Of a stretch of DNA of 64,000 nucleotides, positions 1-64,000 are shown in pieces. The translations under genes were made by a program, and so were the position numbers. The notes below the pieces were generated by a model. It had not been told where the DNA came from, ran no database searches, and saw only the letters and a list, made by a program, of their open reading frames with translations. Positions within the stretch are counted from its first letter, which is position 1. Every line of letters starts with the position of its first letter. Source of the DNA: Alphaproteobacteria bacterium (GTDB lineage: Bacteria; Pseudomonadota; Alphaproteobacteria; Rs-D84); the NCBI GenBank assembly GCA_031549365.1, contig JAVBPX010000001.1, positions 137,157-201,156 on the forward strand. Reading direction: 5' to 3'.

Positions 1-1946
1 GATAATTTCATAGACATATTTGCAATACATGTATTGGCCTGGTTTGCATCTTTTATTTCACTCTCTGAACATCCACTGACGGCACCAACACCAGTTACCC
101 TGTTTGTTGAATAACTGTTAATTGATGACGCTAATTTTGCCAATTGTTTACGCGCCTTGTCCGACACAGTTTTACCAGAAATCAAACTCTTTGATTGCGA
201 CAATTGGTTGTTGAAACAATACATTCTGTCTGTATCAGTTGATTTGATTAAACAATCTTCGGATGAAACCGATCCCGATGCACCGGATGCGGACGCCGTT
301 AAATCTTCGCCGGATTCAACCCTGGCAATTGCTTTTTGTAACTGCATTTGGAAACGCATGGTGGTTGATTCCAAATAATTATATTGGCGCTGCATTTCAC
401 GTGTTAATAATGTAACCTTGGACGCGATCAAACGATTTAATTCGGCCTTGGACGCTTCGTCCGTCACAAACTTCGTATCCAAATCTGCGGAATTATAAAC
501 TGCGGTTGAACATAATGCATAATACGGATTAACAGAACCTTTGATCCAACCTTTGGTTGGATCGAGATCAGATTCCAAAATCCATTGAATTCCCGCTGTT
601 GATATCTTTGCCAAATCCTTGTCCAATTCGATCTGTGTTGATTGACATTTATTCTTCGCCTTTTCTATGTCTGTTTCATTTCCAGCCTTGGCTGTGACGG
701 TTCCATCAACTGCTAAAACTTTGCGTAATTTTGAAATCGACACACCCTGATCATTATCCATAATACCTTCGAAAAAGCCGGAATTCATTGCCGTATCCGA
801 TACACATTTAACAACCGTTTTACCAGTTTTATCGATGCTGGACATAAATTTATCTTCTACTTCTTGGTTATCTGTGAACAAACGCAACAACTGATCGGGC
901 TTACCATCTTCTGTTTGATACAATCCCCAAACTGAACATGAATTGGTCAACATACGATAAATATCATTAACATCAACACCCAATGCCTGGGCTGAAATCA
1001 ATGCTTTGTAAACTTCGCGGCGCGCATTATCATACGGATCAAAAAATGCTTCGGCCTTTTGCTTGAAGGCAGCCACGCGTTTTGGCCCGGTACAATTGTC
1101 CCCGGTTGCGTTACAACCTGCGTATGTAAATGCATCCTGCATTGCTTTACGCACAGTTGCCAATGATGCATTAATATTATCCAATTTTGTTAACAATTCG
1201 CCGGACGGCGTTGCACGCGCCAATAAATCAGATTGCGATACGCTGGTTTGTTGTTGGGCGGCTTGAGCCGCCAATACTTCTTGGACCTGTGATGCGGCTT
1301 GTTGTTGAGCCATCTGAACTTGCTGATTCATTTGTTCCATTTGTTGCTGCATCATGGCCATTTGCTGATTTGTTTGGGCGGATATTGCTGCGGCTTCGGC
1401 CTGTTGTGCTTTGCCTGCGGAATCGGCAGCCAATGCGGCGGCAACCGCACTTGAAATTGTTGGAAATTGTTTACAGCCAAACGCTATACGACCGGATAAC
1501 GATGACATGCAACCATCGGCAATGCCTGTTGCAACCCCGGAATCCCCACAACCACCGGATTTACATTTTGGGGACGCACAACGCAAAACCATTCCATAAC
1601 AATTATTATAATTTACGCCGTCCGCTTCCAAACAGCCCCGAACCATATCGGTGCAACGTTGGGACCCAGCCTTGATAATACCGTTTGCAAATGAATTCAT
1701 ATCCAATGTTGCTGCACATTGATCAAAATATTGATCGCATTGGGATGATGCCGTACGTCCACCGGATGTTCCCGATGTCCACATTGCATTGTTTGCCCCG
1801 CCAAAATTGCTGGACGCTGATGTTAAATTTCCACCGCCACCAAAAATCGCAGGCGCTGGTCCCGTTACCGGGTTCGCAGCATACAACAAAACCGGGCATA
1901 ATAACATCCCACAAAAAACTGCCAATAAACCGGTTTTTTTAACCAT
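1..1946 (-). CDS. Large secreted Cys-rich hypothetical protein, 3'-truncated by the window edge (>647 aa); absent from the ORF track
   Basis: Hand translation from ATG at 1946 (MVKKTGLLAVFCGMLLCPVLLYA|ANPVTG...) is open to position 3 (...DANQANTCIANMSMKL). Purine-rich GAGGATAAGGGACAGGGA lies upstream. Signal peptide, many Cys, Gln/Ala-rich coiled segment. Confidence 0.85.
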   Translation of the reverse strand, partial: MVKKTGLLAVFCGMLLCPVLLYAANPVTGPAPAIFGGGGNLTSASSNFGGANNAMWTSGTSGGRTASSQCDQYFDQCAATLDMNSFANGIIKAGSQRCTDMVRGCLEADGVNYNNCYGMVLRCASPKCKSGGCGDSGVATGIADGCMSSLSGRIAFGCKQFPTISSAVAAALAADSAGKAQQAEAAAISAQTNQQMAMMQQQMEQMNQQVQMAQQQAASQVQEVLAAQAAQQQTSVSQSDLLARATPSGELLTKLDNINASLATVRKAMQDAFTYAGCNATGDNCTGPKRVAAFKQKAEAFFDPYDNARREVYKALISAQALGVDVNDIYRMLTNSCSVWGLYQTEDGKPDQLLRLFTDNQEVEDKFMSSIDKTGKTVVKCVSDTAMNSGFFEGIMDNDQGVSISKLRKVLAVDGTVTAKAGNETDIEKAKNKCQSTQIELDKDLAKISTAGIQWILESDLDPTKGWIKGSVNPYYALCSTAVYNSADLDTKFVTDEASKAELNRLIASKVTLLTREMQRQYNYLESTTMRFQMQLQKAIARVESGEDLTASASGASGSVSSEDCLIKSTDTDRMYCFNNQLSQSKSLISGKTVSDKARKQLAKLASSINSYSTNRVTGVGAVSGCSESEIKDANQANTCIANMSMKL

Positions 1947-2235
1947 TCCCTGTCCCTTATCCTCTTATGCTTAATATTCTATCACATTTTTCATAAACCC
2001 CGCAACCAATATTTGTTATAAAAACATCAAGCCACATGTTAATTTCAGAACAATTAAAAATTGTTTCCAAAATTAACATCAACAACAAAAATTTATGAAC
2101 AAATATGTAAAATTTCATCTGGCCGCTGCCAATCAATTCGCGACCCAAATTGTCATCACTCGGCGGCTATGGGCCCGCGGCAATTTTTACGATTGAAAAA
2201 CCATCCTGGAAAATCAAAGATTTTTTGCATAAAAA

Positions 2236-2277
2236 AATAAAACCCAGGGAAATATTAAATTTTCTCTGGGTTTTATT
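2236..2277 (-). terminator. Intrinsic terminator-like hairpin after thrS
   Basis: AATAAAACCCAGGGAAA...TTTCTCTGGGTTTTATT inverted repeat flanked by A/T tracts. Confidence 0.6.
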
Positions 2278-2310
2278 CGTATAACAACAATAAAATTATT
2301 ATAAAATATT

Positions 2311-4044
2311 TTATATGTCGCTGTGCGGCATTTTAACAGAATGCTTCATTAATTCGACAAAGTCGGACAATGACATTGTTTCTTGTTTTTCCACACCCAA
2401 ACGTCGAATGGTGACAGTTTGGTCGGCTTTTTCCTTTTCCCCAACAATAACTGTGATTGGGGTTTTTGCCAACGCATGTTCACGAATCTTGTAATTAATT
2501 TTTTCATTACGCAAATCGGATTCTGCATAAATGCCGGCTTTTTTCAACAATTTAACAACATCGGACGCATAATCATTAAATATATTGATAATTGGACAAA
2601 CGACAACTGGATTTGGCGACAACCACAATGGCAAATGCCCCGCAGTATTTTCCAACAATATGCCAAAAAACCGTTCGATTGATCCGAATAACGCACGATG
2701 CAACATAATTGGACGATGTTTGTCCCCATCTTCGCCAATGTATGAAATATCAAAACGTTCCGGCAAATTCATATCAACTTGGACCGTTCCACACTGCCAA
2801 TCACGACCGATGGCATCACGCAGAACGAATTCCAATTTTGGCCCATAAAATGCGCCTTCACCCTCGTTAATTTGATATTCAAAGCCGTGTTTGGTCAAAG
2901 CATTTTTCAAAGCATTTTCAGACAAATCCCAAACTTCGTCTGAACCAATTCGATGAATACTGTCCGGCCTGGTTGATAATTTAATTAATACTTTTTCAAA
3001 ACCAAAATCCTTGTAAATATCGATGATCAATTTCGTAGTATCAATAATTTCAGATTCCATCTGATCCGGAGTACAAAAAATATGGGCATCATCCTGGGTA
3101 AATTCGCGAACACGCATCAAACCCATTAATGAACCAGATGCTTCGTAACGATGAACCTTGCCAAATTCAGCCATGCGAATTGGTAAATCGCGATACGATT
3201 TTAAACCCTGTTTGTATACCAACAATCCGCCCGGGCAATTCATTGGCTTGATACAAAACACACGACCGTCTTCGGTTTCGCCGGAATAATTATGCTCACC
3301 ATATTTATCCCAATGGCCCGAAGTTTCCCACAAACAACGATCCATAACGGCTGGCGTTGACACTTCGGAATAATCATTTTGTTCCTGACGCATACGCATA
3401 TATTCAATCAAACGACGGTATACGCGATATCCCAAATTATGCCAAAACACAGAACCAGGCGCATAATCAGGTTCAAAATGAAACAAATCCATTTCGCGTC
3501 CCAATTTGCGATGATCGCGCTTGGCTGCTTCTTCCAACATTTTTAAATGCTGTTCCAATTCTGCATCGGTAGCAAAAGCATCAACATAAATTCGTTGTAA
3601 CATTTTGTTTTTGGAATCACCCTTCCAATATGCGCCTGCAATTTTTTGTAATTTAAACGATTTTGGTAAATCTTTGGAACTTTCAACGTGTGGACCGCGA
3701 CATAAATCAGTAAAATCACGAAATTTATAGATCGAAATTTCACCATCATTTAAATCGTTAATCCATTCCAATTTGTATGGTTCGTTTTTGAAAATTTCCA
3801 ATGCTTCCGGCTTGGATACAATGCTCTTTTCGAAACGACCGTTGGATTTAATTAAATCCCGCATTTCGCGTTCGATTGTTGGAAAATCATCCGGGGTAAA
3901 TACGTGATCTGAATCAAAATCATAATAAAAACCGTTTTCGATGGATGGACCGCCTGCGAATTTGACGCCTGGGTACAATTTTTGAATGGCCGCCGCCATA
4001 ACATGAGCCAGAGAATGGCGAATAACTTCAATTGGATAAGACAT
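2311..4044 (-). CDS. thrS: Threonine--tRNA ligase (short form without N-terminal TGS domain)
   Basis: RHSLAHVMA, DLCRGPH editing motif, RDHRKLG, KPMNCP, GLMRVREFTQDDAH, HRALFGSIERF. Confidence 0.97.
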   Translation of the reverse strand: MSYPIEVIRHSLAHVMAAAIQKLYPGVKFAGGPSIENGFYYDFDSDHVFTPDDFPTIEREMRDLIKSNGRFEKSIVSKPEALEIFKNEPYKLEWINDLNDGEISIYKFRDFTDLCRGPHVESSKDLPKSFKLQKIAGAYWKGDSKNKMLQRIYVDAFATDAELEQHLKMLEEAAKRDHRKLGREMDLFHFEPDYAPGSVFWHNLGYRVYRRLIEYMRMRQEQNDYSEVSTPAVMDRCLWETSGHWDKYGEHNYSGETEDGRVFCIKPMNCPGGLLVYKQGLKSYRDLPIRMAEFGKVHRYEASGSLMGLMRVREFTQDDAHIFCTPDQMESEIIDTTKLIIDIYKDFGFEKVLIKLSTRPDSIHRIGSDEVWDLSENALKNALTKHGFEYQINEGEGAFYGPKLEFVLRDAIGRDWQCGTVQVDMNLPERFDISYIGEDGDKHRPIMLHRALFGSIERFFGILLENTAGHLPLWLSPNPVVVCPIINIFNDYASDVVKLLKKAGIYAESDLRNEKINYKIREHALAKTPITVIVGEKEKADQTVTIRRLGVEKQETMSLSDFVELMKHSVKMPHSDI

Positions 4045-4118
4045 AAAAACAACTCCTGTTTTTCTTTTTTAATTTGCTTGATTATTATAAGTATTGTGCG
4101 AAAAAATCGCAATAGAAA

Positions 4119-4175
4119 TTATAACCCCAACGGGGTTGTAGTTGTTGTAACAAAAAAGTTAAATTTGAATAACAT
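4119..4175 (-). CDS. Thr-rich leader peptide MLFKFNFFVTTTTTPLGL (putative thrS attenuator)
   Basis: 18-codon ORF with five consecutive Thr codons (ACA ACA ACT ACA ACC), ending 74 nt before thrS and overlapping hairpin AACCCC-GTT-GGGGTT. Confidence 0.8.
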   Translation of the reverse strand: MLFKFNFFVTTTTTPLGL

Positions 4176-4181
4176 ATATTT

Positions 4182-4210
4182 ATTATATAAATAACAATTC
4201 CAAAAATCAA
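4182..4210 (-). promoter_or_regulatory. Sigma70 promoter of the thr leader/thrS transcript
   Basis: TTGATT-17 bp-TATAAT, then 6 nt, then the leader ATG. Confidence 0.75.
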
Positions 4211-4303
4211 GAGCAAACGATAATATTACTCTTTTTTATGTCATTACTCGGTACGGATACATAAAACGATTAATAATCGTTTTCTCAGTCCTCATCAGCA
4301 ATA

Positions 4304-4368
4304 ACAATCATTGTAATTAAAAAAATCATCCGGGAAAATCAAAGATTTTCTCCGGATGCAACATCAAT
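4304..4368. repeat. Dispersed palindromic intergenic repeat (REP/terminator-like); other copies at ~2181-2224 and ~50912-50974
   Basis: ACAATCATT...AAAAA(T)CATCCGGGAAAAT-n-ATTTTCnCCGGATGCAACATCAAT shared with 50912-50974; partial copy at 2181. Confidence 0.7.
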
Positions 4369-4385
4369 AAATGATTGAATAAATA

Positions 4386-6389
4386 TTACTTTTTGAATCC
4401 CTGCAACCTCAAAAAGGCATCTTTGGATGGCCCCCGGCCCATAAATGCACGGAATGATTCTGCCATTGGACGGGATCCACCAACGGATAAAATTTCATCC
4501 AAATAATCATAACTACGTTCTGGGCTTTCAATCAAAACACTGGCCACATCGGATGATAATACACGGGACCACAAATAAGAATAATATCCCATTGCGTATC
4601 CGCCGGCAAATATATGACTGAATGCAGTTGGGAAACGTGTCCAATTTGGAGACGGAACAACACCGTATTTTTCTCGAACTCGAAACCATTCATCCATTAT
4701 GTTTATATCACCAGTCTTTGATTCATAAATTTTCATATCAAATATTCCGTATTCCAACTGGCGAACCCAAAATAATCCATTTTGAAAATGCTTGGCCGAA
4801 ATTACCCGATCAACCAACGCTGCTGGGATTTTTTCATGCGTTTTGACATGTTCGCTCATCGCTATTAAAAAGTCGCGATTCCAAACAAATTCTTCCATCA
4901 TTTGGCTCGGCAATTCAACGCCATCCCATTCGACGCTCGTCCCAGACACGTCTAACACATCAATCGTTGTCATAATTTCATGCATCGTGTGACCCATTTC
5001 ATGAAACAGTGTTTCTATTTCACCAATTTTTAATGTTGCTGGATTATCCGATGTTGGCGGGGTAAAATTTGCCACCAAATACGCCATCGGCAACTGAGTC
5101 TTTCCATCAAATACCCGGCGTTTTTGAAAACCGTTTTCCCAAGCACCCGATCTTTTACCATCGCGCGCATATAAATCCACATAGATACCACCAATAACGT
5201 TCCCGTTTTTTACAACTTGGTAATATTTAACATCATCATGCCAAACTGGAACTTTTTTTTGAGCAAACGTAATTCCGTACATTTGGTTCAGCTTTTGAAA
5301 TAATGCGTCAACAACACGATTGGTTGGGAAATATTGCTCGACCTCGGTTTCTGAAAAATCATATTGGGATTTACGCATTTTTTCTGAAACATAATTTGCA
5401 TCCCATGGATCAATTTTATCCATACCCATTTCAGTTCTTGCGTATTTTTGCAAATCTTTCCATTCCGATATCGCAATTGGACGCGCAGATGTCATGACAT
5501 CCATTAACATAGCATCAACCTCGGATACGGATTTTGCCATTTTTGTAACCAGCGCGACTTCGGCGTAATTTTTATACCCTAAAATATTTGCTTTTTCAGC
5601 CCTCAATTTCAAAATTTTCTGCATGTTATTGGTGTTATCAAACGCCTGATTGCCTTGGTCGCTCGCTCTTGTTTGATACGCACGATAAATTTTATATCGC
5701 AAATCTTGGCTGTTCGCATACTTTAAAATGGCCCCAACTTCTGGTGCGGATAATCCAATGCGCCACCCGTCAATGCTGGCCTTTTTGGCGTTATCTGCGA
5801 ATATAGCGACCATATTATCAGGAATGCCTGACAACTCATTAATATCTGATACATTCAATTTAAATTCATCCGTTGATTTTAAAATATTTTCTTCAAATTT
5901 TGATGTTAACACAGATAATTCGGAATTAATCGCGGCCAATTTTTCTTTTTTATCCTTTGGCAAATTAACACCTGATAATTCAAATGCTTGGATTGTCAAA
6001 TCAATTGATCTGCGTTGCGCCGCCGAATATGTCTTGTATTCAGGTCCAAATTTTAATTGTTTAAATAATTCGTACAATTTTTCGTCCTGATTGATTTTCG
6101 TTGAAAAATCACTTAATTCAGGCAATAATTCCTGTTCAGTCGCCCTTAATTCCGACGTACTTTTAACAGATGTTATATGTTCAATTAAACCAAATGAACG
6201 GGAAACCCTGTCGGTTGCTGACATCAAAGGTTCCGCAACATTATTCCAAGTCGGCACAATAACTTGCTTAATTAATACTATTTGTTCACGACCTTGTTTA
6301 ATCGCCAATCTGACCGCGGGCCCCATGTTTTCGGGTGTCACATATGAAAAATTTGGATTATATTTAAAATCAATTAATTCTTTTTGCAT
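4386..6389 (-). CDS. prlC: M3 family oligopeptidase A
   Basis: DLYARDGKRSGAW, LFHEMGH zinc motif, VEWDGVELPSQ, FSHIFAGGYAMGYYSYLWS. Confidence 0.92.
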   Translation of the reverse strand: MQKELIDFKYNPNFSYVTPENMGPAVRLAIKQGREQIVLIKQVIVPTWNNVAEPLMSATDRVSRSFGLIEHITSVKSTSELRATEQELLPELSDFSTKINQDEKLYELFKQLKFGPEYKTYSAAQRRSIDLTIQAFELSGVNLPKDKKEKLAAINSELSVLTSKFEENILKSTDEFKLNVSDINELSGIPDNMVAIFADNAKKASIDGWRIGLSAPEVGAILKYANSQDLRYKIYRAYQTRASDQGNQAFDNTNNMQKILKLRAEKANILGYKNYAEVALVTKMAKSVSEVDAMLMDVMTSARPIAISEWKDLQKYARTEMGMDKIDPWDANYVSEKMRKSQYDFSETEVEQYFPTNRVVDALFQKLNQMYGITFAQKKVPVWHDDVKYYQVVKNGNVIGGIYVDLYARDGKRSGAWENGFQKRRVFDGKTQLPMAYLVANFTPPTSDNPATLKIGEIETLFHEMGHTMHEIMTTIDVLDVSGTSVEWDGVELPSQMMEEFVWNRDFLIAMSEHVKTHEKIPAALVDRVISAKHFQNGLFWVRQLEYGIFDMKIYESKTGDINIMDEWFRVREKYGVVPSPNWTRFPTAFSHIFAGGYAMGYYSYLWSRVLSSDVASVLIESPERSYDYLDEILSVGGSRPMAESFRAFMGRGPSKDAFLRLQGFKK

Positions 6390-6404
6390 ATTCCGCTCCG
6401 TCAG

Positions 6405-7118
6405 TCAATTTAATAAAATGCATCCGTATAAAACGGCAAAGAAATGTAACACCGTTCCACCAATTACAAACAAATGCCAAATTGCGTGTGAAAATTTCAA
6501 CCTGCGCCATAAATAAAATATAACACCAACGGTATATGAAATTCCGCCTAATAAAACAAAAATTAATCCGATTGTTGGGATTTTTGCAATCATTTGTGGC
6601 AATATAAATAACAACGCCCACCCCATTAACAAATATAATCCAACCGTCCATTTTGGTTGTTTGTCTTTGTAATAAAACTTTAATATGGTCCCAAATATCG
6701 CAACAGCCCATAAAATACCGAATACAGTCCAACCGACGGGGCCACGCAAATTCACTAATAAAAACGGGGTATATGTTCCAGCAATCAAAAAATAAATCGC
6801 AATGTTGTCCATCATTTCAAAACAGCGTTCACCCTTTTTCCCAGTGCGCCAATGGCAAAAAGTTGATGCAAAATACATAAATATTGCGGAACTTCCAAAA
6901 ATAACTGTCGATACAATGGCCCATGGATCGCCCTTGATCCCAGCAAACACCGCCAACAATGTTACCGCCGCAATCCCTAAACCTATGCCTATGCCATGTA
7001 TTACGATATTCATAAACTCTTCGGCTTTGGTATGGCCACATTCCCAACGACAATCACCGATTGTTTGTTTATTTTCTTTGATGATTTTTGATTTTATCTT
7101 TCTTATTACCTTTCCCAT
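6405..7118 (-). CDS. Hemolysin III / PAQR family membrane protein
   Basis: EEFMN..IHG, DNIAIYFLIAGTYTPF, HAIWHLFV. Confidence 0.92.
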   Translation of the reverse strand: MGKVIRKIKSKIIKENKQTIGDCRWECGHTKAEEFMNIVIHGIGIGLGIAAVTLLAVFAGIKGDPWAIVSTVIFGSSAIFMYFASTFCHWRTGKKGERCFEMMDNIAIYFLIAGTYTPFLLVNLRGPVGWTVFGILWAVAIFGTILKFYYKDKQPKWTVGLYLLMGWALLFILPQMIAKIPTIGLIFVLLGGISYTVGVIFYLWRRLKFSHAIWHLFVIGGTVLHFFAVLYGCILLN

Positions 7119-7238
7119 ATTTTACTCCTCTGAATTGTTATTACAGCCAATTTATTAGCACTGCAATCTTTGCAATATTATATTATTAATTTCAGGAAAA
7201 TTGAAATTAATACTTAAACAACGTTTCATTAAATATGA

Positions 7239-8909
7239 CTATCCATTGATGATGTTGTTTAACCTGTCAATTACCCGGCTTTTACCCATAACTTGCATAA
7301 TTGAATACAAGTCTGGGGTCATTTTACGTCCCGTTATTGCAACACGCAAAAAAGACGCGACATCTGATACCGTCCCAATGTACTTATCGGGGGCAGCATC
7401 GTATTCCTTTTGATTTTTGGCAAAACCAAACCTTTCACCCAAATCGCGAACGCCGTTGAACCAATCTGATGCGTCCAGCGCATCATCATAATTATCACGA
7501 AACTCGGATAAAACAGATATAATAACTTCATGGTTCAACCCATTGAATTCAGATTCAAATTTTGATTTTGTTAATTTGAATAAATCGTCATAGAAATACG
7601 ATACTTCATCTAAAGTCTGACGCCATGTAACAAAATCTTTTCTGATTCTTTTCGGATTATCGCGTTCAATCGCCAACATATTTTTTAAATAATCCGGGGA
7701 TTTGGCAATTCGTTCCGACCAATCAGCATCATATTTCATGGCAAATTCGTAAACGCTTGCAAACAAATCGTTAATCGACAATGTCGCAATCCATTCACGC
7801 GAAATGCTCTCTAATTTTTTCATATCAAATAATGCGCCTGATGGACTCATCTTTTTTAAATTGATTGGATATGACCACATGTTAATTGATGAATTTTTTA
7901 ATTTCGCATCTTCGTACCCAGATGCTGCAATATTAAACAAATATTCCAAAATTGCCTGAGGAGCAAAACCCTGCTCTAACATTAATGCAATTGATGCTTC
8001 GGGGTCGTGACGTTTTGAAATTTTACGGCGTGATTCGCCATCCATTTTATCAATTGTCCCCAAATGAGCATAAACAGGCACATCCCAACCCATCATTTGA
8101 AATAACGACACGTGCAAAGGCATTGATGACAACCATTCTCCGCCACGAACAACGTGCGTTGTGCGCATTAAATGATCATCAACCAAATGGGCAAAATGAT
8201 ATGTTGGCAAACCATCCGATTTTAAAATAACAATATCCGTGTCGTTTTGCGGAAATGCAATTGATCCGCGGAGAGCGTCCTTACAATAAATTTTTTCATC
8301 ATAATTACCGGTTGAATATAATCTAAAAATTGGTTTTTTCCCGGCGTCCAAACGCGTGATAATTTCATCCTCGGCCAAATTACGATCACGGGCATATTCA
8401 CCGTAAAAGCCGGGCCTCAACCCACTTTTCGTTTGAATGGATGTGATTTTTTCAATATCATCTTCGGCCATAAAACATGGGTATGCCAAACCGCGCTCCA
8501 ATAAATCAGCAACATATGTTTTATAAATTTCAACGCGATGACTTTGGGTATATGGGCCATAATTACCGTGCTCGCCCCCACCCAGTTTTGGGCCCTCGTC
8601 AATCTTTAATCCGAATCTTGATTCAACCTCTAAAATAACATCTATTGAACCTGCGACCGAACGTTTTGTGTCGGTATCTTCGATACGTATAAAAAATACA
8701 CCATTTGATTGATGGGCCAAACGCTCGTTTATCATTAACATATTTAATGAGCCCAAATGCAAAAACCCGGTTGGGGATGGCGCGAAACGCGTAACCATTG
8801 CCCCGTCCAACAATTCTCGCTTTGGATACATTTCTTCCAATTGATTTGGGGTATATTTAACATCCCCTAACAAACGTCCAATTAATGATTTTGATAGGCC
8901 TGATCTCAT
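7239..8909 (-). CDS. gltX: Glutamate--tRNA ligase
   Basis: TRFAPSPTGFLHLG, RIEDTD, PTYHFAHLVDDH, KISKR; start placed at ATG 8909 after AAAGGA. Confidence 0.93.
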   Translation of the reverse strand: MRSGLSKSLIGRLLGDVKYTPNQLEEMYPKRELLDGAMVTRFAPSPTGFLHLGSLNMLMINERLAHQSNGVFFIRIEDTDTKRSVAGSIDVILEVESRFGLKIDEGPKLGGGEHGNYGPYTQSHRVEIYKTYVADLLERGLAYPCFMAEDDIEKITSIQTKSGLRPGFYGEYARDRNLAEDEIITRLDAGKKPIFRLYSTGNYDEKIYCKDALRGSIAFPQNDTDIVILKSDGLPTYHFAHLVDDHLMRTTHVVRGGEWLSSMPLHVSLFQMMGWDVPVYAHLGTIDKMDGESRRKISKRHDPEASIALMLEQGFAPQAILEYLFNIAASGYEDAKLKNSSINMWSYPINLKKMSPSGALFDMKKLESISREWIATLSINDLFASVYEFAMKYDADWSERIAKSPDYLKNMLAIERDNPKRIRKDFVTWRQTLDEVSYFYDDLFKLTKSKFESEFNGLNHEVIISVLSEFRDNYDDALDASDWFNGVRDLGERFGFAKNQKEYDAAPDKYIGTVSDVASFLRVAITGRKMTPDLYSIMQVMGKSRVIDRLNNIING

Positions 8910-9060
8910 ACTTAAATCCTTTTTATAACGGCTTATATTATAATCCCCCTCCCCAATAATGCAAGAGGATTTAACCATCCTGTTAATTCAAGCCCTTGAA
9001 ATATTTTTATTGAACTGTTATAATTCGCCCAATACCAAAGGTATGCATTTGGGGAATAAC

Positions 9061-9726
9061 ATGGCAATAAAAAATATATTTTGGGATGTTGATGGGGTAT
9101 TGGCGGATTTGAATTTCGCATACTTTAATTTTTTGAAAAACCATCCAAAATACCGGGAAACATATAAAAATTTAAAGTGGGACGAGTTACCTAACGTTTT
9201 GCCAATCCAACCAAAATATGGGGCGTTGGAATTAAAAACACATCCAACGATGGGCGATGTTATGGATCATGATTTTTGTGCCGATTTAAACTTTTTCAAT
9301 AACCGTCCATTGTATCCAGACGTTATCCAAACACTTAAAAAATTAAATGACTTGGGCTATCACCAATTTACGATGTCGGCCACTTTTGATGTTGAAACCA
9401 AGAAAAAATTGTTAAATACCCTGCTTGCCGATGTAACTGATTTTTTAACAATTGAATGTGTACAACATGGAAAATTCATGCACGACACGGCCAAGCAAGA
9501 CATGTTGCGCGAATGCTTTGAAAAATATGGTCTGAAACCAGACGAAACAATATTGGTTGATGACCGGATTTATAACCTGGCCGCGGCTATTAATGTTGGG
9601 GCACATCCAATTCGCATGCGTTGCGAATTTACAACGGATGCCCCGGATGATTTGAAATGGGTTCCTGAAATACATAACGTTACTGAATTACATGATTATT
9701 TAATAAAAAATGGGGAAAAACTATGA
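9061..9726 (+). CDS. HAD-superfamily hydrolase
   Basis: FWDVDGVL motif I, ILVDD motif IV; start 9061 after GGGGA; stop overlaps kdsB start. Confidence 0.8.
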   Translation: MAIKNIFWDVDGVLADLNFAYFNFLKNHPKYRETYKNLKWDELPNVLPIQPKYGALELKTHPTMGDVMDHDFCADLNFFNNRPLYPDVIQTLKKLNDLGYHQFTMSATFDVETKKKLLNTLLADVTDFLTIECVQHGKFMHDTAKQDMLRECFEKYGLKPDETILVDDRIYNLAAAINVGAHPIRMRCEFTTDAPDDLKWVPEIHNVTELHDYLIKNGEKL

Positions 9727-10493
9727 AAACAGCCGTAATTATACCAACACGTTTAAAATCAACACGATTACCAAACAAACCATTAATTGATATTAATGGC
9801 AAAACCATGATCCAACATGTTTATGAAAATGTTGCCGCTATTTATGATCGTGATGATATTTATATCGCATCCGGGGACGCTGAAATAATTGATGTTGCGA
9901 ATAAGTTCGGCGCAAAATGCTTGTTAACCGACCCAACTCTGCCATCTGGTACGGATCGAATTGCTGCCGCATTAAAACAAATTGATCCGGACGGTTCCAA
10001 ATACGATGTTATCGTTAATTTTCAGGGCGACGGCATAAACGTTGACCCAAAATTGAATAATGAACTGGTTGCTATAATGCGCGAAACAAATGCAGACATT
10101 GTAACCGTTTGCCAAAAAATCACTGATGCTGATGAAATCCAAAACCCAAATTTGGTTAAAATTGCGATGGGGTTAAGCAATAATGAAACCGTTGGCCGTT
10201 GTTTGTATTTTTCACGCGCCCCAATTCCATTTGACCGCGATTTGGACGGCACTCCCAAGCTTGCCTATTGGCACATAGGCATATATGTTTACAATGCAAA
10301 ATCATTGCAGAGGTTTGTTGAATTACCTGTTGGGATATTGGAAAATACCGAAAAATTGGAACAATTGCGCGCATTGGAAAATGGCATGACAATATACGCT
10401 AAATTGGTTGATGATGTCCGCTTGATTAAACAAGCACCTGCGGATATCAACACCCCGCAAGAATATGCAGAAGCATTAAAGTGGATAAAATAA
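9723..10493 (+). CDS. kdsB: 3-deoxy-manno-octulosonate cytidylyltransferase
   Basis: STRLPNKPL, SGTDRI, NFQGD, LYFSRAPIP, HIGIYVY, EKLEQLRALENG. Confidence 0.93.
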   Translation: MKTAVIIPTRLKSTRLPNKPLIDINGKTMIQHVYENVAAIYDRDDIYIASGDAEIIDVANKFGAKCLLTDPTLPSGTDRIAAALKQIDPDGSKYDVIVNFQGDGINVDPKLNNELVAIMRETNADIVTVCQKITDADEIQNPNLVKIAMGLSNNETVGRCLYFSRAPIPFDRDLDGTPKLAYWHIGIYVYNAKSLQRFVELPVGILENTEKLEQLRALENGMTIYAKLVDDVRLIKQAPADINTPQEYAEALKWIK

Positions 10494-10509
10494 TCCGCCC
10501 TAATCTTTG

Positions 10510-10553
10510 TTGTTAATTCGGGGAAAATTAAAAATTTACTCCCGAATTAACAA
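10510..10553 (+). terminator. Hairpin after kdsB
   Basis: TTGTTAATTCGGG...CCCGAATTAACAA inverted repeat. Confidence 0.55.
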
Positions 10554-10625
10554 AATAACATCCAAATAATTATATAATATTTATCCTTGCACTTTTGTAA
10601 AAATCAACTTAATATACCCCCATTC

Positions 10626-10717
10626 GGAGAGGTGGCAGAGCCCGGTTGAATGCGCTCGACTCGAAATCGAGTATACTGGCGACAGTATCGGGGGTTCGAA
10701 TCCCCCCCTCTCCGCCA
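10626..10717 (+). tRNA. tRNA-Ser(CGA)
   Basis: GGAGAGG acceptor, CTCGA-CTCGAAA-TCGAG anticodon arm, long variable arm, GTTCGAATC, encoded CCA. Confidence 0.96.
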
Positions 10718-10932
10718 GACAAGATATTGATTTTACTACAATTTTTTACAAAATCGATAACCCTTGAATTATCCCCGGAATTCGGGGATTTTTTTGATGC
10801 GATTTTAAGGTTATTGCAATGGTATGTGATTTAATATGTGAAAATACGGCGATATTTTGATGTTTACATACAATGCCCGTTTTTGGCAGTGCACTGTTCA
10901 TTGGTGCGAGGAAATTTTAAGGGAGTTTATTA

Positions 10933-10961
10933 TTGACTTTTTTGATGATTTGTGGTATAAT
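10933..10961 (+). promoter_or_regulatory. Strong sigma70 promoter at the island left end
   Basis: TTGACT-17 bp-TATAAT with extended TG. Confidence 0.7.
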
Positions 10962-11054
10962 GCAGAGTATATTAGGACGGATTTTATCCGTCTTTTTTAA
11001 TTTTAGTCCCGCTATTTTTGGCGGGGCTTTTTTTTATATTTTTAAGGGAGTAAT

Positions 11055-11834
11055 ATGAAAAATAATTTTTTTAACGAACAATCTTTAAATTCTGATATTA
11101 AAACTCAGATTATCTTAGCTACATTTAAACTTTGGCTTCAAGACAATAAAAAGGAACAAAATCTATCTTATATTGATCTATTTTCAGGGCCTGGCATATA
11201 TGATGATGGAACATTATCTACACCGATATGTATTTTACAGGAAATTTGCAATAATAAGAGAATGGCACAGAGATTCAATGTGATCTTAAATGATTATAAT
11301 GCAGAATTTATTGCAAAATTGCGTCGTATGATTTTGAATGTGAAAAATGCTAGGTTTATAAAAACTTTGGTTACTTCGATTGGTAATGCTGAAAGTTTTC
11401 AAAAGACCGTATCTAATAATGAACATATCTTCATGTTAATTGATCCTTGGGGATGGAAGGGTATAAATAGAAATTATATTAATAATATGTTATTAAATAA
11501 GGACTGTGATATTGCGGTGATGTTTAATTTTAATCAGTTTAATCGGTTTATGAATTTTGATATCGCAGATGAATTGTTTAATGATTTGTTTGATAAAAAA
11601 ACTTTGCACGAAATACGTAAATTTTGTAGCACAAATCCAAAATCGGAAAGAGAACAATTCGTGATAGATAAATTTGTGAAAATGGTTTGTAAAAATTGTG
11701 AAAATTGTAATTACACGCCATTTAAATTTAAGATGGAAAAATCGACGCGTACAAGCCATTATATTATTTTTATAATTCGTGATAAAGATAGATTTCAAGC
11801 AACGAAAACTTTGTTAAATCAATACTTGGCTTGA
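11055..11834 (+). CDS. Three-Cys-motif partner protein (TcmP-like, methyltransferase-like fold)
   Basis: YIDLFSGPG...STP, LIDPWG motifs; adjacent to DUF5131, its usual partner. Confidence 0.8.
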   Translation: MKNNFFNEQSLNSDIKTQIILATFKLWLQDNKKEQNLSYIDLFSGPGIYDDGTLSTPICILQEICNNKRMAQRFNVILNDYNAEFIAKLRRMILNVKNARFIKTLVTSIGNAESFQKTVSNNEHIFMLIDPWGWKGINRNYINNMLLNKDCDIAVMFNFNQFNRFMNFDIADELFNDLFDKKTLHEIRKFCSTNPKSEREQFVIDKFVKMVCKNCENCNYTPFKFKMEKSTRTSHYIIFIIRDKDRFQATKTLLNQYLA

Positions 11835-11865
11835 AAAATAATATCGTTTCTGGCATAATGTGAAT

Positions 11866-12600
11866 ATGGCAGAAAAATCTAAACTTGAATGGACGGATGC
11901 AACGTGGAACCCAGTTGTTGGATGTACAAAGTACAGCGATGGGTGTATAAATTGTTATGCAAAACCAATTGCAGAACGTTTGTGTAGACAAGGAGTTTTT
12001 GGATACGAAAATGGTTTTAAAATGACATTGCGTCCAGAGCGTTTGGAAATTCCATTGCATTGGAAAAAACCAAGATTAATATTTGTAGACTCCATGTGCG
12101 ATTTATTTCACGATGATGTGCCATTAGAATATATTCAGAAAGTTTTTGCAATAATGAAGCGTGCAGATTGGCATGTTTATACCATATTAACAAAACGATC
12201 AAAGCGTTTGCGTGAATTGGCGTCAAACCTTGAATGGATGCCGCATGTTGTAATGGGTGTAACGATTGAATCCGATAAATATCGTGATAGGCTGGATGAT
12301 TTGAAGGCTGTGCCTGCATATATGCGATATTTATCATTGGAGCCATTGTTGGGACCAATTAACCGATTGGATTTGGATGGAATTGATTGGGTTATTGCTG
12401 GTGGAGAATCCGGACCAAATGCACGGCAACTGGATACAAATTGGGTCAGAGAAATTCGCGATTGGACATTGGAACAAAAAGCTGCGTTTTGGTTTAAACA
12501 GTATAGCGAGTATGGGGGACAGCATAAAGACCCTATTTTAGATGGGGAAAAATATAAGCAATTTCCAGATTTTAAAACCGGAAAACCGAGTCTGTTTTAA
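11866..12600 (+). CDS. DUF5131 / phage Gp37-Gp68 family three-Cys protein
   Basis: EWTDATWNPVVGCTKYSDGCINCYA, FVDSMCDLFH, LTKR, SLEPLLG, WVIAGGESG, FKQ. Confidence 0.92.
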   Translation: MAEKSKLEWTDATWNPVVGCTKYSDGCINCYAKPIAERLCRQGVFGYENGFKMTLRPERLEIPLHWKKPRLIFVDSMCDLFHDDVPLEYIQKVFAIMKRADWHVYTILTKRSKRLRELASNLEWMPHVVMGVTIESDKYRDRLDDLKAVPAYMRYLSLEPLLGPINRLDLDGIDWVIAGGESGPNARQLDTNWVREIRDWTLEQKAAFWFKQYSEYGGQHKDPILDGEKYKQFPDFKTGKPSLF

Positions 12601-12803
12601 TGGCAATGATTTATACAATCGGTTTTAGTGGAAAAACAGCGGACATTTTTACGGATGTTCTGGATGCTGTTGGTGTCAAAAAATTGATTGATATTCGTTT
12701 ATGGCGGGCGTCACGATTTGTTCCATGGGCATCGGGTGCAAATTTGCAGAAACTTTTGGGTGACAAATATTGTTATATGCCGGAATTGACACCAACAAAA
12801 TGA
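12600..12803 (+). pseudogene. Truncated DUF488 family gene
   Basis: IYTIGFSGKT...LIDIRL...YMPELTPT matches the DUF488 N-terminal half, then stops at 67 aa. Confidence 0.7.
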
Positions 12804-13119
12804 AGAAATTATTAAAAAGATAAATTATCGTCTGGGTACAAATGCGGATAAAATAAAACTCATTGAAAAAAACTATAATCGTCCGAATATTGAAGAATAT
12901 TTGCAAATGTTTTCAAAAAACATGGATGGAGTAGATGAGACCAGAATTGCCCACTTTTATTTGAAATATTGCGATTTCAAACATTCCAATGTACTGACGT
13001 GTTTAGAAGGACAAATACTTGATTTTCAGGTTGAACGCGTTATTACAGTAATGGTTATGCTTGTTACATATTTGAGTATGGCAAAATTAGAGCCCTATGT
13101 ACATCCTGTCGGTATTTAA
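12799..13119 (+). pseudogene. Headless gene fragment fused to the DUF488 remnant
   Basis: Frame is open from ~12799 (NEEIIKKINYRLGTNADKIK...) to 13119, with no start codon or RBS at its beginning. Confidence 0.45.
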
Positions 13120-13177
13120 ATATCAATTATCCAGTAGGAAAATACTATTATGGATCAATGCTGTTAGTGAGACTTTC

Positions 13178-13206
13178 TTGACTTTTTAACATTATAATAG
13201 TAGCAT
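13178..13206 (+). promoter_or_regulatory. Promoter of class I LysRS
   Basis: TTGACT-17 bp-TAGCAT; GAGG RBS before ATG 13232. Confidence 0.6.
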
Positions 13207-13231
13207 CCTTTGTGAGAAAAATGAGGTTTAA

Positions 13232-14824
13232 ATGTCGGATAACAATGCCATTCATTGGGCGGATTTTATTGCAGAGCGAATAATTCGTGAAAAAGGCGAT
13301 AAAGATTTATATACTTTGGCCAGCGGAATTACCCCGTCTGGGACAATTCATATTGGAAAATTTCGCGAGATTATAACCACCGAATTGGTGTCCCGGGCGT
13401 TGGTTCGCATGGGGAAAAAGGTACGTTTTATTTATTCTTGGGATGATTATGATACTTTTCGCAAAGTGCCGGGCGATATGCCACAGCAAGAGATGTTAAA
13501 AGAATTATTGTATCAGCCGATTGTCGATATTCCAGATGTTTACGGAACAGAAAGTTCTTATGCTCGGCATAACGAAGTGTCGTTGGAACGTATTGCTCCG
13601 GTATTGGGCATAACAAATATTGAATTTATTTATCAAAGTCGGATGTATCGTAGTGGCGAATATAATGATTTGATTATAAAGGTTATGGATTCGCGAGATA
13701 AAATTCGTGATATTTTACAGACATCTAAAAGCCAGGGGATGGATGAAGAGTTTTATCCTATTGCAACTTATTGCAGCAATTGCAATCGTGACCGAATTGT
13801 TTTTTCAAATTATAATACATCAGATAAAACAGTTGATTATAAGTGTAAGTTATGCAACCACACGGAAAAGTTAAATTTACGCGATTCAAGGCGGCTGAAA
13901 TTGCCTTGGCGAATTGATTGGCCAATGCGTTGGGCATTTGAAAATGTTGATTTTGAACCAGGTGGGACAGATCATTCTTCGGCTGGGGGCAGTTTTGATA
14001 CCAGCAAAGTAATCGTTAGTGAGATTTTTGGAGGGGCGTCTCCGGTTTATGCAAAATATGCATTTGTATTGCCAAAGGGTGAAAGCAAAAAGATGTCTTC
14101 GTCAATTGGTAACGGGTTTTCTGTGGAAAGCGTTTTGCAGGTTTATGAACCAGAAATGATACGTTGGTTTTTTGCTTCGTATAAACCAGATGCGCAGTTC
14201 AGTATGGCTTTTGACATTGATGTTTTGAAGAATTACGAAGCATTTGACCGAATGGAACGCGTGGTTTATGGATTGGAAGATGTGAATGATGACAGGCGTG
14301 CAGTGCAGCGGCGTATTTATGAAATGTCTCAGATAAATTTTGATGGAAAGATTCCGGAACAGATGCCTTTTCAGCCGAGTTTTAGGCACCTGTGTAATCA
14401 GTTGCAAATAAACGAATTTGATATCGAAAAAACCAGAGCATATTACGCCCACCAAATCAAAAATGACATCGATGAACAACGGTATCAAGAAAGGTCCAAA
14501 TGCGCAGTATTTTGGATACAAAATTGTGCTTCGGATGATTTCAAACTTATATTGAATTCCGAAAAACGCAATGACATGACATTGTCGACAGATGAAAAAA
14601 AGTTCGTGAATGACTTGCACAAAATGTTGGAGATTGATTGGGACAATTTAGATGACGAACGCGTCTTACAAAGTAAGGTCGGTGAATTAATTAAGGCCAA
14701 CGGATTGGAAGTACTAAATGCGTATAAACTGTTATATCAGTTACTGGTCAATCGGGACCAAGGACCAAAGCTGGCCGGATTTATTTTGGGTATTGGCAAG
14801 GATAAGATTCTGAATTTGTTGTAA
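13232..14824 (+). CDS. lysK: Lysine--tRNA ligase, class I (LysRS1)
   Basis: HWAD, ASGITPSGTIHIG, SWDDYD.FRKVP, two CxxC, KLPWRIDWPMRW, KMSSS, GPKLAGF. Confidence 0.95.
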   Translation: MSDNNAIHWADFIAERIIREKGDKDLYTLASGITPSGTIHIGKFREIITTELVSRALVRMGKKVRFIYSWDDYDTFRKVPGDMPQQEMLKELLYQPIVDIPDVYGTESSYARHNEVSLERIAPVLGITNIEFIYQSRMYRSGEYNDLIIKVMDSRDKIRDILQTSKSQGMDEEFYPIATYCSNCNRDRIVFSNYNTSDKTVDYKCKLCNHTEKLNLRDSRRLKLPWRIDWPMRWAFENVDFEPGGTDHSSAGGSFDTSKVIVSEIFGGASPVYAKYAFVLPKGESKKMSSSIGNGFSVESVLQVYEPEMIRWFFASYKPDAQFSMAFDIDVLKNYEAFDRMERVVYGLEDVNDDRRAVQRRIYEMSQINFDGKIPEQMPFQPSFRHLCNQLQINEFDIEKTRAYYAHQIKNDIDEQRYQERSKCAVFWIQNCASDDFKLILNSEKRNDMTLSTDEKKFVNDLHKMLEIDWDNLDDERVLQSKVGELIKANGLEVLNAYKLLYQLLVNRDQGPKLAGFILGIGKDKILNLL

Positions 14825-14828
14825 TTCA

Positions 14829-15593
14829 TTACCTTTCTTGTATGTGCTTTCCCATAATGCACTGGCGAGCGATGATTTTTTTGATGTTACTGCCGACAAG
14901 TTGCGATGTTAGAGGGCAATGATAGCTTTTTTTGAAATTTTCAGTGCATTGTTGTAAAGTTTCTGTAAAATTTGGTTTATAAAATTTTCCAATTTCTATA
15001 CCCACAGGGGTGTTTTCAAGATTTCCCTTTGCTATTTCGTTATCAAAATTTTGTTTTGTAGTCGCAATTATATGTTTATTATCAGTGGTATGCAAGTGTG
15101 GTTCAGCCCTCTCCCATTGCGGTTGTGTAGATACAAATTTATCGGCCTCTTGCTTGTATGTTGAGTGTAATAGTGGACTATCTTTTAGTATTATTTTAGG
15201 TAAGTGCAACACCCATAAAATAATTCGAGCATATTGAAATTGCGATAATATGCAATCAGTTAATACGCATGAAGAACTCATAATTGACGGTAGAGAATCT
15301 TTAATGTTATTTGCAATGTATATGAGATCTGAAAGGCATTCTTTGTCTAGGCAAAATCCAAGGTGGTCAAAATCCTTTTGAAGGTCGTAATGCAGTTTCT
15401 TCATGTATTCAAGAAATTTTTTTTCTTGTTCGTGGTTGGATTTTTTTAGTAATATAAAAGTGTCAACATCTGAATTTGTTTTATCTTCACCTCGAGCAGT
15501 TGAGCCACATATAAATGAAAACTCTAGATTGTCTCCGAATATCTCTCGGGTATCTAAGTCCAATTGTTTTATCTGTTTTTTTGTTATTTTCAT
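14829..15593 (-). CDS. Pol-beta-superfamily nucleotidyltransferase with an unknown Cys-containing C-terminal region
   Basis: ICGSTARGEDKTNSDVDTF is the GS..RG....SDxD signature. Confidence 0.8.
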   Translation of the reverse strand: MKITKKQIKQLDLDTREIFGDNLEFSFICGSTARGEDKTNSDVDTFILLKKSNHEQEKKFLEYMKKLHYDLQKDFDHLGFCLDKECLSDLIYIANNIKDSLPSIMSSSCVLTDCILSQFQYARIILWVLHLPKIILKDSPLLHSTYKQEADKFVSTQPQWERAEPHLHTTDNKHIIATTKQNFDNEIAKGNLENTPVGIEIGKFYKPNFTETLQQCTENFKKSYHCPLTSQLVGSNIKKIIARQCIMGKHIQER

Positions 15594-15615
15594 TATTATT
15601 TACCAGTTGCTGTTT

Positions 15616-17073
15616 TTATAAGTATCTTACGATTTCTCTCTGAGGTAGAATTGGTTGTGGAGTAAATATGCCTTTGTAATAGATTCCAGATGCATGCTTT
15701 CCTATACCGCCATATGGTTTGTATCCATGCTCGAAATTGTGTAGATGGTCATTCACAAGTATAGAGTCCGGCATATGGATTTTTTCATCATAAAGTATGG
15801 CTATTGTTTCTTCTTTTAATTTTCCATAAACTGTCAAAAACATAGCTGATTCTTTATATTTTGTATTTTTGAAATAGTTTATAAGTTCATTTTCTGAATC
15901 ATAAGGTTGTATAAAGAATATTGGACAGAACAATTCTTCGTAATTAGCTCCTTCAGAGAGATCCTTTACTATTACCGTAGGATATATCATATTTTTTGAA
16001 GCGTCTATAAGACCTCCATAATAAATATTCTTCCGATTGTTATAAATTAGTTTTGCAGCATTTAATGCGTATCCATCTTTTGTATTAGGCATTATTATCG
16101 TGGATTTTTCAGGATTTGAATTACAGTTTTCATGAATTTCTTTTAATTTATTTATTAAAATTTCTTGAAAATCTGTTAAACAATCTCTTTTCACAAGTAA
16201 TGCATTTGGGGCGGCACAGTCTTGTCCTTGGTTGTATGTTCCAAGCTCGATACATGCTTCGACGGCTTCTTTGATATTTGACCGAAGATTTATTATAACC
16301 GGGTTTTGTCCAGCACCACCAAAGAAACAATATAACTCTTTGTTATACGATCTTTTTACTTTCTTCATGTTTTCATATGTACCTGTAAATATAAATGCCT
16401 TTATTTCATTTCGTGTAATATTGAGAAAATCCTCTCTTCCTCCATAGAATATTTCTATATTTGGCATACTTGATAAATTTAACAATTTATCTAGCTCTTT
16501 AAAAACGTCTTGAGAATCATTTGGATATCTAACATATACTTTCTTACAAATATACGATGGAACAAGAGCAAAACAAACAAAGGAATACAGCAATTGGTTT
16601 AAAGGCATAAATGACGCGATTGGTGCTTTCTCTTTTAAAAAGTATTCCTTATTTATGGTAAGATTTGTAAGAAGGTCTATTGATCTATCAATTTCATCAC
16701 ATATTGTATTATAGGTGGCATATGATGAAAGAGCTTTATAGATATCTTCTCTGCGCTGATTTAATTGAAACGAAAAATTGAGCGCGTCTGTTAAAATTTT
16801 ATCAAAGTCTAGATTATTTTCCACGTCTTTTTTAGAAATATTTGTTCTTTGTCCAAACCAAGAGCCAATTTCCTTTTTACTGAGTTTCTCTGTTTTTACT
16901 ATAAGCCCTAAGTCATTTTTTTCATACTCCAGGCTGAGATTGTTAATATTGTGGAGTATATTATCTTTAGCTTTTGTATCCATCTCATCAAATTTGAGGA
17001 TAAAAGTCAGCCCATTTTTATCTTGTAAAATGGTTCCAATAGGCTGTTTCTTTTTCCTTACTATGAAGTCCAT
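15616..17073 (-). CDS. Divergent aldehyde-dehydrogenase-fold protein
   Basis: PLN (PWN), FTGT, GQNP, NQGQDC (catalytic Cys), EELFCP (EEIFGP), PYGG; AAGGAG RBS. Confidence 0.85.
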   Translation of the reverse strand: MDFIVRKKKQPIGTILQDKNGLTFILKFDEMDTKAKDNILHNINNLSLEYEKNDLGLIVKTEKLSKKEIGSWFGQRTNISKKDVENNLDFDKILTDALNFSFQLNQRREDIYKALSSYATYNTICDEIDRSIDLLTNLTINKEYFLKEKAPIASFMPLNQLLYSFVCFALVPSYICKKVYVRYPNDSQDVFKELDKLLNLSSMPNIEIFYGGREDFLNITRNEIKAFIFTGTYENMKKVKRSYNKELYCFFGGAGQNPVIINLRSNIKEAVEACIELGTYNQGQDCAAPNALLVKRDCLTDFQEILINKLKEIHENCNSNPEKSTIIMPNTKDGYALNAAKLIYNNRKNIYYGGLIDASKNMIYPTVIVKDLSEGANYEELFCPIFFIQPYDSENELINYFKNTKYKESAMFLTVYGKLKEETIAILYDEKIHMPDSILVNDHLHNFEHGYKPYGGIGKHASGIYYKGIFTPQPILPQREIVRYL

Positions 17074-17104
17074 ATTTTCTCCTTGATTAATGTGGACCTT
17101 AAGT

Positions 17105-18604
17105 TTATCTCAACTTTATTTTTTTTAACATGGGAAATGTTAAAACATCTCTGATATTAGATGAGTTTGTTAACATCATGGCGAGGCGATCTGCACCTAT
17201 TCCCATGCCTCCTGTAGGGGGCATACCGTATTCTAAAGCTGTAAGAAAGGCTTCATCCATTTGCATTGCTTCAGGATCATCTGAAAGAGATGCTTGTTCT
17301 TCGAATTTTTTTCTTTGATCTATTGGATTTGATAATTCTGAGTAAGCTTCACCAAATTCAATGCCGCCAACATAGAGCATAAATCTTTCAGAAAGACGTG
17401 GGTTTTGTCGATGTATTTTTGTCAGCGGAGATATATCATATGGAACATCCATTACGAAAGTTGGTTGAATAAGAGTTTTTTCGACTTTTTCTTCAAATAT
17501 AGTTTCTACTACTTTACCCCAAGATTCAGTTCCCTTGAGTCGAATTTTGTGTTTTTGGGCAATGCTATGAATTTCCCTATCGCTCATGTTTATAAGATCT
17601 TCGTTCAGCGCTTCTGATGCTGCGTCTACCATTGGTAATCTTTTAAATGGTTTTTCAAGGTCTATTAAGGCATCTTTCCAAGTAATGTGGAGAGAGCTGT
17701 TGACAGCCATAGATGAATCTCGCAGCAATCTTTCTGCGAGAATCATCATGTCAAAATAGTCTTTATAAGAGCCATATATATCTAGCATTGTGAATTCTGG
17801 ACTGTGGCGATTATCAATACCTTCATTGCGGAAATTTTTACCAATTTCAAACACTCGAGGAATGCCTCCAACAATGAGCCGCTTTAGTTCAAGTTCAGAT
17901 GCTATCCTGAGATAAAAATCGTCTTTAAGAGAATTATAATGTGTAGTAAATGGAGCAGCATTTGCACCGGCTTTTACTGGGTGAAGTATAGGTGTTTCTA
18001 CCTCTATATATCCCTCATCGTGCATTACTTCGCGTATAGCATACATTGCTTTCGCCCTATTGAGAACAACATCCCGAGAGTTTTTGTTTACTATAAGATC
18101 TACGGATTTATTGCGGTATCTTTCTTCGGAGTCTGTTAGACCGTGGTATTTTTCAGGAAGAATATTCAATGATTTTGACAGCATTGTTACTTCCAGAGGA
18201 GTAACAGAAACTGCTCCTCGCAAAGTTTTTTTAATTCCTCCCAAAACACCAATTATATCACCAATGTCAAGATTTTTAAGCATGTTATTAAATTGTGTAT
18301 CTGCTTTTGGATTTTCATTGCAAATTTGAATTTTTCCGGATTCATCTTCAACATCGATGAACATTCCGGAATTTCGGATTGCCATAATTCTTCCTGCAAT
18401 TTTTACAATGTCTTTTGTATCCGCTGTCTTTTCACCAGGTTGAAGGTGGCCAAATTCAGCTATTATATTACTGGCAAGATGCGTTGGTTTGTATATGTGT
18501 GGATATGCGTTTATTCCTTGAGATTCGATGTCTTTAAGTTTTTGAATCCTTATTTCTTTTAAAGAATTTATTGGTGTCTTATTATCTTTTTTTTGATTTT
18601 GCAT
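17105..18604 (-). CDS. lysS: Lysine--tRNA ligase, class II paralogue (full length, with anticodon OB-fold)
   Basis: AGRIM, LPEKYHGL, EVETP, YLRIASEL.LKRL, FRNEG motif 2, EYGMPPTGGMGIGADRL motif 3. Confidence 0.93.
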   Translation of the reverse strand: MQNQKKDNKTPINSLKEIRIQKLKDIESQGINAYPHIYKPTHLASNIIAEFGHLQPGEKTADTKDIVKIAGRIMAIRNSGMFIDVEDESGKIQICNENPKADTQFNNMLKNLDIGDIIGVLGGIKKTLRGAVSVTPLEVTMLSKSLNILPEKYHGLTDSEERYRNKSVDLIVNKNSRDVVLNRAKAMYAIREVMHDEGYIEVETPILHPVKAGANAAPFTTHYNSLKDDFYLRIASELELKRLIVGGIPRVFEIGKNFRNEGIDNRHSPEFTMLDIYGSYKDYFDMMILAERLLRDSSMAVNSSLHITWKDALIDLEKPFKRLPMVDAASEALNEDLINMSDREIHSIAQKHKIRLKGTESWGKVVETIFEEKVEKTLIQPTFVMDVPYDISPLTKIHRQNPRLSERFMLYVGGIEFGEAYSELSNPIDQRKKFEEQASLSDDPEAMQMDEAFLTALEYGMPPTGGMGIGADRLAMMLTNSSNIRDVLTFPMLKKIKLR

Positions 18605-18626
18605 AGATATACCTTTTTATACTTTT

Positions 18627-18699
18627 TGGGGGGCGGTCCGGATTTGAACCGTACCTCTGAGGGAAAACTCAGCGTTCTGCCTAATTATACTACCCGCCC
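18627..18699 (-). tRNA. Non-canonical tRNA-like gene (6-nt anticodon loop UUUUCC; Lys-like?)
   Basis: Reverse complement is GGGCGGGTAGTATAATTAGGCAGAACGCTGAGTTTTCCCTCAGAGGTACGGTTCAAATCCGGACCGCCCCCCA. It has a GGGCGG/CCGCCC acceptor, D-loop GG, CTGAG/CTCAG stem, GGTTCAAATCC T-arm and encoded CCA. Confidence 0.85.
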
Positions 18700-18782
18700 T
18701 ATAATTGTGATGAAGTGATCCCATCAACTTATCATTGTTTATGTCAAAAGCAATTTAAATGTCAATAATTATTTTTTGTTAT

Positions 18783-19931
18783 TTATTTGTTATTTAATAT
18801 AATTAATGGCACTTGCATTTCGGATGCTGTCCCGCCTGCATGTTCAGATGCTGGTGAGCCAAACTCTTCCCAAGCTTTTTGATTTTGATGCAATGATTTG
18901 TTTCCTATTCCAATTGCGACATAGTCCCCGATTGATTCATCTTCCAGCACTCTATTCTTGGCAGAATACCAGTGAAGGTAGTTTGTTTTAAAAGTTTCCT
19001 TATTGATCAGCAAAAAATCTTTCTCCGAAAATATTTCATAAAATATTCTTTCAAAGCTATTTTTAGCCTCTGGTTTTACGAAAAATTGTGTACAACGCGC
19101 CTCACATGAAATCGGCATTATCAGAGTGTCAGCAATACCCGTAAAATCTTCGATAAATAAGGGCAAAGTATCAATATGACCGTGATCAGCAGTTATGATG
19201 AATAATGTATCTGGGCAATTATTTTGCAAATTTATTATTGCATCTCGTATATTGCAGATACAATTTCTGGCTTCGCCAGACAAAATTCCGTGATCATGGT
19301 TAGTGCTATCTGGCTCCGGCCAATACGCGTATATGTAATTTTTATTGGCATTTTTTGTATTTGCTATTTTTTCAATAGTTGAACACCATTTCTCAACTGT
19401 ATTATGCTCTGGTGTAATAAACTGAGGCATAACCTCAAAAGCGCTCCATTCGGAAATATCATTGATTTGGTCAACAAGTAATGCTGGCATTTTTTCCAAC
19501 GGAGGCTTCGTAAGATGAGATGATTCACCACTATAAAAGTCACAATTAGTAAAATTTTCGACAATCTCTCCAGATTCTTTATAATATTGCGACCATCCCA
19601 ATAACCCATGTGATACAGGCAACAGCCCCGTGCGCAAAGTTGTTGTGGCGGCAACCGTAGTAGAAGGAACTATTGTATCAATAGTATCATATTTGTTTTT
19701 ATAAAAATAGTCTGTCACAGAATCGCTTAATACATCCAGCTGTTCTGTCCCCATTCCGTCTAGGACTATAAGAGCTATGTTTTTGTACACTTCCGATGAC
19801 CACGAATTTATGATCATTGGATGCGACTCATAATTTGGACATAGTCCAACAATTTTTTGTATTGCAGATGTTATTGATGTTATATCGTATTTCATGAGGT
19901 ACATATTAGCAATGACATATCTTGAAGTCAA
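18783..19931 (-). CDS. Alkaline phosphatase superfamily (nucleotide pyrophosphatase/phosphodiesterase-like) protein; start uncertain (ATG 19895 or 19904 possible)
   Basis: LDGMG, PSTT nucleophile, DSTNHDHG, TADHG, EHAG. Confidence 0.88.
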   Translation of the reverse strand: MTSRYVIANMYLMKYDITSITSAIQKIVGLCPNYESHPMIINSWSSEVYKNIALIVLDGMGTEQLDVLSDSVTDYFYKNKYDTIDTIVPSTTVAATTTLRTGLLPVSHGLLGWSQYYKESGEIVENFTNCDFYSGESSHLTKPPLEKMPALLVDQINDISEWSAFEVMPQFITPEHNTVEKWCSTIEKIANTKNANKNYIYAYWPEPDSTNHDHGILSGEARNCICNIRDAIINLQNNCPDTLFIITADHGHIDTLPLFIEDFTGIADTLIMPISCEARCTQFFVKPEAKNSFERIFYEIFSEKDFLLINKETFKTNYLHWYSAKNRVLEDESIGDYVAIGIGNKSLHQNQKAWEEFGSPASEHAGGTASEMQVPLIILNNK

Positions 19932-20558
19932 CCGCGTATTTGGTTGAAAGTTGAGCGGAATTCTAGTTTCGTGGGAATATTGGTTGTTTTTATGTTTTGG
20001 TAATGAATTTTCATTGTTATTTAAAATAAATTCCCTGTTAGGGTTTTAGGGAATTTGGGGTGATGTGGGTAGTGGATGCCGCGGTGTGGTTGGGGTTGTG
20101 AATTTGGGACCAATTGGTAAAATGCGATTTTAGGGGCAAAACCACAAAATTTCCCTGTAAATTCCCTGATGTTGTTTGTGTGATTAATTTTGCTGTGTGG
20201 AATCGCGTAACCTTGCGATGCACACATCAATTCCGTGCTAATAACGCACGTCATTGTGTGTTTATATGCTCGGTTTCCCTGATAATCGGTTGGATGTTGG
20301 TGGGGTGTTGGATTATTCGGGGAAATAATCGGGATAAGTGATTTATGAGGTGTTTATCATGTTTAGTATGCTCTACACCAATAACATTTACACCTCCGCC
20401 AGAATTGGCCGTTTTATTTTTATCCGCGCGCGGCCCCGAAAACTCGCGGCTTTACTTTTTATTTTCACAGTGGTATGGTGATTTATATCAAAAATCTGCA
20501 GATTTGGTTCTCCTTACATACGATTACCATTTTTGCACTGTGAACTTTGGGGGCTGTT

Positions 20559-21050
20559 ATGACCGCAACAATACATTTAGTACATGGTTTTATTGGGTTT
20601 GGAAAAACTACGATTGCGAAAAGATTGGCGCATGAATTGCCTACGGTTATTCTGTCTGATGATGAATTTATGGTAAAATTATATGGCAATAATCCTCCTG
20701 CTGATTTATTTCGTGATTATTATAATCGTATAGATAATTTAATTTGGAATTTAGCAAAAGAGATTGTAAAAACTGGCGCAGATGTAATTATTGATTCCGG
20801 TTTTTGGAGTAAAGAAAGTCGTGCAACTGCATATAATCGCGCAAAAAATATTACAAAAAATGTAGTGTTTCACAACATTCAATGCAATATGGATATTGCC
20901 CGGCAACGAGCATTGGAACGGACAAAAATGAATTCCGGCGAATTGGCTGTGGATGAAAATACGTTTGATTTATTTAAAATTCAATTTCAACCAATTGATT
21001 CTGATGAAAATTATATAGTAATTAACCACGATAATAATATTAAAAAATGA
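20559..21050 (+). CDS. Small P-loop kinase (AAA_33-like)
   Basis: GFIGFGKTT Walker A, VIIDSGFWSKESR. Confidence 0.8.
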   Translation: MTATIHLVHGFIGFGKTTIAKRLAHELPTVILSDDEFMVKLYGNNPPADLFRDYYNRIDNLIWNLAKEIVKTGADVIIDSGFWSKESRATAYNRAKNITKNVVFHNIQCNMDIARQRALERTKMNSGELAVDENTFDLFKIQFQPIDSDENYIVINHDNNIKK

Positions 21051-21613
21051 AACAAGTAAAACGCTGTGAATGGTGCGGGACAGACCCACTATATGTTAAA
21101 TACCACGATACCGAATGGGGACGTTTGGTAGATGACGACCAAACAATGTTTGAATTTTTAACGTTGGAATCAGCCCAGGCCGGCTTATCATGGATAACCG
21201 TATTGCGCAAACGGGAAAATTATAGACAGGCTTTTGCAAATTTTGATGTGAATGCAGTTGCTAAATTTACTGACAAAGATGTCGAAAAATTAATGCAAAA
21301 TAATGGCATCATTCGAAATCGCTTAAAAATCCGTGCAGCAATTACAAATGCACAAAAATTTATTGAAATACAAAGGGAATTCAAAAGCTTTTGTAATTAT
21401 ATTCGCGGCTTTTTACCAAACGAAAAACCCATTGTAAATAAACCGAAATCATTATCCGACATCCCTGCCCGCTCAGAACTCTCCGACGCGATTTCAACGG
21501 ACATGAAAAAACGTGGTTTTAAATTTTTCGGATCAACCATATGTTATGCACATTTGCAAGCAACCGGATACATAAATGACCATTTGGCTCATTGCTCGTT
21601 CCGCAACAATTAA
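21047..21613 (+). CDS. tag: DNA-3-methyladenine glycosylase I
   Basis: RCEW, YHDTEWG, QAGLSW, IIRNRLKI, GFKFFG, NDH..C. Confidence 0.95.
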   Translation: MKQVKRCEWCGTDPLYVKYHDTEWGRLVDDDQTMFEFLTLESAQAGLSWITVLRKRENYRQAFANFDVNAVAKFTDKDVEKLMQNNGIIRNRLKIRAAITNAQKFIEIQREFKSFCNYIRGFLPNEKPIVNKPKSLSDIPARSELSDAISTDMKKRGFKFFGSTICYAHLQATGYINDHLAHCSFRNN

Positions 21614-21659
21614 TACAATGTGCTTTTATTTTGCCGCAACATAATGTATAATCGAGCCC

Positions 21660-21968
21660 ATGGGAATAAACAAAACATTATACATTATTATAACTTTTTT
21701 CGCTTTGTCCGCCTGTTCTCCATCGGTATTACAGGTTGGGAATCCCGAACAAAAGCCGACCGAACCAACACACACCGAAACAATTCGCCATTATTTTTGG
21801 GGGGCAATTGGAACAAACACAATTGATGCCGAAAAAATTTGCACTGGGAATCATTTAAATTCAATAGAAACCAGCGATAACTTTGTAAATGGAATTTTAA
21901 ACTTTTTCACTGGCGGAATTTACATGCCTGTTACTTATTCATTTTATTGCAATGCTGTAAAAATTTAA
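21660..21968 (+). CDS. Bor/Iss family lipoprotein
   Basis: Lipobox LSAC; HYFWG.IG...IDAEKIC, FVNG...TGGIY.P....C. Confidence 0.8.
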   Translation: MGINKTLYIIITFFALSACSPSVLQVGNPEQKPTEPTHTETIRHYFWGAIGTNTIDAEKICTGNHLNSIETSDNFVNGILNFFTGGIYMPVTYSFYCNAVKI

Positions 21969-22600
21969 TTTTTTTGTTGTTTTTCTTTTGTTTTTTTAAT
22001 TATTTTATTACAGGAAATGTATGTAATATCTGCAAAAACCATACCTATGAATGCACCAACAATTACGTCGGACGGATAATGAGCCCCCACAATAACGCGC
22101 GATACACCCATTAATACAGCCAGAGTCCAGGTCAATGGTTTAAATTTTTTGAATAATAATCCCAACATTACCATCCCTGCAAACGTTGCAACCGTGTGCC
22201 CAGAAGGAAAAGAATGGAACGCGTCCGAAAAAGTAAATGGATAAAAACCCGATTGCCCCAACGCATCGTAAAACATTGGTCGCATACGACCAAATCCAAA
22301 TTTTAAAATCCATGCAAACGCAGACGCCGAAATCAATGACATCATCACAAAAAATGCTGTTCTGGTTATTTTTTTGTTTTTTAAAATCCAACCAGCGATA
22401 AAACAAGACCCAACCACCAAAAACCAAATTTTGGCTGCGCCCATTTGCGTACCTCTGTCCCATAAAATATTTTGATGTTCAATCATCCAAACATGTACCG
22501 GCAAATCCAGCCAAAATATACCCAAAACAGCCAAAATGCCGGAAATCACAAACCCAACAACTATGTTTTTTATAGATAATTTATCATTTTTGATAAACAT
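21965..22600 (-). CDS. PAP2 family membrane phosphatase
   Basis: K...GRMRP, SFPSGH, SRV..GAHYPSDV. Confidence 0.92.
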   Translation of the reverse strand: MFIKNDKLSIKNIVVGFVISGILAVLGIFWLDLPVHVWMIEHQNILWDRGTQMGAAKIWFLVVGSCFIAGWILKNKKITRTAFFVMMSLISASAFAWILKFGFGRMRPMFYDALGQSGFYPFTFSDAFHSFPSGHTVATFAGMVMLGLLFKKFKPLTWTLAVLMGVSRVIVGAHYPSDVIVGAFIGMVFADITYISCNKIIKKTKEKQQKN

Positions 22601-22619
22601 GGGATTCCCCTTCTCTCTA

Positions 22620-24149
22620 TTATGGAATCAATTTAATTAACGCGTCATAAACCTTTGGGTTTGAAAATATTTGCGCAACAACACCCTGGGTTAACAAATC
22701 TTCATCTTGGCCATTTGCAACTTCGGGACAACCACGACGAATTTTTTCAATACGCGATTGATCTGTTTCCGAATACCACGTTTCCAATCCTGTTTTGAAA
22801 TCTTTGTTTAAAATGTTAACAAACATAACTTCTTGCTGCTTTTGGGAACGAATGCTGGAAGTACAAATCACCGGCAAAACCCCGCGGTTCGACAAATCAC
22901 GACCGCCCCCCGTTTTCATTTGACGATTTGTAATTTTTAATTGCCCGCCATTTTTCAATGGTATGGTTTTTGATAATTTCGCATCCCCAGCAGTTGGTGT
23001 TCCGACAACCAACCCACGATGATTTTCTTCGAATGCCGCGGCCAGCGCTTCGCCCAATTTGTGTGTTTGACGGGATGTTAAAACAATCACCGGGATGTTT
23101 GAATCAACAATTGCCTCGCCCCCTGGGACCATTTCGAATGCCTTGTCCGAACCAACATTTATCACCTGTAAAACAGGCACTTTGCCCATAAAAAGACCGG
23201 CGATTTGGGTCATTGCCTCTTCATCATCACCATCGGTGGTACGCAAATCCAGTACAATCCCCGATGTTGCTTGGGTAATTTTTTCACTCAATGTTTCAGC
23301 AATTAATCCAACAGATTTTTTAGTTAATTGATGAATAACAATTTCAATAATTGTATCACGTTTAATAACGTCTGCATCCGCCATCATAATGGTTGCACGA
23401 CGCAATACAACGTTTCGTTCGGCCTTGGTAACGGGATCAAAAACATCCAGTTTAACCAATGATGTCGTAAAGCCTTCCAATATATCAATTATTTCTTCGT
23501 CACTCATCCCGGTTGCTTGGCGACCATTAATCGATAAAACTATGTCTTGATTTTTTAATCCAGCATTGTCGGCCATAGAGCCTTGGATCACAGATGTGAT
23601 TCTGTAATAACCATCCTCGTTTCTGACGCCAGCCAATCCCAAACTGGTCAATACCCGGCCCTGTTGTTTTACTTGGATCATTTCCGGATAAATGTATCCA
23701 CCCGATGGATCCAATTCATTCATCATGGCACCAACAACTGCAAAATAAATTTGTTGATCATTTGCTTTGGCCAAATTTGGTAATTTTTCACGTAAATTTA
23801 AAATTATTGCCGTGGTTAATTCACCCCAATCATTCCATTTACCAATTTTTGGCAATTCATAATTACCGGCAATTGTATCATCATACACAATAACCATACG
23901 CGGTCCAGTTACACTGATCCCAACTCGTGGATCAATTGTTTCAATTGATTGAATTATCCTGGTCATGCCGTTGGCTGCTTGGTCGTTGTTCCAATTATTC
24001 TGATCCAGCTTTTCGTAAACATCCGCAAAGAAAGCGCTCATCTCTGGGACATTAATCCCATCCACCATAACGTCTTCGTCATCGAAATACAGGCCCGCAT
24101 TCAAAGCAAACGGCCATAAAATTGCTGTAATCAGTAATAATTTTCTCAT
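22620..24149 (-). CDS. PDZ + S41 (CtpA-like) protease homologue, probably inactive
   Basis: Signal peptide, PDZ (GSMADNAGLK.QD), LDLR; catalytic motifs degenerate. Confidence 0.75.
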   Translation of the reverse strand: MRKLLLITAILWPFALNAGLYFDDEDVMVDGINVPEMSAFFADVYEKLDQNNWNNDQAANGMTRIIQSIETIDPRVGISVTGPRMVIVYDDTIAGNYELPKIGKWNDWGELTTAIILNLREKLPNLAKANDQQIYFAVVGAMMNELDPSGGYIYPEMIQVKQQGRVLTSLGLAGVRNEDGYYRITSVIQGSMADNAGLKNQDIVLSINGRQATGMSDEEIIDILEGFTTSLVKLDVFDPVTKAERNVVLRRATIMMADADVIKRDTIIEIVIHQLTKKSVGLIAETLSEKITQATSGIVLDLRTTDGDDEEAMTQIAGLFMGKVPVLQVINVGSDKAFEMVPGGEAIVDSNIPVIVLTSRQTHKLGEALAAAFEENHRGLVVGTPTAGDAKLSKTIPLKNGGQLKITNRQMKTGGGRDLSNRGVLPVICTSSIRSQKQQEVMFVNILNKDFKTGLETWYSETDQSRIEKIRRGCPEVANGQDEDLLTQGVVAQIFSNPKVYDALIKLIP

Positions 24150-25018
24150 TCTTCTCCCTTCCTTATGTCAAAGTTAATTAACAAAGAATTCGAAATAAAT
24201 ATTGAAGTGATTGTGCCCAAAACAATGCTGAACATCATCGCCAATGAAAAAGTACGTAGTGCAGCCCCACCAAAGAAATACAATGCCAACACCGCCAAGA
24301 AAGTAGACACAGAGGTTAAAATCGTACGAACCAACATTTCATTTATAGATTTGTCGACCAATTCTATTACGTCCATTTTATGATATTTTTTTGCATTTTC
24401 TTGGATACGGTCATAATTAACTACTTTGTCATTAACGGAATACCCAATACCCATTAATATAACAGCAATTGATGTTAAATTGAATTCCAACCCCAATACC
24501 GAGAAAAATCCAAACAACAAAATAAAATCATGCGCCATGGATGCCAGTGCGCCAAACGCATAACCGCCACTATATCGAACCCAGATATATAATGACATTC
24601 CCAAAAACGCGAATATAATCGCCAAAATACCGCCGCGAATTAATTCACCCCCGATTTTTGGCCCAACAATTTGAACCTGACGATATTCGACTGAATCACC
24701 TAATGAGCTCTTGATTTCTTTGACCATTTGGTTTTGCGCTGCTTCGTCAGCACCAACGTCCAAACCAATTTTAATCAATACGGTCCCTGTTTGTTCAACG
24801 CTCTGTAATTCGGGTGAATATTTTGCCAAAATCGACCTCATTTTATCCATGGTCATATCGGCGTTTGTTGGTTTTGCTTCGATTGAAATACCACCGGCAA
24901 AATCAATCCCGTAATTTAATCCGCGTGTCGACAATGAAAAGATTGATGCAGCAATCATAATCGCCGAAATAATATACATTACATGACGATATTTCATAAA
25001 ATGGAATTTAAAATTCAT
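24146..25018 (-). CDS. secF: Protein translocase subunit SecF
   Basis: GIDFAGG, VGPKIG, GYSVND.VV.YDRI.EN, RT..TS. Confidence 0.95.
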   Translation of the reverse strand: MNFKFHFMKYRHVMYIISAIMIAASIFSLSTRGLNYGIDFAGGISIEAKPTNADMTMDKMRSILAKYSPELQSVEQTGTVLIKIGLDVGADEAAQNQMVKEIKSSLGDSVEYRQVQIVGPKIGGELIRGGILAIIFAFLGMSLYIWVRYSGGYAFGALASMAHDFILLFGFFSVLGLEFNLTSIAVILMGIGYSVNDKVVNYDRIQENAKKYHKMDVIELVDKSINEMLVRTILTSVSTFLAVLALYFFGGAALRTFSLAMMFSIVLGTITSIFISNSLLINFDIRKGEE

Positions 25019-25022
25019 CGTA

Positions 25023-26579
25023 CTATCCCCTTATATATGATATTTTTTTATTTTTACCGTTTGCCCACATTTCAATAATAACGCGCGACAGCGGCACACA
25101 AGTGAACAAAGTGGTCAAAACACCGATTGATAACGTTACCGCAAATCCACGGATTGGACCTGCTCCGAATTGGAATAAAACCAATGAACAAATTAATGTG
25201 GTTAAATTCGCATCCATAACTGTTTTCATTGCGCGTTTGAACCCGGCGTCAATTGCTTTGATTGTTGATGCTCCTGCCTTTTTTTCCTCGCGGATTCGTT
25301 CATATACCAATATGTTTGCGTCCACAGCAACACCCAGCGTTAATATAATACCCGCAATACCCGGCAAAGTTAAAGTTGCGCCGAATAATGCCAAAACGCC
25401 CAGCATCATTAATAAATTCACAACCAAAACGATGTTTGCAAACATCCCAAAAGTCCGGTAAATTAACAACATAAATATCATAATCAGCGCAACACTGACG
25501 ATGGCCGCTGTTTGCCCCGCAGCAATTGAATCGTCCCCCAATCCCGGCCCAATGGTGCGTTCTTCGATTACATTTAATGGCGCAGGCAATGCCCCAGATC
25601 GCAATAACACCGATAAATCTTTGGCCGATTCAACGGTGAAATTACCGGATATTTGACCGCGCCCACCTGGGATTGGTTCACGAATCGTTGGGGCTGATAA
25701 AATCTTGTTATCCAAAACAATTGCAAAACGTTCGTTAACGTGTTCCGTTGTTAAACGTGCAAATCTTTTTGCGCCCATTGAATCAAACACAGTCGTTACA
25801 ACCGGCATATTGTTTTGATCAAACGAAGCCTGGGAATCGGTCAAGCTTTCGCCAGAAACTTCAACCCGCTTGAACACAGGAACAACAACGCCTGGATTTT
25901 CGGCCAATTCCAAAAATTCGGTTCCGGACGGTGCGCGTCCTGACATTAATTGCTCGTTTGTAACACCTTCATTAACCAAATGGAAAGTCATTTTGGCGGT
26001 TTGGCCAATTAATTCTTTGATACGTTCTGGATTATCAACGCCAGGCAATTGAACTACTATATATTTGGACCCCTGTTGTTGAATTGATGGTTCACGCGTT
26101 CCCAGCGCGTCAATACGACGACGAACAATTTCAATTGAACGCGACATAGCGTCCGATTTCATTAATTCTTGTTGTGTTTCGTTATAACGAATTATTAATT
26201 TTGGTCCGTTTTGTTCAACATCAACACCCGCGCCCAATTCCGAACGAATTCGACCCTTGGCCTTGGACATATCGTTTGAATCACGAATTACAACAGACAC
26301 AACCCCATTTGCGTTTTGCAAATCCTGAAAGCGGATTAATCCTTTGTCGCGATTAATTAATGCAGTACGAGTCAAATCATATAATTGCGATGATTTTTCA
26401 CGCATCATAATGTCGGTATCAACCTCCATCAATAAATGGGCCCCGCCCTTTAAATCCAACCCCAATGAAATCGGATGCATAAATGATGGTAAAAAACTTT
26501 GACTTGCCGGCCAAATGGTTGGCAACGACAAAACCATACCAAAAATCGCAATTACGATAATACCAATCTTTTTCATCAT
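25023..26579 (-). CDS. secD: Protein translocase subunit SecD
   Basis: LGLDLKGG, RRIDALG..EP, LRSGALPAP, LTLPGIAG, AVDANIL.YERIREE. Confidence 0.97.
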   Translation of the reverse strand: MMKKIGIIVIAIFGMVLSLPTIWPASQSFLPSFMHPISLGLDLKGGAHLLMEVDTDIMMREKSSQLYDLTRTALINRDKGLIRFQDLQNANGVVSVVIRDSNDMSKAKGRIRSELGAGVDVEQNGPKLIIRYNETQQELMKSDAMSRSIEIVRRRIDALGTREPSIQQQGSKYIVVQLPGVDNPERIKELIGQTAKMTFHLVNEGVTNEQLMSGRAPSGTEFLELAENPGVVVPVFKRVEVSGESLTDSQASFDQNNMPVVTTVFDSMGAKRFARLTTEHVNERFAIVLDNKILSAPTIREPIPGGRGQISGNFTVESAKDLSVLLRSGALPAPLNVIEERTIGPGLGDDSIAAGQTAAIVSVALIMIFMLLIYRTFGMFANIVLVVNLLMMLGVLALFGATLTLPGIAGIILTLGVAVDANILVYERIREEKKAGASTIKAIDAGFKRAMKTVMDANLTTLICSLVLFQFGAGPIRGFAVTLSIGVLTTLFTCVPLSRVIIEMWANGKNKKISYIRG

Positions 26580-26923
26580 TTTTTTGCCTTTTCATTAACA
26601 ACCGATACTATTGATCCGCGCAATGCTTCGACCACAACGCCCTTGGCAATTTCGACCATCAAATTGCTGTCATCCAATTTTTTAACCAAACCAATTAATC
26701 CATTTGCAAATATAACACGATCCCCAACCTTGATTTCGGATTGCATTTTTTGAATGGCATCGATTCTTTTTTTGTTTGGCCGTATCATCATAAAATAAAT
26801 CACCGCAAACAATAACGCACAATAAATTAACAAGCCCCACACAGAACCACCAGTTGCCACAGCATCGCTTGTGGATGGCACGGTTGTTTCCACGACGGGA
26901 ACTATTTCCATTAATGCTAACAT
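26576..26923 (-). CDS. yajC: Preprotein translocase subunit YajC
   Basis: YFMMIRP, GDRV...GL.G, VEIA.GV; directly upstream of secD. Confidence 0.92.
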   Translation of the reverse strand: MLALMEIVPVVETTVPSTSDAVATGGSVWGLLIYCALLFAVIYFMMIRPNKKRIDAIQKMQSEIKVGDRVIFANGLIGLVKKLDDSNLMVEIAKGVVVEALRGSIVSVVNEKAKK

Positions 26924-27037
26924 CTTTCACTCCTTGGGTTTATAACGGTATTCTAGGAAATTTTCCGATACCGCGTCAATGGTTTTATTGCACAAAATGG
27001 CTTGACGATTATACCGGCATGACGTATGATTCAAATC

Positions 27038-27745
27038 ATGAATAAACTGCACTTAATTCGCACTTTTGGGCGCCGCCACGGCAAATCGTTACGGGAACAC
27101 CAACAAAATTTGGTTGATGCCCTGTTGCCACGTATTTTGGCGGACGGAAAACCACACAAAATGCCGGTATCGGTGTTGGAAATCGGATTTGGCGCAGGCG
27201 AACACGTTGCCCATATTGCGTCCATTAACCCGGCTTTTCACGTGATTGGCGCCGAACCATTTATGAATGGCGTTGCATCGTTATTGTCGCGATTGGAACG
27301 TGAACACCCGGATTTGATAAATGATGAACGTGTTAAAATTTGGCCCGACGATGTTCGATTGCTATTGGATAAAAACCCAGGAATTAAATTTGATTTAATA
27401 TATGTATTACATCCAGACCCCTGGCCCAAGGCCAGACATGAAAAACGTCGATTATTACAAACTGAATTTTTGAATAAATTGGCCGATCATTTGACACCAA
27501 ATGGCGTAATTGTTGTTGGCACAGATCATACTGATTATTTTAATTGGATGCTTGGAACCACCTCTAAATCCAAACTGATTAATATTTATAAAAATACAAA
27601 TGCGGCCCCATCATCCGGGTTGAATACACGCTATAAAAACAAAAATATGTTTGGATCAGTTCGTCCACATTATGCAATTTTGGCATTGCGCGGGAATTTG
27701 CCCAGCCCGGAATTTCTGGCTACTTTGGACCTCAGCCTGGCATAG
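27038..27745 (+). CDS. trmB: tRNA (guanine-N7)-methyltransferase
   Basis: LEIGFGAGEH, GAEPF.NG, PDPWPK.RH.KRR, TD; start at ATG 27038, 7 nt after TTGACG-17-TATGAT. Confidence 0.92.
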   Translation: MNKLHLIRTFGRRHGKSLREHQQNLVDALLPRILADGKPHKMPVSVLEIGFGAGEHVAHIASINPAFHVIGAEPFMNGVASLLSRLEREHPDLINDERVKIWPDDVRLLLDKNPGIKFDLIYVLHPDPWPKARHEKRRLLQTEFLNKLADHLTPNGVIVVGTDHTDYFNWMLGTTSKSKLINIYKNTNAAPSSGLNTRYKNKNMFGSVRPHYAILALRGNLPSPEFLATLDLSLA

Positions 27746-28065
27746 GATCTCGCCACCATGGGATAGTCATCCGGCAAACCCCATTTTTGCTTGTATTGTT
27801 CGGGCGTCATATTATATTTACGCTTGATATAACGACGCAACATGACGTGTTCGGTCCCGTCTTCCAAACAGACCAAAATATCTGGCTTTATTGAATCCGC
27901 GATTTGCTTTTGACTGATTGCAGTATCCGCCGCCTCTTTTTGAATGGCTTTTAATGACGCAACAGCTTCACGTAAAACTTCCGCTATATCCAATGCCGGA
28001 TTGCCAGCAATTTTTGCAGCTGCGATTTGGGCTGCTGCGGTTATTAATGCATCATTATCTTTCAT
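27670..28065 (-). CDS. mucR: MucR/Ros family transcriptional regulator
   Basis: VCLEDG, MLRRY, TPEQYKQKWGLP.DYPMVA..Y...RS..A...GLG. Confidence 0.92.
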   Translation of the reverse strand: MKDNDALITAAAQIAAAKIAGNPALDIAEVLREAVASLKAIQKEAADTAISQKQIADSIKPDILVCLEDGTEHVMLRRYIKRKYNMTPEQYKQKWGLPDDYPMVARSYARLRSKVARNSGLGKFPRNAKIA

Positions 28066-28203
28066 GTTCTTGCCTTTTTCAAACTTTGTGCTATATTATG
28101 TCGGTAATCTGATTTTACTTGAATCGATATTGAATCTAGTTTTTGTAAAATCCCGATTACAACATGTATACTATAAATCAAAACCAAATAAAATGCAAGT
28201 CAA

Positions 28204-29502
28204 ATGAAAAATCAAAACTTGTTTGAATCGAACGAATCTAATATCAAAAAACCCCTGGCCGACATATTGCGGCCACGAACTTTGTCCGATATTGTGGGCC
28301 AAGACAGCTTGCTGGGACCAAATGGTTTAATAACCCAAATGGTATTAAATGACCATTTATCCAGCTTGATTTTATGGGGGCCTCCTGGATGCGGAAAAAC
28401 AACAATGGCGCGGGCATTGGCCGGACGATCCGATATGGAATTTATTCCAATGTCCGCCGTGTTTTCAGGTGTCGCCGACATTAAAAAAGCAATGGACGTT
28501 GCATCAAAACACCGGGAAATTGGACGTCAAACATTGCTATTCATTGATGAAATTCATCGCTTTAATAAAACGCAACAGGATACCTTGCTACCGTATTTAG
28601 AGGATGGGACCGTAGTATTTATTGGAGCCACTACCGAAAATCCCAGTTTTCATTTGAATAACGCGTTATTATCCCGTTGCCATGTTTGCGTGTTATCCCC
28701 TCTAAATACCGAAAGTTTGATGATTTTAATGGATCGCGCAGAACAGCATTTAAATATCAAATTGCCGCTAAACGATGCCGCACGAATTCATTTGGCACAA
28801 ATGTCTGATGGCGACGCTCGTTTTTTGTTAAACACAATTGAATATTTATCACACACATCATTTTCAGAGCCCCTGGACCCGGAAACACTGGTTTCAACAA
28901 TTCAAAAACGCGCCCCATTATCCGATAAATCCGGGGACGAACATTATAATTTAATATCCGCTGTTCATAAATCATTGCGCGCATCGGATACGGACGCCGC
29001 GTTATATTGGGTTGCTCGAATGATGACATCAGGCCAGGATCCAATGTATATTTTCCGGCGTTTAACCAGATTCGCAGTCGAAGATATTGGTTTGGCCGAT
29101 CCAATGGCAGCCGTCCATGCTTTGAATGCCTGGCAAATTTATGAACGAATGGGATCGCCCGAAGGGGATTTGGCCCTGACACAATTGGTTATATATTTGG
29201 CCACCGCCCCCAAGAGCACAGGGAATTACCGCGCACAAAAGGCGGCATACCAATCTGCATCTGAAAACGGCAGTTTAATGCCGCCAAAAAACATTTTAAA
29301 TGCCCCGACAAAAATGATGAAAAATTTGGGATATGGCGCAAATTATGTTTATGAACCCGATACAGAATCCGGCTTTTCTGGGCAAAATTGCTTTCCCGAT
29401 AAAATGAAGCGTCAAACATATTATGTCCCGCGCGATATCGGATTTGAACGCGAAATCAAAAAACGTTTGGATTATTGGGAAACACTCCGCAAAAAATCTT
29501 AA
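28204..29502 (+). CDS. rarA: Replication-associated recombination protein A
   Basis: [44 protein letters not shown]. Confidence 0.95.
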
Positions 29503-29508
29503 TCTCTT

Positions 29509-29553
29509 TTGTTGAAACCTGAAATAATTGTAAATTGTTTCAGGTTTCAACAA
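29509..29553 (+). terminator. Long hairpin after rarA
   Basis: TTGTTGAAACCTGAAA...TTTCAGGTTTCAACAA. Confidence 0.55.
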
Positions 29554-29654
29554 TTCACAATAAAAAACAAATCATACATTTATAATTTATCTGTTTTATG
29601 TTTGCATTTTTACCGGGTTTGTTTATAATTTATTACAGCTTATAAAACAAAGGA

Positions 29655-31103
29655 ATGATTATGGCAAAAACAGCTATTACACCCACACGTGCTGAAAATT
29701 TTTCTGAATGGTATCAAAACGTTATATCCGCCGCAGATTTGGCTGAAAATTCACCGGTTCGCGGATGCATGACGATCAAGCCGTATGGATTTGCCATTTG
29801 GGAATTGTTGCGCGATGATATGGATCGGCGCATAAAATCAGCTGGTGTAACAAATGCCTATTTCCCGTTATTGATTCCATTGGATTACATGACGCGCGAG
29901 GCCGAACACGTCGACGGCTTTGCCCAAGAATGCGCGGTTGTAACGCATTACCGTTTAAAAAATGTTGATGGTAAAATTATACCAGACCCTGATGCAAAAT
30001 TAACCGAACCGTATATTATTCGGCCAACTTCTGAAACAATTATTGGCGAAGCAATGTCCCGCTGGATTCAATCATATCGGGATTTGCCATTGAAATTAAA
30101 TCAATGGGCAAACGTTATGCGTTGGGAAATGCGTCCACGCGTATTCTTGCGCACTTCGGAATTCTTGTGGCAAGAGGGGCACAACGTATTCGCAACCCAA
30201 GCTGACGCCCACGAAGACGCGCGCAAAATGCATCGTGTATATAATGAATTTTGCCGGGAAATTTTGGCAATTCCATCAATTATGGGTAAAAAAACACCAG
30301 ATGAACGATTTGCCGGCGCAGACCACACATACACAATTGAACAAATGATGCAGGACGGCAAGGCATTACAGGGTGGAACCAGCCATGATTTGGGTCAACA
30401 TTTTTCCAAATCATTTAATATTCGATTTTTAGGGGCTGCCGGCCAATTGGAACATGCTTGGACCACATCATGGGGCGTATCAACACGTTTAATGGGTTCA
30501 TTAATTATGTCCCATTCCGATGATGACGGATTGGTTTTGCCGCCAAATGTTGCCCCACACCAAATTGTAATTATCCCTATTATTCGTGATGAATCCAAAA
30601 CGGATGCAATTATTCAGTATGCCACCAAATTGGGTAACGATTTGCAAAAATCTGGCGTCCGCGTATTGGTTGATAAATCTGAAATGCGTTCGGCCGATAA
30701 AATGTGGCATTGGATTAAACGCGGTGTGCCGGTTCGTATCGAAGTTGGAGAACGTGAAATGGATGCGAATGTTGCAACATTTACACGACGTGATTTGGGC
30801 AAGCCATCCCTGGCAACAAAAAATTATGCAGATGTTGTTTCTGAAATGCCTGAATTATTGAAAACAATTCAATCTGATTTATTGGCCACTGCTGAACAGA
30901 GGATTCAAAACATGATGCACCATGTTTCAACATTGGACGAACTACAATCCGGACTGGCGTCACAAAAAGCCGGCTTTTATCGCATGCCATATTCAGAAAC
31001 ATTAAAACCGGAATTTGATGAATTAATCTCAACATACAAAATTTCGCGTCGTTGTTTGGACGATCGCGATCCTACATTTGTGTTTGTTGCAAAATCATAT
31101 TAA
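29655..31103 (+). CDS. proS: Proline--tRNA ligase (archaeal/eukaryotic type, no INS editing domain)
   Basis: FSEWY, RPTSET, QWANVMRWE, FLRTSEFLWQEGH, GTSHDLGQ, SWGVSTR. Confidence 0.96.
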   Translation: MIMAKTAITPTRAENFSEWYQNVISAADLAENSPVRGCMTIKPYGFAIWELLRDDMDRRIKSAGVTNAYFPLLIPLDYMTREAEHVDGFAQECAVVTHYRLKNVDGKIIPDPDAKLTEPYIIRPTSETIIGEAMSRWIQSYRDLPLKLNQWANVMRWEMRPRVFLRTSEFLWQEGHNVFATQADAHEDARKMHRVYNEFCREILAIPSIMGKKTPDERFAGADHTYTIEQMMQDGKALQGGTSHDLGQHFSKSFNIRFLGAAGQLEHAWTTSWGVSTRLMGSLIMSHSDDDGLVLPPNVAPHQIVIIPIIRDESKTDAIIQYATKLGNDLQKSGVRVLVDKSEMRSADKMWHWIKRGVPVRIEVGEREMDANVATFTRRDLGKPSLATKNYADVVSEMPELLKTIQSDLLATAEQRIQNMMHHVSTLDELQSGLASQKAGFYRMPYSETLKPEFDELISTYKISRRCLDDRDPTFVFVAKSY

Positions 31104-31112
31104 TGGGGGAAA

Positions 31113-31728
31113 TATGAAAAAAATATTAACCGTACTCTTGGCATTGGTAATGACACCTGCATTTGCTGAAATCGATAAACAGTTGGTTGATCGCGCCGAA
31201 AAATATTTAAACGGAATCGCTGGGATGGATGGTGATTTCACACAAAAAACATCCGATGGACAAAAAGATTCCGGGAAATTTTCATTAATGCGTCCGGGCA
31301 AAATTCGATTGGATTACAAAAAAGCCCCAATCCAATTAATATCTGATGGGGATGATGTTTATTTTTACGATCAATCACTGGATCAAATTACAACAATTGC
31401 AGTATCGGCAACACCGGCCAGCGTTTTGGTCCGAAAAACAATTGATTTAACCAATGCCGACTTGAAAGTTGTTGATACCAAAATGAACGGATCATCGTAT
31501 GATGTAACATTGGTTATGCGTGAAAACCCCGGTTTGGGCAAAATGACCGTAACATTTGATCTGGGCAACAATACCATGTTGGGCTGGGTTGTAAATGACG
31601 CCACAGGATTGGTTACAACTGTTAATTTGAAAAATTTAAAAACTGTAAAATCATTTCCAAAAAATTTCTTTGAATTAAAACGCCAAAAGACATATGGACA
31701 TGAACAAAGGGATTCATACTATGACTAG
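31113..31728 (+). CDS. lolA: Outer-membrane lipoprotein carrier LolA
   Basis: Signal peptide, F.Q...G.F...RPGKIR.DY, ISDG, TPAS.L. Confidence 0.85.
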
Positions 31729-32728
31729 ACCAATGTACACATTTTCAGGCATTAAACCAACCGGGGATTTACACCTGGGTAGTTTGATTGGATCAATATT
31801 ATTAAATGTTGATTACGCCAATCGTGCCGACAAATCTTTGTTAATGTTGGCGGATTTACATGCGATCACAGTCCCCCAGAATCCCACAGAATTACGCCAA
31901 CACAGTTATGAAATTTTATCCGCATATATTGCGGCTGGCGCAAATCCGGATAAAACAATATTGTTTGCTCAGTCCCATATTTCGGAACACGCTGAATTGG
32001 CCTGGGTTATGAACTGTATGGCATCAATTGGACAGATGGAACGCATGACCCAATACAAGGACCAGGTCGCAAAAAAAGAAGACTTTATATCAATGGGAAT
32101 TTTGGCATACCCTGCATTAATGGCCGCCGATATTCTGTTGTATGACGCAACACACGTGCCGGTTGGCGAAGATCAAAAACAACACGTTGAACTGGCCCGC
32201 GATTTGGTTGGTCGCATTAATCATCGTTATAGTAAAACAGTATTTACAATGCCTGAACCAATTATGCGATCTGTTGGCGCACGCATTATGTCATTAAAGG
32301 ATGGAACCAAAAAGATGAGCAAATCCGATCCATCCAGTTGCCTGTTTTTAATGGATTCAGATGATGAAATCATTAATAAAATCAAACGCGCAAAAACGGA
32401 TACCGATCCGATTCCAGATAATGTCGAAGCATTAAAAAATCGGCCCGAAGTATATAATTTGATTTCTATTTATTCAGCATTATCCGATACGGATATGTCA
32501 AAAACTTTGTCTGAATTCTCTGGCGGCGGGTTCGGCGTCTTTAAACCAAAATTGGCGCAATTGGTTGTTGACCATGTTGCCCCAATCCGCGAACGCATGA
32601 AAATCATGTTGAACGACACAAATAAATTGGACCAGATTTTGAAAAACGGATATGAATTGGCAAAGCCGATGGCCAAACAAAAATTGGAATTTGTTTATGA
32701 TACTGTCGGCTTTTTGAAAAAGGCGTAA
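31720..32728 (+). CDS. trpS: Tryptophan--tRNA ligase (start approximate)
   Basis: FSGIKPTG.LHLG, YPALMAADIL, VPVGEDQKQH, KMSKS. Confidence 0.95.
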
Positions 32729-32730
32729 AC

Positions 32731-33051
32731 ATGTTTGGGATCAGCTCGGTCGAACTTTTGATAATTTTGGTTGTCGCAATGATTGTGATACCCGCCAAGA
32801 ATTGGCCAGATGTGTTTAAATTCTTTGCCAAATTGATTCGAATGATTCGCGGATTTGTATATCAGATCCAGGACAAAGTATCCGAATGGGAAACGGAAAT
32901 TGATAAGCACAATCCCATTGATGATTTAACCAAAAATACATTTAACGATATGATGGACACATTTGCAGAACCCGTAAAAAAACCGGCAAAGTCTTTAAAA
33001 ATTATCAAAACCAAGAAGCCCGTGAAAAAATCCAGGACAACGAAAAAATGA
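32731..33051 (+). CDS. tatB: Twin-arginine translocase TatB
   Basis: MFGISSVELLIILVVA.IV.P, single TM, upstream of tatC. Confidence 0.8.
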   Translation: MFGISSVELLIILVVAMIVIPAKNWPDVFKFFAKLIRMIRGFVYQIQDKVSEWETEIDKHNPIDDLTKNTFNDMMDTFAEPVKKPAKSLKIIKTKKPVKKSRTTKK

Positions 33052-33782
33052 CCACATTAAAAATGCGTTTAATTGATCATATTATGGAATTACGTCGCCG
33101 TATTATTTATGTTTTATCGTGCTTTGTTATTACTTTCATTATTGGATACTCTGTATCGCCCCAAATCCAGGAATTATTAATGTTGCCTTTATCCAAAACA
33201 TGGGGAAATGGTTTTATGATTTACACCCAATTGTCCGAAGGTTTTTTTATTAAAATGAGTCTGGGTAGCTTTTTCGCCTTGCTCTTCACGATCCCGATGT
33301 TTTTATATCAGGCTTGGTCTTTTATTGCCCCAGGGCTGCGTGAAAACGAACGCAAATTTGTTATGCCAATTTTAATTATTTCACCATTATTGTTTTTATT
33401 TGGCGCCGCGTTTGCATATTTATTTTTGATTCCAATTATGTTTGAATTTTTTATTTCATTGGATCAAAGCGCTGGCTCTATACAAACCGTATTAATGCCA
33501 CACCTCTCTACGTATTTAGAGCAAACAATTAATATGATGAAAATGTTTGGTGTTGCGTTCCAATTTCCATTGGTTTTGGTTTTGTTAAATAAAATCGGTA
33601 TTTTACAAAAGTCAACTTTGAAAAAACATCGCCGTCACGCAATCGTTGTTGCATTCATTGTTGGGGCCATTTTAACGCCTTCACCTGATGTAATATCACA
33701 AATTGGCTTGTCCATTCCGTTGGTTTTAATGTATGAAATTGCGATGTGGTTCATGTCGGATGAATCCCCTATAAACAAATAG
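33048..33782 (+). CDS. tatC: Twin-arginine translocase TatC
   Basis: H..ELRRR, FIAPGL..NE, FQFP, TP.PD..SQ, YE. Confidence 0.95.
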   Translation: MTTLKMRLIDHIMELRRRIIYVLSCFVITFIIGYSVSPQIQELLMLPLSKTWGNGFMIYTQLSEGFFIKMSLGSFFALLFTIPMFLYQAWSFIAPGLRENERKFVMPILIISPLLFLFGAAFAYLFLIPIMFEFFISLDQSAGSIQTVLMPHLSTYLEQTINMMKMFGVAFQFPLVLVLLNKIGILQKSTLKKHRRHAIVVAFIVGAILTPSPDVISQIGLSIPLVLMYEIAMWFMSDESPINK

Positions 33783-33814
33783 ATTTTGCCCCATAAATGC
33801 GGTATAATGCGGGT

Positions 33815-35338
33815 ATGAAATTATATACCCCCATTATTTTTGTCGCCCTGTTGTCGGGATGTGATTTGCATCCTATGATTGTTGGCATACCCGGGGATAT
33901 AGCGGATGCAATATCTGGCGAACCAGCAACATCTTCGGCCAAAGTCCCAACCGATACCATCACACATAGGGAAACAAAATCGGACGATTTATACGGACCA
34001 ACCGGCGAACGAGGCAACCCGAATGATTATGGAAACGCGTCCCGATTTGAAAAACATGAATCGGCCCCGGCAAAAAAATCCGAACCACAGGCCAAAGAAA
34101 AAATATTAAACGATACTCCAATTGATGAACAAATTGAAATGGTGGTGGAAGAACCGAAATCCGAACCAATACCCAAAGACACATTAATGGTGCCGGAAAA
34201 AACACAACCATCAGAACCAAAATTGGTACCCGCGCCGGACGAAGATTCAAAATCAACCATCACCGAAAAAAACGCTGACACCGAAACTGATGATATTTTA
34301 ATTGTTCCTAAAAAGAATCAAACCCCCATCAAGCCGATTATAGCAAAACCAAAACAAGATACTATTATTGTAGAAGCTGGCAATACGCTATACAATTTAT
34401 CCAAAAAGCATGATGTCCCGTTACGTGATTTGATTTCTGTGAATCATTTGGATGCGCCGTATACATTAAAACCTGGAATGTCATTACAAATTCCATCAAA
34501 AAATTTCCATATTGTTACAGTCGGAGACACGCTGTATTCAATATCACGAATGTATGGGATGGACGTAAACAGTCTTGCGAACACGAATAACATTAAACCT
34601 CCGTACGCATTATCAATCGGTCAAAAATTACAATTATCCGCATCGATTTCAATTATGGATCAAACTGTTAAATCCGCGCCGAAAATAGAAATTGTGGAAA
34701 AGAAAACCGATCAAAAACCAGAAACAAAACCCGCCAAAACACCGGATATTAAATCGGGCAAACCTGATGATACGCCAAAAACCCCAGTTGTGATTACGGG
34801 AAAACCATCCAAACCGGAAACCATGTATGGCCGTGTTGAACCGAAAAAAGCCGAACCAAAACCGACTGTTAAAACAACAACCGCCCCAAAGCCCGAGGTT
34901 AAAACATCAACCAAGGCCAGTCCCGCTGTTATCCGCGCAATTCCGGCCGCCGGGTCGCGCGCATCATCATCGTTTGCGTGGCCAGTTCGCGGTAAAATTA
35001 TTTCGCCATTTGGCGCAAAATCAAACGGATTATATAATGACGGAATTAATATTTCAGCCAAAGCCGGCACAACTGTCAAAGCATCCGAAAACGGGGTTGT
35101 TGCATACGCCGGGAATGAATTAAAAGGATTGGGCAATTTGGTAATTATTCAACATGCTGGCGGTTGGATGACGGTTTATGCACACATGCATTCGTTGGAA
35201 GTTTCCCGTGGGGACAAGGTAAAATTGGGTGAAAAAGTCGGAACGATTGGGCAAACGGGCCGGGTTACATCGCCACAATTGCATTTTGAAATCCGCAAGG
35301 GCACCAAAGCATTTGATCCAACAAAACAATTACGATAA
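33815..35338 (+). CDS. nlpD: LysM-LysM-M23 lipoprotein (NlpD-like)
   Basis: Lipobox LSGC, two LysM domains, WPVRG, NDGINI, YAH, LHFEIR. Confidence 0.85.
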   Translation: MKLYTPIIFVALLSGCDLHPMIVGIPGDIADAISGEPATSSAKVPTDTITHRETKSDDLYGPTGERGNPNDYGNASRFEKHESAPAKKSEPQAKEKILNDTPIDEQIEMVVEEPKSEPIPKDTLMVPEKTQPSEPKLVPAPDEDSKSTITEKNADTETDDILIVPKKNQTPIKPIIAKPKQDTIIVEAGNTLYNLSKKHDVPLRDLISVNHLDAPYTLKPGMSLQIPSKNFHIVTVGDTLYSISRMYGMDVNSLANTNNIKPPYALSIGQKLQLSASISIMDQTVKSAPKIEIVEKKTDQKPETKPAKTPDIKSGKPDDTPKTPVVITGKPSKPETMYGRVEPKKAEPKPTVKTTTAPKPEVKTSTKASPAVIRAIPAAGSRASSSFAWPVRGKIISPFGAKSNGLYNDGINISAKAGTTVKASENGVVAYAGNELKGLGNLVIIQHAGGWMTVYAHMHSLEVSRGDKVKLGEKVGTIGQTGRVTSPQLHFEIRKGTKAFDPTKQLR

Positions 35339-35400
35339 TTCAAAAAATACTTGCAAAACGAACAAACAGACATTATACTGCGTCGGCATTGTGAATAAGA

Positions 35401-35475
35401 GCGAGTATAGTTCAAGGGCTAGAATGCCAGCCTTCCAAGCTGGAAATGAGGGTTCGAATCCCTCTACTCGCACCA
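35401..35475 (+). tRNA. tRNA-Gly(TCC)
   Basis: GCGAGTA/TACTCGC acceptor, CCAGC-CTTCCAA-GCTGG, GTTCGAATC, CCA. Confidence 0.96.
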
Positions 35476-35684
35476 AAAAAATTATGAAAATGTGCGCCTG
35501 GGCGCGTTTTTGGAACCAACTCGTCGCGATCATGTACCATGTGTACACTCACGCTCCTCGGATCCCAAACAACACTCCCAATCATCACATTTTGATAATT
35601 TTTCATATTTATATGTGATTGGGGGTTTGTATTTTATTACGGGTTCGCTTATAATCCCTCTCCCTCAAATCATCAATATTATTT

Positions 35685-35770
35685 GGGCGTGCGCCGGAGT
35701 TGGAGAGCCGGGGCAGACTGTAAATCTGTTGGCTATGCCTGAGCTGGTTCGAATCCAGCCACTCCCACCA
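35685..35770 (+). tRNA. tRNA-Tyr(GTA)
   Basis: GCAGA-CTGTAAA-TCTGT, long variable arm, GGTTCGAATCC, ACCA. Confidence 0.95.
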
Positions 35771-35808
35771 AAATAAAAAAACACCCTTTACGGGTGTTTT
35801 TTTATTTT
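35770..35808 (+). terminator. Bidirectional intrinsic terminator between tRNA-Tyr and recJ
   Basis: AAAAAAACACCC-TTTAC-GGGTGTTTTTTT. Confidence 0.8.
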
Positions 35809-35901
35809 GACAAGATATTGTTTTGCTATTTAAACATTATTTGTGAAAATTAAAAATTTTCTTTGAAAAGATAACAATAAATACATTTAAGTAATTAAAC
35901 T

Positions 35902-37680
35902 TTACGCACAAACATCTTCCAAAATTAATTGGACGGATGTACGGCCCATATGTTCATTTTCTTTTAATTTTCCGCATAATGTAACGGCACGACCGACATT
36001 TGATTCATCCAATAAAAATTGTCCAACCGGCGTGTCCGCCAAATTAAATCCGATTACTTGGACTGTGGTGCCAGCGCTGGTTTTGAATGCCGCGCGAACA
36101 TGACCATGTCCGACGATATTCGCCCATGATAACATTGCGCCAGTTAATGCAAATGTTGGTTCGGAGTTATCTTGGCCAAATGGTTCCAGGCGCGAAAACG
36201 ATCGGACCAACGACATTGATGCCCCGCCCGCATCCATTAATACGTCGATTTTAATTAATGGTTTTAAACAAATTTCACCCAATTGTTTTTTAACCTGAAT
36301 TCGAACAAATTCGATAAATTTATCGGCCATTGATTCATGCAATGTAAATCCTGCGGCGGCGGAATGCCCGCCCCCCTCGACCAATAATCCTGCCGACATC
36401 GCGTCCAGAATGATACGGCCCAAATCGACCTCGGGGATTGACCGGCCGGATCCATTAATTGTGCCGTCCGCGGATTTTGTTGCAACACATGTTGGGCGAT
36501 AATACCGGTCTTTTAAGCGTCCGGCGATAATTCCCATAACACCACCATGCCAATTTTCATCACATAAAAATATGAACGGATCAAATGCATCCGGATTTGA
36601 TTCAATCATTTCAATTGCATGCATTAATGTTCCGGATTCGATGTCTTTTCTCTGCTCATTTAATGATGTTAAATCAGTTGCCAATTCGCGTGCGACACGC
36701 ATATCATCACATAACAATAATTCCAAACTCTTATCCGCCGAAGTCAATCGCCCGGCAGCATTCAAACGCGGTCCCAAAACAAATCCCAAAACATAAACGG
36801 ATATTGATTTAACATTGGATACTTCCATCAAAGCGCGCAATCCAATATTTTTCCGACCCTCCAAAACCCGTAATCCGGTTGCAACAAACGCCCGATTCAA
36901 TCCAATTAATGGCATGGTATCACACACCGTACCCAATGCCACCAAATCCAAAGATTCCATTAATTTTGGTTCATCACGATCGTCGAAAAAACCGGATTCA
37001 CGCAACGCGCGGTTCAATCCAACCAAAAACAAAAATGATACACCAACGCCAGCCAAATATGTCAATCCGGATTCATCATCATGACGCTTTGGATCAACAA
37101 CCGCGTCAGCGGATGGTAATATATCCTCGGGTTCGTGATGATCCAAAATCACAACATCCATTCCCAAACTTTTGGCGTGGCTCACTTCGTTAACGGCACT
37201 GATCCCACAATCAACTGTTATTAAAACACGTGCGCCACGGGCATACAAATCATCAATTGCATTAATGTTTAATCCATACCCCTCGCCATCGCGTGATGGT
37301 AAATGCCACAAAATATCATTTATTCCCAAATCCCGAAAATACCGAACCATATTCGCAGTCGACGTAATCCCATCAACATCATAATCCCCGAAAACAGATA
37401 ATTTTTTACCATCCCGTACAGCATTTACAATACAGCCAATTGCCATATCCATATCACGCATTACGAATGGATCCGGCATTTGTTCTTTGATGCTGGGATT
37501 TAAAAATTGTTCAATATTCGATACACCGCGGGAAATCAATAATCCAGATAACGCCACCGGCAAATCAAAGTTTTTCGACACTTCGTTTATCCGATTTTCA
37601 TCAATCGGGCTATACACCCAGGTTTTCCCCAACAATGATTGTTCGCATAGCGTCTTCAATATATTCTCTTTTTTTATCAA
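35902..37680 (-). CDS. recJ: ssDNA exonuclease RecJ
   Basis: GDYDVDG, EGYG, TVDCG, DHH, GPRLNAAGR, GGHSAAAG. Confidence 0.96.
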   Translation of the reverse strand: MIKKENILKTLCEQSLLGKTWVYSPIDENRINEVSKNFDLPVALSGLLISRGVSNIEQFLNPSIKEQMPDPFVMRDMDMAIGCIVNAVRDGKKLSVFGDYDVDGITSTANMVRYFRDLGINDILWHLPSRDGEGYGLNINAIDDLYARGARVLITVDCGISAVNEVSHAKSLGMDVVILDHHEPEDILPSADAVVDPKRHDDESGLTYLAGVGVSFLFLVGLNRALRESGFFDDRDEPKLMESLDLVALGTVCDTMPLIGLNRAFVATGLRVLEGRKNIGLRALMEVSNVKSISVYVLGFVLGPRLNAAGRLTSADKSLELLLCDDMRVARELATDLTSLNEQRKDIESGTLMHAIEMIESNPDAFDPFIFLCDENWHGGVMGIIAGRLKDRYYRPTCVATKSADGTINGSGRSIPEVDLGRIILDAMSAGLLVEGGGHSAAAGFTLHESMADKFIEFVRIQVKKQLGEICLKPLIKIDVLMDAGGASMSLVRSFSRLEPFGQDNSEPTFALTGAMLSWANIVGHGHVRAAFKTSAGTTVQVIGFNLADTPVGQFLLDESNVGRAVTLCGKLKENEHMGRTSVQLILEDVCA

Positions 37681-37724
37681 GTTTATAATAACAAAAAAGA
37701 GAGCCCCCGGTCAAGTTAAACCGA

Positions 37725-39428
37725 TTAAATTCTTTCGAACATTGAATCTAATTCAGATTGTGTAATTGCTTTAAAAACCGGACGACCATGATTACATTGG
37801 CCTGCGCGTTCTGTTTCTTCGATTTGTCGCAATAATGCATTCATTTGATCCAAATCCAAGCGCTGCCCCGCGCGGACAGAATGATGACATGCATACGTTG
37901 CCAATATATGATGCAATTTTTCAGACAATGCGGTCGTTGCGTTATTATCGTGCAATTCTCGGGACATATTTTTAAATGATTCATCCCAATTTATTTTGAT
38001 TCCGGCTGGGACCTCGCGCACGACAATTGTATTATCTCCAAAAGATTCAATAATTAACCCGCATTGCTCCAATTCGGATGACATTTCCAAAATCGCATCC
38101 GCATCATCCAATTCAATAACGTGCGGAACCAATAATGGCTGACGTTTAATATCGCGGTTTCGCAATTGTTCATAAACAATTCTTTCATGGGCAGCATGCT
38201 GATCAACAATAATTAAACCAGAATCAGATTCAGCCAATATATATTTATTCATAATTTGCGCCAATGCGCGGCCCAATGGACGATGTTCTGTTTCGGATAA
38301 CATATATCCAGGCACTTGATTTTCTGAATTTTTTGAAAACAATAATGGCTCTGCCACATGGGTCATATTTACCGGTATTTTTGGCCTTTCACGATCAAAA
38401 TAAAATTGAATCTTTTGCTGATTATTGGGTTGTGAAATTTGGGTAAAATTTTCATCCCTATCTTTCATAGACGCCGAAATCGCACGACGCAAACCGCCAA
38501 CAATAATTGATCGAATTCGTGACGGTTCCAAAAAATGAACCTCTGTCTTGGCTGGATGAACATTAACATCAACCATATTTGTTGGCACATCCAAATACAA
38601 TACACATATTGGATATTCACGTGCTGACATAACATCGAAATACGCCGCGCGCAATGCTGCCAACAATAATTTATCCCGAACCGGACGATTATTTACAAAT
38701 AAATATTGATCGGATGCCGTTGGCCGACGCATTGTTGGTTCGGACACCCAGCCGGACAACTTTATATCACCATCCACGACATCAATTGGCAATAAACGGC
38801 CCCGCACATCATCACCAATCACAGAATAAATTCTTTCGATTGGATTATCGTTCGACTTTTGATAAAAATGCTTTTTATTAACATAAAATCCGACATCCAT
38901 GCGCGACAGAGCCAATCGTTTAACAATATCAATAACCGCAGACGTTTCGGCACGATCGGACCGTAAAAATTTTAAGCGAGCCGGTGTTTTTTGAAATAAA
39001 TTATTAACCATAATACGCGTACCAACGGTCCAGGAGCTGGGGCGCAATTTTTTATTATCCGACACATCAATCGACCAGGATTCACCACCATGCGCAGTAT
39101 CAATCACAACGTCCGATACAGATGCGATTGACGGCAATGCTTCGCCCCTAAAACCCATAGTGTTAATGTTTAATAAATCATCCGATTTTAATTTGGATGT
39201 AGCATGGCGTTCCACACACGAAATCAAATCATCCCGAGTCATTCCAGATCCATTATCCGTAACACAAATTAATGTACGACCACCGTCAACAACATCGACA
39301 ACAATATTATCAGCCCCAGAATCCAATGAATTTTCAACCAGTTCTTTGACCACACTGGCGGGTCGCTCCACCACCTCGCCCGCGGCAATTTGGTTTATTA
39401 AATGATCTGGTAAAATTCGGATCGTCAT
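37725..39428 (-). CDS. mutL: DNA mismatch repair protein MutL
   Basis: IAAGEVVERPASVVKELVEN, GFRGEAL, DVNVHP.K, DQHAAHER, ACH, CNHGRP. Confidence 0.97.
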   Translation of the reverse strand: MTIRILPDHLINQIAAGEVVERPASVVKELVENSLDSGADNIVVDVVDGGRTLICVTDNGSGMTRDDLISCVERHATSKLKSDDLLNINTMGFRGEALPSIASVSDVVIDTAHGGESWSIDVSDNKKLRPSSWTVGTRIMVNNLFQKTPARLKFLRSDRAETSAVIDIVKRLALSRMDVGFYVNKKHFYQKSNDNPIERIYSVIGDDVRGRLLPIDVVDGDIKLSGWVSEPTMRRPTASDQYLFVNNRPVRDKLLLAALRAAYFDVMSAREYPICVLYLDVPTNMVDVNVHPAKTEVHFLEPSRIRSIIVGGLRRAISASMKDRDENFTQISQPNNQQKIQFYFDRERPKIPVNMTHVAEPLLFSKNSENQVPGYMLSETEHRPLGRALAQIMNKYILAESDSGLIIVDQHAAHERIVYEQLRNRDIKRQPLLVPHVIELDDADAILEMSSELEQCGLIIESFGDNTIVVREVPAGIKINWDESFKNMSRELHDNNATTALSEKLHHILATYACHHSVRAGQRLDLDQMNALLRQIEETERAGQCNHGRPVFKAITQSELDSMFERI

Positions 39429-40567
39429 TTATTTTCCCCCAAACATTTCAACACCCAATTATTTATCACAGATTCAGAAATTTTATACGTTTTTCCCGGC
39501 TTTTTAGGTGGATATAACTTTGATATTGCATTTTTAATTTGATCGCACGCGGCCATAAACAATCCCATAAATTCCGCAACTGATTTATTCGGCGAAACCA
39601 ACATTAATGATGTTTGATCCGATAAATTTGATACCGCATCCAACATACGATCGTCACGATTTGTAATCAAAATTTGTGGACGATCCATATTTGATACCGT
39701 ATCCCAAATTAAATCGGAATCCGACATCGAGTGCATTAATAATTGGCACGCGCCAGGCATTCCATTTAAGCGAACGGACGAATTTCGATTAATATCAATT
39801 TCCCATAAAACGAATTGTAATATACGTTTTGCCAATATATGATTTTCTGAATTTGCACCAATCATCACAGAATCCACGAACATATTGGATGATGCCAATT
39901 CAATTAAAAACATATGAATATCGAGTTCCAAACATTCGATAATTTTGTCGGCCTTTTTTTGAAATTGTAAAAATTCATCACTTTTCGGGCCCAAAACCAA
40001 AATATGGTTGTGCGCCATGCCCTGGGCCGTTTTATGCAGCCAATCATATACCATTTGATACATTGGGTTTGTTGATGGATTTGAATCTGATAACATTAAA
40101 ACCAATGTATTCTCGGGTCGGCAACGTGCACGCACCAAATCAAAATCCGCCAAATTATGCCCGATAAAATATATCGGCATTATATTTTTTTGATTATTAG
40201 GGATCATTGAAACCACATGATTTGTCCGATCACGAATCATATGACCAATAACAACGATGTCTGTAAAACGTCGCCCACCCATGCCGGCCATATTCCCGCG
40301 ATTAATATCATTTGCAATTTTTGATAATAATTCGTTTTTAATGTATTTTTTTGGAGTCGATAAATTTTAGTCCATCACAGAATCCAAAACTTCAAAAACA
40401 TTATCGTCCGCAAAAATCCAAGTGCGATCACAATACAGACCCAAACTCCGATCGCATATATATGGCGACCCCTGACGCGATTGCATAACCGCATCCCTAG
40501 ACATATCGGAAATGTATTCCGCCCTCTTTTTTAAACGGACAAATTCAGAATTTTTTTCAATCATCAA
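39425..40567 (-). pseudogene. Hypothetical ~380-aa gene split by one in-frame TAA (40367-40369)
   Basis: ORFs 40367-40567 and 39425-40291 are in the same frame, joined by 25 sense codons (NLSTPKKYIKNELLSKIANDINRGN). Confidence 0.65.
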
Positions 40568-40620
40568 TGTATCTTTATGCTTGGTTATAATTGGACCATA
40601 GCATAAAAAAAGACATCAAA

Positions 40621-41097
40621 TCAAGCGCCATAATTAACGCAAATAATTTCCCATGATTTTTTGCCCGCTGGCGATGCAACATCAACAACATCACCGGCTT
40701 TTTTACCAATTAACGCCCGGCCCATTGGACAAGTATTTGCAATGATTCCACATTTAATATCTGCTTCTATATCCGATAAAATTTGATATTTGGCACATTC
40801 GCCCGTATCGACATTTTCCAAGTCAACGCAAGCGCCAAACATAACAGTATCGCCGCATAATTTTTTTATATCAATAACTTCGGCATGCGATAAAATTGAT
40901 TCCAATTCTTGGATACGCCCTGCGATATATCCTTGACGTTCGCGGGCGGAATGATATTCCGCATTTTCCGACAAATCCCCCAAATCGCGCGCAGCTTGGA
41001 CGGCGGCAATTATTGCTGGGCGTTCAACTTCTTTCAGTTGTTTTAATTCTGCCATTAATTTATCGAACCCTGCTTGGGTCATTGGTTTTTTATCCAT
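40621..41097 (-). CDS. greA: Transcription elongation factor GreA
   Basis: GDLSENAEYH.A, V.FGA, PMGRALIGK. Confidence 0.96.
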   Translation of the reverse strand: MDKKPMTQAGFDKLMAELKQLKEVERPAIIAAVQAARDLGDLSENAEYHSARERQGYIAGRIQELESILSHAEVIDIKKLCGDTVMFGACVDLENVDTGECAKYQILSDIEADIKCGIIANTCPMGRALIGKKAGDVVDVASPAGKKSWEIICVNYGA

Positions 41098-41258
41098 TGT
41101 AACCTCGGTTTGTTTGGTGGCCTGTCACTGGCCTGACAATACTTTTGCCTTGTGGCCTAAATATAGCAAATTTACCTCGAAAATCAAGCCTTTTGTTTTT
41201 CTTTGCAATTTTTCGCATCTTTTGTATAATATAGCCTTGATACAACCAAGGAAACATC

Positions 41259-41993
41259 ATGTATAACGCAACAGTCAAAAGTATTCGAGAATTACATCCA
41301 GATTTACGCGTATTTAAAATCGCAATGAATGATGGGGCATCGTTAAATTTTACTCCTGGCCAGTTCAGCACATTGGGATTAATCGGGAATGATGGTAATA
41401 TGATTATGCGGGCTTATTCAATCGCGTCAAATCCGGCCAATGCGGAAGTCGAATTTTTCATTGTTAAAAAACACGATGGTCTATTTACCCCAAAATTATT
41501 TGAATTAAAAGTCGGCGACCAAATATTTATGAATCCACGCTGTGTTGGGCACATGTCTTTGTCCCACGTGCCAGAAACCACGGATATGTTGTGGGTTGCC
41601 ACGGGAACTGGCATTGTGCCGTTTATGTCATTATTGCGTTCGGTCCCAAATATCTGCGAGAACCGCAAGGTTGTATTAATTTATGGAGCGCGCCAAGTTC
41701 ACGATTTGGGATACATGGACGAATTAAATAAATTCCAAAAGGATTTTCCGAATTTTCACTTTTTCCCAATCGCATCCCGCGAAGAATTAAATGGCCGCAT
41801 TGGACGCGTAAATATTATATTTGATTTGCCCGAATTTAAATCGATTTTTCCGGTTATTTCGCCCGATTCCATGCATATTTTCATGTGCGGATCGGTTGCA
41901 ATGATTAATGATCATGCTGATAATTTTCAAAAAATCGGATTTGTTTTGGATACCCCGATAAACCCAGGTCAATTACACATAGAGAAATATTAA
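41259..41993 (+). CDS. fpr: Ferredoxin--NADP+ reductase
   Basis: PGQF, RAYSIAS, ATGTG, MCG, C-terminal EKY. Confidence 0.88.
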   Translation: MYNATVKSIRELHPDLRVFKIAMNDGASLNFTPGQFSTLGLIGNDGNMIMRAYSIASNPANAEVEFFIVKKHDGLFTPKLFELKVGDQIFMNPRCVGHMSLSHVPETTDMLWVATGTGIVPFMSLLRSVPNICENRKVVLIYGARQVHDLGYMDELNKFQKDFPNFHFFPIASREELNGRIGRVNIIFDLPEFKSIFPVISPDSMHIFMCGSVAMINDHADNFQKIGFVLDTPINPGQLHIEKY

Positions 41994-42002
41994 AAATAAA
42001 AC

Positions 42003-43082
42003 ATGCGATTAAAACCCAGAATTTTAACCAGATTTCTTGCATCCCATTTCATGCGGAGCTTTTTTGGCGTCGTCGGCGTTGTGTGCGGAATAACACTAAC
42101 AATTGCATTTATTGAAAACTTGAATCGAATTGATACTTTTACCGACGCCCTGCAATTCAGCATTTTGCAGCTGTTGGAATGGACCCCTATATTTTTACCG
42201 TTGGTAGTATTTATGGCTACATTAATGACGACATGGAAATTAACGCGATCATCTGAAATTCCAATTATTCAGGGCGCCGGACTGTCCCCTTTTCAATGGA
42301 TGACTCCTTTTATATATTCGGCATTATTTTTAGGGCTATTTGCCAGCATGATTTTAAATCCAATGACTGTTCGTTTGGGAAAAACTTGGCAAACACACGA
42401 TAACGAAATGACCCAACAAATGATGTTGATTGATGATGCGATCTGGATTCGTGAACAAACCCCAACGTCCAGCTTGGTTTTACAGGCGAAAAGCGCAACA
42501 ACTAAAAAAAATCAGATGACCTTCCGCAATGTATTAATGTTAGTCCAGGACGAAAATGCCGCACTGATAAACCGCATCGAAGCAAAAAGTGTGATATTGG
42601 ATAATGGAAAATTCACAGCAAATAATCCAACTGTGTATGACACAAAAAACAATATTCAAAACCCAAAAACATGGACCATTCCTTCTGTTATGACGCCCGA
42701 TCATATTTATGACAGATATTTAAAGCCAACCGAAGTTGATTTCTGGAAATTACCAAAATTCATATCTGGGCTGCAAATGACCGGCATTAATACTCGCGCA
42801 CACTTGGTTCATTTTTATACTTTGTTGTTCCAGCCGTTAATGTTTATTTCGATGGTAATTCTTGGGATGGCGTTTTCCATGACACGATCAATGCGATCAC
42901 ACGCATTCGGCATTAAAATCAGCGCCGGAGTTTTAACCAGTTTTATATTATATTTTTTAACAAATGTGTTCAGCGCGTTGGGAATATCGGGCATAATGCC
43001 TGAAATTTTGGCGGTTATGGCGCCTCCGTTAATTGTTTCATTCTTTGCAGGCGCATTTATATTGTATTTCGATGATTTATAA
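42003..43082 (+). CDS. LptF/LptG family LPS export permease
   Basis: 3+3 TM layout, SE..I.QGAGLS, periplasmic beta domain (W.RE). Confidence 0.85.
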   Translation: MRLKPRILTRFLASHFMRSFFGVVGVVCGITLTIAFIENLNRIDTFTDALQFSILQLLEWTPIFLPLVVFMATLMTTWKLTRSSEIPIIQGAGLSPFQWMTPFIYSALFLGLFASMILNPMTVRLGKTWQTHDNEMTQQMMLIDDAIWIREQTPTSSLVLQAKSATTKKNQMTFRNVLMLVQDENAALINRIEAKSVILDNGKFTANNPTVYDTKNNIQNPKTWTIPSVMTPDHIYDRYLKPTEVDFWKLPKFISGLQMTGINTRAHLVHFYTLLFQPLMFISMVILGMAFSMTRSMRSHAFGIKISAGVLTSFILYFLTNVFSALGISGIMPEILAVMAPPLIVSFFAGAFILYFDDL

Positions 43083-43152
43083 TAAAAAGATTGCAACCCC
43101 CGCCAAATTCAGGTATAATAGCCTGGTTAGGAAGTAAACAAGGGAGACACCT

Positions 43153-43902
43153 ATGCCAAACGATTTCGAAACGTTAAACGACAACGATCTGTTGGATTTG
43201 GACGACACTTTTGCCACCGATGCAAATGATGATTTATTCCAAGACGATCCATTCCAACCTGCATGCAAACCGGAAAAACAAAAATCTGGGCCACGTCGTC
43301 CTTGGGTTTTAGTATTGATTTGTTTAATCGTTGGCGCACTGGTCAGTTATATTGTGTTCAAGGTTGCAACTCCATCACATCATTCTGAATCCGCCACAAT
43401 TTCAGTTACAAATCCTGAACCGACTGCTGATTCTCAAACTTTTGGTGATCAGGCTGAAAATTTATTGGTTCAGCCAAAAGATTCTGATGGGATTCCACAA
43501 CGTGTCGTTAACGATGTAAAACCTGTTGAATTTAAACCAGACGCCGCACCAGTTGTAACAAAGCCGAAACCATTGCCAACGACTACGACGACATCAGCCA
43601 CAACAACAGCGACATCAACTGTAAAGGCCGCGACAGCAACAATATCAGGCAAATGGCAAGTTCAGCTGATTTCATTGTCCAGCCAAAAAGCTGTGGAACA
43701 AGAACGCGCCCGCTTACAATCAAAACATCCGAATTTATTCAGTGGTAAAAATTTGACCATTACGGAAAAAACATTGCCTGGTGGCAAAATCACATACAGA
43801 CTGCGCGTTGATGGATTCGCGGAACAATCTTCGGCTGACGCATTTTGTAGACAAGCAAAACAAAACGGAATTGACTGTTATGTCGTTCCACAAAACAGAT
43901 AA
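43153..43902 (+). CDS. SPOR-domain membrane protein
   Basis: One TM, Thr/Pro linker, WQVQL.S...YRLRV.GF...A..FC...C. Confidence 0.88.
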   Translation: MPNDFETLNDNDLLDLDDTFATDANDDLFQDDPFQPACKPEKQKSGPRRPWVLVLICLIVGALVSYIVFKVATPSHHSESATISVTNPEPTADSQTFGDQAENLLVQPKDSDGIPQRVVNDVKPVEFKPDAAPVVTKPKPLPTTTTTSATTTATSTVKAATATISGKWQVQLISLSSQKAVEQERARLQSKHPNLFSGKNLTITEKTLPGGKITYRLRVDGFAEQSSADAFCRQAKQNGIDCYVVPQNR

Positions 43903-43913
43903 GCGAGGATAAA

Positions 43914-44159
43914 ATGAGACCTGGATTTTGGGAACTATTATTAATAATTGTATTGGTATTATTATTGTTTGGGCATAATAAAATTCCAGCGATGATGAAA
44001 AACATCGCCGAGGGTTTAAATGTGTTCAAATCCGAATTAAACAAAGATAAAAAACCGGCTGAAAAACAGGTTGTTGCTGAAAAAAAAGTTGCGACCAAAG
44101 CTGTTAAACCGGCCGTAAAAAAAACAGTTAAAAAAACAACTGCGAAAAAAAGAAAATAA
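43914..44159 (+). CDS. tatA: Twin-arginine translocase TatA
   Basis: G.WELLLIIVLVLLLFG..KIP....A.G...FK. Confidence 0.9.
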   Translation: MRPGFWELLLIIVLVLLLFGHNKIPAMMKNIAEGLNVFKSELNKDKKPAEKQVVAEKKVATKAVKPAVKKTVKKTTAKKRK

Positions 44160-46460
44160 TTGGGGGATTGTCTGGTGCAGGAACGTCAACCGTTTTTCCC
44201 ACCCGAGCTTGCTCTATTTCTCCGCCAACTGATTACCAGGATTGGCGGACTTTTTTTCATGCTGATGGGAATTTTCTTTTTTGTTGCGTTAATCGGATAT
44301 GACTCGACGATTGCATCATTGGATGTTGCATCAACATGGACACACCGTGCGATTATGGGACAGTTTTGGAATTCCACTGTTGAATTATGTTTGCAGAGTT
44401 TTGGCGTACTATCATCCGTTTTTTTTGGATTTGTTTTAATTCGCATGGGATATATGCTGTTACGTTTACGCGAATGGGCTATGCCAGAATTCACTTTGAT
44501 GTTAACATTGTTAACTATATTTTTTGGCGCAACCACTGTCGGATTAATTTCTCCAGATGGATTTGGCGGCGGATTAATTGGACATATTGTTGCAGCAGAT
44601 ATTGGTCAAATACTGCCATCTATTTTTTTAATCGTTTTGGGATTAGTGTCGTTTGGATTGTTTTGCTATACCGGATTTTACGCATTACATTTACGCCGCG
44701 ATCATATTGTAAAAACAATTGGATTAATTGCATCATCATATCGTTGGATTGTAAATTCATTTAAACCAATCGATTCTAATTTTAATCCGATGAACATTGA
44801 TGAAAACGAAATCATCGAACAAGACCAAGAAACCTCCGAAAACGTCGATAAAAAGCCATCATTGTTATCCCGACTGGTTGATAAAAAAGCCAAAGAGCCC
44901 GTTAAAAAAACCGAACCGAAAAAAGAACCAATAACAATTAAACCGAAACCTGGTAAAAATTTCCAATTTCCACCTTTGTCATTATTGGTGCGCGGGGAAA
45001 ATGCCAAGCAAAACATAACCGCCCAACATAAACAGAGCGCCGAAATGTTGGAAACATTTCTGGAAGAATTCGGCGTCCGAGGATCTGTCAAAAGAATCAA
45101 ACCCGGGCCTGTTGTTACATTATACGAATTCGAACCCGCGCCTGGGACAAAAACATCAAAAATCGTTGCTTCCGCCGAAGATATTGCCCGTTCAATGGCG
45201 TCGTCCAGCATTCGTATGGCTGTTATCCCCGGCACAAACGTTATCGGTGTTGAATTGCCAAATTTAAATCGCCAGACCGTATATTTTCAACGATTAATTG
45301 CGAACCCAATATTTCAACAGTCAAAAATGGCAATGCCTATTGCATTGGGGGATGATATTGGTGGGGAATCTGTTTATGTTGATTTGGCAAAAATGCCGCA
45401 TTTAATGATTGCGGGACGTACGGGTTCCGGGAAATCAGTGTTTATGCGTTCTATTATTTTGTCGCTATTGTATAAATTCACGCCCGATGAATGTAAATTA
45501 ATTATGATTGATCCAAAAATGCTGGAATTCGCAGACTGGAACGACATTCCGCATTTATTAACTCCTGTTGTAACCGATCCGCAAAAGGCCGTAAATACAT
45601 TGAAATGGGCCGTGCGCGAAATGGAGGATCGCTATCGTAAAATGTCTAAGCTCGGGGTCAAAGATTTGGCTGGATACAATGAAAAAACCGCTGAATTGCG
45701 TCAAGAAGGCAAAGTTGTTACAACACGCGTTCAAACTGGAATTGATCCGGAAACCGGGGATATTTTATTCGAAGATCGCCCGATTGATTTATCGCCAATG
45801 CCTTATTTGGTTGTGATCATCGATGAAATGGCTGATTTAATGCTGGTTGCCGGCAAAGAAGTCGAAGCTTCCGTTCAACGTTTGGCCCAAATGGCGCGTG
45901 CCGCCGGAATCCATGTTGTTATTGCAACACAACGTCCATCCGTCAACGTTATTACCGGTGTTATCAAGGCCAATTTCCCAACACGTATCAGTTTCCAAAC
46001 CACATCTGCAATCGACAGCCGCACGATTTTGGACCGCCAAGGGGCCGAATTATTATTGGATCATGGAGATATGTTATATATGGCCGCGGGTCGAAATCCA
46101 ATCCGCGTTCACGCCGCGTTCATCAGCGAAAAGGAAGGCCAAGCCGTTGCAACATTTTTACGGGATCAAGAAAAACCCGAATACCGTATGAATATTGGTG
46201 ATGATGATAATGAAATGGAGCCATCGCTGGTTGATAAAACGTTGCGCTCTGGATCATCAGAATCACGCGATGATGATTTATACCGCCAAGCAATCGAATG
46301 TGTTGTCAAGAGCAATAAGCCCAGTATCAGTTACGTTCAACGCTGTTTACGTATCGGCTATAATCGTGCAGCCACATTGATTGAAAGAATGGAAGCCGAG
46401 GGAATTATTTCCCCGCCCGATGCGACCCAAAAACGGCATGTCCTACGCAAGGATGGTTAA
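44160..46460 (+). CDS. ftsK: DNA translocase FtsK
   Basis: N-terminal TMs, GPVVTLYE, PHLMIAGRTGSGKS, DEMADLM, ATQRPS, gamma domain IGYNRAA. Confidence 0.96.
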   Translation: MGDCLVQERQPFFPPELALFLRQLITRIGGLFFMLMGIFFFVALIGYDSTIASLDVASTWTHRAIMGQFWNSTVELCLQSFGVLSSVFFGFVLIRMGYMLLRLREWAMPEFTLMLTLLTIFFGATTVGLISPDGFGGGLIGHIVAADIGQILPSIFLIVLGLVSFGLFCYTGFYALHLRRDHIVKTIGLIASSYRWIVNSFKPIDSNFNPMNIDENEIIEQDQETSENVDKKPSLLSRLVDKKAKEPVKKTEPKKEPITIKPKPGKNFQFPPLSLLVRGENAKQNITAQHKQSAEMLETFLEEFGVRGSVKRIKPGPVVTLYEFEPAPGTKTSKIVASAEDIARSMASSSIRMAVIPGTNVIGVELPNLNRQTVYFQRLIANPIFQQSKMAMPIALGDDIGGESVYVDLAKMPHLMIAGRTGSGKSVFMRSIILSLLYKFTPDECKLIMIDPKMLEFADWNDIPHLLTPVVTDPQKAVNTLKWAVREMEDRYRKMSKLGVKDLAGYNEKTAELRQEGKVVTTRVQTGIDPETGDILFEDRPIDLSPMPYLVVIIDEMADLMLVAGKEVEASVQRLAQMARAAGIHVVIATQRPSVNVITGVIKANFPTRISFQTTSAIDSRTILDRQGAELLLDHGDMLYMAAGRNPIRVHAAFISEKEGQAVATFLRDQEKPEYRMNIGDDDNEMEPSLVDKTLRSGSSESRDDDLYRQAIECVVKSNKPSISYVQRCLRIGYNRAATLIERMEAEGIISPPDATQKRHVLRKDG

Positions 46461-46878
46461 TTCGGTGATTGGCACGAAACCAATCGGCTGAATCCCACAC
46501 AATATAATCCGACATTGTTTTAAAAAATCCAATGTTTTTCAAATGCTTGACTTTTGACCAATCAATTTCAATTTTTGTATTCGGTTCGCCAAAACGCATA
46601 TTGTCATACGCACATTTCATTGAAATACCTCGCCCGGCATCAACCAATTTTAAATCAACTTTTTCGCAATTTTTATTTTTTAAACGATTTTCGTAATTTG
46701 TACATTTTTTGGTTTTTAAGTCCAAACTATCACATGCTAGTGTTGTCATGAACAGCAAACCTGTGCTGGCGTCACGAATTTTGCACAGGCAACAAATGCC
46801 GCATGCATTGCAAATACTCTCCCATTCAATATCAGATAAATTTTCCATATTTAAATTTTTTATATTAATGTTTTCCAT
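46405..46878 (-). CDS. YcgN/YkgJ family Cys-cluster protein (copy 2)
   Basis: WESIC.ACGICCL.K, AC..LD....C..Y.NR...C, CAY. Confidence 0.8.
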   Translation of the reverse strand: MENINIKNLNMENLSDIEWESICNACGICCLCKIRDASTGLLFMTTLACDSLDLKTKKCTNYENRLKNKNCEKVDLKLVDAGRGISMKCAYDNMRFGEPNTKIEIDWSKVKHLKNIGFFKTMSDYIVWDSADWFRANHRINHPCVGHAVFGSHRAGK

Positions 46879-47306
46879 TATATCCCTCGAAAATAATCAA
46901 CACGATCAATTACAAAATCCACCAACGTTTTCCCATGCGGGATATCCCGCTCATGAATCACCCGTCCCCAATCAATTTTTGGAGATGCGCTAGATTTCCC
47001 CAACCGACGTTCAGAATAAGGACATGAACGCGGAACCAACGAACAATTATCAATCGTTTCACAACATAAATTACCACATCCTGCCTTTTGTTTGCGGCGC
47101 TCATTTTTATATGCAATACATTTTTTGGTTTTTAAATCCAAATAATTGCATGCAACCGTTGTTAAATAAACAGAATGCTCGATCGTTTTATCAAACGGAT
47201 CCGATAACAAGGTTTTGTTTAAACAACATGTACCGCAACCAACGCAAATGGTTTCCCATTCGGGGCTCCCCTTTTTTGGCATTGGATTGTGTTCAAAATT
47301 TTGCAT
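46878..47306 (-). CDS. YcgN/YkgJ family Cys-cluster protein (copy 1)
   Basis: WETIC.GCGTCCL.K, AC..LD....C..Y, P.SCPY. Confidence 0.8.
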   Translation of the reverse strand: MQNFEHNPMPKKGSPEWETICVGCGTCCLNKTLLSDPFDKTIEHSVYLTTVACNYLDLKTKKCIAYKNERRKQKAGCGNLCCETIDNCSLVPRSCPYSERRLGKSSASPKIDWGRVIHERDIPHGKTLVDFVIDRVDYFRGI

Positions 47307-47450
47307 GATTCCCCCTATTGTTCACACATATAACATAGCAAAATATTTTTATTTGTCAAGAACTAAATTAATAGATATAACATGCTCTCCACCCCTTGCA
47401 CTTTCCGTAAAATGCGCTATATTGGGTTAACGAAAAACCGAGGAATAATT

Positions 47451-49793
47451 ATGAAATATTATGTTTTACCACTCCGCGATGTTGTGATTCAGCCTGGAAT
47501 TACGATCCCATTGTTTATTGAACGCCCAACATCCATTAAAACCCTGGAATCCGCGATGGCTGACGGCGGACGTATTTTGCTGGTAACACAAAAAGATGCC
47601 GCCACTCAACGCCCCCGAGATGTTGATTTATATGGGACCGGCACCATTGCAAATATTATGCAATTGATGAAATTACCAGACCAAACTATTAAAATTTTAG
47701 TAGAAGCAATTCAGCCTATCGAATTATTGTCCGTAGACCCGGTTGATGGCATTTTAGTTGGAACTGGGAATCCAATACAATTAATTGATGATACTGGCGA
47801 CAAAACAAACGGGTTGCGCGACCGCATTATGGATGCATTAAAAATGTATGCAAAAATGCGTCGTTTTGGTGGGGACCGTTTGCGCACATTGGCAAATATG
47901 TCCAATTTATCATTATTTATTGATGCCGTAATTTCCGTATTGGGCTTATCAACTGATGCTGCAATGGAAATTTTGTCATTGCAATCATTTGAACAAAAAT
48001 TGGAATTATTGCTGATTAAAATAAACACTGAAATCGAATTGGCCCAATTGGATGAAAACATTAAAAATCGGGTCAAAGATCAAATTGAAAAAAATCAGCG
48101 AGATTTTTATTTGTCCGAAAAAATGAAGGCCATTCAAAAAGAAATGGGCGGCGATGAAGAATCCGATTTTTCAGATTTGGCTGATAAAATCGAAAAGGCA
48201 AATATGCCAAAATCCGTTCGGGACAAAGCAATGGCCGAATTAAAGAGATTGCGCCACATGCCAATGTTAAGTGCCGAGAGTTCAGTAATTCGAAATTATT
48301 TGGAAGAATTAATTTTAATCCCATGGAATAAATCCAGCGACGCTGAATTTGACATTGATAATGCCGAACAAATTTTAAATGCTGATCATGACGGTCTGGA
48401 AAAAATCAAAGACCGCATTTTAGAGCATTTAATGGTTTTGAAAAAAACAGGCAAGAGCCACGGCAGCATTTTATGCTTCGTTGGGCCTCCTGGGGTTGGA
48501 AAAACATCATTGGGTCAATCAATTGCCCGCGCAATGGGACGTGTGTACACTCGAATTTCATTGGGCGGAATCACGGACGAGGCCCATTTCCGAGGCCACC
48601 GCAAAACATACATCGGATCCCAACCGGGTCGTATAATGGATGCAATTAAACGCGCCACCGTTAACAACCCATTAATTATGTTGGATGAAATCGACAAAAT
48701 GGGACGCGATCATCGTGGGGATCCTGCATCTGCATTATTGGAAGTATTGGATCCAGAACAAAACAAATCATTCCGCGACCATTATTTAGAAGTTGATTTT
48801 GATTTATCAAATGTAATGTTCATTGCAACTGCAAATTCTTTGGATATACATCCTGCGTTGGCAGATCGTATGGAAATTATTGAATTGTCCGGTTATATCG
48901 AAGATGAAAAAATCAAAATCGCAAAAAATCATTTGATTCCTCGCGCTCTGGAACAAACCGGGTTAAAAGCTGATGATGTTAAATTCGATGACGATGCATT
49001 ACGCCATATGATTCGTTATTACACATCCGAAGCCGGGGTTCGCGAATTACAACGCCAAATTTTAACAATGTTGCGCAAATCATTACGCAATCACGTTGAT
49101 GGCATTATTAATTTTGATATTGATACGGTTGAAAAGTTATTGGGTGTTCGCAAATACAAATTCGGCATAGCCGAAGAACATGACACAATCGGCGTTGCGA
49201 ATGGGTTGTCTTGGTCCGTTGTTGGCGGAGATTTATTACAAATCGAAGCAATTACCATGCCTGGCAAGGGAAACATTCAATTAACCGGCCAATTGGGTGA
49301 TGTTATGAAGGAATCTGTTCAGATTGCAAAATCATATATCCGCGCAGGATCCACCACATTGGGAATTCATCCGGATGTATTTGAAAAAACAGATATTCAC
49401 GTTCATGCGTTAGAGGGTGCAGTCCGCAAAGACGGACCATCCGCAGGCATCACATTAACAACCGCGTTGGTGTCCAGTTTGACTGGAATTCCAATTCGTC
49501 GTGATGTTGCGATGACAGGGGAAATTTCATTGCACGGTCGCGTATTACCAATCGGTGGATTGCGCGAAAAATTATTGGGTGCACGTCGTGCCGGCATGAA
49601 CATGGTATTGATTCCGTCTGAAAATAAAAAAGATATTGCGGATATACCGGAATATATTTATTCGGGAATGGAATTGGTATTTGTTGATCATGTTGATGAT
49701 GTTTTAAAAAACGCATTGGTCCGCATGCCAGAACCAATTAATTCGTTTGTAAATACATCAAATGATGTTGCGGATAAAATATCTGCGAATTAA
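47451..49793 (+). CDS. lon: ATP-dependent protease Lon
   Basis: LPLRD, GPPGVGKTS, LDEIDK, KDGPSAG, GGLREK; GAGGA RBS before 47451. Confidence 0.97.
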   Translation: MKYYVLPLRDVVIQPGITIPLFIERPTSIKTLESAMADGGRILLVTQKDAATQRPRDVDLYGTGTIANIMQLMKLPDQTIKILVEAIQPIELLSVDPVDGILVGTGNPIQLIDDTGDKTNGLRDRIMDALKMYAKMRRFGGDRLRTLANMSNLSLFIDAVISVLGLSTDAAMEILSLQSFEQKLELLLIKINTEIELAQLDENIKNRVKDQIEKNQRDFYLSEKMKAIQKEMGGDEESDFSDLADKIEKANMPKSVRDKAMAELKRLRHMPMLSAESSVIRNYLEELILIPWNKSSDAEFDIDNAEQILNADHDGLEKIKDRILEHLMVLKKTGKSHGSILCFVGPPGVGKTSLGQSIARAMGRVYTRISLGGITDEAHFRGHRKTYIGSQPGRIMDAIKRATVNNPLIMLDEIDKMGRDHRGDPASALLEVLDPEQNKSFRDHYLEVDFDLSNVMFIATANSLDIHPALADRMEIIELSGYIEDEKIKIAKNHLIPRALEQTGLKADDVKFDDDALRHMIRYYTSEAGVRELQRQILTMLRKSLRNHVDGIINFDIDTVEKLLGVRKYKFGIAEEHDTIGVANGLSWSVVGGDLLQIEAITMPGKGNIQLTGQLGDVMKESVQIAKSYIRAGSTTLGIHPDVFEKTDIHVHALEGAVRKDGPSAGITLTTALVSSLTGIPIRRDVAMTGEISLHGRVLPIGGLREKLLGARRAGMNMVLIPSENKKDIADIPEYIYSGMELVFVDHVDDVLKNALVRMPEPINSFVNTSNDVADKISAN

Positions 49794-49843
49794 TATTTAA
49801 TTAACATTTGTTTTTAATACGGGTTTCTTGTATAATTGATTAC

Positions 49844-50341
49844 ATGAAACCCGAACTTAAACCACTTATCTTTGCATTGGTCGCCATGATTGTCGTGGTG
49901 GTTTTTAATTTGCAAATTGATAGTATAAAACCAGTTCATCCTTTGGCCGAAAATTTGGCGGCCCAGGCATTATACGTATGTCCCGTGGCCAGCAATTTTT
50001 TCGACGGATTTGCCGCCGGCATTGCACCGATGGTCAAATATTTACCAATGTTTTTATTGTTCATGGTTTTATTTATTATGTTATTGGCTGGATACGCTTT
50101 CTATCAAAATTTGGTCAAGGACAAGTTTGTCCAAAAGGATTTTGATAACGTAAAAAGCATGACTTATATTGTAATTTTCCTTGGAATTCTGGGACTTTTG
50201 CTGGTTAAAACACCAAATCATTACAGAACCGTTTATGTGGACGGCTTGACAACAAAATTTGTTTTGTGCGAGGAAAATGACCCAAAATCCCGCCCCGTTT
50301 ATTCCAATAAAATAATTCAAAATATCCCCAGAAATCCTTGA
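49844..50341 (+). CDS. Hypothetical membrane protein
   Basis: Three hydrophobic segments; ATG 7 nt after TTGTTT-17-TATAAT. Confidence 0.7.
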   Translation: MKPELKPLIFALVAMIVVVVFNLQIDSIKPVHPLAENLAAQALYVCPVASNFFDGFAAGIAPMVKYLPMFLLFMVLFIMLLAGYAFYQNLVKDKFVQKDFDNVKSMTYIVIFLGILGLLLVKTPNHYRTVYVDGLTTKFVLCEENDPKSRPVYSNKIIQNIPRNP

Positions 50342-50423
50342 CTTAATATGACCGATTCGCTATTATTAAGTCATACCAAGCATTGTGGTTGGTACTCTTT
50401 AAACTCTAACAAGGAGACTAAAA

Positions 50424-50696
50424 ATGAATAAAGCAGAATTGATTGAAGCTATTGCTAATAGCGCTGATATGACAAAAGCATCCGTTGCAAACGTATTGGA
50501 TTCTTTCGTTGAACAAGTAACAAAAACTCTGAAAAAGAAAGGCGAAGTTCGCTTGGTTGGTTTCGGAACATTTACAACTTCGAAACGCAAAGCAACAACT
50601 GGCCGTAACCCACGCACAGGCGCTGCAATTAAAATTCCAGCTTCTGTTCAGCCAAAATTCAAAGCTGGTAAAGCTTTGAAAGATGCTTTGAACTAA
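50424..50696 (+). CDS. hup: DNA-binding protein HU
   Basis: MNKAELI, GFGTF, GRNPRTG, PKFKAGK.LKD; AAGGAG RBS. Confidence 0.97.
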   Translation: MNKAELIEAIANSADMTKASVANVLDSFVEQVTKTLKKKGEVRLVGFGTFTTSKRKATTGRNPRTGAAIKIPASVQPKFKAGKALKDALN

Positions 50697-50714
50697 TAGT
50701 TTTTGCAACTTATA

Positions 50715-50748
50715 AAATAAAAGCCCGCCAATTGGTGGGTTTTTATTT
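50715..50748 (+). terminator. Intrinsic terminator after HU
   Basis: AAAAGCCCGCCA-AT-TGGTGGGTTTTT. Confidence 0.75.
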
Positions 50749-50995
50749 GCTCAATCTCTGGGGCATGTCATTTCTGTATATGTTGGAATTCCGGCTAATA
50801 ATCTCTTGCCTCACGACATCATCATTGTTAATTGCAGGAAAACATTCTGTTTGCTCCGAAATTAACAAACAAAGTAACAATCATATATCGGAAAATATTT
50901 AGAGAGTGCACACAATCATTACGATTAAAAAACATCCGGGAAAATGTTAAATTTTCGCCGGATGCAACATCAATTAAATTAAATAAATTTTTTAT

Positions 50996-51511
50996 TTACT
51001 TTTCTTCGGGGATCGCAGGAACAAAAGTCTTGTAATCAACGTTTTTGATTTCGGATGGCAATGATTTTTTATCCAATTCATGCCAAACCTGGGTGCGACC
51101 GAATGGTCCGATTTTTCCACGAACATTTAATGTATCGTTTTCGCCTTCCCATAATTCGCATTTATAAATTGATCCTTTTTTTGGATCCATAATGCGGCCA
51201 CCGGAATAACGATCATCGTCATCTTTCTCTACCATATCCCAAATGATATCCAAACCAACCATGAATGGTTCGCCCTTGACCTTGTCCGCGCGATGTGTTG
51301 GTTTTTTAATTGTATCTTTGATTGTGCCGTCGGTATTATAAGTTAACAAAATACGACCATACACTTTGTTTTGATATTCATATACCGCAACGATTGATTT
51401 TGGGGAATTTGTTTCGTCATCGATTGTTTGATAAAATCCGTCGATGGCAAACGCTGGCATTGCCAAAACAGTCGCCAATGCAATCCCGCCAATTAATGAT
51501 TTATATGTCAT
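50996..51511 (-). CDS. DUF2147 family exported protein
   Basis: Signal peptide, TIDDET..KSIV, GG.I.DPK.G..Y, VRG.IG.FGRTQ.W. Confidence 0.88.
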   Translation of the reverse strand: MTYKSLIGGIALATVLAMPAFAIDGFYQTIDDETNSPKSIVAVYEYQNKVYGRILLTYNTDGTIKDTIKKPTHRADKVKGEPFMVGLDIIWDMVEKDDDDRYSGGRIMDPKKGSIYKCELWEGENDTLNVRGKIGPFGRTQVWHELDKKSLPSEIKNVDYKTFVPAIPEEK

Positions 51512-51579
51512 TATATACTCCTTTTGTGTTATAATTGACGGGTTCAGTTTACAAAATTAAAACCATGGAATCAATATAA

Positions 51580-52629
51580 ATGCAGAAAATAATCCTGTTT
51601 CAAAAAACGCTATCCGAAATCGAATCATTGGCGGCCCCATTGGGCGGACCAAAGTTTCGCGCCAAACAATTATACGAATGGGTTTCCCGTGGGGCGCCAT
51701 CGTTTGACGATATGACCAATTTGTCTGCTGAATTTCGAAAAAAATTGGCGGAATTGTTTCAGCCAATGCCTTGCGTTATTGAACGAGAATTAACATCAAA
51801 CGACAAAAAGACAACCAAATTTTTATTACGCTTTTCTGATAACGTTTTAATTGAAACAGTTTTAATGCATACAAATTACGGGGCTTCTGTTTGCGTATCA
51901 TCACAGGCGGGCTGTGCCATGGGATGCAAATTTTGCGCATCAACATTATTGGGCGTTACACGCGATTTGACCGATATTGAAATGTTGGCACAAACATATA
52001 TTGCTTCGTTTGTTGCGTCACGTAATGATACGCGTTTATCACACATGGTTGTTATGGGTTCGGGCGAACCATTAATGAATACAAAAAATGTGATTTCATT
52101 TTTGGAAATGGCGCATGATCCGGACGGATTAAATATCGGATACCGGCATATGACTGTGTCGACATGTGGCATCGTGTCGGGCATGAATGAATTGATTGCA
52201 TGGGGAAATCCGATTAATTTGGCAATTTCTCTGCATGCTCCGACCGATGAATTGCGTTCAAAAATAATGCCAATTAATCAAAAATATCATTTGAACGAAA
52301 TTTTGGCGACGGCCGACAAATGGGTCAACAAAACCAACCGATTGGTAACATACGAATATATTTTATTGGGCGGCGTCAACGACAGCGCGGACGATGCAAT
52401 TAAATTATCAAAATTATTACACGGGAAATTGGCCATGGTAAATATTATCCCATGGAACCCAGTTGATGAACGCGACTTTAAATCTGTTGCAAGAAACACA
52501 ATTCATGAATTTGTAAATATTTTGGAACAAAATAATATAAACGTAACTGTTCGTCGTGAACGCGGATCGGATATTGATTCTGCGTGTGGGCAATTACGTC
52601 ATCAAACCATCAAAAAATCCGGGAATTAA
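51580..52629 (+). CDS. rlmN: Dual-specificity RNA methyltransferase RlmN
   Basis: CVSSQAGCAMGCKFC, MGSGEP, SLHA, ACGQL. Confidence 0.95.
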   Translation: MQKIILFQKTLSEIESLAAPLGGPKFRAKQLYEWVSRGAPSFDDMTNLSAEFRKKLAELFQPMPCVIERELTSNDKKTTKFLLRFSDNVLIETVLMHTNYGASVCVSSQAGCAMGCKFCASTLLGVTRDLTDIEMLAQTYIASFVASRNDTRLSHMVVMGSGEPLMNTKNVISFLEMAHDPDGLNIGYRHMTVSTCGIVSGMNELIAWGNPINLAISLHAPTDELRSKIMPINQKYHLNEILATADKWVNKTNRLVTYEYILLGGVNDSADDAIKLSKLLHGKLAMVNIIPWNPVDERDFKSVARNTIHEFVNILEQNNINVTVRRERGSDIDSACGQLRHQTIKKSGN

Positions 52630-52632
52630 ATC

Positions 52633-52860
52633 ATGAATGCATTTATTCAAATAATGATTTTCGCATGTGGCGCTGGTTCAATTTATTTGTTAAATCGCCA
52701 CGATAAATATTCAAAATATGGCGCAATCATCGGAATGATCGGGCAACCATTTTGGTACATATCCACATGGGAAACCGCGTCATGGGGCATATTTTTTGCA
52801 AATTTTATATATACATATTCATATGCGATTGGAATTTATAATTTTTGGTTAAAAAAATAA
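52633..52860 (+). CDS. Small hypothetical membrane protein
   Basis: Three hydrophobic helices, GQPFW motif, 3 nt after rlmN. Confidence 0.7.
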   Translation: MNAFIQIMIFACGAGSIYLLNRHDKYSKYGAIIGMIGQPFWYISTWETASWGIFFANFIYTYSYAIGIYNFWLKK

Positions 52861-52930
52861 AATCCTACTTGCAAAATTATTTTTTGATTATAGACTGTCG
52901 GATTATAATCCCAAAACCCAGGGGCGGCAA

Positions 52931-53551
52931 ATGAGTTTTATAAAACAACAATTAAAACGCTTGGATTTTAAATTTTATCCAACCAGCATTATTTGTGCCG
53001 TAATGTTCCCAATCGCTTTGTTATGCGGAATTTATATGCCGGAACGTTATGCTTATGAAAATTCCGCCGTTGAAATTATACAGATAATAATTTTGATTAC
53101 TTGTGTTATTTTTCCACTAACTATCAAGCATCATAAATATTTATTCCGCTTTGTATCTTTGGTCGCATTTATATTGTTGTTACGAGAAATCAGCATGGGC
53201 CGAGTATTTTTCCCAATTTCTGGAAAACTGGACACATACAAAAAGTGGTCTGAAATTGGGGTTAATTCATTAATCCCAAATGCTATTTATGTTATAATAA
53301 TTGCATATTCTGTAATATATTTTTTCCAAAAAAAACTGTGGAATCCTGTTTATGATTATGCAAAAAACGCGCGCATCGCAATTTGGGATTTTTCTTTTAT
53401 GGTGATTTCGGTGGTTATTTCTGAAATTTCAGAAAACAAATATCATGCCTTTGTAACCGAAGAATGCTTTGAAACCATCCTGTACATCGCGGTATTGGGA
53501 ATAATATATAAATACGGATTTCGTCCAGAATTTAAATTAAAATCAAAATAA
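52931..53551 (+). CDS. Hypothetical polytopic membrane protein
   Basis: Multiple TMs, EN..VE..Q and REIS.GR motifs. Confidence 0.75.
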   Translation: MSFIKQQLKRLDFKFYPTSIICAVMFPIALLCGIYMPERYAYENSAVEIIQIIILITCVIFPLTIKHHKYLFRFVSLVAFILLLREISMGRVFFPISGKLDTYKKWSEIGVNSLIPNAIYVIIIAYSVIYFFQKKLWNPVYDYAKNARIAIWDFSFMVISVVISEISENKYHAFVTEECFETILYIAVLGIIYKYGFRPEFKLKSK

Positions 53552-54769
53552 TTATTGGCGATACCAACTGGACCCAAATACGATATACCAACCGAATTCT
53601 CCGTCGGAACCAACCGCAACGTCAACACCTGCGCGCAAATTTAATAAACGCGACAACAAGTAACGCCCGCCAACACCATAACTGTATGCCCAAGGTGTTT
53701 TTGAAAATTCATCAAATTCATCGAAACCTTTGCCCACGCCTCCGAATGCAACCAAGCTCCACCGTTTGGTTTCACCGAAATCAAAACGCTCTTCCAATTC
53801 AATCAATCCTGTATAATTACCCTGATAACGCAATGCTGCAATACCGCGCATATCAATATACGGCTTCATATAAAACGGAGCATTTCCATACAACTGTTGA
53901 AAATCAATTCGCAATCCATTGATCCAACGATCCGTTAATGGGATATACCAATATAACGCCTCTTCCATTTGTTGGAAATTTTGATCGCTGCCAATTAAAT
54001 CAGAACTGAATTTGGCATTAACATACGCCTTGATTCCATCATTCGGGGTAAAGGTATTATCACGTGTATCGTATTCAGCAATGATTCCAATTTTTGACTG
54101 AACTGAGTCAAAATCACGAATCCAATCGTCTGGAATGTTTGGATTGTCAATCCTGGGCTTTACATCAACATCAGAAAACATATAATCCAGCGCGATTGTA
54201 AATCTTGGATCGGATAATCGTTTTCCGATGTATAAATACGCCGGGATAACACGCATATTCATACCGAATTTCGCGGTTTTATCAATATTTGGAAAATATT
54301 TATAAAAATCCAAATTGGCATCGGCATAACCCGCCCCCACCTTGTATTTAATTCCCCAATCATTGATTTCGCCAATACGCCCACCACCAATTGCCCAGGT
54401 GTCATTGGCCGTATATGCCGCCATAATTGCAGTCATTGTTGGTTGCGTTGGATATGTTTTTCCATCACGAACCACTGGGGGATTTCTTTGAATAAATACT
54501 GGAACAAAACCCAAACCGAAACTGCCCACTGCGGGTTCGGTTATAATAATTGGCACAGGAATAAATCCATGCGCATTTAAAACAAATTCAGACAAATCCA
54601 AATAACCATCGGTTGGATCGAAAAAAGACAAACTTTTTTCGACCGGCTTTGCTTCCGATTTTTCGGATGATTGTAATGTTGATTTTTTTACATCGGGTCC
54701 CGATACTTCCGCGGCAAATAATTGCGTGGTTAAAAAAATTGATAAAATTGCAAATGCAAATTTTTTCAT
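53552..54769 (-). CDS. Omp85/BamA-TamA-like beta-barrel outer membrane protein without POTRA domains
   Basis: Signal peptide, YDTRDN.F.P..G, MRG...RY.G, G.G.RY, C-terminal aromatic strand. Confidence 0.8.
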   Translation of the reverse strand: MKKFAFAILSIFLTTQLFAAEVSGPDVKKSTLQSSEKSEAKPVEKSLSFFDPTDGYLDLSEFVLNAHGFIPVPIIITEPAVGSFGLGFVPVFIQRNPPVVRDGKTYPTQPTMTAIMAAYTANDTWAIGGGRIGEINDWGIKYKVGAGYADANLDFYKYFPNIDKTAKFGMNMRVIPAYLYIGKRLSDPRFTIALDYMFSDVDVKPRIDNPNIPDDWIRDFDSVQSKIGIIAEYDTRDNTFTPNDGIKAYVNAKFSSDLIGSDQNFQQMEEALYWYIPLTDRWINGLRIDFQQLYGNAPFYMKPYIDMRGIAALRYQGNYTGLIELEERFDFGETKRWSLVAFGGVGKGFDEFDEFSKTPWAYSYGVGGRYLLSRLLNLRAGVDVAVGSDGEFGWYIVFGSSWYRQ

Positions 54770-54822
54770 GCTAAAATTATATCATAAATATTCAAAAAGG
54801 CCACAGGCTTTTATTCCGCACT

Positions 54823-55581
54823 CTATTTTTCACCATTTGCCAGTTTACGCAATTTGTCTTGGTCCGGGTATCCATTAAATATCAATCCATGATCCACAAA
54901 TTGTCCCGTCGCATCGCGACCAATATGACGGATTGATGCATTATCTGGATTTGGCTCGTCTTCGAACCAATCAACAGGATGATGCAACCACATCATAACA
55001 AAAGCACGCAAGACCGTCCCATGCGCAATAATAAAAATATTTTTGATTGGATTGTTGTCGCGTTCTGCATCACGTGTAAATGACCCAAATGTTTGTTGCA
55101 CGCGGGCACAGGTATCAAAACGGCTCTCTCCTCCTGCGGGACGGGCATAAAACTTTCCCTTGTGCTGAACACATAATTGAAATTGTTTGTATTCATTTGG
55201 ATACTGTTCCATTTTTTCAACATCAGTCAATCCGCTGAACACACCAAAATTTTGTTCCGCCAATAAAATGTTTTCACGCTTACGTTCAAAACAATCGGCT
55301 AAATCCCCCATTCCTTCGATTAAACCGTGCATTGTTTGACGCGTACGTAAATATGGACTGAACCATAAACGCATTTGCCCGGTCAAAATTTCTGGATTGG
55401 ATTTTAAAAAACGCGCGAATACTTCGCCCCCTTCGACCGCCTGGGCATGACCATGTGGGGCCAATGGTATCGCATGATCCGGCAAATCCAAATAAACCGT
55501 CCGATCCGCATTAGCCATAGAATTTGCATGCCGCATTAAAAATATGTTTTCCAACCTGTTTTTCGTCATATAATCCCCCAA
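54823..55581 (-). CDS. Histidine phosphatase (phosphoglycerate mutase family)
   Basis: MRHA.S, SPYLRT.QT, EQ.FG, GES, AHG. Confidence 0.9.
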   Translation of the reverse strand: MGDYMTKNRLENIFLMRHANSMANADRTVYLDLPDHAIPLAPHGHAQAVEGGEVFARFLKSNPEILTGQMRLWFSPYLRTRQTMHGLIEGMGDLADCFERKRENILLAEQNFGVFSGLTDVEKMEQYPNEYKQFQLCVQHKGKFYARPAGGESRFDTCARVQQTFGSFTRDAERDNNPIKNIFIIAHGTVLRAFVMMWLHHPVDWFEDEPNPDNASIRHIGRDATGQFVDHGLIFNGYPDQDKLRKLANGEK

Positions 55582-55684
55582 TTTTTCGGATGCATTATAC
55601 CCGAAATCGAAATTTTAATCAAGCCATGCACTTTTTTATTGCAATTTGAAAATTTATCCGTAAAATGCGGTTTACGACATATAC

Positions 55685-55760
55685 GGGTGATTAGCTCAGT
55701 TGGTAGAGCATCTCGTTTACACCGAGAGGGTCGGGAGTTCGAGTCTCTCATCACCCACCA
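55685..55760 (+). tRNA. tRNA-Val(TAC)
   Basis: GGGTGAT/ATCACCC acceptor, TCTCG-TTTACAC-CGAGA, GTTCGAGT, ACCA. Confidence 0.96.
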
Positions 55761-55770
55761 TGAAACACTG

Positions 55771-55793
55771 ACCGCCCGTTTTGGGCGGTTTTT
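55771..55793 (+). terminator. Terminator after tRNA-Val
   Basis: ACCGCCC-GTTTT-GGGCGGTTTTT. Confidence 0.8.
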
Positions 55794-55973
55794 GCTTGGA
55801 TTTGCATACTCTTGGGCTGGTTCGATAATGCGTTTTTTGAAAAGAGTTGTTTTTTACCCATTATCGAACTTTTTGGACGATAAACCTTGGTTTCTATGCT
55901 CTGCATTTATTTTGAAACTAGTTAAAGTGTGATTTGTTCTGTTGAACATCTATGCATAAAGGCATGCAAGTTT

Positions 55974-56837
55974 TTATTTAGTATTAGGTTTTATGGATTT
56001 TAATTTATTAAGCAAAATATATGAAAGAATTTTATTCTTTACATCATACCAAGGTTTGTCCGAATCTTTGATTGCAGATTCATCTTGCTGGCAATAATAA
56101 GCTTCTTTAAAAACTAATTCAAAGCCATCATTTTTCTTTATAAAAAATTCATTTTCTTCACGACCCCATTCTGAAACAGTTTTGAACTTGAAGACATTAT
56201 CGATAGCGTATGTTTCAATAATAGCATCGCCGAACCCCCGCTTATCCGAGACTACAGAGCTTTTATCATTTATTGCGTCAAACAGTTTTAAAATGGATTT
56301 TTCATCGTATCCAGTAGAACAGGTTATATGACTGCTGATTGGCTCTTTGTATCTATATGGGCAAGATTTGCAATATTTTTGATTTATGTGAAAATGAACC
56401 TTATCAAACAATTCATCAATGCGTTCATTGCGTTTTAAATCTTTCTGGGCTTTCTCTGTTATGCGTTCCGTTTCGCAACGTTTATTCATCTGTTTTTCGA
56501 TATTTGCATCCATTTCAGAAATAATGGTGTCAGATATATCTGGTTCCAATGCACGAAATATCTTTTCGATATTATCTGCACGGAATCGGAACATCGGAAA
56601 TTTTCTGTCCAATCTGACGTGTTCATATTCGCGTGGCGAACCATTAGAGGTATCGTTTTTAACAAGTAAATTGCTAATTATTTGGAAAGGCTTGCAATCT
56701 TTTTCGTAATTTATATTCTCGGAGCGAGAACACTTGCGGCCAGATGGCGAATTATATGTGCTTTCGCCATGATAACAATAAAAGTCGCACGGTACAATGT
56801 CCGGCGCAAAATCTAAAAATTCTTTTATGTAATACAT
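55974..56837 (-). CDS. Hypothetical protein (accessory cassette)
   Basis: Long AT-rich ORF, no recognisable family; ATG 56837 preferred as start. Confidence 0.7.
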   Translation of the reverse strand: MYYIKEFLDFAPDIVPCDFYCYHGESTYNSPSGRKCSRSENINYEKDCKPFQIISNLLVKNDTSNGSPREYEHVRLDRKFPMFRFRADNIEKIFRALEPDISDTIISEMDANIEKQMNKRCETERITEKAQKDLKRNERIDELFDKVHFHINQKYCKSCPYRYKEPISSHITCSTGYDEKSILKLFDAINDKSSVVSDKRGFGDAIIETYAIDNVFKFKTVSEWGREENEFFIKKNDGFELVFKEAYYCQQDESAIKDSDKPWYDVKNKILSYILLNKLKSIKPNTK

Positions 56838-56959
56838 GGTTAATATATAACACAAATATACAAAATGTCAACCTATTCTGTACTCTTTAAATTTTCTAAT
56901 TTGTCTCACCAAATTCAAAAAATCACCCGGGAAATTAGTTCGATAATTGTGTAATATCC

Positions 56960-57123
56960 CCCACCAGTATTCTGATGTGTCAGATACATATACCTTAACG
57001 CCCGCAGACCGCGGGCTTTTTCAATGCATTGACTGTGGTATGGCGATATTTATCGCCGTTTACCCCCAATCTATATCCCTTTCTATACAATGCCCGTTTT
57101 GCCATAGTCAATCGGTAAAAAAA
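56960..57123 (+). repeat. Structured intergenic repeat, copy A
   Basis: CCCACCAGTATTCT...GCCCGC..GCGGGCTTTT..TGACT..GGTATGGC..CCCCAATCTAT..TTCTATACAATGCCC..CATAGTCAAT, shared with copies B and C. Confidence 0.9.
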
Positions 57124-57178
57124 ATAGACTTTTCAGAATTTAATGCTATTATCGCTAATAACGACAGGGGTATAAAAA

Positions 57179-57853
57179 ATGGATTTCAAAGAAGATAATA
57201 CACGTAATAAACTTTTATTGTTCGAATATTTTCTTATTAAATGGAATGAATTTGAAAATAATGGTATTAAAAATTTTGGTATAGACCAGTTTTTAAAGTC
57301 CTTAAATTGGCTATTAATGAATAAATTTTTATATTTGACTTGTTTGGGAACCATAGAAAAAAATAAAATTGATTTAGGTATATTTAAAGTTTTTAATAAT
57401 TGGATAGCATTAGAAAAAGGACCATGTTGTATAAATTTGTACGCAAATCGTAGCATATTGTATAATTTTGAATTTACTGATGATAAAAAAAGCCTGCAAC
57501 AGCGATCTGAAACCAAAAGAGAGTTGTTTAATATATATAAATATACCTATCCGGATCTTGTAAAAGATAGGATAAAAGGACTGCCAAATTTTCAAGAATA
57601 TATGTCAAATAGCTATGTAAAAGAATGTGGTCAGATAGATAACTCATTAAAAAATATTTTTGAATACGATTTGATTAAAAACATAATAAAAGGTCGTAAG
57701 ACTCAATGCCTGGTTGATTTTGTTTTACAGAATTCAGATATGTGGACTCGGGCTAAGCTTACAAATGATGGGCGTCTTTCTGTAGATAATCCATACGATT
57801 TACAGATTGAAAAAGAACGAATGTTTGTGAAATTTGCAGAAAAAAGTTTGTAA
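57179..57853 (+). CDS. Hypothetical protein, weakly Panacea/DUF4065 (SocA antitoxin)-like
   Basis: KFLYL...IF..F..W.A...GP....LY resembles the Panacea KLLY...F.AW..GPV...Y pattern. Confidence 0.55.
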   Translation: MDFKEDNTRNKLLLFEYFLIKWNEFENNGIKNFGIDQFLKSLNWLLMNKFLYLTCLGTIEKNKIDLGIFKVFNNWIALEKGPCCINLYANRSILYNFEFTDDKKSLQQRSETKRELFNIYKYTYPDLVKDRIKGLPNFQEYMSNSYVKECGQIDNSLKNIFEYDLIKNIIKGRKTQCLVDFVLQNSDMWTRAKLTNDGRLSVDNPYDLQIEKERMFVKFAEKSL

Positions 57854-57894
57854 TTAGTAAAGTTAAGTATAGGAATTTCGCCATCAGAATACTG

Positions 57895-58107
57895 ACCCAC
57901 CAGTATTCTTGTAGGGGCGGATATTATCCGCCCTTTACTTCTAAAGCCCGCAGACCGCTGGCTTTTTCAATGCATTGACTTCGGTATGGCTGGATTTATC
58001 GCCATTTGCCCCCAATCTATCCGCCATTCTATACAATGCCCATTTTCGCATAGTCAATGGTCGTAAAAAAAAGTACAAATATTATAAATTTATGGTATAA
58101 TGTCGGC

Positions 58108-58131
<24 letters not shown>
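57895..58131 (+). repeat. Structured intergenic repeat, copy B (includes promoter and start of next gene)
   Basis: Same core as copy A; near-identical to copy C through TGGTATAATGTCGGCATGG.CAAGAGGATAAAAGCTGTGAA. Confidence 0.9.
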
Positions 58132-59108
<977 letters not shown>

Positions 59109-59109
<1 letters not shown>

Positions 59110-62100
59110 TGAAACGCCTTCTGATTATATTTTTGATGTTATTTACGGTGCCAGCGGTTGCGGCATTACCGACCGAAAAGAATTTGGCGTTCAGTTCCGA
59201 AATTGTCAAGGGCGCAATTGTTGAACTGGTGTTGGAGAAGAACCAAGAAAAAACCGCGAACATTTACGATGAACTGGTATCAAATGACGATGGCACGGTA
59301 TCAATCGAAGACTTGTTCGCCGTATGTCGTGTTGCCGGGTGGAATACGTATCGCGCAGATGGTTTTGCACAATGCAAAACATTTATAAATAAATTATTAA
59401 CCGACAGCGAACTGGAATCAGATAACTTACCCGGCGGATTTTGCCCGGGTTTGGATGAAACGGGTAAGAATCCGAACGGGCTGCCCACTATAACAGATCA
59501 AACAATGGTTGGTAATTTTTGTTCCAGTACGAACATTGCCGCCGGTGAAGTCATATTCAGAAAGAACTATAACTGCACTTGCCTTGCAACCGCATGTTAT
59601 CCGGGATTTGCGTTTAATAACGGATTGAAAACTCGCAATGGTGCGTGCTTGGAAGTTATTGCAAACGCGGACAGATCATGCCTGCGCAGTGAACACGCAA
59701 AAACATCACAAAATGATAATATGAAAAAGTGCAAAGATTTTTGTACCGAAAATGCGAAAAAAACCGGATGTAACCATGTATCAACAGTCATGTCGCACAG
59801 TACGGGCAAATGTATCTGTAATGCGAATTCTGGTGAAATAGATGCCGCGAAACAATCAATGAAAAAAGCCGAAGAAGCGCGTTTGGCAAAACTGCCCTAT
59901 TACGAAGTTTGCGGCAAAGATAAAGGCAAAGGAATCTGTATCGAAAATGATTTTAATTGGATAAAAACCAACCGAACCCGGGCAGATATTATAATCAGGG
60001 AATACGCAAAGGCTAAAAAGATTACACAATTGAAGTGCAGTGAAACACATCGCAAGTCCGGGAACGATGATTATATAAAATGTGTGACAACAGATGGAAA
60101 ACAATTTTATGAATTCAAGTTTGATTCTGTTACTGAAACTAATGATAATGCGATGAATATCGGTTTTGAAACTGCATTATGCAATTTATATGGTGGTTCA
60201 TATATGCTTAGCATAAGCGCAAAATCTGGAAAGTTTATTTGGAACGATACAGTTTTAAACGGTTGTAAAACAACATCGTCATCATGTACGTCAATGTCAT
60301 CAGCGGTTGGTCAGGTCGGGCGTAAAGGGGTTTATGATAATAATATTTGTGTTTTTGATACAACGTCATCTGCGCCAAAGGCCGATGGCAAAAAAGTGTG
60401 CGTCGACGACAGTAAATCACAATATTGCGTCCAACAATTTGAATATTTGCATACCACGGCCCCAATGGGTATTGCGATTGCATATCTGTACGCCGATAAA
60501 CATAATATTCGTGGAATGAAATGTAATAATACGCCGGATACAAACCGTGGCTGGCTGGGGCGTGTTGGTGGTGGCGATGATTTTGTACAATGTCAGGCCG
60601 GTGGACATGATTATGAATTCAGATTCGGTGATTTGTCCGAAGGGTATGACGACACCAGATTCAACAGTGATGTCCAGGCAATATGTAGCACAATGACCGG
60701 GAACAAAGTAAGTGCGTGGAAAAACTTTTACGATAACTATTATGGCGATATGGTGTATTGTCCGGGTGTTTCGGCAACCGAATGCGCGCGTATGAACACT
60801 TCGTTGCAATCTGCGGCAACACCATATAAAAGTGAATTCAAAGATAATGTATGCACAATCGCAAGTATTATTTCCCGGGATAAATCAACAGCAAAAAAAC
60901 AGATGGAGGCCGCAAATAAAATACTGACCGATGCGCAACGTGCGGAATTAGAAAAGTTAGCGTCTTTGCAACCAAACTTTAATAATGTCAAAGATGTGAT
61001 TGAATCAAATTTAAAACGTATGTTCCCAAATGCAAAAAAGATTCAATGTGCATCCACAACCATTACAGCAATGAATGAATTTGATGCGCAAAATTTCCGT
61101 TTGGCCGGCGATGACTTTTTAATGTGCTGGGTTGATGATGACCATATAATAATTGAACTGGATGACTCTTCGGAACAAGGCGCATACGAACGTGCACGTT
61201 CTGAATCGGCAATGAATTGCTATGCGGTAGGTGGTCAGTATCAGGGTAAATCTTGTCATGGGTTTACACAATCTGAATGCATGCAATTGAACACAGTATT
61301 GTTATCGCGCGGGTTAAAGGGTGCAAATTGGAACACATTAAATCGCACATGTAATATGGCAGATGCCCAAGATAAAGCGACCAAAGATGTTTTACAAAAT
61401 GTTGGATTGATTGTTGGCGGAACCGTGCTTGCTGTATTTACCGGTGGTGCGTCGTTGGTTGTTGTTATTGGTGCGATTGCCGATTTGACACTGGAAGGCG
61501 CACAGTACGTTAATCACGAACTGGATGAATCCCAGGTTGTGCGCAGAATGGCAGACTTTGAATCGTCGGCAAATAGATGTAAAACCGCAGATTGCGCATA
61601 TAATGCGGTCAAAGATAATTTTGCCAGAATGAACGCGGTTTTGTGGAAGGCGAACAGTGACGACAAAAAACGATATGAAGCCCGAATGTCTGAATTGGCT
61701 GTATTAATCGGTGATGAACAAAGATTTATTGCCGCAACCGAAGAATCAGATTTAACATTTGGTGATAAATTCGGGCAACACGCCGAAGCAATTATTACAT
61801 ATTCACAAATTGTGATTGCCGCCGGAACCATTGGTATTGAATTTGCCGGTCGTGCAGGCAAATTGGGGACGTTTGGGAACACAATGAATAAAACAATTAT
61901 CCCAAGTCCGCTTGGACGTGGTGCCGCGACCGCGGCGCAGGCCGGCGATAGTGCAGAAGATATTTCGCAGGCTGGTCGCAGATTATTCACACCAGATGAA
62001 GCCGAACGTGTTGGAATACGTGAAGTGCCAGATGGTCGTGGCGGATTTAATTACCAAGATGTACGCAATGGTAATAAATTTATGTCACATGATGACGTGT

Positions 62101-63365
62101 TGAAACGCATTGACGAATTACCAGGCAATGGTGCCGCGCCACGCACACCGACCCCAACACCAACCCCAGAACCAGTGCGTCCCATTACACCAGATCCTAC
62201 ACCAGTCACGCCAGCTCCATCGCCTGTGACACCAACAGGCGCAGATATTGTGTCCCTGCGTAATCGTGCCAGTGCAAACTATCAAAAATATCTGGACGAC
62301 TTCAAAGCGACGGGACGTTCGGGTTACGGTTTTCCGAAATCACGTCTTTCTGATGCGGAATGGGCACGCCTAAGCGATGATTTATCAAAAGACGGATTGA
62401 AACTTATTGACGACGGAACTGGTAATATGCGATTTGCCAGCAATGCGTCATCTGCAACGCCGACACCGGCCGCGCCAGAACCAATTCGGCCAGTTGCACC
62501 AACGCCAAAACCAGTGGTGCCAGATATTAACGATATTCGTGCACGCGCCAGTGCAAACATTGATTCATATATAGAACGTGCCAAGGCAAGCCCTGCGTTA
62601 GGTAATGGGGCAGATGCTCCACGTCTTCCCAAAGAACGTTTAACGGATGTGGAATGGGTTATGCTTAATAAATCATTGGAAAGTTCGGGTGTACAGGCAT
62701 TTGAAACGGCAGATGGAGCAATGGTTTTACAGGCCATAGAAAATCCAAGCAATAATAAATTATTCGCAGATATATTTAAAAAAGTAGATTTTAAAGCCGG
62801 CAATGTTGACGAACAAGTGATGACGCAGTTGGTCAAACATAACGGTGAATTTTTTAATGGTCCACAGATAAGAGCTGTCAACGACAAAATATTAACAGGT
62901 TATCAAAATGCATTAAAATCAGATAAACAACTGAGTGAATTCGTTGATTTATGGAAACGCGGCAAATTAGATAAGGGGTACGAGCCATATGTAATGCAAA
63001 AAATTTCGGCATCAGTGCGAAAAGAATTCGGCATAACAAACGATTTTGATATATCTATGTTCAAGGGCGAATTTAATCAGGGCGGAAGCCATGCTATGCA
63101 TGGTTCACGTGGTGCTGGCCGTCAAACTGTTATTAATTTGAATGAGCAAGGATTTTCATCGGGAAGCTTTGGTGATTTTATGGAAACTTTAATTCATGAA
63201 AATGTTCATGGATTGCAAGGATATGGGAAAAGTGCACTTGACAAGGATATTGCAGACATGTCGCGCAGATTTTATGTGTCCGATAACGCAAAGGGATTAT
63301 ATGCAAATAATCCAATAGAAATAGAAGCGCGACAAATTGCCGAAATGGTCAGAAAAGGGTTATAG
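59109..63365 (+). CDS. 1418-aa secreted Cys-rich modular protein with a C-terminal HExxH zincin domain (polymorphic-toxin-like)
   Basis: TAATG coupling to the upstream gene; signal peptide; 3x DD-x3-C...D-x2-E repeats; AVFTGGASL hydrophobic segment; Pro/Thr linkers; 2x RASAN..P+.RL.D.EW repeats; LIHENVHGLQ...NPIEIEA. Confidence 0.85.
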
Positions 63366-63625
63366 TACGTTTTTCGTGATGTTGCGATAAATTTCATTGT
63401 TATTTGGTGCGCTTTCCCTGATATGAAAAATAAATTCCCTGTTATTTGTAATAGGGAATTTTTCGTGGGTTCAGCTTTTATGTCCACAAAAATCGTAGGC
63501 CAGAATCAATCACTGGTTGCGTAATTTTGGTCATAATAGCCCGAAAACATCAAAATTCCCAAATACCCTGATAATGAGTTTTGCGGTCCGTATTCAGGTA
63601 TGGCGAATCTTGCAATCAAATCCCG

Positions 63626-63857
63626 ACCCACCAGTAGTATTCTGACACATCAGATACATATACTATAAAGCCCGCTACCTGCGGGCTTTTTTGATGCTGT
63701 GACTCTGGTATGGCTGGATTTGCCGCCATTTACCCCCAATCTATATCCATTTCTATACAATGCCCATTTTCGCATAGTCAATGGTCGTAAAAAAAAGTAC
63801 AAATATTATAAATTTATGGTATAATGTCGGCATGGACAAGAGGATAAAAGCTGTGAA
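63626..63857 (+). repeat. Structured intergenic repeat, copy C
   Basis: ACCCACCAGT...AAAGCCCGC..GCGGGCTTTT core plus the same promoter/ATG block as copy B. Confidence 0.9.
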
Positions 63858-63986
<129 letters not shown>

Positions 63987-64000
63987 GGCAGGGAGGAGCG

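What the first reader, a model, noticed from the sequence alone, without database searches (positions are those of the whole stretch)
14829..18699. Candidate new system: dedicated odd tRNA + LysRS2 paralogue + ALDH-fold enzyme + nucleotidyltransferase
Seen: four tightly packed co-oriented units (gaps 22, 31 and 22 nt): tRNA-like gene > lysS paralogue > ALDH-like > NTase. They lie inside a tRNA-Ser island, with a co-oriented phosphodiesterase-family gene just upstream. The tRNA, synthetase and ALDH each deviate from their housekeeping forms at functional positions (see separate findings). Established: aminoacyl-tRNAs serve as non-ribosomal donors (glutamyl-tRNA reductase, Fem/MprF transferases, valanimycin SerRS), and extra aaRS genes mark antimetabolite clusters. 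Inference: a self-contained pathway in which a private tRNA is charged with lysine or an analogue and passed to the ALDH-fold enzyme (e.g. reduction to an amino-aldehyde, by analogy to HemA), with the NTase acting on the product or on the tRNA end. A defence or anti-tRNase role is an alternative. I do not know of a description of this combination.
Basis: partly seen in the sequence, partly recalled or inferred. Interest (0 to 1): 0.92.

Follow-up and report, generated by a model that had tools for sequence, protein, structure and literature searches.

The report
Private tRNA, extra LysRS, ALDH-like reductase
A tiny gut bacterium carries an acquired operon (odd tRNA, extra lysyl-tRNA synthetase, aldehyde-dehydrogenase-like enzyme, nucleotidyltransferase) whose parts are fused or adjacent in many other microbes, which points to an undescribed enzyme family that takes lysine or arginine off tRNA for a use outside protein synthesis.

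Summary
On the minus strand lie a tRNA-like gene with a 6-nt anticodon loop (18627-18700), a divergent class II LysRS (17105-18604), a divergent ALDH-fold protein (15616-17073) and a Pol-beta NTase (14829-15593), separated by 23, 31 and 22 nt. The 0.9 Mb genome also has normal tRNA-Lys(UUU, CUU), a second LysRS2 and a LysRS1.

The ALDH-like gene was found in none of the 327 other genomes of its order, so the cluster is acquired. Its family is large: 219 cluster representatives at E<=1e-30. Members are repeatedly fused to LysRS1, to the LysRS1 C-terminal module, to degenerate LysRS2 with its anticodon-binding OB fold, or to a P0003-like NTase. This holds for 62 of 80 metagenome loci and 34 of 50 long representatives. 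Other members lie beside LysRS2 or ArgRS.

One locus (L084) repeats the whole design with ArgRS and a second 6-nt-loop tRNA that carries the Arg anticodon letters.

The ALDH-like protein keeps the catalytic Cys, the oxyanion Asn and the NAD(P) motifs but lacks the hydrolytic Glu.

Best reading (inferred, untested): an aminoacyl-tRNA reductase working like GluTR on a ribosome-insulated tRNA. The NTase role is unresolved. My literature searches found no description.

The parts
18627..18700 (-). tRNA-like gene. Acceptor stem G1-C72 with a G7.A66 mismatch, discriminator C73, encoded CCA, canonical T-loop (UUCAAAU) and G18G19. The D-stem is weak, T-stem pair 50:64 is an A.G mismatch, and the anticodon loop is 6 nt (UUUUCC). 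The loop reads U33-UUU-C37-C38 if nucleotide 32 is the missing one.
   Evidence: ARAGORN 'tRNA-?(Lys|Glu)(tt)'. Rfam tRNA 28.6 bits, gathering 29. Sequence. CCA is encoded as in the 44 other tRNAs, and C73 contrasts with A73 in both genomic tRNA-Lys. An RNA-library contig spans 18549-18766.
17105..18604 (-). LysRS2b (P0001, 499 aa), a full-length class II lysyl-tRNA synthetase paralogue. It has altered pocket and Mg-site residues: D275 for Glu, M409 for Glu, E419 for Asn. Three further changes are its own: A217, N165-K-S-V168 and E239.
   Evidence: Pfam and NCBIfam. 47% identity to the genome's other LysRS2. It forms a clade with P0222-P0224 (59-62% identity) that shares the D, M and E changes and a 2-residue deletion.
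15616..17073 (-). ALDH-fold protein (P0002, 485 aa). Cys286, Asn159, E380/F382 and the FTG motif are kept. Gly252 sits at the general-base Glu position, where the family consensus is Asn. There is an extra N-terminal domain of about 85 residues.
   Evidence: Pfam. AF2 pLDDT 92.5. Foldseek matches ALDH superfamily only, TM about 0.65, 13-20% identity. Profile alignment to solved ALDHs. Family size and fusions.
14829..15593 (-). Pol-beta-type nucleotidyltransferase (P0003, 254 aa) with G30-S31, D42-x-D44 and D76. The C-terminal ~160 residues are of unknown fold.
   Evidence: Pfam PF01909 and PF18765. It aligns with NTase modules fused to, or adjacent to, ALDH-like genes (A4; phmmer 1e-6 to 1e-14). 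AF2 is confident only for residues 1-90. No word-based homologues.
18783..19931 (-). Cytoplasmic NPP/alkaline-phosphatase-superfamily phosphodiesterase-like protein (P0341), co-oriented upstream. Membership in the system is uncertain.
   Evidence: PF01663 at 1.5e-12. No homologue at E<=1e-5 in the 80 related loci. Sequence.
13232..14824 (+). Class I LysRS (P0081, 530 aa), convergent with the NTase. It may be a partner, by analogy with the B. cereus LysRS1+LysRS2/tRNAOther case, or merely a neighbour.
   Evidence: PF01921 at 2e-114 and TIGR00467 at 478 bits. 68-72% identical to the LysRS1 of three same-family genomes, but with no shared neighbours. Relatives have LysRS1 or LysRS2, and only 1 of 60 has both.

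Best explanation
This is a horizontally acquired operon that diverts a basic amino acid from translation through a private tRNA.

Step 1 (inferred). LysRS2b, possibly together with the adjacent LysRS1, charges the tRNA-like RNA with lysine or a close cationic analogue. The RNA keeps the Lys identity letters (U35, U36, and a full UUU if nucleotide 32 is the one missing) and an encoded CCA. Its 6-nt anticodon loop, pyrimidine-37, C73 discriminator and 50:64 T-stem mismatch should keep it off the ribosome and apart from the normal tRNA-Lys pool.

Step 2 (inferred from conserved chemistry and Rosetta-stone fusions). The ALDH-fold enzyme attacks the aminoacyl ester with Cys286 to form a thioester. 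It has no general-base Glu to hydrolyse that thioester, so it releases it reductively with NAD(P)H as the alpha-amino aldehyde (lysinal). This is the GluTR logic on a different fold.

Step 3 (open). The Pol-beta NTase is a conserved partner and is fused to the ALDH-like enzyme in many lineages. It either nucleotidylates the product (or a hydroxyl derived from it) or acts on the tRNA 3' end.

What is shown: gene content, residue conservation, fusions, neighbourhoods, and uniqueness within the order. What is not shown: charging, reduction, the product and the NTase target.
For: (1) Operon anatomy and a surplus of LysRS and tRNA-Lys genes.

(2) The ALDH-like family is large, with 1142, 424 and 219 representatives at E<=1e-3, 1e-10 and 1e-30. 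I picked 50 members for length. Of these, 13 carry LysRS1 parts, 4 carry LysRS2 parts and 17 carry a P0003-like NTase (Pfam tally).

(3) Of the 80 best metagenome loci, 10 are fused to LysRS1, 41 carry a C-terminal tail and 11 are fused to the NTase. By hhalign the tail is the LysRS1 C-terminus (99%, E 3.4e-18).

(4) Fused LysRS2 parts keep the OB fold but have lost motif 2 and motif 3 residues, so they look like tRNA-binding modules. Most fused LysRS1 parts keep the HxGx and KMSxS motifs.

(5) ArgRS lies directly upstream of ALDH-NTase fusions in L036, L063 and L080 and close by in L088 and L084. From recalled enzymology, LysRS1 and ArgRS both need tRNA to activate the amino acid. That favours aa-tRNA over aa-AMP as the substrate.

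(6) L084 has a second 6-nt-loop tRNA (UUCGUA, reading U33-UCG-U37-A38; Rfam 48.5 bits) 7 nt upstream of the ArgRS start. It also has a 50:64 mismatch.

(7) In L025/L026 a tRNA-Lys(UUU) with G33 follows a LysRS2 in an ALDH-like cluster.

(8) Catalytic inventory: Cys, Asn and the EExFxP and FTG motifs are kept, and the general base is replaced. The fold is confirmed.

(9) Neighbours and fusion partners are enzymes that use aldehydes or amines. These are an aminotransferase and a GNAT, IucA/IucC, and a saccharopine-DH-like gene with an MFS transporter next to a LysRS1-ALDH fusion in G255.

(10) RNA-library contigs, 100% identical, cover the tRNA-like gene together with the lysS2b 5' end, and other parts of the operon.
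Against: - There is no biochemical evidence of any kind.
- The window's ALDH-like protein itself has no LysRS-derived tRNA-binding module, only an uncharacterised N-terminal domain.
- The RNA scores just under Rfam's tRNA threshold, and its cloverleaf is not the MFE fold (z -1.67).
- The full design with a private tRNA was seen in only 2 places. ArgRS-linked loci L036, L063, L080 and L088 and LysRS2-linked loci L034 and L067 show no odd tRNA.
- M409 replaces a residue that I recall as Mg-binding, so LysRS2b may be a poor catalyst or a scaffold.
- The contexts of the closest LysRS2b relatives (P0222-P0224) and the closest ALDH-like relatives (P0005, P0009, P0011) could not be fetched.
- The 50 long proteins were selected for length, so 34/50 overstates the fusion rate. 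Many ~400-aa members, for example those from Actinomycetota, stand alone.
- The RNA contigs may reflect DNA carry-over, and contigs cannot show RNA ends.
- The NTase has no assigned step.
- The direction of the ALDH-like reaction (reductive or acylating-oxidative) is not determined by sequence.
Confidence: 0.5

Rival explanations
1. The tRNA-like element is a cis-acting leader, not a substrate. It would be a tRNA mimic in the 5' UTR through which the synthetase autoregulates its own translation, as in ThrRS operator logic. The ALDH-like enzyme and NTase would then act on ordinary Lys-tRNA-Lys, and LysRS2b would be an auxiliary or stress synthetase.
For: The RNA ends 23 nt before the lysS2b start in the window and 7 nt before the ArgRS start in L084. 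Binding there would occlude the ribosome site. One RNA-library contig spans the RNA and the lysS2b 5' end. Most ALDH-like loci have no private tRNA. Fused tRNA-binding modules are LysRS-derived and would recognise normal tRNA-Lys.
Against: A regulator needs only an anticodon-arm mimic. Here a whole cloverleaf is kept, with T-loop, G18G19, 7-bp acceptor, discriminator and encoded CCA. Both odd tRNAs share loop shortening plus a 50:64 mismatch. Those features matter for ribosome and EF-Tu avoidance (recalled) rather than for synthetase binding.
Confidence: 0.15
2. The cluster is an antimetabolite cassette with a self-resistance gene. The ALDH-like enzyme and NTase would make a lysine-derived inhibitor of LysRS, for example an aminoalkyl-adenylate-type mimic of Lys-AMP. 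LysRS2b would be the insensitive target copy.
For: LysRS2b is an extra synthetase with changes at the amino-acid and Mg pocket, and these changes are shared by a small clade. The NTase could attach NMP to a reduced product. The NTase gives a weak ANT(9) hit. An MFS exporter and a TetR regulator lie beside a LysRS1-ALDH fusion in G255, and an MFS also lies beside the ALDH-like gene in L017. The precedent of resistant aaRS copies in antibiotic clusters is recalled.
Against: This reading does not explain the private tRNA. In CPR-like loci the ALDH-like domain is fused to what looks like an active LysRS1 and sits in conserved housekeeping-like synteny. That is odd for a LysRS poison. ALDH-fold enzymes normally stop at the aldehyde rather than the alcohol (recalled). 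No such product is known.
Confidence: 0.1
3. The cluster is a phage-defence or counter-defence module. The decoy or back-up tRNA and spare LysRS would protect against tRNA-Lys anticodon nucleases, or the enzymes would deplete Lys-tRNA on infection.
For: The neighbouring genes 11055-11834 and 11860-12600 match the PADLOC candidate pair PDC-M30A/B (9.4e-15; 4.9e-92). The NTase weakly matches PDC-S09 (9.5e-10). The region has low GC and is unique within the order.
Against: LysRS2b and the ALDH-like protein match no PADLOC model. No relative of the ALDH-like family was found in IMG/VR viral contigs. Most family members sit in small CPR-like genomes in conserved synteny, or in metabolite-like clusters, rather than in defence islands. 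A 6-nt loop would probably not be a substrate mimic for an anticodon nuclease (inference).
Confidence: 0.08
4. The cluster is a decaying remnant of horizontal transfer. The RNA would be a tRNA pseudogene, LysRS2b a drifting duplicate, and the adjacency to the ALDH-like and NTase genes without function.
For: The RNA is below the Rfam threshold, with a weak D-stem and a non-cloverleaf MFE fold. The cluster is unique in the order. P0003 has no close homologues.
Against: All three ORFs are intact with tight spacing. The catalytic residues of the ALDH-like protein and the NTase are conserved. LysRS2b scores above NCBIfam cut-offs. The same families are fused or adjacent in many lineages, and L084 repeats the odd-tRNA design. 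RNA-library contigs cover the locus.
Confidence: 0.05

Closest known systems
Glutamyl-tRNA reductase (HemA/GluTR) with GluRS
   Same: The proposed logic is the same. A synthetase that needs tRNA for activation hands aa-tRNA to an enzyme whose Cys forms a thioester, which NADPH reduces to an amino aldehyde (GluTR mechanism recalled).
   Different: The fold is unrelated: ALDH superfamily here, with no HemA-family match. The amino acids are Lys or Arg rather than Glu. GluTR uses the ordinary tRNA-Glu, whereas here there is a private tRNA with a 6-nt loop. An NTase partner has no counterpart in the GluTR system.
Bacillus cereus tRNAOther charged jointly by LysRS1 and LysRS2
   Same: One genome holds both LysRS classes plus an aberrant tRNA-like RNA linked to them (passages of PMC2916919 read). 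G000 has LysRS1, two LysRS2 genes and an odd tRNA within about 5.5 kb.
   Different: tRNAOther is reported there to control TrpRS1 expression, and no ALDH-like or NTase partner is mentioned in the passages read. I could not compare sequences because no tRNAOther sequence was available. Joint charging was not tested here.
LysX (MprF-LysRS2 fusion) and MprF/Fem aminoacyl-tRNA transferases with non-proteinogenic tRNA-Gly of staphylococci
   Same: A synthetase is fused to, or encoded next to, the enzyme that consumes its aa-tRNA (LysX is listed in PMC9437257). Dedicated tRNA isoacceptors are kept out of translation by T-stem changes (recalled).
   Different: Those enzymes transfer the aminoacyl group to lipid or peptidoglycan. 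Here the consumer is an NAD(P)-type ALDH-fold enzyme. Insulation here includes a shortened anticodon loop, for which I know no natural precedent (recalled).
Non-hydrolytic ALDH-superfamily reductases and acylating dehydrogenases (ProA gamma-glutamyl-phosphate reductase, LuxC, CoA-acylating ALDHs)
   Same: ALDH fold, Cys nucleophile and absence of the hydrolytic general-base Glu. Several family members give weak LuxC (PF05893) hits.
   Different: The acyl donor proposed here is an aminoacyl-tRNA ester, not an acyl phosphate, acyl-CoA or acyl-protein. The family is 13-20% identical to any solved ALDH and carries tRNA-binding or synthetase modules.
PoxA/EpmA (LysRS2 paralogue that lysylates EF-P)
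   Same: A LysRS2 paralogue with a remodelled amino-acid pocket used outside translation (PMC9437257).
   Different: EpmA lacks the anticodon-binding domain. LysRS2b keeps it, and it scores far below the EpmA cut-offs (209.6 against 286.9 bits) while passing the LysRS cut-offs.

Membership tests
Class II lysyl-tRNA synthetase (NCBIfam NF001756 / TIGR00499) | Whole-protein score above the curated cut-off, with an OB anticodon domain plus a class II core | tested here: met
   596.2 bits against a cut-off of 468, and 540.8 against 427.6. PF01336 plus PF00152.
Class II lysyl-tRNA synthetase (NCBIfam NF001756 / TIGR00499) | Conserved active-site residues of motif 2, motif 3 and the lysine/Mg site | tested here: inconclusive
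   FRNEG (258-262) and GxDR (470-473) are kept. Three positions conserved in the 8 ordinary LysRS2 of alignment A3 are changed: E to D275, E to M409 and N to E419. P0001 alone also has A217, NKSV165-168 and E239. The roles of these positions are recalled from E. coli LysU and were not tested.
Class II lysyl-tRNA synthetase (NCBIfam NF001756 / TIGR00499) | Being the cell's housekeeping LysRS | tested here: not met
   The genome also has LysRS2 P0004 on contig C5 (655 bits) and LysRS1 P0081. Only 1 of 60 relatives has two LysRS genes, one of each class.
Aldehyde dehydrogenase superfamily (PF00171) | Sequence and fold membership | tested here: met
   PF00171 at 68 bits against a cut-off of 23, though only residues 220-415 match. 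AF2 pLDDT 92.5. Foldseek top hits are all ALDHs, E 5e-23, TM 0.61-0.67.
Aldehyde dehydrogenase superfamily (PF00171) | Catalytic Cys, oxyanion Asn and NAD(P)-binding motifs | tested here: met
   C286 is invariant in A2. N159, FTG and EELFxP align to PFN, FTGS and EEIFGP of solved ALDHs.
Aldehyde dehydrogenase superfamily (PF00171) | General-base Glu of the ELGG motif, needed for hydrolytic aldehyde oxidation | tested here: not met
   The family consensus 'lnGaGhNP' aligns to 'LE(M/L)GG..P' of 6k0z and 3pqa. The position is Asn in the family and Gly252 in P0002.
Glutamyl-tRNA reductase (HemA) | Homology to the GluTR family | tested here: not met
   No HemA/GluTR family appears among the Pfam or NCBIfam hits of P0002. 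The fold is ALDH.
Glutamyl-tRNA reductase (HemA) | Uses aminoacyl-tRNA as acyl donor and releases an amino aldehyde | not testable with these tools
   Indirect evidence only: fusions to synthetases and tRNA-binding modules.
tRNA (Rfam RF00005) | Covariance-model score at or above gathering | tested here: not met
   28.6 bits against 29, and not listed at gathering threshold. The L084 counterpart passes at 48.5 bits.
tRNA (Rfam RF00005) | 7-nt anticodon loop with U33 and purine-37 | tested here: not met
   The loop is 6 nt, UUUUCC. L084 has UUCGUA.
tRNA (Rfam RF00005) | Acceptor stem, T-loop, G18G19 and a 3' CCA | tested here: met
   CCA is encoded as in 44 of the 44 other tRNAs.
Pol-beta nucleotidyltransferase (PF01909 / PF18765) | Score above cut-off, with the GS motif and three catalytic carboxylates | tested here: met
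   31 bits against 21, and 28.8 against 26.9. G30, S31, D42, D44 and D76 are invariant in A4.
B. cereus tRNAOther / LysRS1+LysRS2 system | Both LysRS classes plus an aberrant tRNA-like RNA in one genome | tested here: met
B. cereus tRNAOther / LysRS1+LysRS2 system | RNA homologous to tRNAOther, charged only by the two enzymes together | not tested
   No tRNAOther sequence was available. Charging is an experiment.
Known or candidate anti-phage systems (PADLOC-DB 2.0) | Match of the component proteins to a system model | tested here: not met
   P0001 and P0002 give no hit. P0003 gives only weak PDC-S09 and PDC-M05A hits.

The most novel reading that the evidence does not exclude
A large, undescribed clade of the ALDH superfamily would be aminoacyl-tRNA reductases for the basic amino acids. 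Members appear among candidate-phyla-radiation-type small genomes and scattered in Proteobacteria, Bacteroidota and Actinomycetota. They would be recruited to Lys-tRNA or Arg-tRNA by fused synthetases or by pseudo-synthetase anticodon-binding modules, and would make lysinal or argininal for onward chemistry that involves a dedicated Pol-beta NTase.

Some versions would come with their own 'translation-blind' tRNAs. These keep the cognate anticodon letters for the synthetase but have a 6-nt anticodon loop and a 50:64 T-stem mismatch. That would be a natural orthogonal tRNA/synthetase pair used for metabolism.

A bolder sub-variant is not excluded. The enzyme might run in the acylating direction and load tRNA from an amino aldehyde without ATP.
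Probability: 0.4. Interest if true: 0.95.

Novelty: categorically new. Interest (0 to 1): 0.88.

Why it matters
If correct, this would be a second, evolutionarily independent kind of aminoacyl-tRNA reductase after GluTR. It would be a new route from Lys/Arg-tRNA to reactive amino aldehydes. It would also be a natural example of a tRNA made unreadable by the ribosome through shortening of its anticodon loop while staying chargeable.

The family is common in ultra-small bacteria, whose metabolism is poorly understood. It is often welded to their LysRS, so it may explain an unannotated but widespread function there.

It also gives synthetic biology naturally orthogonal tRNA/synthetase pairs, and it gives enzymology a new acyl donor for the ALDH fold. 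All of this is directly testable with four recombinant components.

Tried and rejected
- Complex prediction of LysRS2b (A3) with the ALDH-like protein (A2) gave 'no answer', score 0.00. I do not use this either way.
- AF2 of the NTase with the 16-row alignment A4 was confident only for residues 1-90 (mean pLDDT 58), so I ran no fold search on it.
- The search for homologous proteins with the NTase returned only the query itself.
- The promoter and terminator scan was at shuffle level, 29 found against 30.8 expected, so I claim no promoter.
- The MFE fold of the RNA is not a cloverleaf (z -1.67).
- No att-like repeat of tRNA-Ser was found.
- The search for related loci in genome contigs with P0002 alone found one weak relative, L007 at 25% identity, and I did not use it.
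- The viral-contig scan found no relative.
- Searches of 60 relatives, the whole order (327 other genomes) and a 400-genome phylum sample found the ALDH-like gene only in G255. An orthologous cluster for covariation analysis of the RNA was therefore not available, and I built no covariance model.
- Parts of the stretch without RNA-contig cover in runs X2 and X3 are not evidence of silence.
- I considered a tRNA-dependent side-chain conversion, an aminoadipate-type precursor on tRNA that is reduced and transaminated as in LysW-type pathways. I set it aside because LysRS2b keeps the acidic residues that I recall as binding a cationic side chain (E237 and E423 equivalents).
- I considered Ap4A-type signalling by LysRS2b together with the NPP-like phosphodiesterase. 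I set it aside because the ALDH-like family is equally linked to LysRS1 and ArgRS.
- Literature searches found no paper describing a LysRS- or ArgRS-linked ALDH-like enzyme or an aminoacyl-tRNA reductase other than GluTR. The only hit for 'aminoacyl-tRNA reductase' was an unrelated tomato paper, seen in the listing only.
- I read the abstract and passages of PMC13149037; it is not relevant. I read passages of PMC2916919 and PMC9437257. Supplementary files were not consulted because they are closed. Subscription-only literature was not searched.

Full report
WHAT IS THERE

The four units are real and lie on the minus strand as a tight, co-oriented row.
- A tRNA-like gene at 18627-18700.
- A class II LysRS at 17105-18604 (P0001, called 'LysRS2b' here).
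- An ALDH-fold protein at 15616-17073 (P0002).
- A Pol-beta-type nucleotidyltransferase at 14829-15593 (P0003).

The gaps are 23, 31 and 22 nt. A cytoplasmic NPP/alkaline-phosphatase-type phosphodiesterase-like gene (18783-19931) sits upstream on the same strand. A full class I LysRS (13232-14824, P0081) is convergent with the NTase.

The window lies on contig C14 of a 911,163-bp, 15-contig genome with 39% GC and 97.6% estimated completeness. The coded runs that hold the stretch are labelled invertebrate gut metagenome.

THE RNA

ARAGORN calls it 'tRNA-?(Lys|Glu)' with a two-base anticodon 'tt'. Rfam's tRNA model gives 28.6 bits against a gathering score of 29, so it is missed at gathering threshold.

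Read against the model, it has these tRNA features:
- a 7-bp acceptor stem, G1-C72, with a G7.A66 mismatch;
- U8, G18G19 and a canonical T-loop (UUCAAAU);
- discriminator C73 and an encoded CCA, like the 44 other tRNA genes of the genome.

It also deviates in several ways:
- the D-stem is weak;
- T-stem pair 50:64 is an A.G mismatch;
- the anticodon stem (CUGAG/CUCAG) closes a loop of only six bases, UUUUCC.

If nucleotide 32 is the missing one, the loop reads U33-UUU-C37-C38. That is a complete Lys anticodon followed by an unusual pyrimidine-37. If nucleotide 34 is missing, U35 and U36 remain. Either way the letters that LysRS reads (recalled identity rules) are kept, while a normal decoding loop is not.

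The genome has ordinary tRNA-Lys(UUU) and tRNA-Lys(CUU), both with A73, so this RNA is surplus. Its thermodynamic fold alone is not a cloverleaf (z -1.67), and it resembles no genomic tRNA closely (at most 0.73 identity).

THE SYNTHETASE

The genome has three LysRS genes: P0001, a second LysRS2 on contig C5 (P0004; 47% identical to P0001) and LysRS1.

The 60 nearest genomes break down as follows:

| LysRS content | Genomes |
|---|---|
| LysRS2 only | 36 |
| Strong LysRS1 match only | 17 |
| Both | 1 |
| Neither (all incomplete genomes) | 6 |

P0001 passes the LysRS cut-offs. It forms a small clade with P0222-P0224 (59-62% identity), while ordinary LysRS2 plateau at about 50%.

That clade shares E to D275 in motif 2, E to M409, N to E419 and a two-residue deletion. 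P0001 alone also has A217, NKSV165-168 and E239. From recalled LysU structures, these positions touch the alpha-amino/carboxylate end of lysine and the Mg ions. The acidic residues that hold the epsilon-amine are kept. I therefore expect a cationic, lysine-like substrate, but I cannot say whether it is lysine itself or whether catalysis is intact.

THE ALDH-LIKE PROTEIN AND ITS FAMILY: THE KEY EVIDENCE

Structure and catalytic residues. P0002 folds confidently (pLDDT 92.5) as an ALDH, but it is only 13-20% identical to any solved one. A family profile aligned to solved ALDHs shows:
- the catalytic Cys is kept (C286; invariant in A2);
- the oxyanion Asn (N159), the FTG motif and the EExFxP motif are kept;
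- the general-base Glu of 'ELGG' is replaced, by Asn in the family and by Gly252 here.

From recalled ALDH enzymology, an ALDH without that Glu cannot hydrolyse its thioester. This is the signature of acylating dehydrogenases and of reductases of activated acyl groups (ProA, LuxC and CoA-acylating ALDHs).

Distribution. The gene was not found in 60 relatives or in any of the 327 other genomes of the order. It was found in one of 400 genomes sampled across the phylum (G255). In this lineage it is therefore acquired. GC falls to 0.31-0.33 across the NTase and ALDH genes.

Family size. The family is nonetheless large: 1142, 424 and 219 cluster representatives at E<=1e-3, 1e-10 and 1e-30. Several members are labelled 'lysyl-tRNA synthetase class 1' by their sources.

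Fusions among long representatives. I chose 50 representatives because they were long, so they are a biased sample. By phmmer:

| Fusion partner | Members (of 50) |
|---|---|
| LysRS1 parts | 13 |
| LysRS2 parts | 4 |
| P0003-like NTase | 17 |
| None of these | 16 |

The Pfam tally agrees and adds two aminotransferases, a GNAT and others.

Fusions among metagenome loci. Of the 80 best of 218 metagenome relatives (six loci are near-duplicates), classified:

| Class | Loci (of 80) |
|---|---|
| Fused to LysRS1 | 10 |
| ~175-residue C-terminal tail | 41 |
| Fused to the NTase | 11 |
| No C-terminal extension (several cut by contig ends) | 14 |
| Other or cut | 4 |

The tail is homologous to the LysRS1 C-terminus (hhalign 99%, E 3.4e-18, aligned to P0081 residues 426-530).

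State of the fused synthetase parts. The fused LysRS2 parts keep the OB anticodon domain but have lost motif 2 and motif 3 residues. They look like tRNA-Lys-binding modules rather than enzymes. Most fused LysRS1 parts keep the HxGx and KMSxS motifs; L027 does not.

Neighbouring synthetases. Unfused versions sit beside synthetases.
- LysRS2: L025/L026, L034 and L067, with IucA/IucC and GTP cyclohydrolase II genes between.
- ArgRS: directly upstream of ALDH-NTase fusions in L036, L063 and L080, and nearby in L088 and L084.

No relative was found in viral contigs.

A SECOND PRIVATE tRNA

L084 has this gene order: ALDH-like gene, NTase-HAD fusion and glycosyltransferase on one strand, then ArgRS convergent on the other strand. 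Seven nt upstream of the ArgRS start lies a tRNA that passes Rfam (48.5 bits) but again has a 6-nt anticodon loop, UUCGUA.

With the same reading frame as above, this is U33-UCG-U37-A38. That is an Arg anticodon, again followed by a pyrimidine-37, and again with a mismatch at T-stem pair 50:64 (U.U).

ARAGORN's 'tRNA-???' class is rare in what I scanned. There was 1 among 45 tRNAs in the genome and 1 among 12 default calls in about 0.8 Mb of loci. Both lie immediately upstream of the matching synthetase, in an ALDH-like/NTase neighbourhood.

In L025/L026 the tRNA-Lys(UUU) that follows LysRS2 has G33 instead of the near-universal U33 and a C2.A71 mismatch. No odd tRNA was seen in L034, L067 or L088, or next to the other ArgRS genes, where the gaps are too small.

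MECHANISM

- The synthetase charges a tRNA.
- The ALDH-like enzyme is brought to that tRNA by a fused or partner synthetase or anticodon-binding module. It takes the aminoacyl group on Cys286 and releases it with NAD(P)H as an amino aldehyde.

Three points favour aa-tRNA over aa-AMP as the donor.
- Tails that are only tRNA-binding.
- Catalytically dead LysRS2 scaffolds.
- The link to LysRS1 and ArgRS, which (recalled) do not make the adenylate without tRNA.

Partners that use aldehydes or amines fit an aldehyde product. These include an aminotransferase, IucA/IucC, and a saccharopine-dehydrogenase-like gene (weak, 3.9e-5) with MFS and TetR genes next to the G255 fusion.

In the window the private tRNA would keep this flux out of translation. 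The short loop would block decoding, and the 50:64 mismatch may weaken EF-Tu binding (recalled T-stem rule).

The NTase keeps its catalytic GS/DxD/D residues and occupies the same C-terminal position as the tRNA-binding modules in other members. Whether it acts on the product or on the tRNA 3' end is open. The direction of the redox step is not fixed by sequence.

EXPRESSION

A metatranscriptome run from the same study (X2) has 100%-identical contigs at these positions:
- 14497-15038;
- 17087-17296;
- 18235-18551;
- 18549-18766, which spans the RNA and the lysS2b start;
- 19525-19672.

This is compatible with transcription. It comes from a single study, contigs cannot show RNA ends, and DNA carry-over is not excluded.

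RIVALS

- A cis-regulatory tRNA mimic in the synthetase leader (0.15) fits the 23-nt and 7-nt spacing, but not the full acceptor/CCA anatomy.
- An antimetabolite cassette with a resistant LysRS (0.10) fits the pocket changes and the exporters, but not the private tRNA or the fusions to apparently active LysRS1.
- A defence role (0.08) is suggested by the neighbouring PDC-M30-like pair. It is not supported by PADLOC for the core genes, by viral contigs, or by the family's usual contexts.
- Decay (0.05) is contradicted by intact frames, conserved catalytic residues and recurrence.

NOVELTY

My six literature searches and passages of a 2022 review of synthetase duplications gave no description of this family, of a Lys- or Arg-tRNA reductase, or of natural 6-nt-loop tRNAs paired with synthetase paralogues. 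The review passages list only LysU, PoxA and LysX for LysRS. Subscription-only literature and supplements were not covered.

The closest known systems are GluTR (same logic, different fold), B. cereus tRNAOther with LysRS1+LysRS2, LysX/MprF and the Fem tRNAs, and non-hydrolytic ALDH-fold reductases.

I rate the system as categorically new in composition, with its function inferred.

Noticed in passing
window 11055-11834 (+) and 11860-12600 (+): Two adjacent genes match the PADLOC candidate defence pair PDC-M30A (9.4e-15) and PDC-M30B/M41B (DUF5131; 4.9e-92 and 4.6e-94). They lie just downstream of tRNA-Ser(CGA) in a stretch with 0.29 GC.
   Followed up: partly
genome G000: window 13232-14824, window 17105-18604, contig C5 19866-21308: There are three LysRS genes (one class I, two class II) in a 0.9 Mb genome. 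Of the 60 nearest genomes, 36 have LysRS2 only, 17 have LysRS1 only, 1 has both and 6 incomplete genomes have neither. LysRS class therefore switches repeatedly within one order.
   Followed up: partly
L084 4725-9774: An arginine version of the system: ALDH-like gene, NTase-HAD fusion, GT2 glycosyltransferase, convergent ArgRS, and a tRNA with the 6-nt anticodon loop UUCGUA 7 nt upstream of the ArgRS start.
   Followed up: yes
L025 9950-16278 (near-identical to L026): A cluster of ALDH-like gene, IucA/IucC synthetase, GTP cyclohydrolase II, an unknown 290-aa gene, LysRS2 and tRNA-Lys(UUU). The tRNA has G33 in place of U33, a C2.A71 mismatch and no encoded CCA. L034 and L067 share the GTP cyclohydrolase II and LysRS2 part.
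   Followed up: partly
L030, L033, L047, L049, L052, L055, L058, L059, L077, L079 and others: The ~610-aa form (ALDH-like plus LysRS1 C-terminal tail) sits in conserved synteny in many small-genome metagenome contigs. The order is a ~115-aa putative membrane protein, the ALDH-like gene and a ~500-aa histidine kinase, sometimes followed by TrpRS/TyrRS-type and class IIb synthetase genes.
   Followed up: partly
L100 (G255 contig C112) 6374-12667: A 4.5 Mb genome of the same phylum has a TetR regulator, a saccharopine-dehydrogenase-like gene (weak hit), a 939-aa LysRS1-ALDH-like fusion and an MFS transporter together. This looks like a small metabolite cassette. A haem/Slam surface-lipoprotein pair lies downstream.
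   Followed up: partly
proteins P0100, P0122, P0123, P0175; locus L027: These are pseudo-synthetase modules. The LysRS2-like parts fused to the ALDH-like enzyme keep the OB fold but have lost motif 2 and motif 3 residues. The LysRS1 part in L027 has lost the KMSKS motif.
   Followed up: partly
L021 5868-7112 and L023 2043-3287: A 415-aa truncated, divergent LysRS2-like gene with no N-terminal helix lies 3-4 kb upstream, on the opposite strand, of LysRS1-fused ALDH-like genes.
   Followed up: no
window 18783-19931 (-): The phosphodiesterase-like protein has the NPP-type metal and Thr-nucleophile motifs and no signal peptide. With an NTase in the same row it could turn over a nucleotide-linked product, but it has no counterpart in the 80 related loci.
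   Followed up: partly
genome G000, all contigs: ARAGORN found no tmRNA gene in the 15 contigs of this 97.6%-complete assembly.
   Followed up: no

What the first reader, a model, noticed from the sequence alone, without database searches (positions are those of the whole stretch)
18627..18699. Non-canonical tRNA gene 22 nt upstream of lysS
Seen: a 73-nt cloverleaf with encoded CCA, GG in the D-loop and a TTCAAAT T-loop. It has a 6-nt pyrimidine-only anticodon loop (UUUUCC, no purine 37), only 6 clean acceptor pairs, a mismatch at the acceptor/T-stem junction, a weak D-stem and a C discriminator. The intact stems and CCA argue for selection rather than decay. Inference: unsuited to ribosomal decoding and perhaps to EF-Tu binding, but the UUU could still be read by the LysRS anticodon domain. 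An alternative is a cis-acting tRNA-mimic leader that autoregulates lysS.
Basis: partly seen in the sequence, partly recalled or inferred. Interest (0 to 1): 0.82.

Follow-up and report, generated by a model that had tools for sequence, protein, structure and literature searches.

The report
Odd tRNA-like gene before extra lysS
A real but crippled tRNA-like gene heads a foreign-looking operon that pairs a third lysyl-tRNA synthetase with an aldehyde-dehydrogenase-like enzyme whose relatives are habitually fused to lysyl-tRNA synthetases, so it may be a private lysine carrier kept out of protein synthesis, or simply a decaying tRNA.

Summary
A 73-nt tRNA-derived element lies on the minus strand at 18699..18627. 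It has a 6-nt UUUUCC anticodon loop, an 11-position acceptor/T branch, C73 and an encoded CCA, and it ends 22 nt before the lysS ATG. ARAGORN calls it "tRNA-?(Lys|Glu)"; Rfam tRNA scores it 28.6 bits (cut-off 29). A DNA contig at depth 33 and an RNA-library contig from another sample match it exactly, so the short loop is not an assembly slip.

The context is new. The 0.9-Mb genome has a full tRNA set, including two tRNA-Lys, and three LysRS genes. The lysS behind the element (LysRS-A) is a divergent, low-GC3 xenolog. Directly downstream lies an ALDH-like enzyme that keeps the catalytic Cys but has Asn in place of the general-base Glu. All 18 of its longest relatives are fused to a class I or class II LysRS, and about 50 of 76 others carry a LysRS1 C-terminal domain.

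No homologue of the RNA was found, and its cloverleaf is the weakest of the 45 in the genome. My best reading, at about 0.35, is a non-decoding lysine acceptor dedicated to this LysRS/ALDH-like module. A vestigial pseudo-tRNA is almost as likely (0.33). A cis-acting operator is less likely (0.14).

The parts
18627..18699 (-). 73-nt tRNA-like gene: 6-bp acceptor stem, 6-nt UUUUCC anticodon loop, T loop UUCAAAU, C73, encoded CCA
   Evidence: identical in DNA and RNA-library contigs
18605..18626 (-). 22-nt spacer between CCA and the lysS-A start codon, with an RBS-like AAAGG at 18616-18612
   Evidence: read
17105..18604 (-). lysS-A: complete class II LysRS (499 aa), a divergent xenolog and the third LysRS gene of the genome
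   Evidence: Pfam PF00152+PF01336; TIGR00499 540.8 bits against a cut-off of 427.6; tree; 19 deviations at 157 conserved columns
15616..17073 (-). ALDH-superfamily enzyme (485 aa) 31 nt after lysS-A. The catalytic Cys286 (NQGQDC) is kept and Asn replaces the ELGG glutamate. Its family is habitually fused to LysRS
14829..15593 (-). Pol-beta-type nucleotidyltransferase (254 aa), last gene of the minus-strand run, 22 nt after the ALDH-like gene
18783..19931 (-). Type I phosphodiesterase/nucleotide pyrophosphatase-like gene ending 83 nt upstream of the tRNA-like gene on the same strand. No terminator-like site was predicted between them, so it may be the first gene of the operon
13232..14824 (+). 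lysK: complete class I LysRS (530 aa), convergent with the operon. It is 70-79% identical to same-family orthologues

Best explanation
The element is a genuine tRNA-derived gene that cannot act as a decoder. It is the first RNA of a horizontally acquired minus-strand operon: (phosphodiesterase?) - tRNA-like - lysS-A - ALDH-like - nucleotidyltransferase. The most likely mechanism has four steps, and steps 2 to 4 are inferred, not shown. (1) It is transcribed with lysS-A. (2) It is released by RNase P at G18699 and trimmed back to the encoded CCA. (3) LysRS-A lysylates it, with the N-terminal OB domain reading the U-run of the 6-nt loop. (4) The lysyl ester is kept away from EF-Tu and the ribosome by the short loop, the 11-position acceptor/T branch and the 50-64 mismatch. 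It then serves as the activated-lysine substrate of the neighbouring ALDH-like enzyme, a thioester-forming, non-hydrolysing reductase type. This would parallel the reduction of Glu-tRNA by glutamyl-tRNA reductase. On this reading the RNA is a private, translation-insulated lysine carrier for a LysRS/ALDH-like module.
For: The element is real and tRNA-derived. Its sequence is verified in DNA at depth 33 and in an RNA library of another sample, whose contig spans the tRNA-like element and the lysS-A 5' end, 18549-18766. It is surplus to translation. The 97.6%-complete genome has 44 canonical tRNAs covering all 20 amino acids, including tRNA-Lys UUU and CUU, a vertically inherited class II LysRS-B (76% identical to a same-family genome) and a class I LysRS. 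LysRS-A is foreign and divergent. It clusters only with three metagenomic proteins (59-62% identity) on a long branch. Nothing above 52% identity was found in 328 genomes of the order or 401 of the class. Its GC3 is 0.26, against 0.33-0.38 for lysS-B, lysK and secDF. It deviates at 19 of 157 columns that are at least 95% conserved; 25 controls deviate at 0-10. Its own deviations are enriched in the tRNA-binding N-domain and hinge: 7 of 49 columns against 4 of 108, one-sided p = 0.023. The operon partner links to LysRS by gene fusion. All 18 homologues of 850-1102 aa are fused to a LysRS, 16 to class I and 2 to class II. One class II fusion carries a full LysRS2 that is 44% identical to LysRS-A; the other has a degenerate catalytic core but a well-kept anticodon-binding N-domain. 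Fifty of 76 near-length members carry a C-terminal extension, and for 48 of them it is homologous to the C-terminal part of LysRS1 (hhalign probability 96%, E 1e-9). A genome of the same phylum, G899, has a 939-aa LysRS1-ALDH fusion followed by an MFS transporter. The catalytic Cys is invariant, and Asn aligns with the Glu of ELGG. The RNA's defects lie where decoding and EF-Tu use would be affected, while the GC-rich acceptor helix, the CCA, G18G19 and the T-loop consensus are kept. The element is 56% G+C in a 33% G+C stretch. [quoted passage not shown]
Against: No homologue of the RNA was found. There was none in 40 relatives by BLASTN. There was none beside lysS in 29 relatives' loci or in 112 further lysS loci. 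Relaxed Infernal scans of 11 loci found none. So there is no conservation or covariation evidence. The one other LysRS/ALDH-like locus I could inspect (G899) has no tRNA or tRNA-like hit within about 10 kb. Most family members carry LysRS anticodon-binding modules, which suggests that they use ordinary tRNA-Lys, so a private RNA is not a general requirement. The cloverleaf scores -14.2 kcal/mol, the weakest of 45. It lies 9.3 kcal/mol above the MFE, the second-largest gap of the 45. It is the only one of the 45 whose MFE shares 0 of its pairs. C73 differs from the A73 of both canonical tRNA-Lys. The loop can equally be read as UUC (Glu) with position 37 deleted. The excess substitutions in LysRS-A could reflect relaxed constraint, and LysRS-B shows a similar N-domain tilt (6/6). 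The RNA-library contig is at depth 2.5, strand is unknown, and contaminating DNA cannot be excluded.
Confidence: 0.35

Rival explanations
1. The element is a vestigial pseudo-tRNA. A tRNA gene travelled with, or lay next to, the transferred lysS cassette, became redundant, and is decaying through small deletions. At most it still serves as an incidental RNase P processing site.
For: It scores below the Rfam gathering score and has the weakest cloverleaf of 45, with a competing fold. It is a singleton with no homologue. tRNA genes directly upstream of lysS are common in this family: tRNA-Gly(GCC) lies near the 5' end of lysS in 12 of 29 relatives' loci, 7 of them on the same strand. Tight tRNA-to-ORF spacing occurs elsewhere in this genome. 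The G899 module needs no such RNA. LysRS-A itself shows many changes at conserved sites.
Against: The helices that remain are clean and GC-rich in an AT-rich spacer. All three length defects fall in loops or junctions, and none disrupts the acceptor or anticodon helices. The cassette still has unameliorated GC3 and intact ORFs, so there has been little time for three deletions unless the element was already odd in the donor. It is not recognisably derived from the family's tRNA-Gly(GCC) or from any tRNA of this genome. A U-run anticodon loop next to a lysS gene is an unlikely coincidence for a random relic.
Confidence: 0.33
2. The element is a cis-acting tRNA mimic. It stays attached to the lysS-A mRNA as a 5' leader, and LysRS-A (or another LysRS) binds it and occludes the RBS 10 nt downstream. 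This would be autoregulation of the E. coli thrS-operator type. Alternatively, processing at its 3' side sets the mRNA's stability.
For: The CCA ends 22 nt before the ATG and 10 nt before AAAGG. An RNA-library contig spans the element and the lysS-A start in one piece. No T-box or other known leader was found. An operator needs no 7-nt loop.
Against: The same 20-nt tRNA-RBS-ATG arrangement follows a canonical tRNA-Gly(CCC), so the spacing is ordinary here. A full acceptor stem with CCA invites RNase P cleavage and 3' trimming. Folding of the 192-nt leader shows no significant structure that sequesters the RBS (z = -0.77). None of the 29 relatives' lysS loci has such a leader.
Confidence: 0.14
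3. The element is a working decoder with an unusual loop, for example a frameshifting or suppressor tRNA reading AAA/AAG or GAA.
For: It has CCA, elbow nucleotides and a 5-bp anticodon stem.
Against: The loop is 6 nt, all pyrimidine, with no purine 37. The acceptor/T branch has 11 positions and there is a T-stem mismatch. The tRNA score is below threshold. The genome has a complete canonical set.
Confidence: 0.03
4. The 6-nt loop is an assembly or sequencing artefact: a 1-nt loss in the T-run of a normal tRNA.
For: The loop contains a homopolymer, TTTT.
Against: An independent assembler's DNA contig at depth 32.6 and an RNA-library contig from another sample both match exactly, with no insertions or deletions listed. 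Restoring one U would still leave C37, the short branch and the mismatches.
Confidence: 0.02

Closest known systems
Bacillus cereus tRNAOther (pseudo-tRNA lysylated by LysRS1 + LysRS2)
   Same: [quoted passage not shown] Here class I LysRS, a class II LysRS and the tRNA-like gene lie within 5.5 kb.
   Different: tRNAOther has a Trp (CCA) anticodon, flanks a pathogenicity island and is tied to trpS1 T-box control and to larger regulatory RNAs. Here the loop is a 6-nt U-run, the gene heads a lysS operon, and the partner is an ALDH-like enzyme. Sequence relatedness was not tested, because no tRNAOther sequence was at hand. The original paper (PMC1369145) is not held.
Glutamyl-tRNA reductase pathway (Glu-tRNA reduced to glutamate-1-semialdehyde)
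   Same: It is the functional analogy for the proposed mechanism: an aminoacyl-tRNA made by an aaRS is the activated substrate of a Cys-dependent NAD(P)H reductase (established knowledge, recalled).
   Different: GluTR has its own fold and uses the normal tRNA-Glu. Here the enzyme is an ALDH-superfamily protein (TM about 0.65 to ALDHs), the amino acid would be lysine, and no activity has been shown. Full-text searches for aminoacyl-, lysyl- or Lys-tRNA reductase found nothing relevant.
Non-proteinogenic tRNA-Gly of staphylococci (cell-wall donors that evade EF-Tu)
   Different: Those tRNAs keep a 7-nt anticodon loop and normal stem lengths and feed FemXAB. No FemAB (PF02388) or MprF C-domain (PF09924) match was found in this genome.
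E. coli thrS operator (tRNA-mimic translational operator)
   Same: An anticodon-arm-like hairpin lies just upstream of the RBS of the cognate synthetase gene (recalled).
   Different: The thrS operator mimics only arms, has no acceptor stem or CCA, and is conserved among relatives. Here there is a whole cloverleaf with CCA and no conservation.
Irregular and allo-tRNAs and tRNA pseudogenes on mobile DNA (Mukai et al. 2017, PMC5389517)
   Same: The acceptor/T-branch geometry is non-canonical and the element is associated with accessory gene islands. The authors raise charging by aaRS paralogues (passages read).
   Different: Allo-tRNAs keep a 12-bp branch (8/4 or 9/3) and a 7-nt loop, and they decode. 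Here the branch has 11 positions and the loop 6 nt.

Membership tests
Canonical elongator tRNA (Rfam RF00005) | Score at or above the curated gathering score | tested here: not met
   28.6 bits against 29. Canonical tRNAs in the window score 39.5-73.
Canonical elongator tRNA (Rfam RF00005) | 7-nt anticodon loop with U33 and purine 37 | tested here: not met
   The loop is UUUUCC, 6 nt and all pyrimidine.
Canonical elongator tRNA (Rfam RF00005) | 7-bp acceptor plus 5-bp T stem (12-bp coaxial branch) | tested here: not met
   There are 11 positions on the 3' side: either 6+5 with an A.G mismatch, or 7 (with G.A) + 4.
Canonical elongator tRNA (Rfam RF00005) | Elbow nucleotides (U8, A14, G18G19, T-loop UUCRANY) and a 3' CCA | tested here: met
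   Read from the sequence. CCA is encoded, as in all 44 canonical genes.
tRNAOther-type pseudo-tRNA (B. cereus) | Lysylation by LysRS1 and LysRS2 and absence from polysomes | not testable with these tools
tRNAOther-type pseudo-tRNA (B. cereus) | Sequence homology to tRNAOther; CCA (Trp) anticodon | not tested
   No tRNAOther sequence was available. The loop here contains no CCA triplet.
T-box leader | Match to the T-box covariance model upstream of an aaRS gene | tested here: not met
   No T-box hit at E <= 10 in 18400-18950, and none at gathering score in the window.
thrS-type tRNA-mimic operator | Conserved anticodon-arm mimic in the 5' UTR next to the RBS, bound by the cognate aaRS | tested here: inconclusive
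   The position is compatible (22 nt). There is no conservation in 29 relatives' loci. Binding is not testable.
Class II lysyl-tRNA synthetase (for LysRS-A) | Equivalog HMM score; motif 2 (FRNEG) and motif 3 (GxGxGxDR); OB anticodon domain | tested here: met
   TIGR00499 scores 540.8 against a cut-off of 427.6. The motifs are visible in the alignment to PDB LysRS. However, five positions conserved at 96% or more are changed clade-wide: H223Y, N268S, E275D, E409M, N419E.
Hydrolysing aldehyde dehydrogenase (for the ALDH-like ORF) | Catalytic Cys plus the general-base Glu of the ELGG motif | tested here: not met
   The Cys is kept (NQGQDC, invariant in 13 of 13 sequences). The Glu of ELGG aligns with Asn in the family profile. 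That this Glu acts as the deacylation base is recalled knowledge.

The most novel reading that the evidence does not exclude
The operon encodes an orthogonal pair, a non-decoding tRNA-like carrier and its own class II LysRS. The pair feeds a previously undescribed lysyl-tRNA reductase, an ALDH-superfamily analogue of glutamyl-tRNA reductase that is elsewhere fused to class I or class II LysRS. This would be a tRNA-dependent route to a lysine aldehyde or a lysine-derived metabolite, insulated from translation in a 0.9-Mb genome.
Probability: 0.25. Interest if true: 0.9.

Novelty: new variant of a known kind. Interest (0 to 1): 0.62.

Why it matters
If the RNA is functional, it would be a second, independent case, after B. 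cereus tRNAOther, of a tRNA-like molecule coupled to LysRS outside translation. Here it comes with a concrete candidate consumer. The LysRS/ALDH-like fusion family matters whatever the RNA turns out to be. I found 94 members, and at least 68 of them carry LysRS-derived parts. The family points to an undescribed use of lysyl-tRNA or lysyl-adenylate, which would extend tRNA-dependent reduction beyond haem biosynthesis. It also offers a natural orthogonal aaRS/tRNA-like pair. If the RNA is only a relic, the locus still records how an aaRS-containing metabolic module entered a reduced genome.

Tried and rejected
Homologue hunts for the RNA all came back empty.
- BLASTN of 121 nt against 40 relatives gave only short matches of 34 bases or fewer, none with E below 0.004.
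- ARAGORN on 30 lysS loci found the odd call only in the genome's own locus. On 112 further lysS loci it found two ordinary tRNAs about 3 kb away.
- A relaxed Rfam scan of 11 loci found none.
- A pattern scan of viral contigs gave one unrelated odd tRNA-like element, L181.

I could not reach the closest LysRS-A relatives (P0002-P0004).
- The search for related loci on genome contigs returned loci at 48% identity or less.
- On metagenome contigs, queried with P0003, it returned loci at 53% or less and not P0003's own contig.
- Order-wide and class-wide searches found nothing above 52%.
- None of the ALDH-like homologues shares a longest-contig length with P0002-4. This is a weak hint that those contigs lack the ALDH-like gene.

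Origin of the RNA: global alignment to the 44 tRNAs of the genome gave no clear parent. The best score was 18, against a median best score of 37 among canonical tRNAs. The alignment to the family's tRNA-Gly(GCC) and to a tRNA-Glu(UUC) was no better.

Island boundaries: the neighbours of lysK in relatives map to other contigs. No integrase was seen.

Promoter and terminator scans were at chance level. They included a perfect TATAAT inside the D arm.

Complex prediction on LysRS-A + ALDH-like gave no answer; I do not use it either way.

Parts of the stretch without RNA-contig cover are not interpreted. A contig crossing the convergent lysK/NTase ends means that DNA carry-over cannot be excluded.

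Smaller dead ends:
- The PADLOC scan of the operon proteins gave only weak NTase hits.
- The Atlas searches of the NTase and of the ALDH-like N-terminus gave nothing specific.
- The first hhalign run used a poor master sequence and was repeated.
- A viral-contig search for the ALDH-like family found none.
- A B. thuringiensis plasmid homologue (29% identity) lies in an NRPS-type cluster. It shows only that the wider family occurs in secondary metabolism.

The supplements of the papers were closed and were not consulted.
Full report
**What is there**

On the minus strand, window 18699..18627 reads GGGCGGG UA GUAU AAUUAGGCA GAAC G CUGAG UUUUCC CUCAG AGG UACGG UUCAAAU CCGGA CCGCCC C CCA.
- ARAGORN calls it "tRNA-??? 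(tt)" and, in its full output, "tRNA-?(Lys|Glu)". Its model has a 6-pair acceptor stem, a 3-nt spacer, a D stem with a mismatch, a 5-bp anticodon stem closing a 6-nt loop, a 3-nt variable region and a T stem with an A.G mismatch.
- Infernal aligns it end to end with the Rfam tRNA model at 28.6 bits (gathering score 29). The E-value is 6.8e-4 for 551 nt against 4227 families.
- The four canonical tRNAs of the window score 73, 70.3, 57.7 and 39.5 bits.
- The element is therefore tRNA-derived beyond chance but clearly sub-canonical.
- The lysS ATG (18604) follows the CCA after 22 nt, and AAAGG lies 7 nt before it.

**Is the short loop real?**

- A Logan contig of the DNA run X1 (9512 nt, depth 32.6) covers 13000-20200 with no difference and no gap. 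X1 may be the source sample.
- A 218-nt contig of an RNA library from another sample of the same study (X2, depth 2.5) covers 18549-18766, again identically.
- No insertion or deletion was listed.
- The RNA contig joins the element to the first 56 nt of lysS-A, and the next contig continues to 18235. This fits co-transcription.
- Depth is low, strand is unknown, and another contig crosses the convergent ends of lysK and the NTase gene. DNA carry-over therefore cannot be excluded.

**What is ordinary about it**

- All 44 canonical tRNA genes of this genome encode CCA.
- The GUAU..GAAC D stem recurs in tRNA-Thr(GGU).
- A normal tRNA-Gly(CCC) is followed 20 nt later by an RBS and the ATG of a KpsF-like gene.
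- In relatives, a tRNA-Gly(GCC) lies near the 5' end of lysS in 12 of 29 loci, and in 7 of them it is on the same strand.
- Encoded CCA and tight spacing are thus house style here and are not evidence of a special role.

**What is not ordinary: the genomic setting**

- The assembly has 911 kb in 15 contigs, is 39% G+C and is 97.6% complete.
- It has 44 canonical tRNAs for all 20 amino acids, including tRNA-Lys(UUU) and (CUU), both with A73.
- It has three LysRS genes:
  - a class I enzyme at 13232-14824(+) (TIGR00467 at 478 bits);
  - class II LysRS-B on contig C5;
  - class II LysRS-A directly behind the element.
- In a tree of 47 LysRS2 sequences, LysRS-B sits inside the same-family clade and is 76% identical to one relative. 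LysRS-A sits on a long branch (0.51) with only three metagenomic proteins at 59-62% identity.
- Nothing above 52% identity was found in 328 genomes of the order or 401 of the class.
- The class I gene is 70-79% identical to orthologues in three same-family genomes. It occurs in 10 of 40 relatives, mostly those without a class II enzyme.
- GC3 is 0.29 for the NTase, 0.25 for the ALDH-like gene and 0.26 for lysS-A. It is 0.38 for lysK, 0.33 for lysS-B and 0.38-0.39 for secDF.
- The ALDH-like gene is missing from all 40 relatives.
- The run tRNA-like, lysS-A (then a 31-nt gap), ALDH-like (then a 22-nt gap), NTase therefore looks like an acquired operon. A phosphodiesterase gene ends 83 nt upstream on the same strand with no predicted terminator between them. 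DUF5131 and TcmP, a candidate defence pair, lie at 11-12.6 kb.

**LysRS-A**

- It passes the lysS equivalog model (540.8 bits against a cut-off of 427.6) and keeps motifs 2 and 3.
- It deviates at 19 of 157 columns that are at least 95% conserved in 117 other LysRS2. Twenty-five control sequences deviate at 0-10.
- Eight deviations are shared with its three clade mates. Five of these lie in the catalytic core: the H of THHN to Y, the N of RHNPEF to S/L, the E of EFTMxE to D, the E of RFE to M, and the N of the following xNA to E.
- Eleven deviations are its own. Seven of them fall in the 49 conserved columns of the anticodon-binding N-domain and hinge, including QRY to NKS, and four fall in the 108 catalytic columns (one-sided Fisher p = 0.023).
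- This signal is weak. LysRS-B shows a similar tilt (6/6).
- I have not mapped the functional roles of these residues with a tool.

**The neighbour that gives the operon a theme**

- The 485-aa ORF after lysS-A is an ALDH-superfamily protein. Pfam E is 8e-19. The AF2 model has pLDDT 88 and a TM of about 0.65 to many ALDHs.
- The nucleophile Cys (NQGQDC) is invariant in 13 aligned members.
- In the profile alignment to PDB ALDHs, the Glu of ELGG is replaced by Asn. From recalled ALDH enzymology, this is what acyl-transferring or reductase-type members show, rather than hydrolysing ones. LuxC acyl-CoA-reductase hits appear in several members.
- Among 76 proteins of 266-849 aa, including the window's own:
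  - six are named "lysyl-tRNA synthetase class 1" by their sources;
  - 50 carry a C-terminal extension of at least 120 aa;
  - a profile of 48 of these extensions aligns, co-terminally, with the last 140-190 residues of class I LysRS (hhalign probability 96%, E 1e-9 to 7e-9);
  - one member (P0150) carries the whole C-terminal half of LysRS1, and one (P0136, Xenorhabdus) carries a catalytic fragment.
- Among proteins of 850-2425 aa, all 18 hits are LysRS fusions:
  - 13 are ALDH followed by LysRS1 (10 span nearly all of the window's LysRS1, 3 only its catalytic part);
  - 3 have the LysRS1 catalytic domain at the N-terminus, followed by ALDH;
  - 2 are ALDH followed by class II LysRS.
- Of the class II fusions, P0212 has a complete LysRS2 that is 44% identical to LysRS-A and, like LysRS-A, has Ser in place of the hinge Tyr. 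P0205 has a degenerate catalytic core but a well-kept OB anticodon domain.
- A 4.5-Mb genome of the same phylum (G899) has a 939-aa LysRS1-ALDH fusion followed by an MFS transporter, with a TetR gene and a saccharopine-dehydrogenase-like gene beside it.
- Fusion to either structural class of LysRS, or to only its anticodon-binding part, argues that the family works on lysyl-tRNA or with tRNA-Lys. The window holds the unfused class II version.
- Full-text searches for such an enzyme found nothing relevant.

**Weighing the RNA's role**

In favour of a function tied to this module:
- It is surplus to translation.
- It heads the operon.
- Its loop offers a U-run to a LysRS anticodon domain.
- Its defects sit where decoding and EF-Tu use would suffer: the 6-nt loop without purine 37, the branch that is one position short, and the 50-64 mismatch. 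The GC-rich acceptor helix, the CCA and the elbow nucleotides remain.
- It is 56% G+C in a 33% G+C stretch.
- tRNAOther of B. cereus is a precedent for a pseudo-tRNA lysylated by class I plus class II LysRS.
- No MprF C-domain or FemAB family match, the known consumers of lysyl- or other aminoacyl-tRNA, was found in the genome. The ALDH-like enzyme is thus the only candidate consumer in sight.

Against:
- It is a singleton.
- The G899 module has no tRNA-like hit within about 10 kb.
- Most family members carry domains that should read a normal tRNA-Lys.
- The cloverleaf evaluates to -14.2 kcal/mol, the weakest of 45. It lies 9.3 kcal/mol above an alternative MFE fold with which it shares none of its 18 pairs.
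- The discriminator is C, like tRNA-His alone in this genome.
- The loop reads equally well as a tRNA-Glu loop UUUUCAN that has lost A37.

**Verdict**

The element is a real, non-decoding, tRNA-derived gene.
- My best reading is a dedicated lysine acceptor for the LysRS-A/ALDH-like module (0.35).
- A vestigial pseudo-tRNA is nearly as likely (0.33).
- A cis-acting operator or processing element is possible (0.14).
- A decoding role (0.03) and an artefact (0.02) are unlikely.

The most valuable by-product is the LysRS/ALDH-like fusion family, which stands whatever the RNA proves to be.

Noticed in passing
window 13232-14824(+), 17105-18604(-); G000 contig C5:19866-21332(-): A 0.9-Mb genome carries three LysRS genes: one class I and two class II. 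In the order, class I and class II are patchily distributed and mostly mutually exclusive. Class I was found in 10 of 40 relatives.
   Followed up: yes
window 15616-17073(-); proteins P0121-P0214; L179:8160-10979: An ALDH-superfamily clade (Cys kept, ELGG Glu replaced by Asn) is recurrently fused to class I or class II LysRS or to the LysRS1 C-terminal domain. This holds for 18 of 18 long forms and about 50 of 76 others. It is a candidate lysyl-tRNA-dependent reductase and was not found in the literature searches.
   Followed up: partly
LysRS-A residues 223, 268, 275, 409, 419 (window 17105-18604): The small LysRS-A clade (P0001-P0004) shares substitutions at five catalytic-core positions that are 96-100% conserved in 117 other LysRS2, including E to M in RFE and N to E nine residues later. 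This may be a rearranged metal or substrate site.
   Followed up: partly
loci L027, L030, L036, L037, L038, L042, L044: In same-family genomes a tRNA-Gly(GCC) sits directly upstream of lysS on the same strand, at about 33-240 nt by my ORF calls. This is a conserved tRNA-lysS arrangement.
   Followed up: partly
window 11055-12600(+): A TcmP (TIGR04474) and DUF5131 pair matches the PADLOC candidate systems PDC-M30A/B and M41B. It has low G+C (TcmP 27.6%), which suggests that the region from 11 to 20 kb is a variable island.
   Followed up: no
whole genome G000: ARAGORN found no tmRNA gene in the 97.6%-complete assembly. I did not check this with a covariance model.
   Followed up: no
G000 C6:48025-48098(-): The canonical tRNA-Thr(GGU) is itself unusual. 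It has an A.A mismatch in the D stem and a T loop reading UCCGAUU, and its cloverleaf has only 19 pairs at -18.7 kcal/mol.
   Followed up: no
L181:6118-6211(+) (viral contig): An unrelated odd tRNA-like element of about 93 nt has a 7-bp acceptor stem, a T arm, CCA and the same GAG-UUUUCC-CUC hairpin. Its only Rfam hit is a weak tRNA-Sec match (19 bits), and ARAGORN does not call it.
   Followed up: partly
G000 C1:27920-28976(+): tRNA-Gly(CCC) is followed after 20 nt by an RBS and a 320-aa KpsF/GutQ-like ORF. This suggests routine co-transcription of tRNAs and mRNAs in this genome.
   Followed up: no
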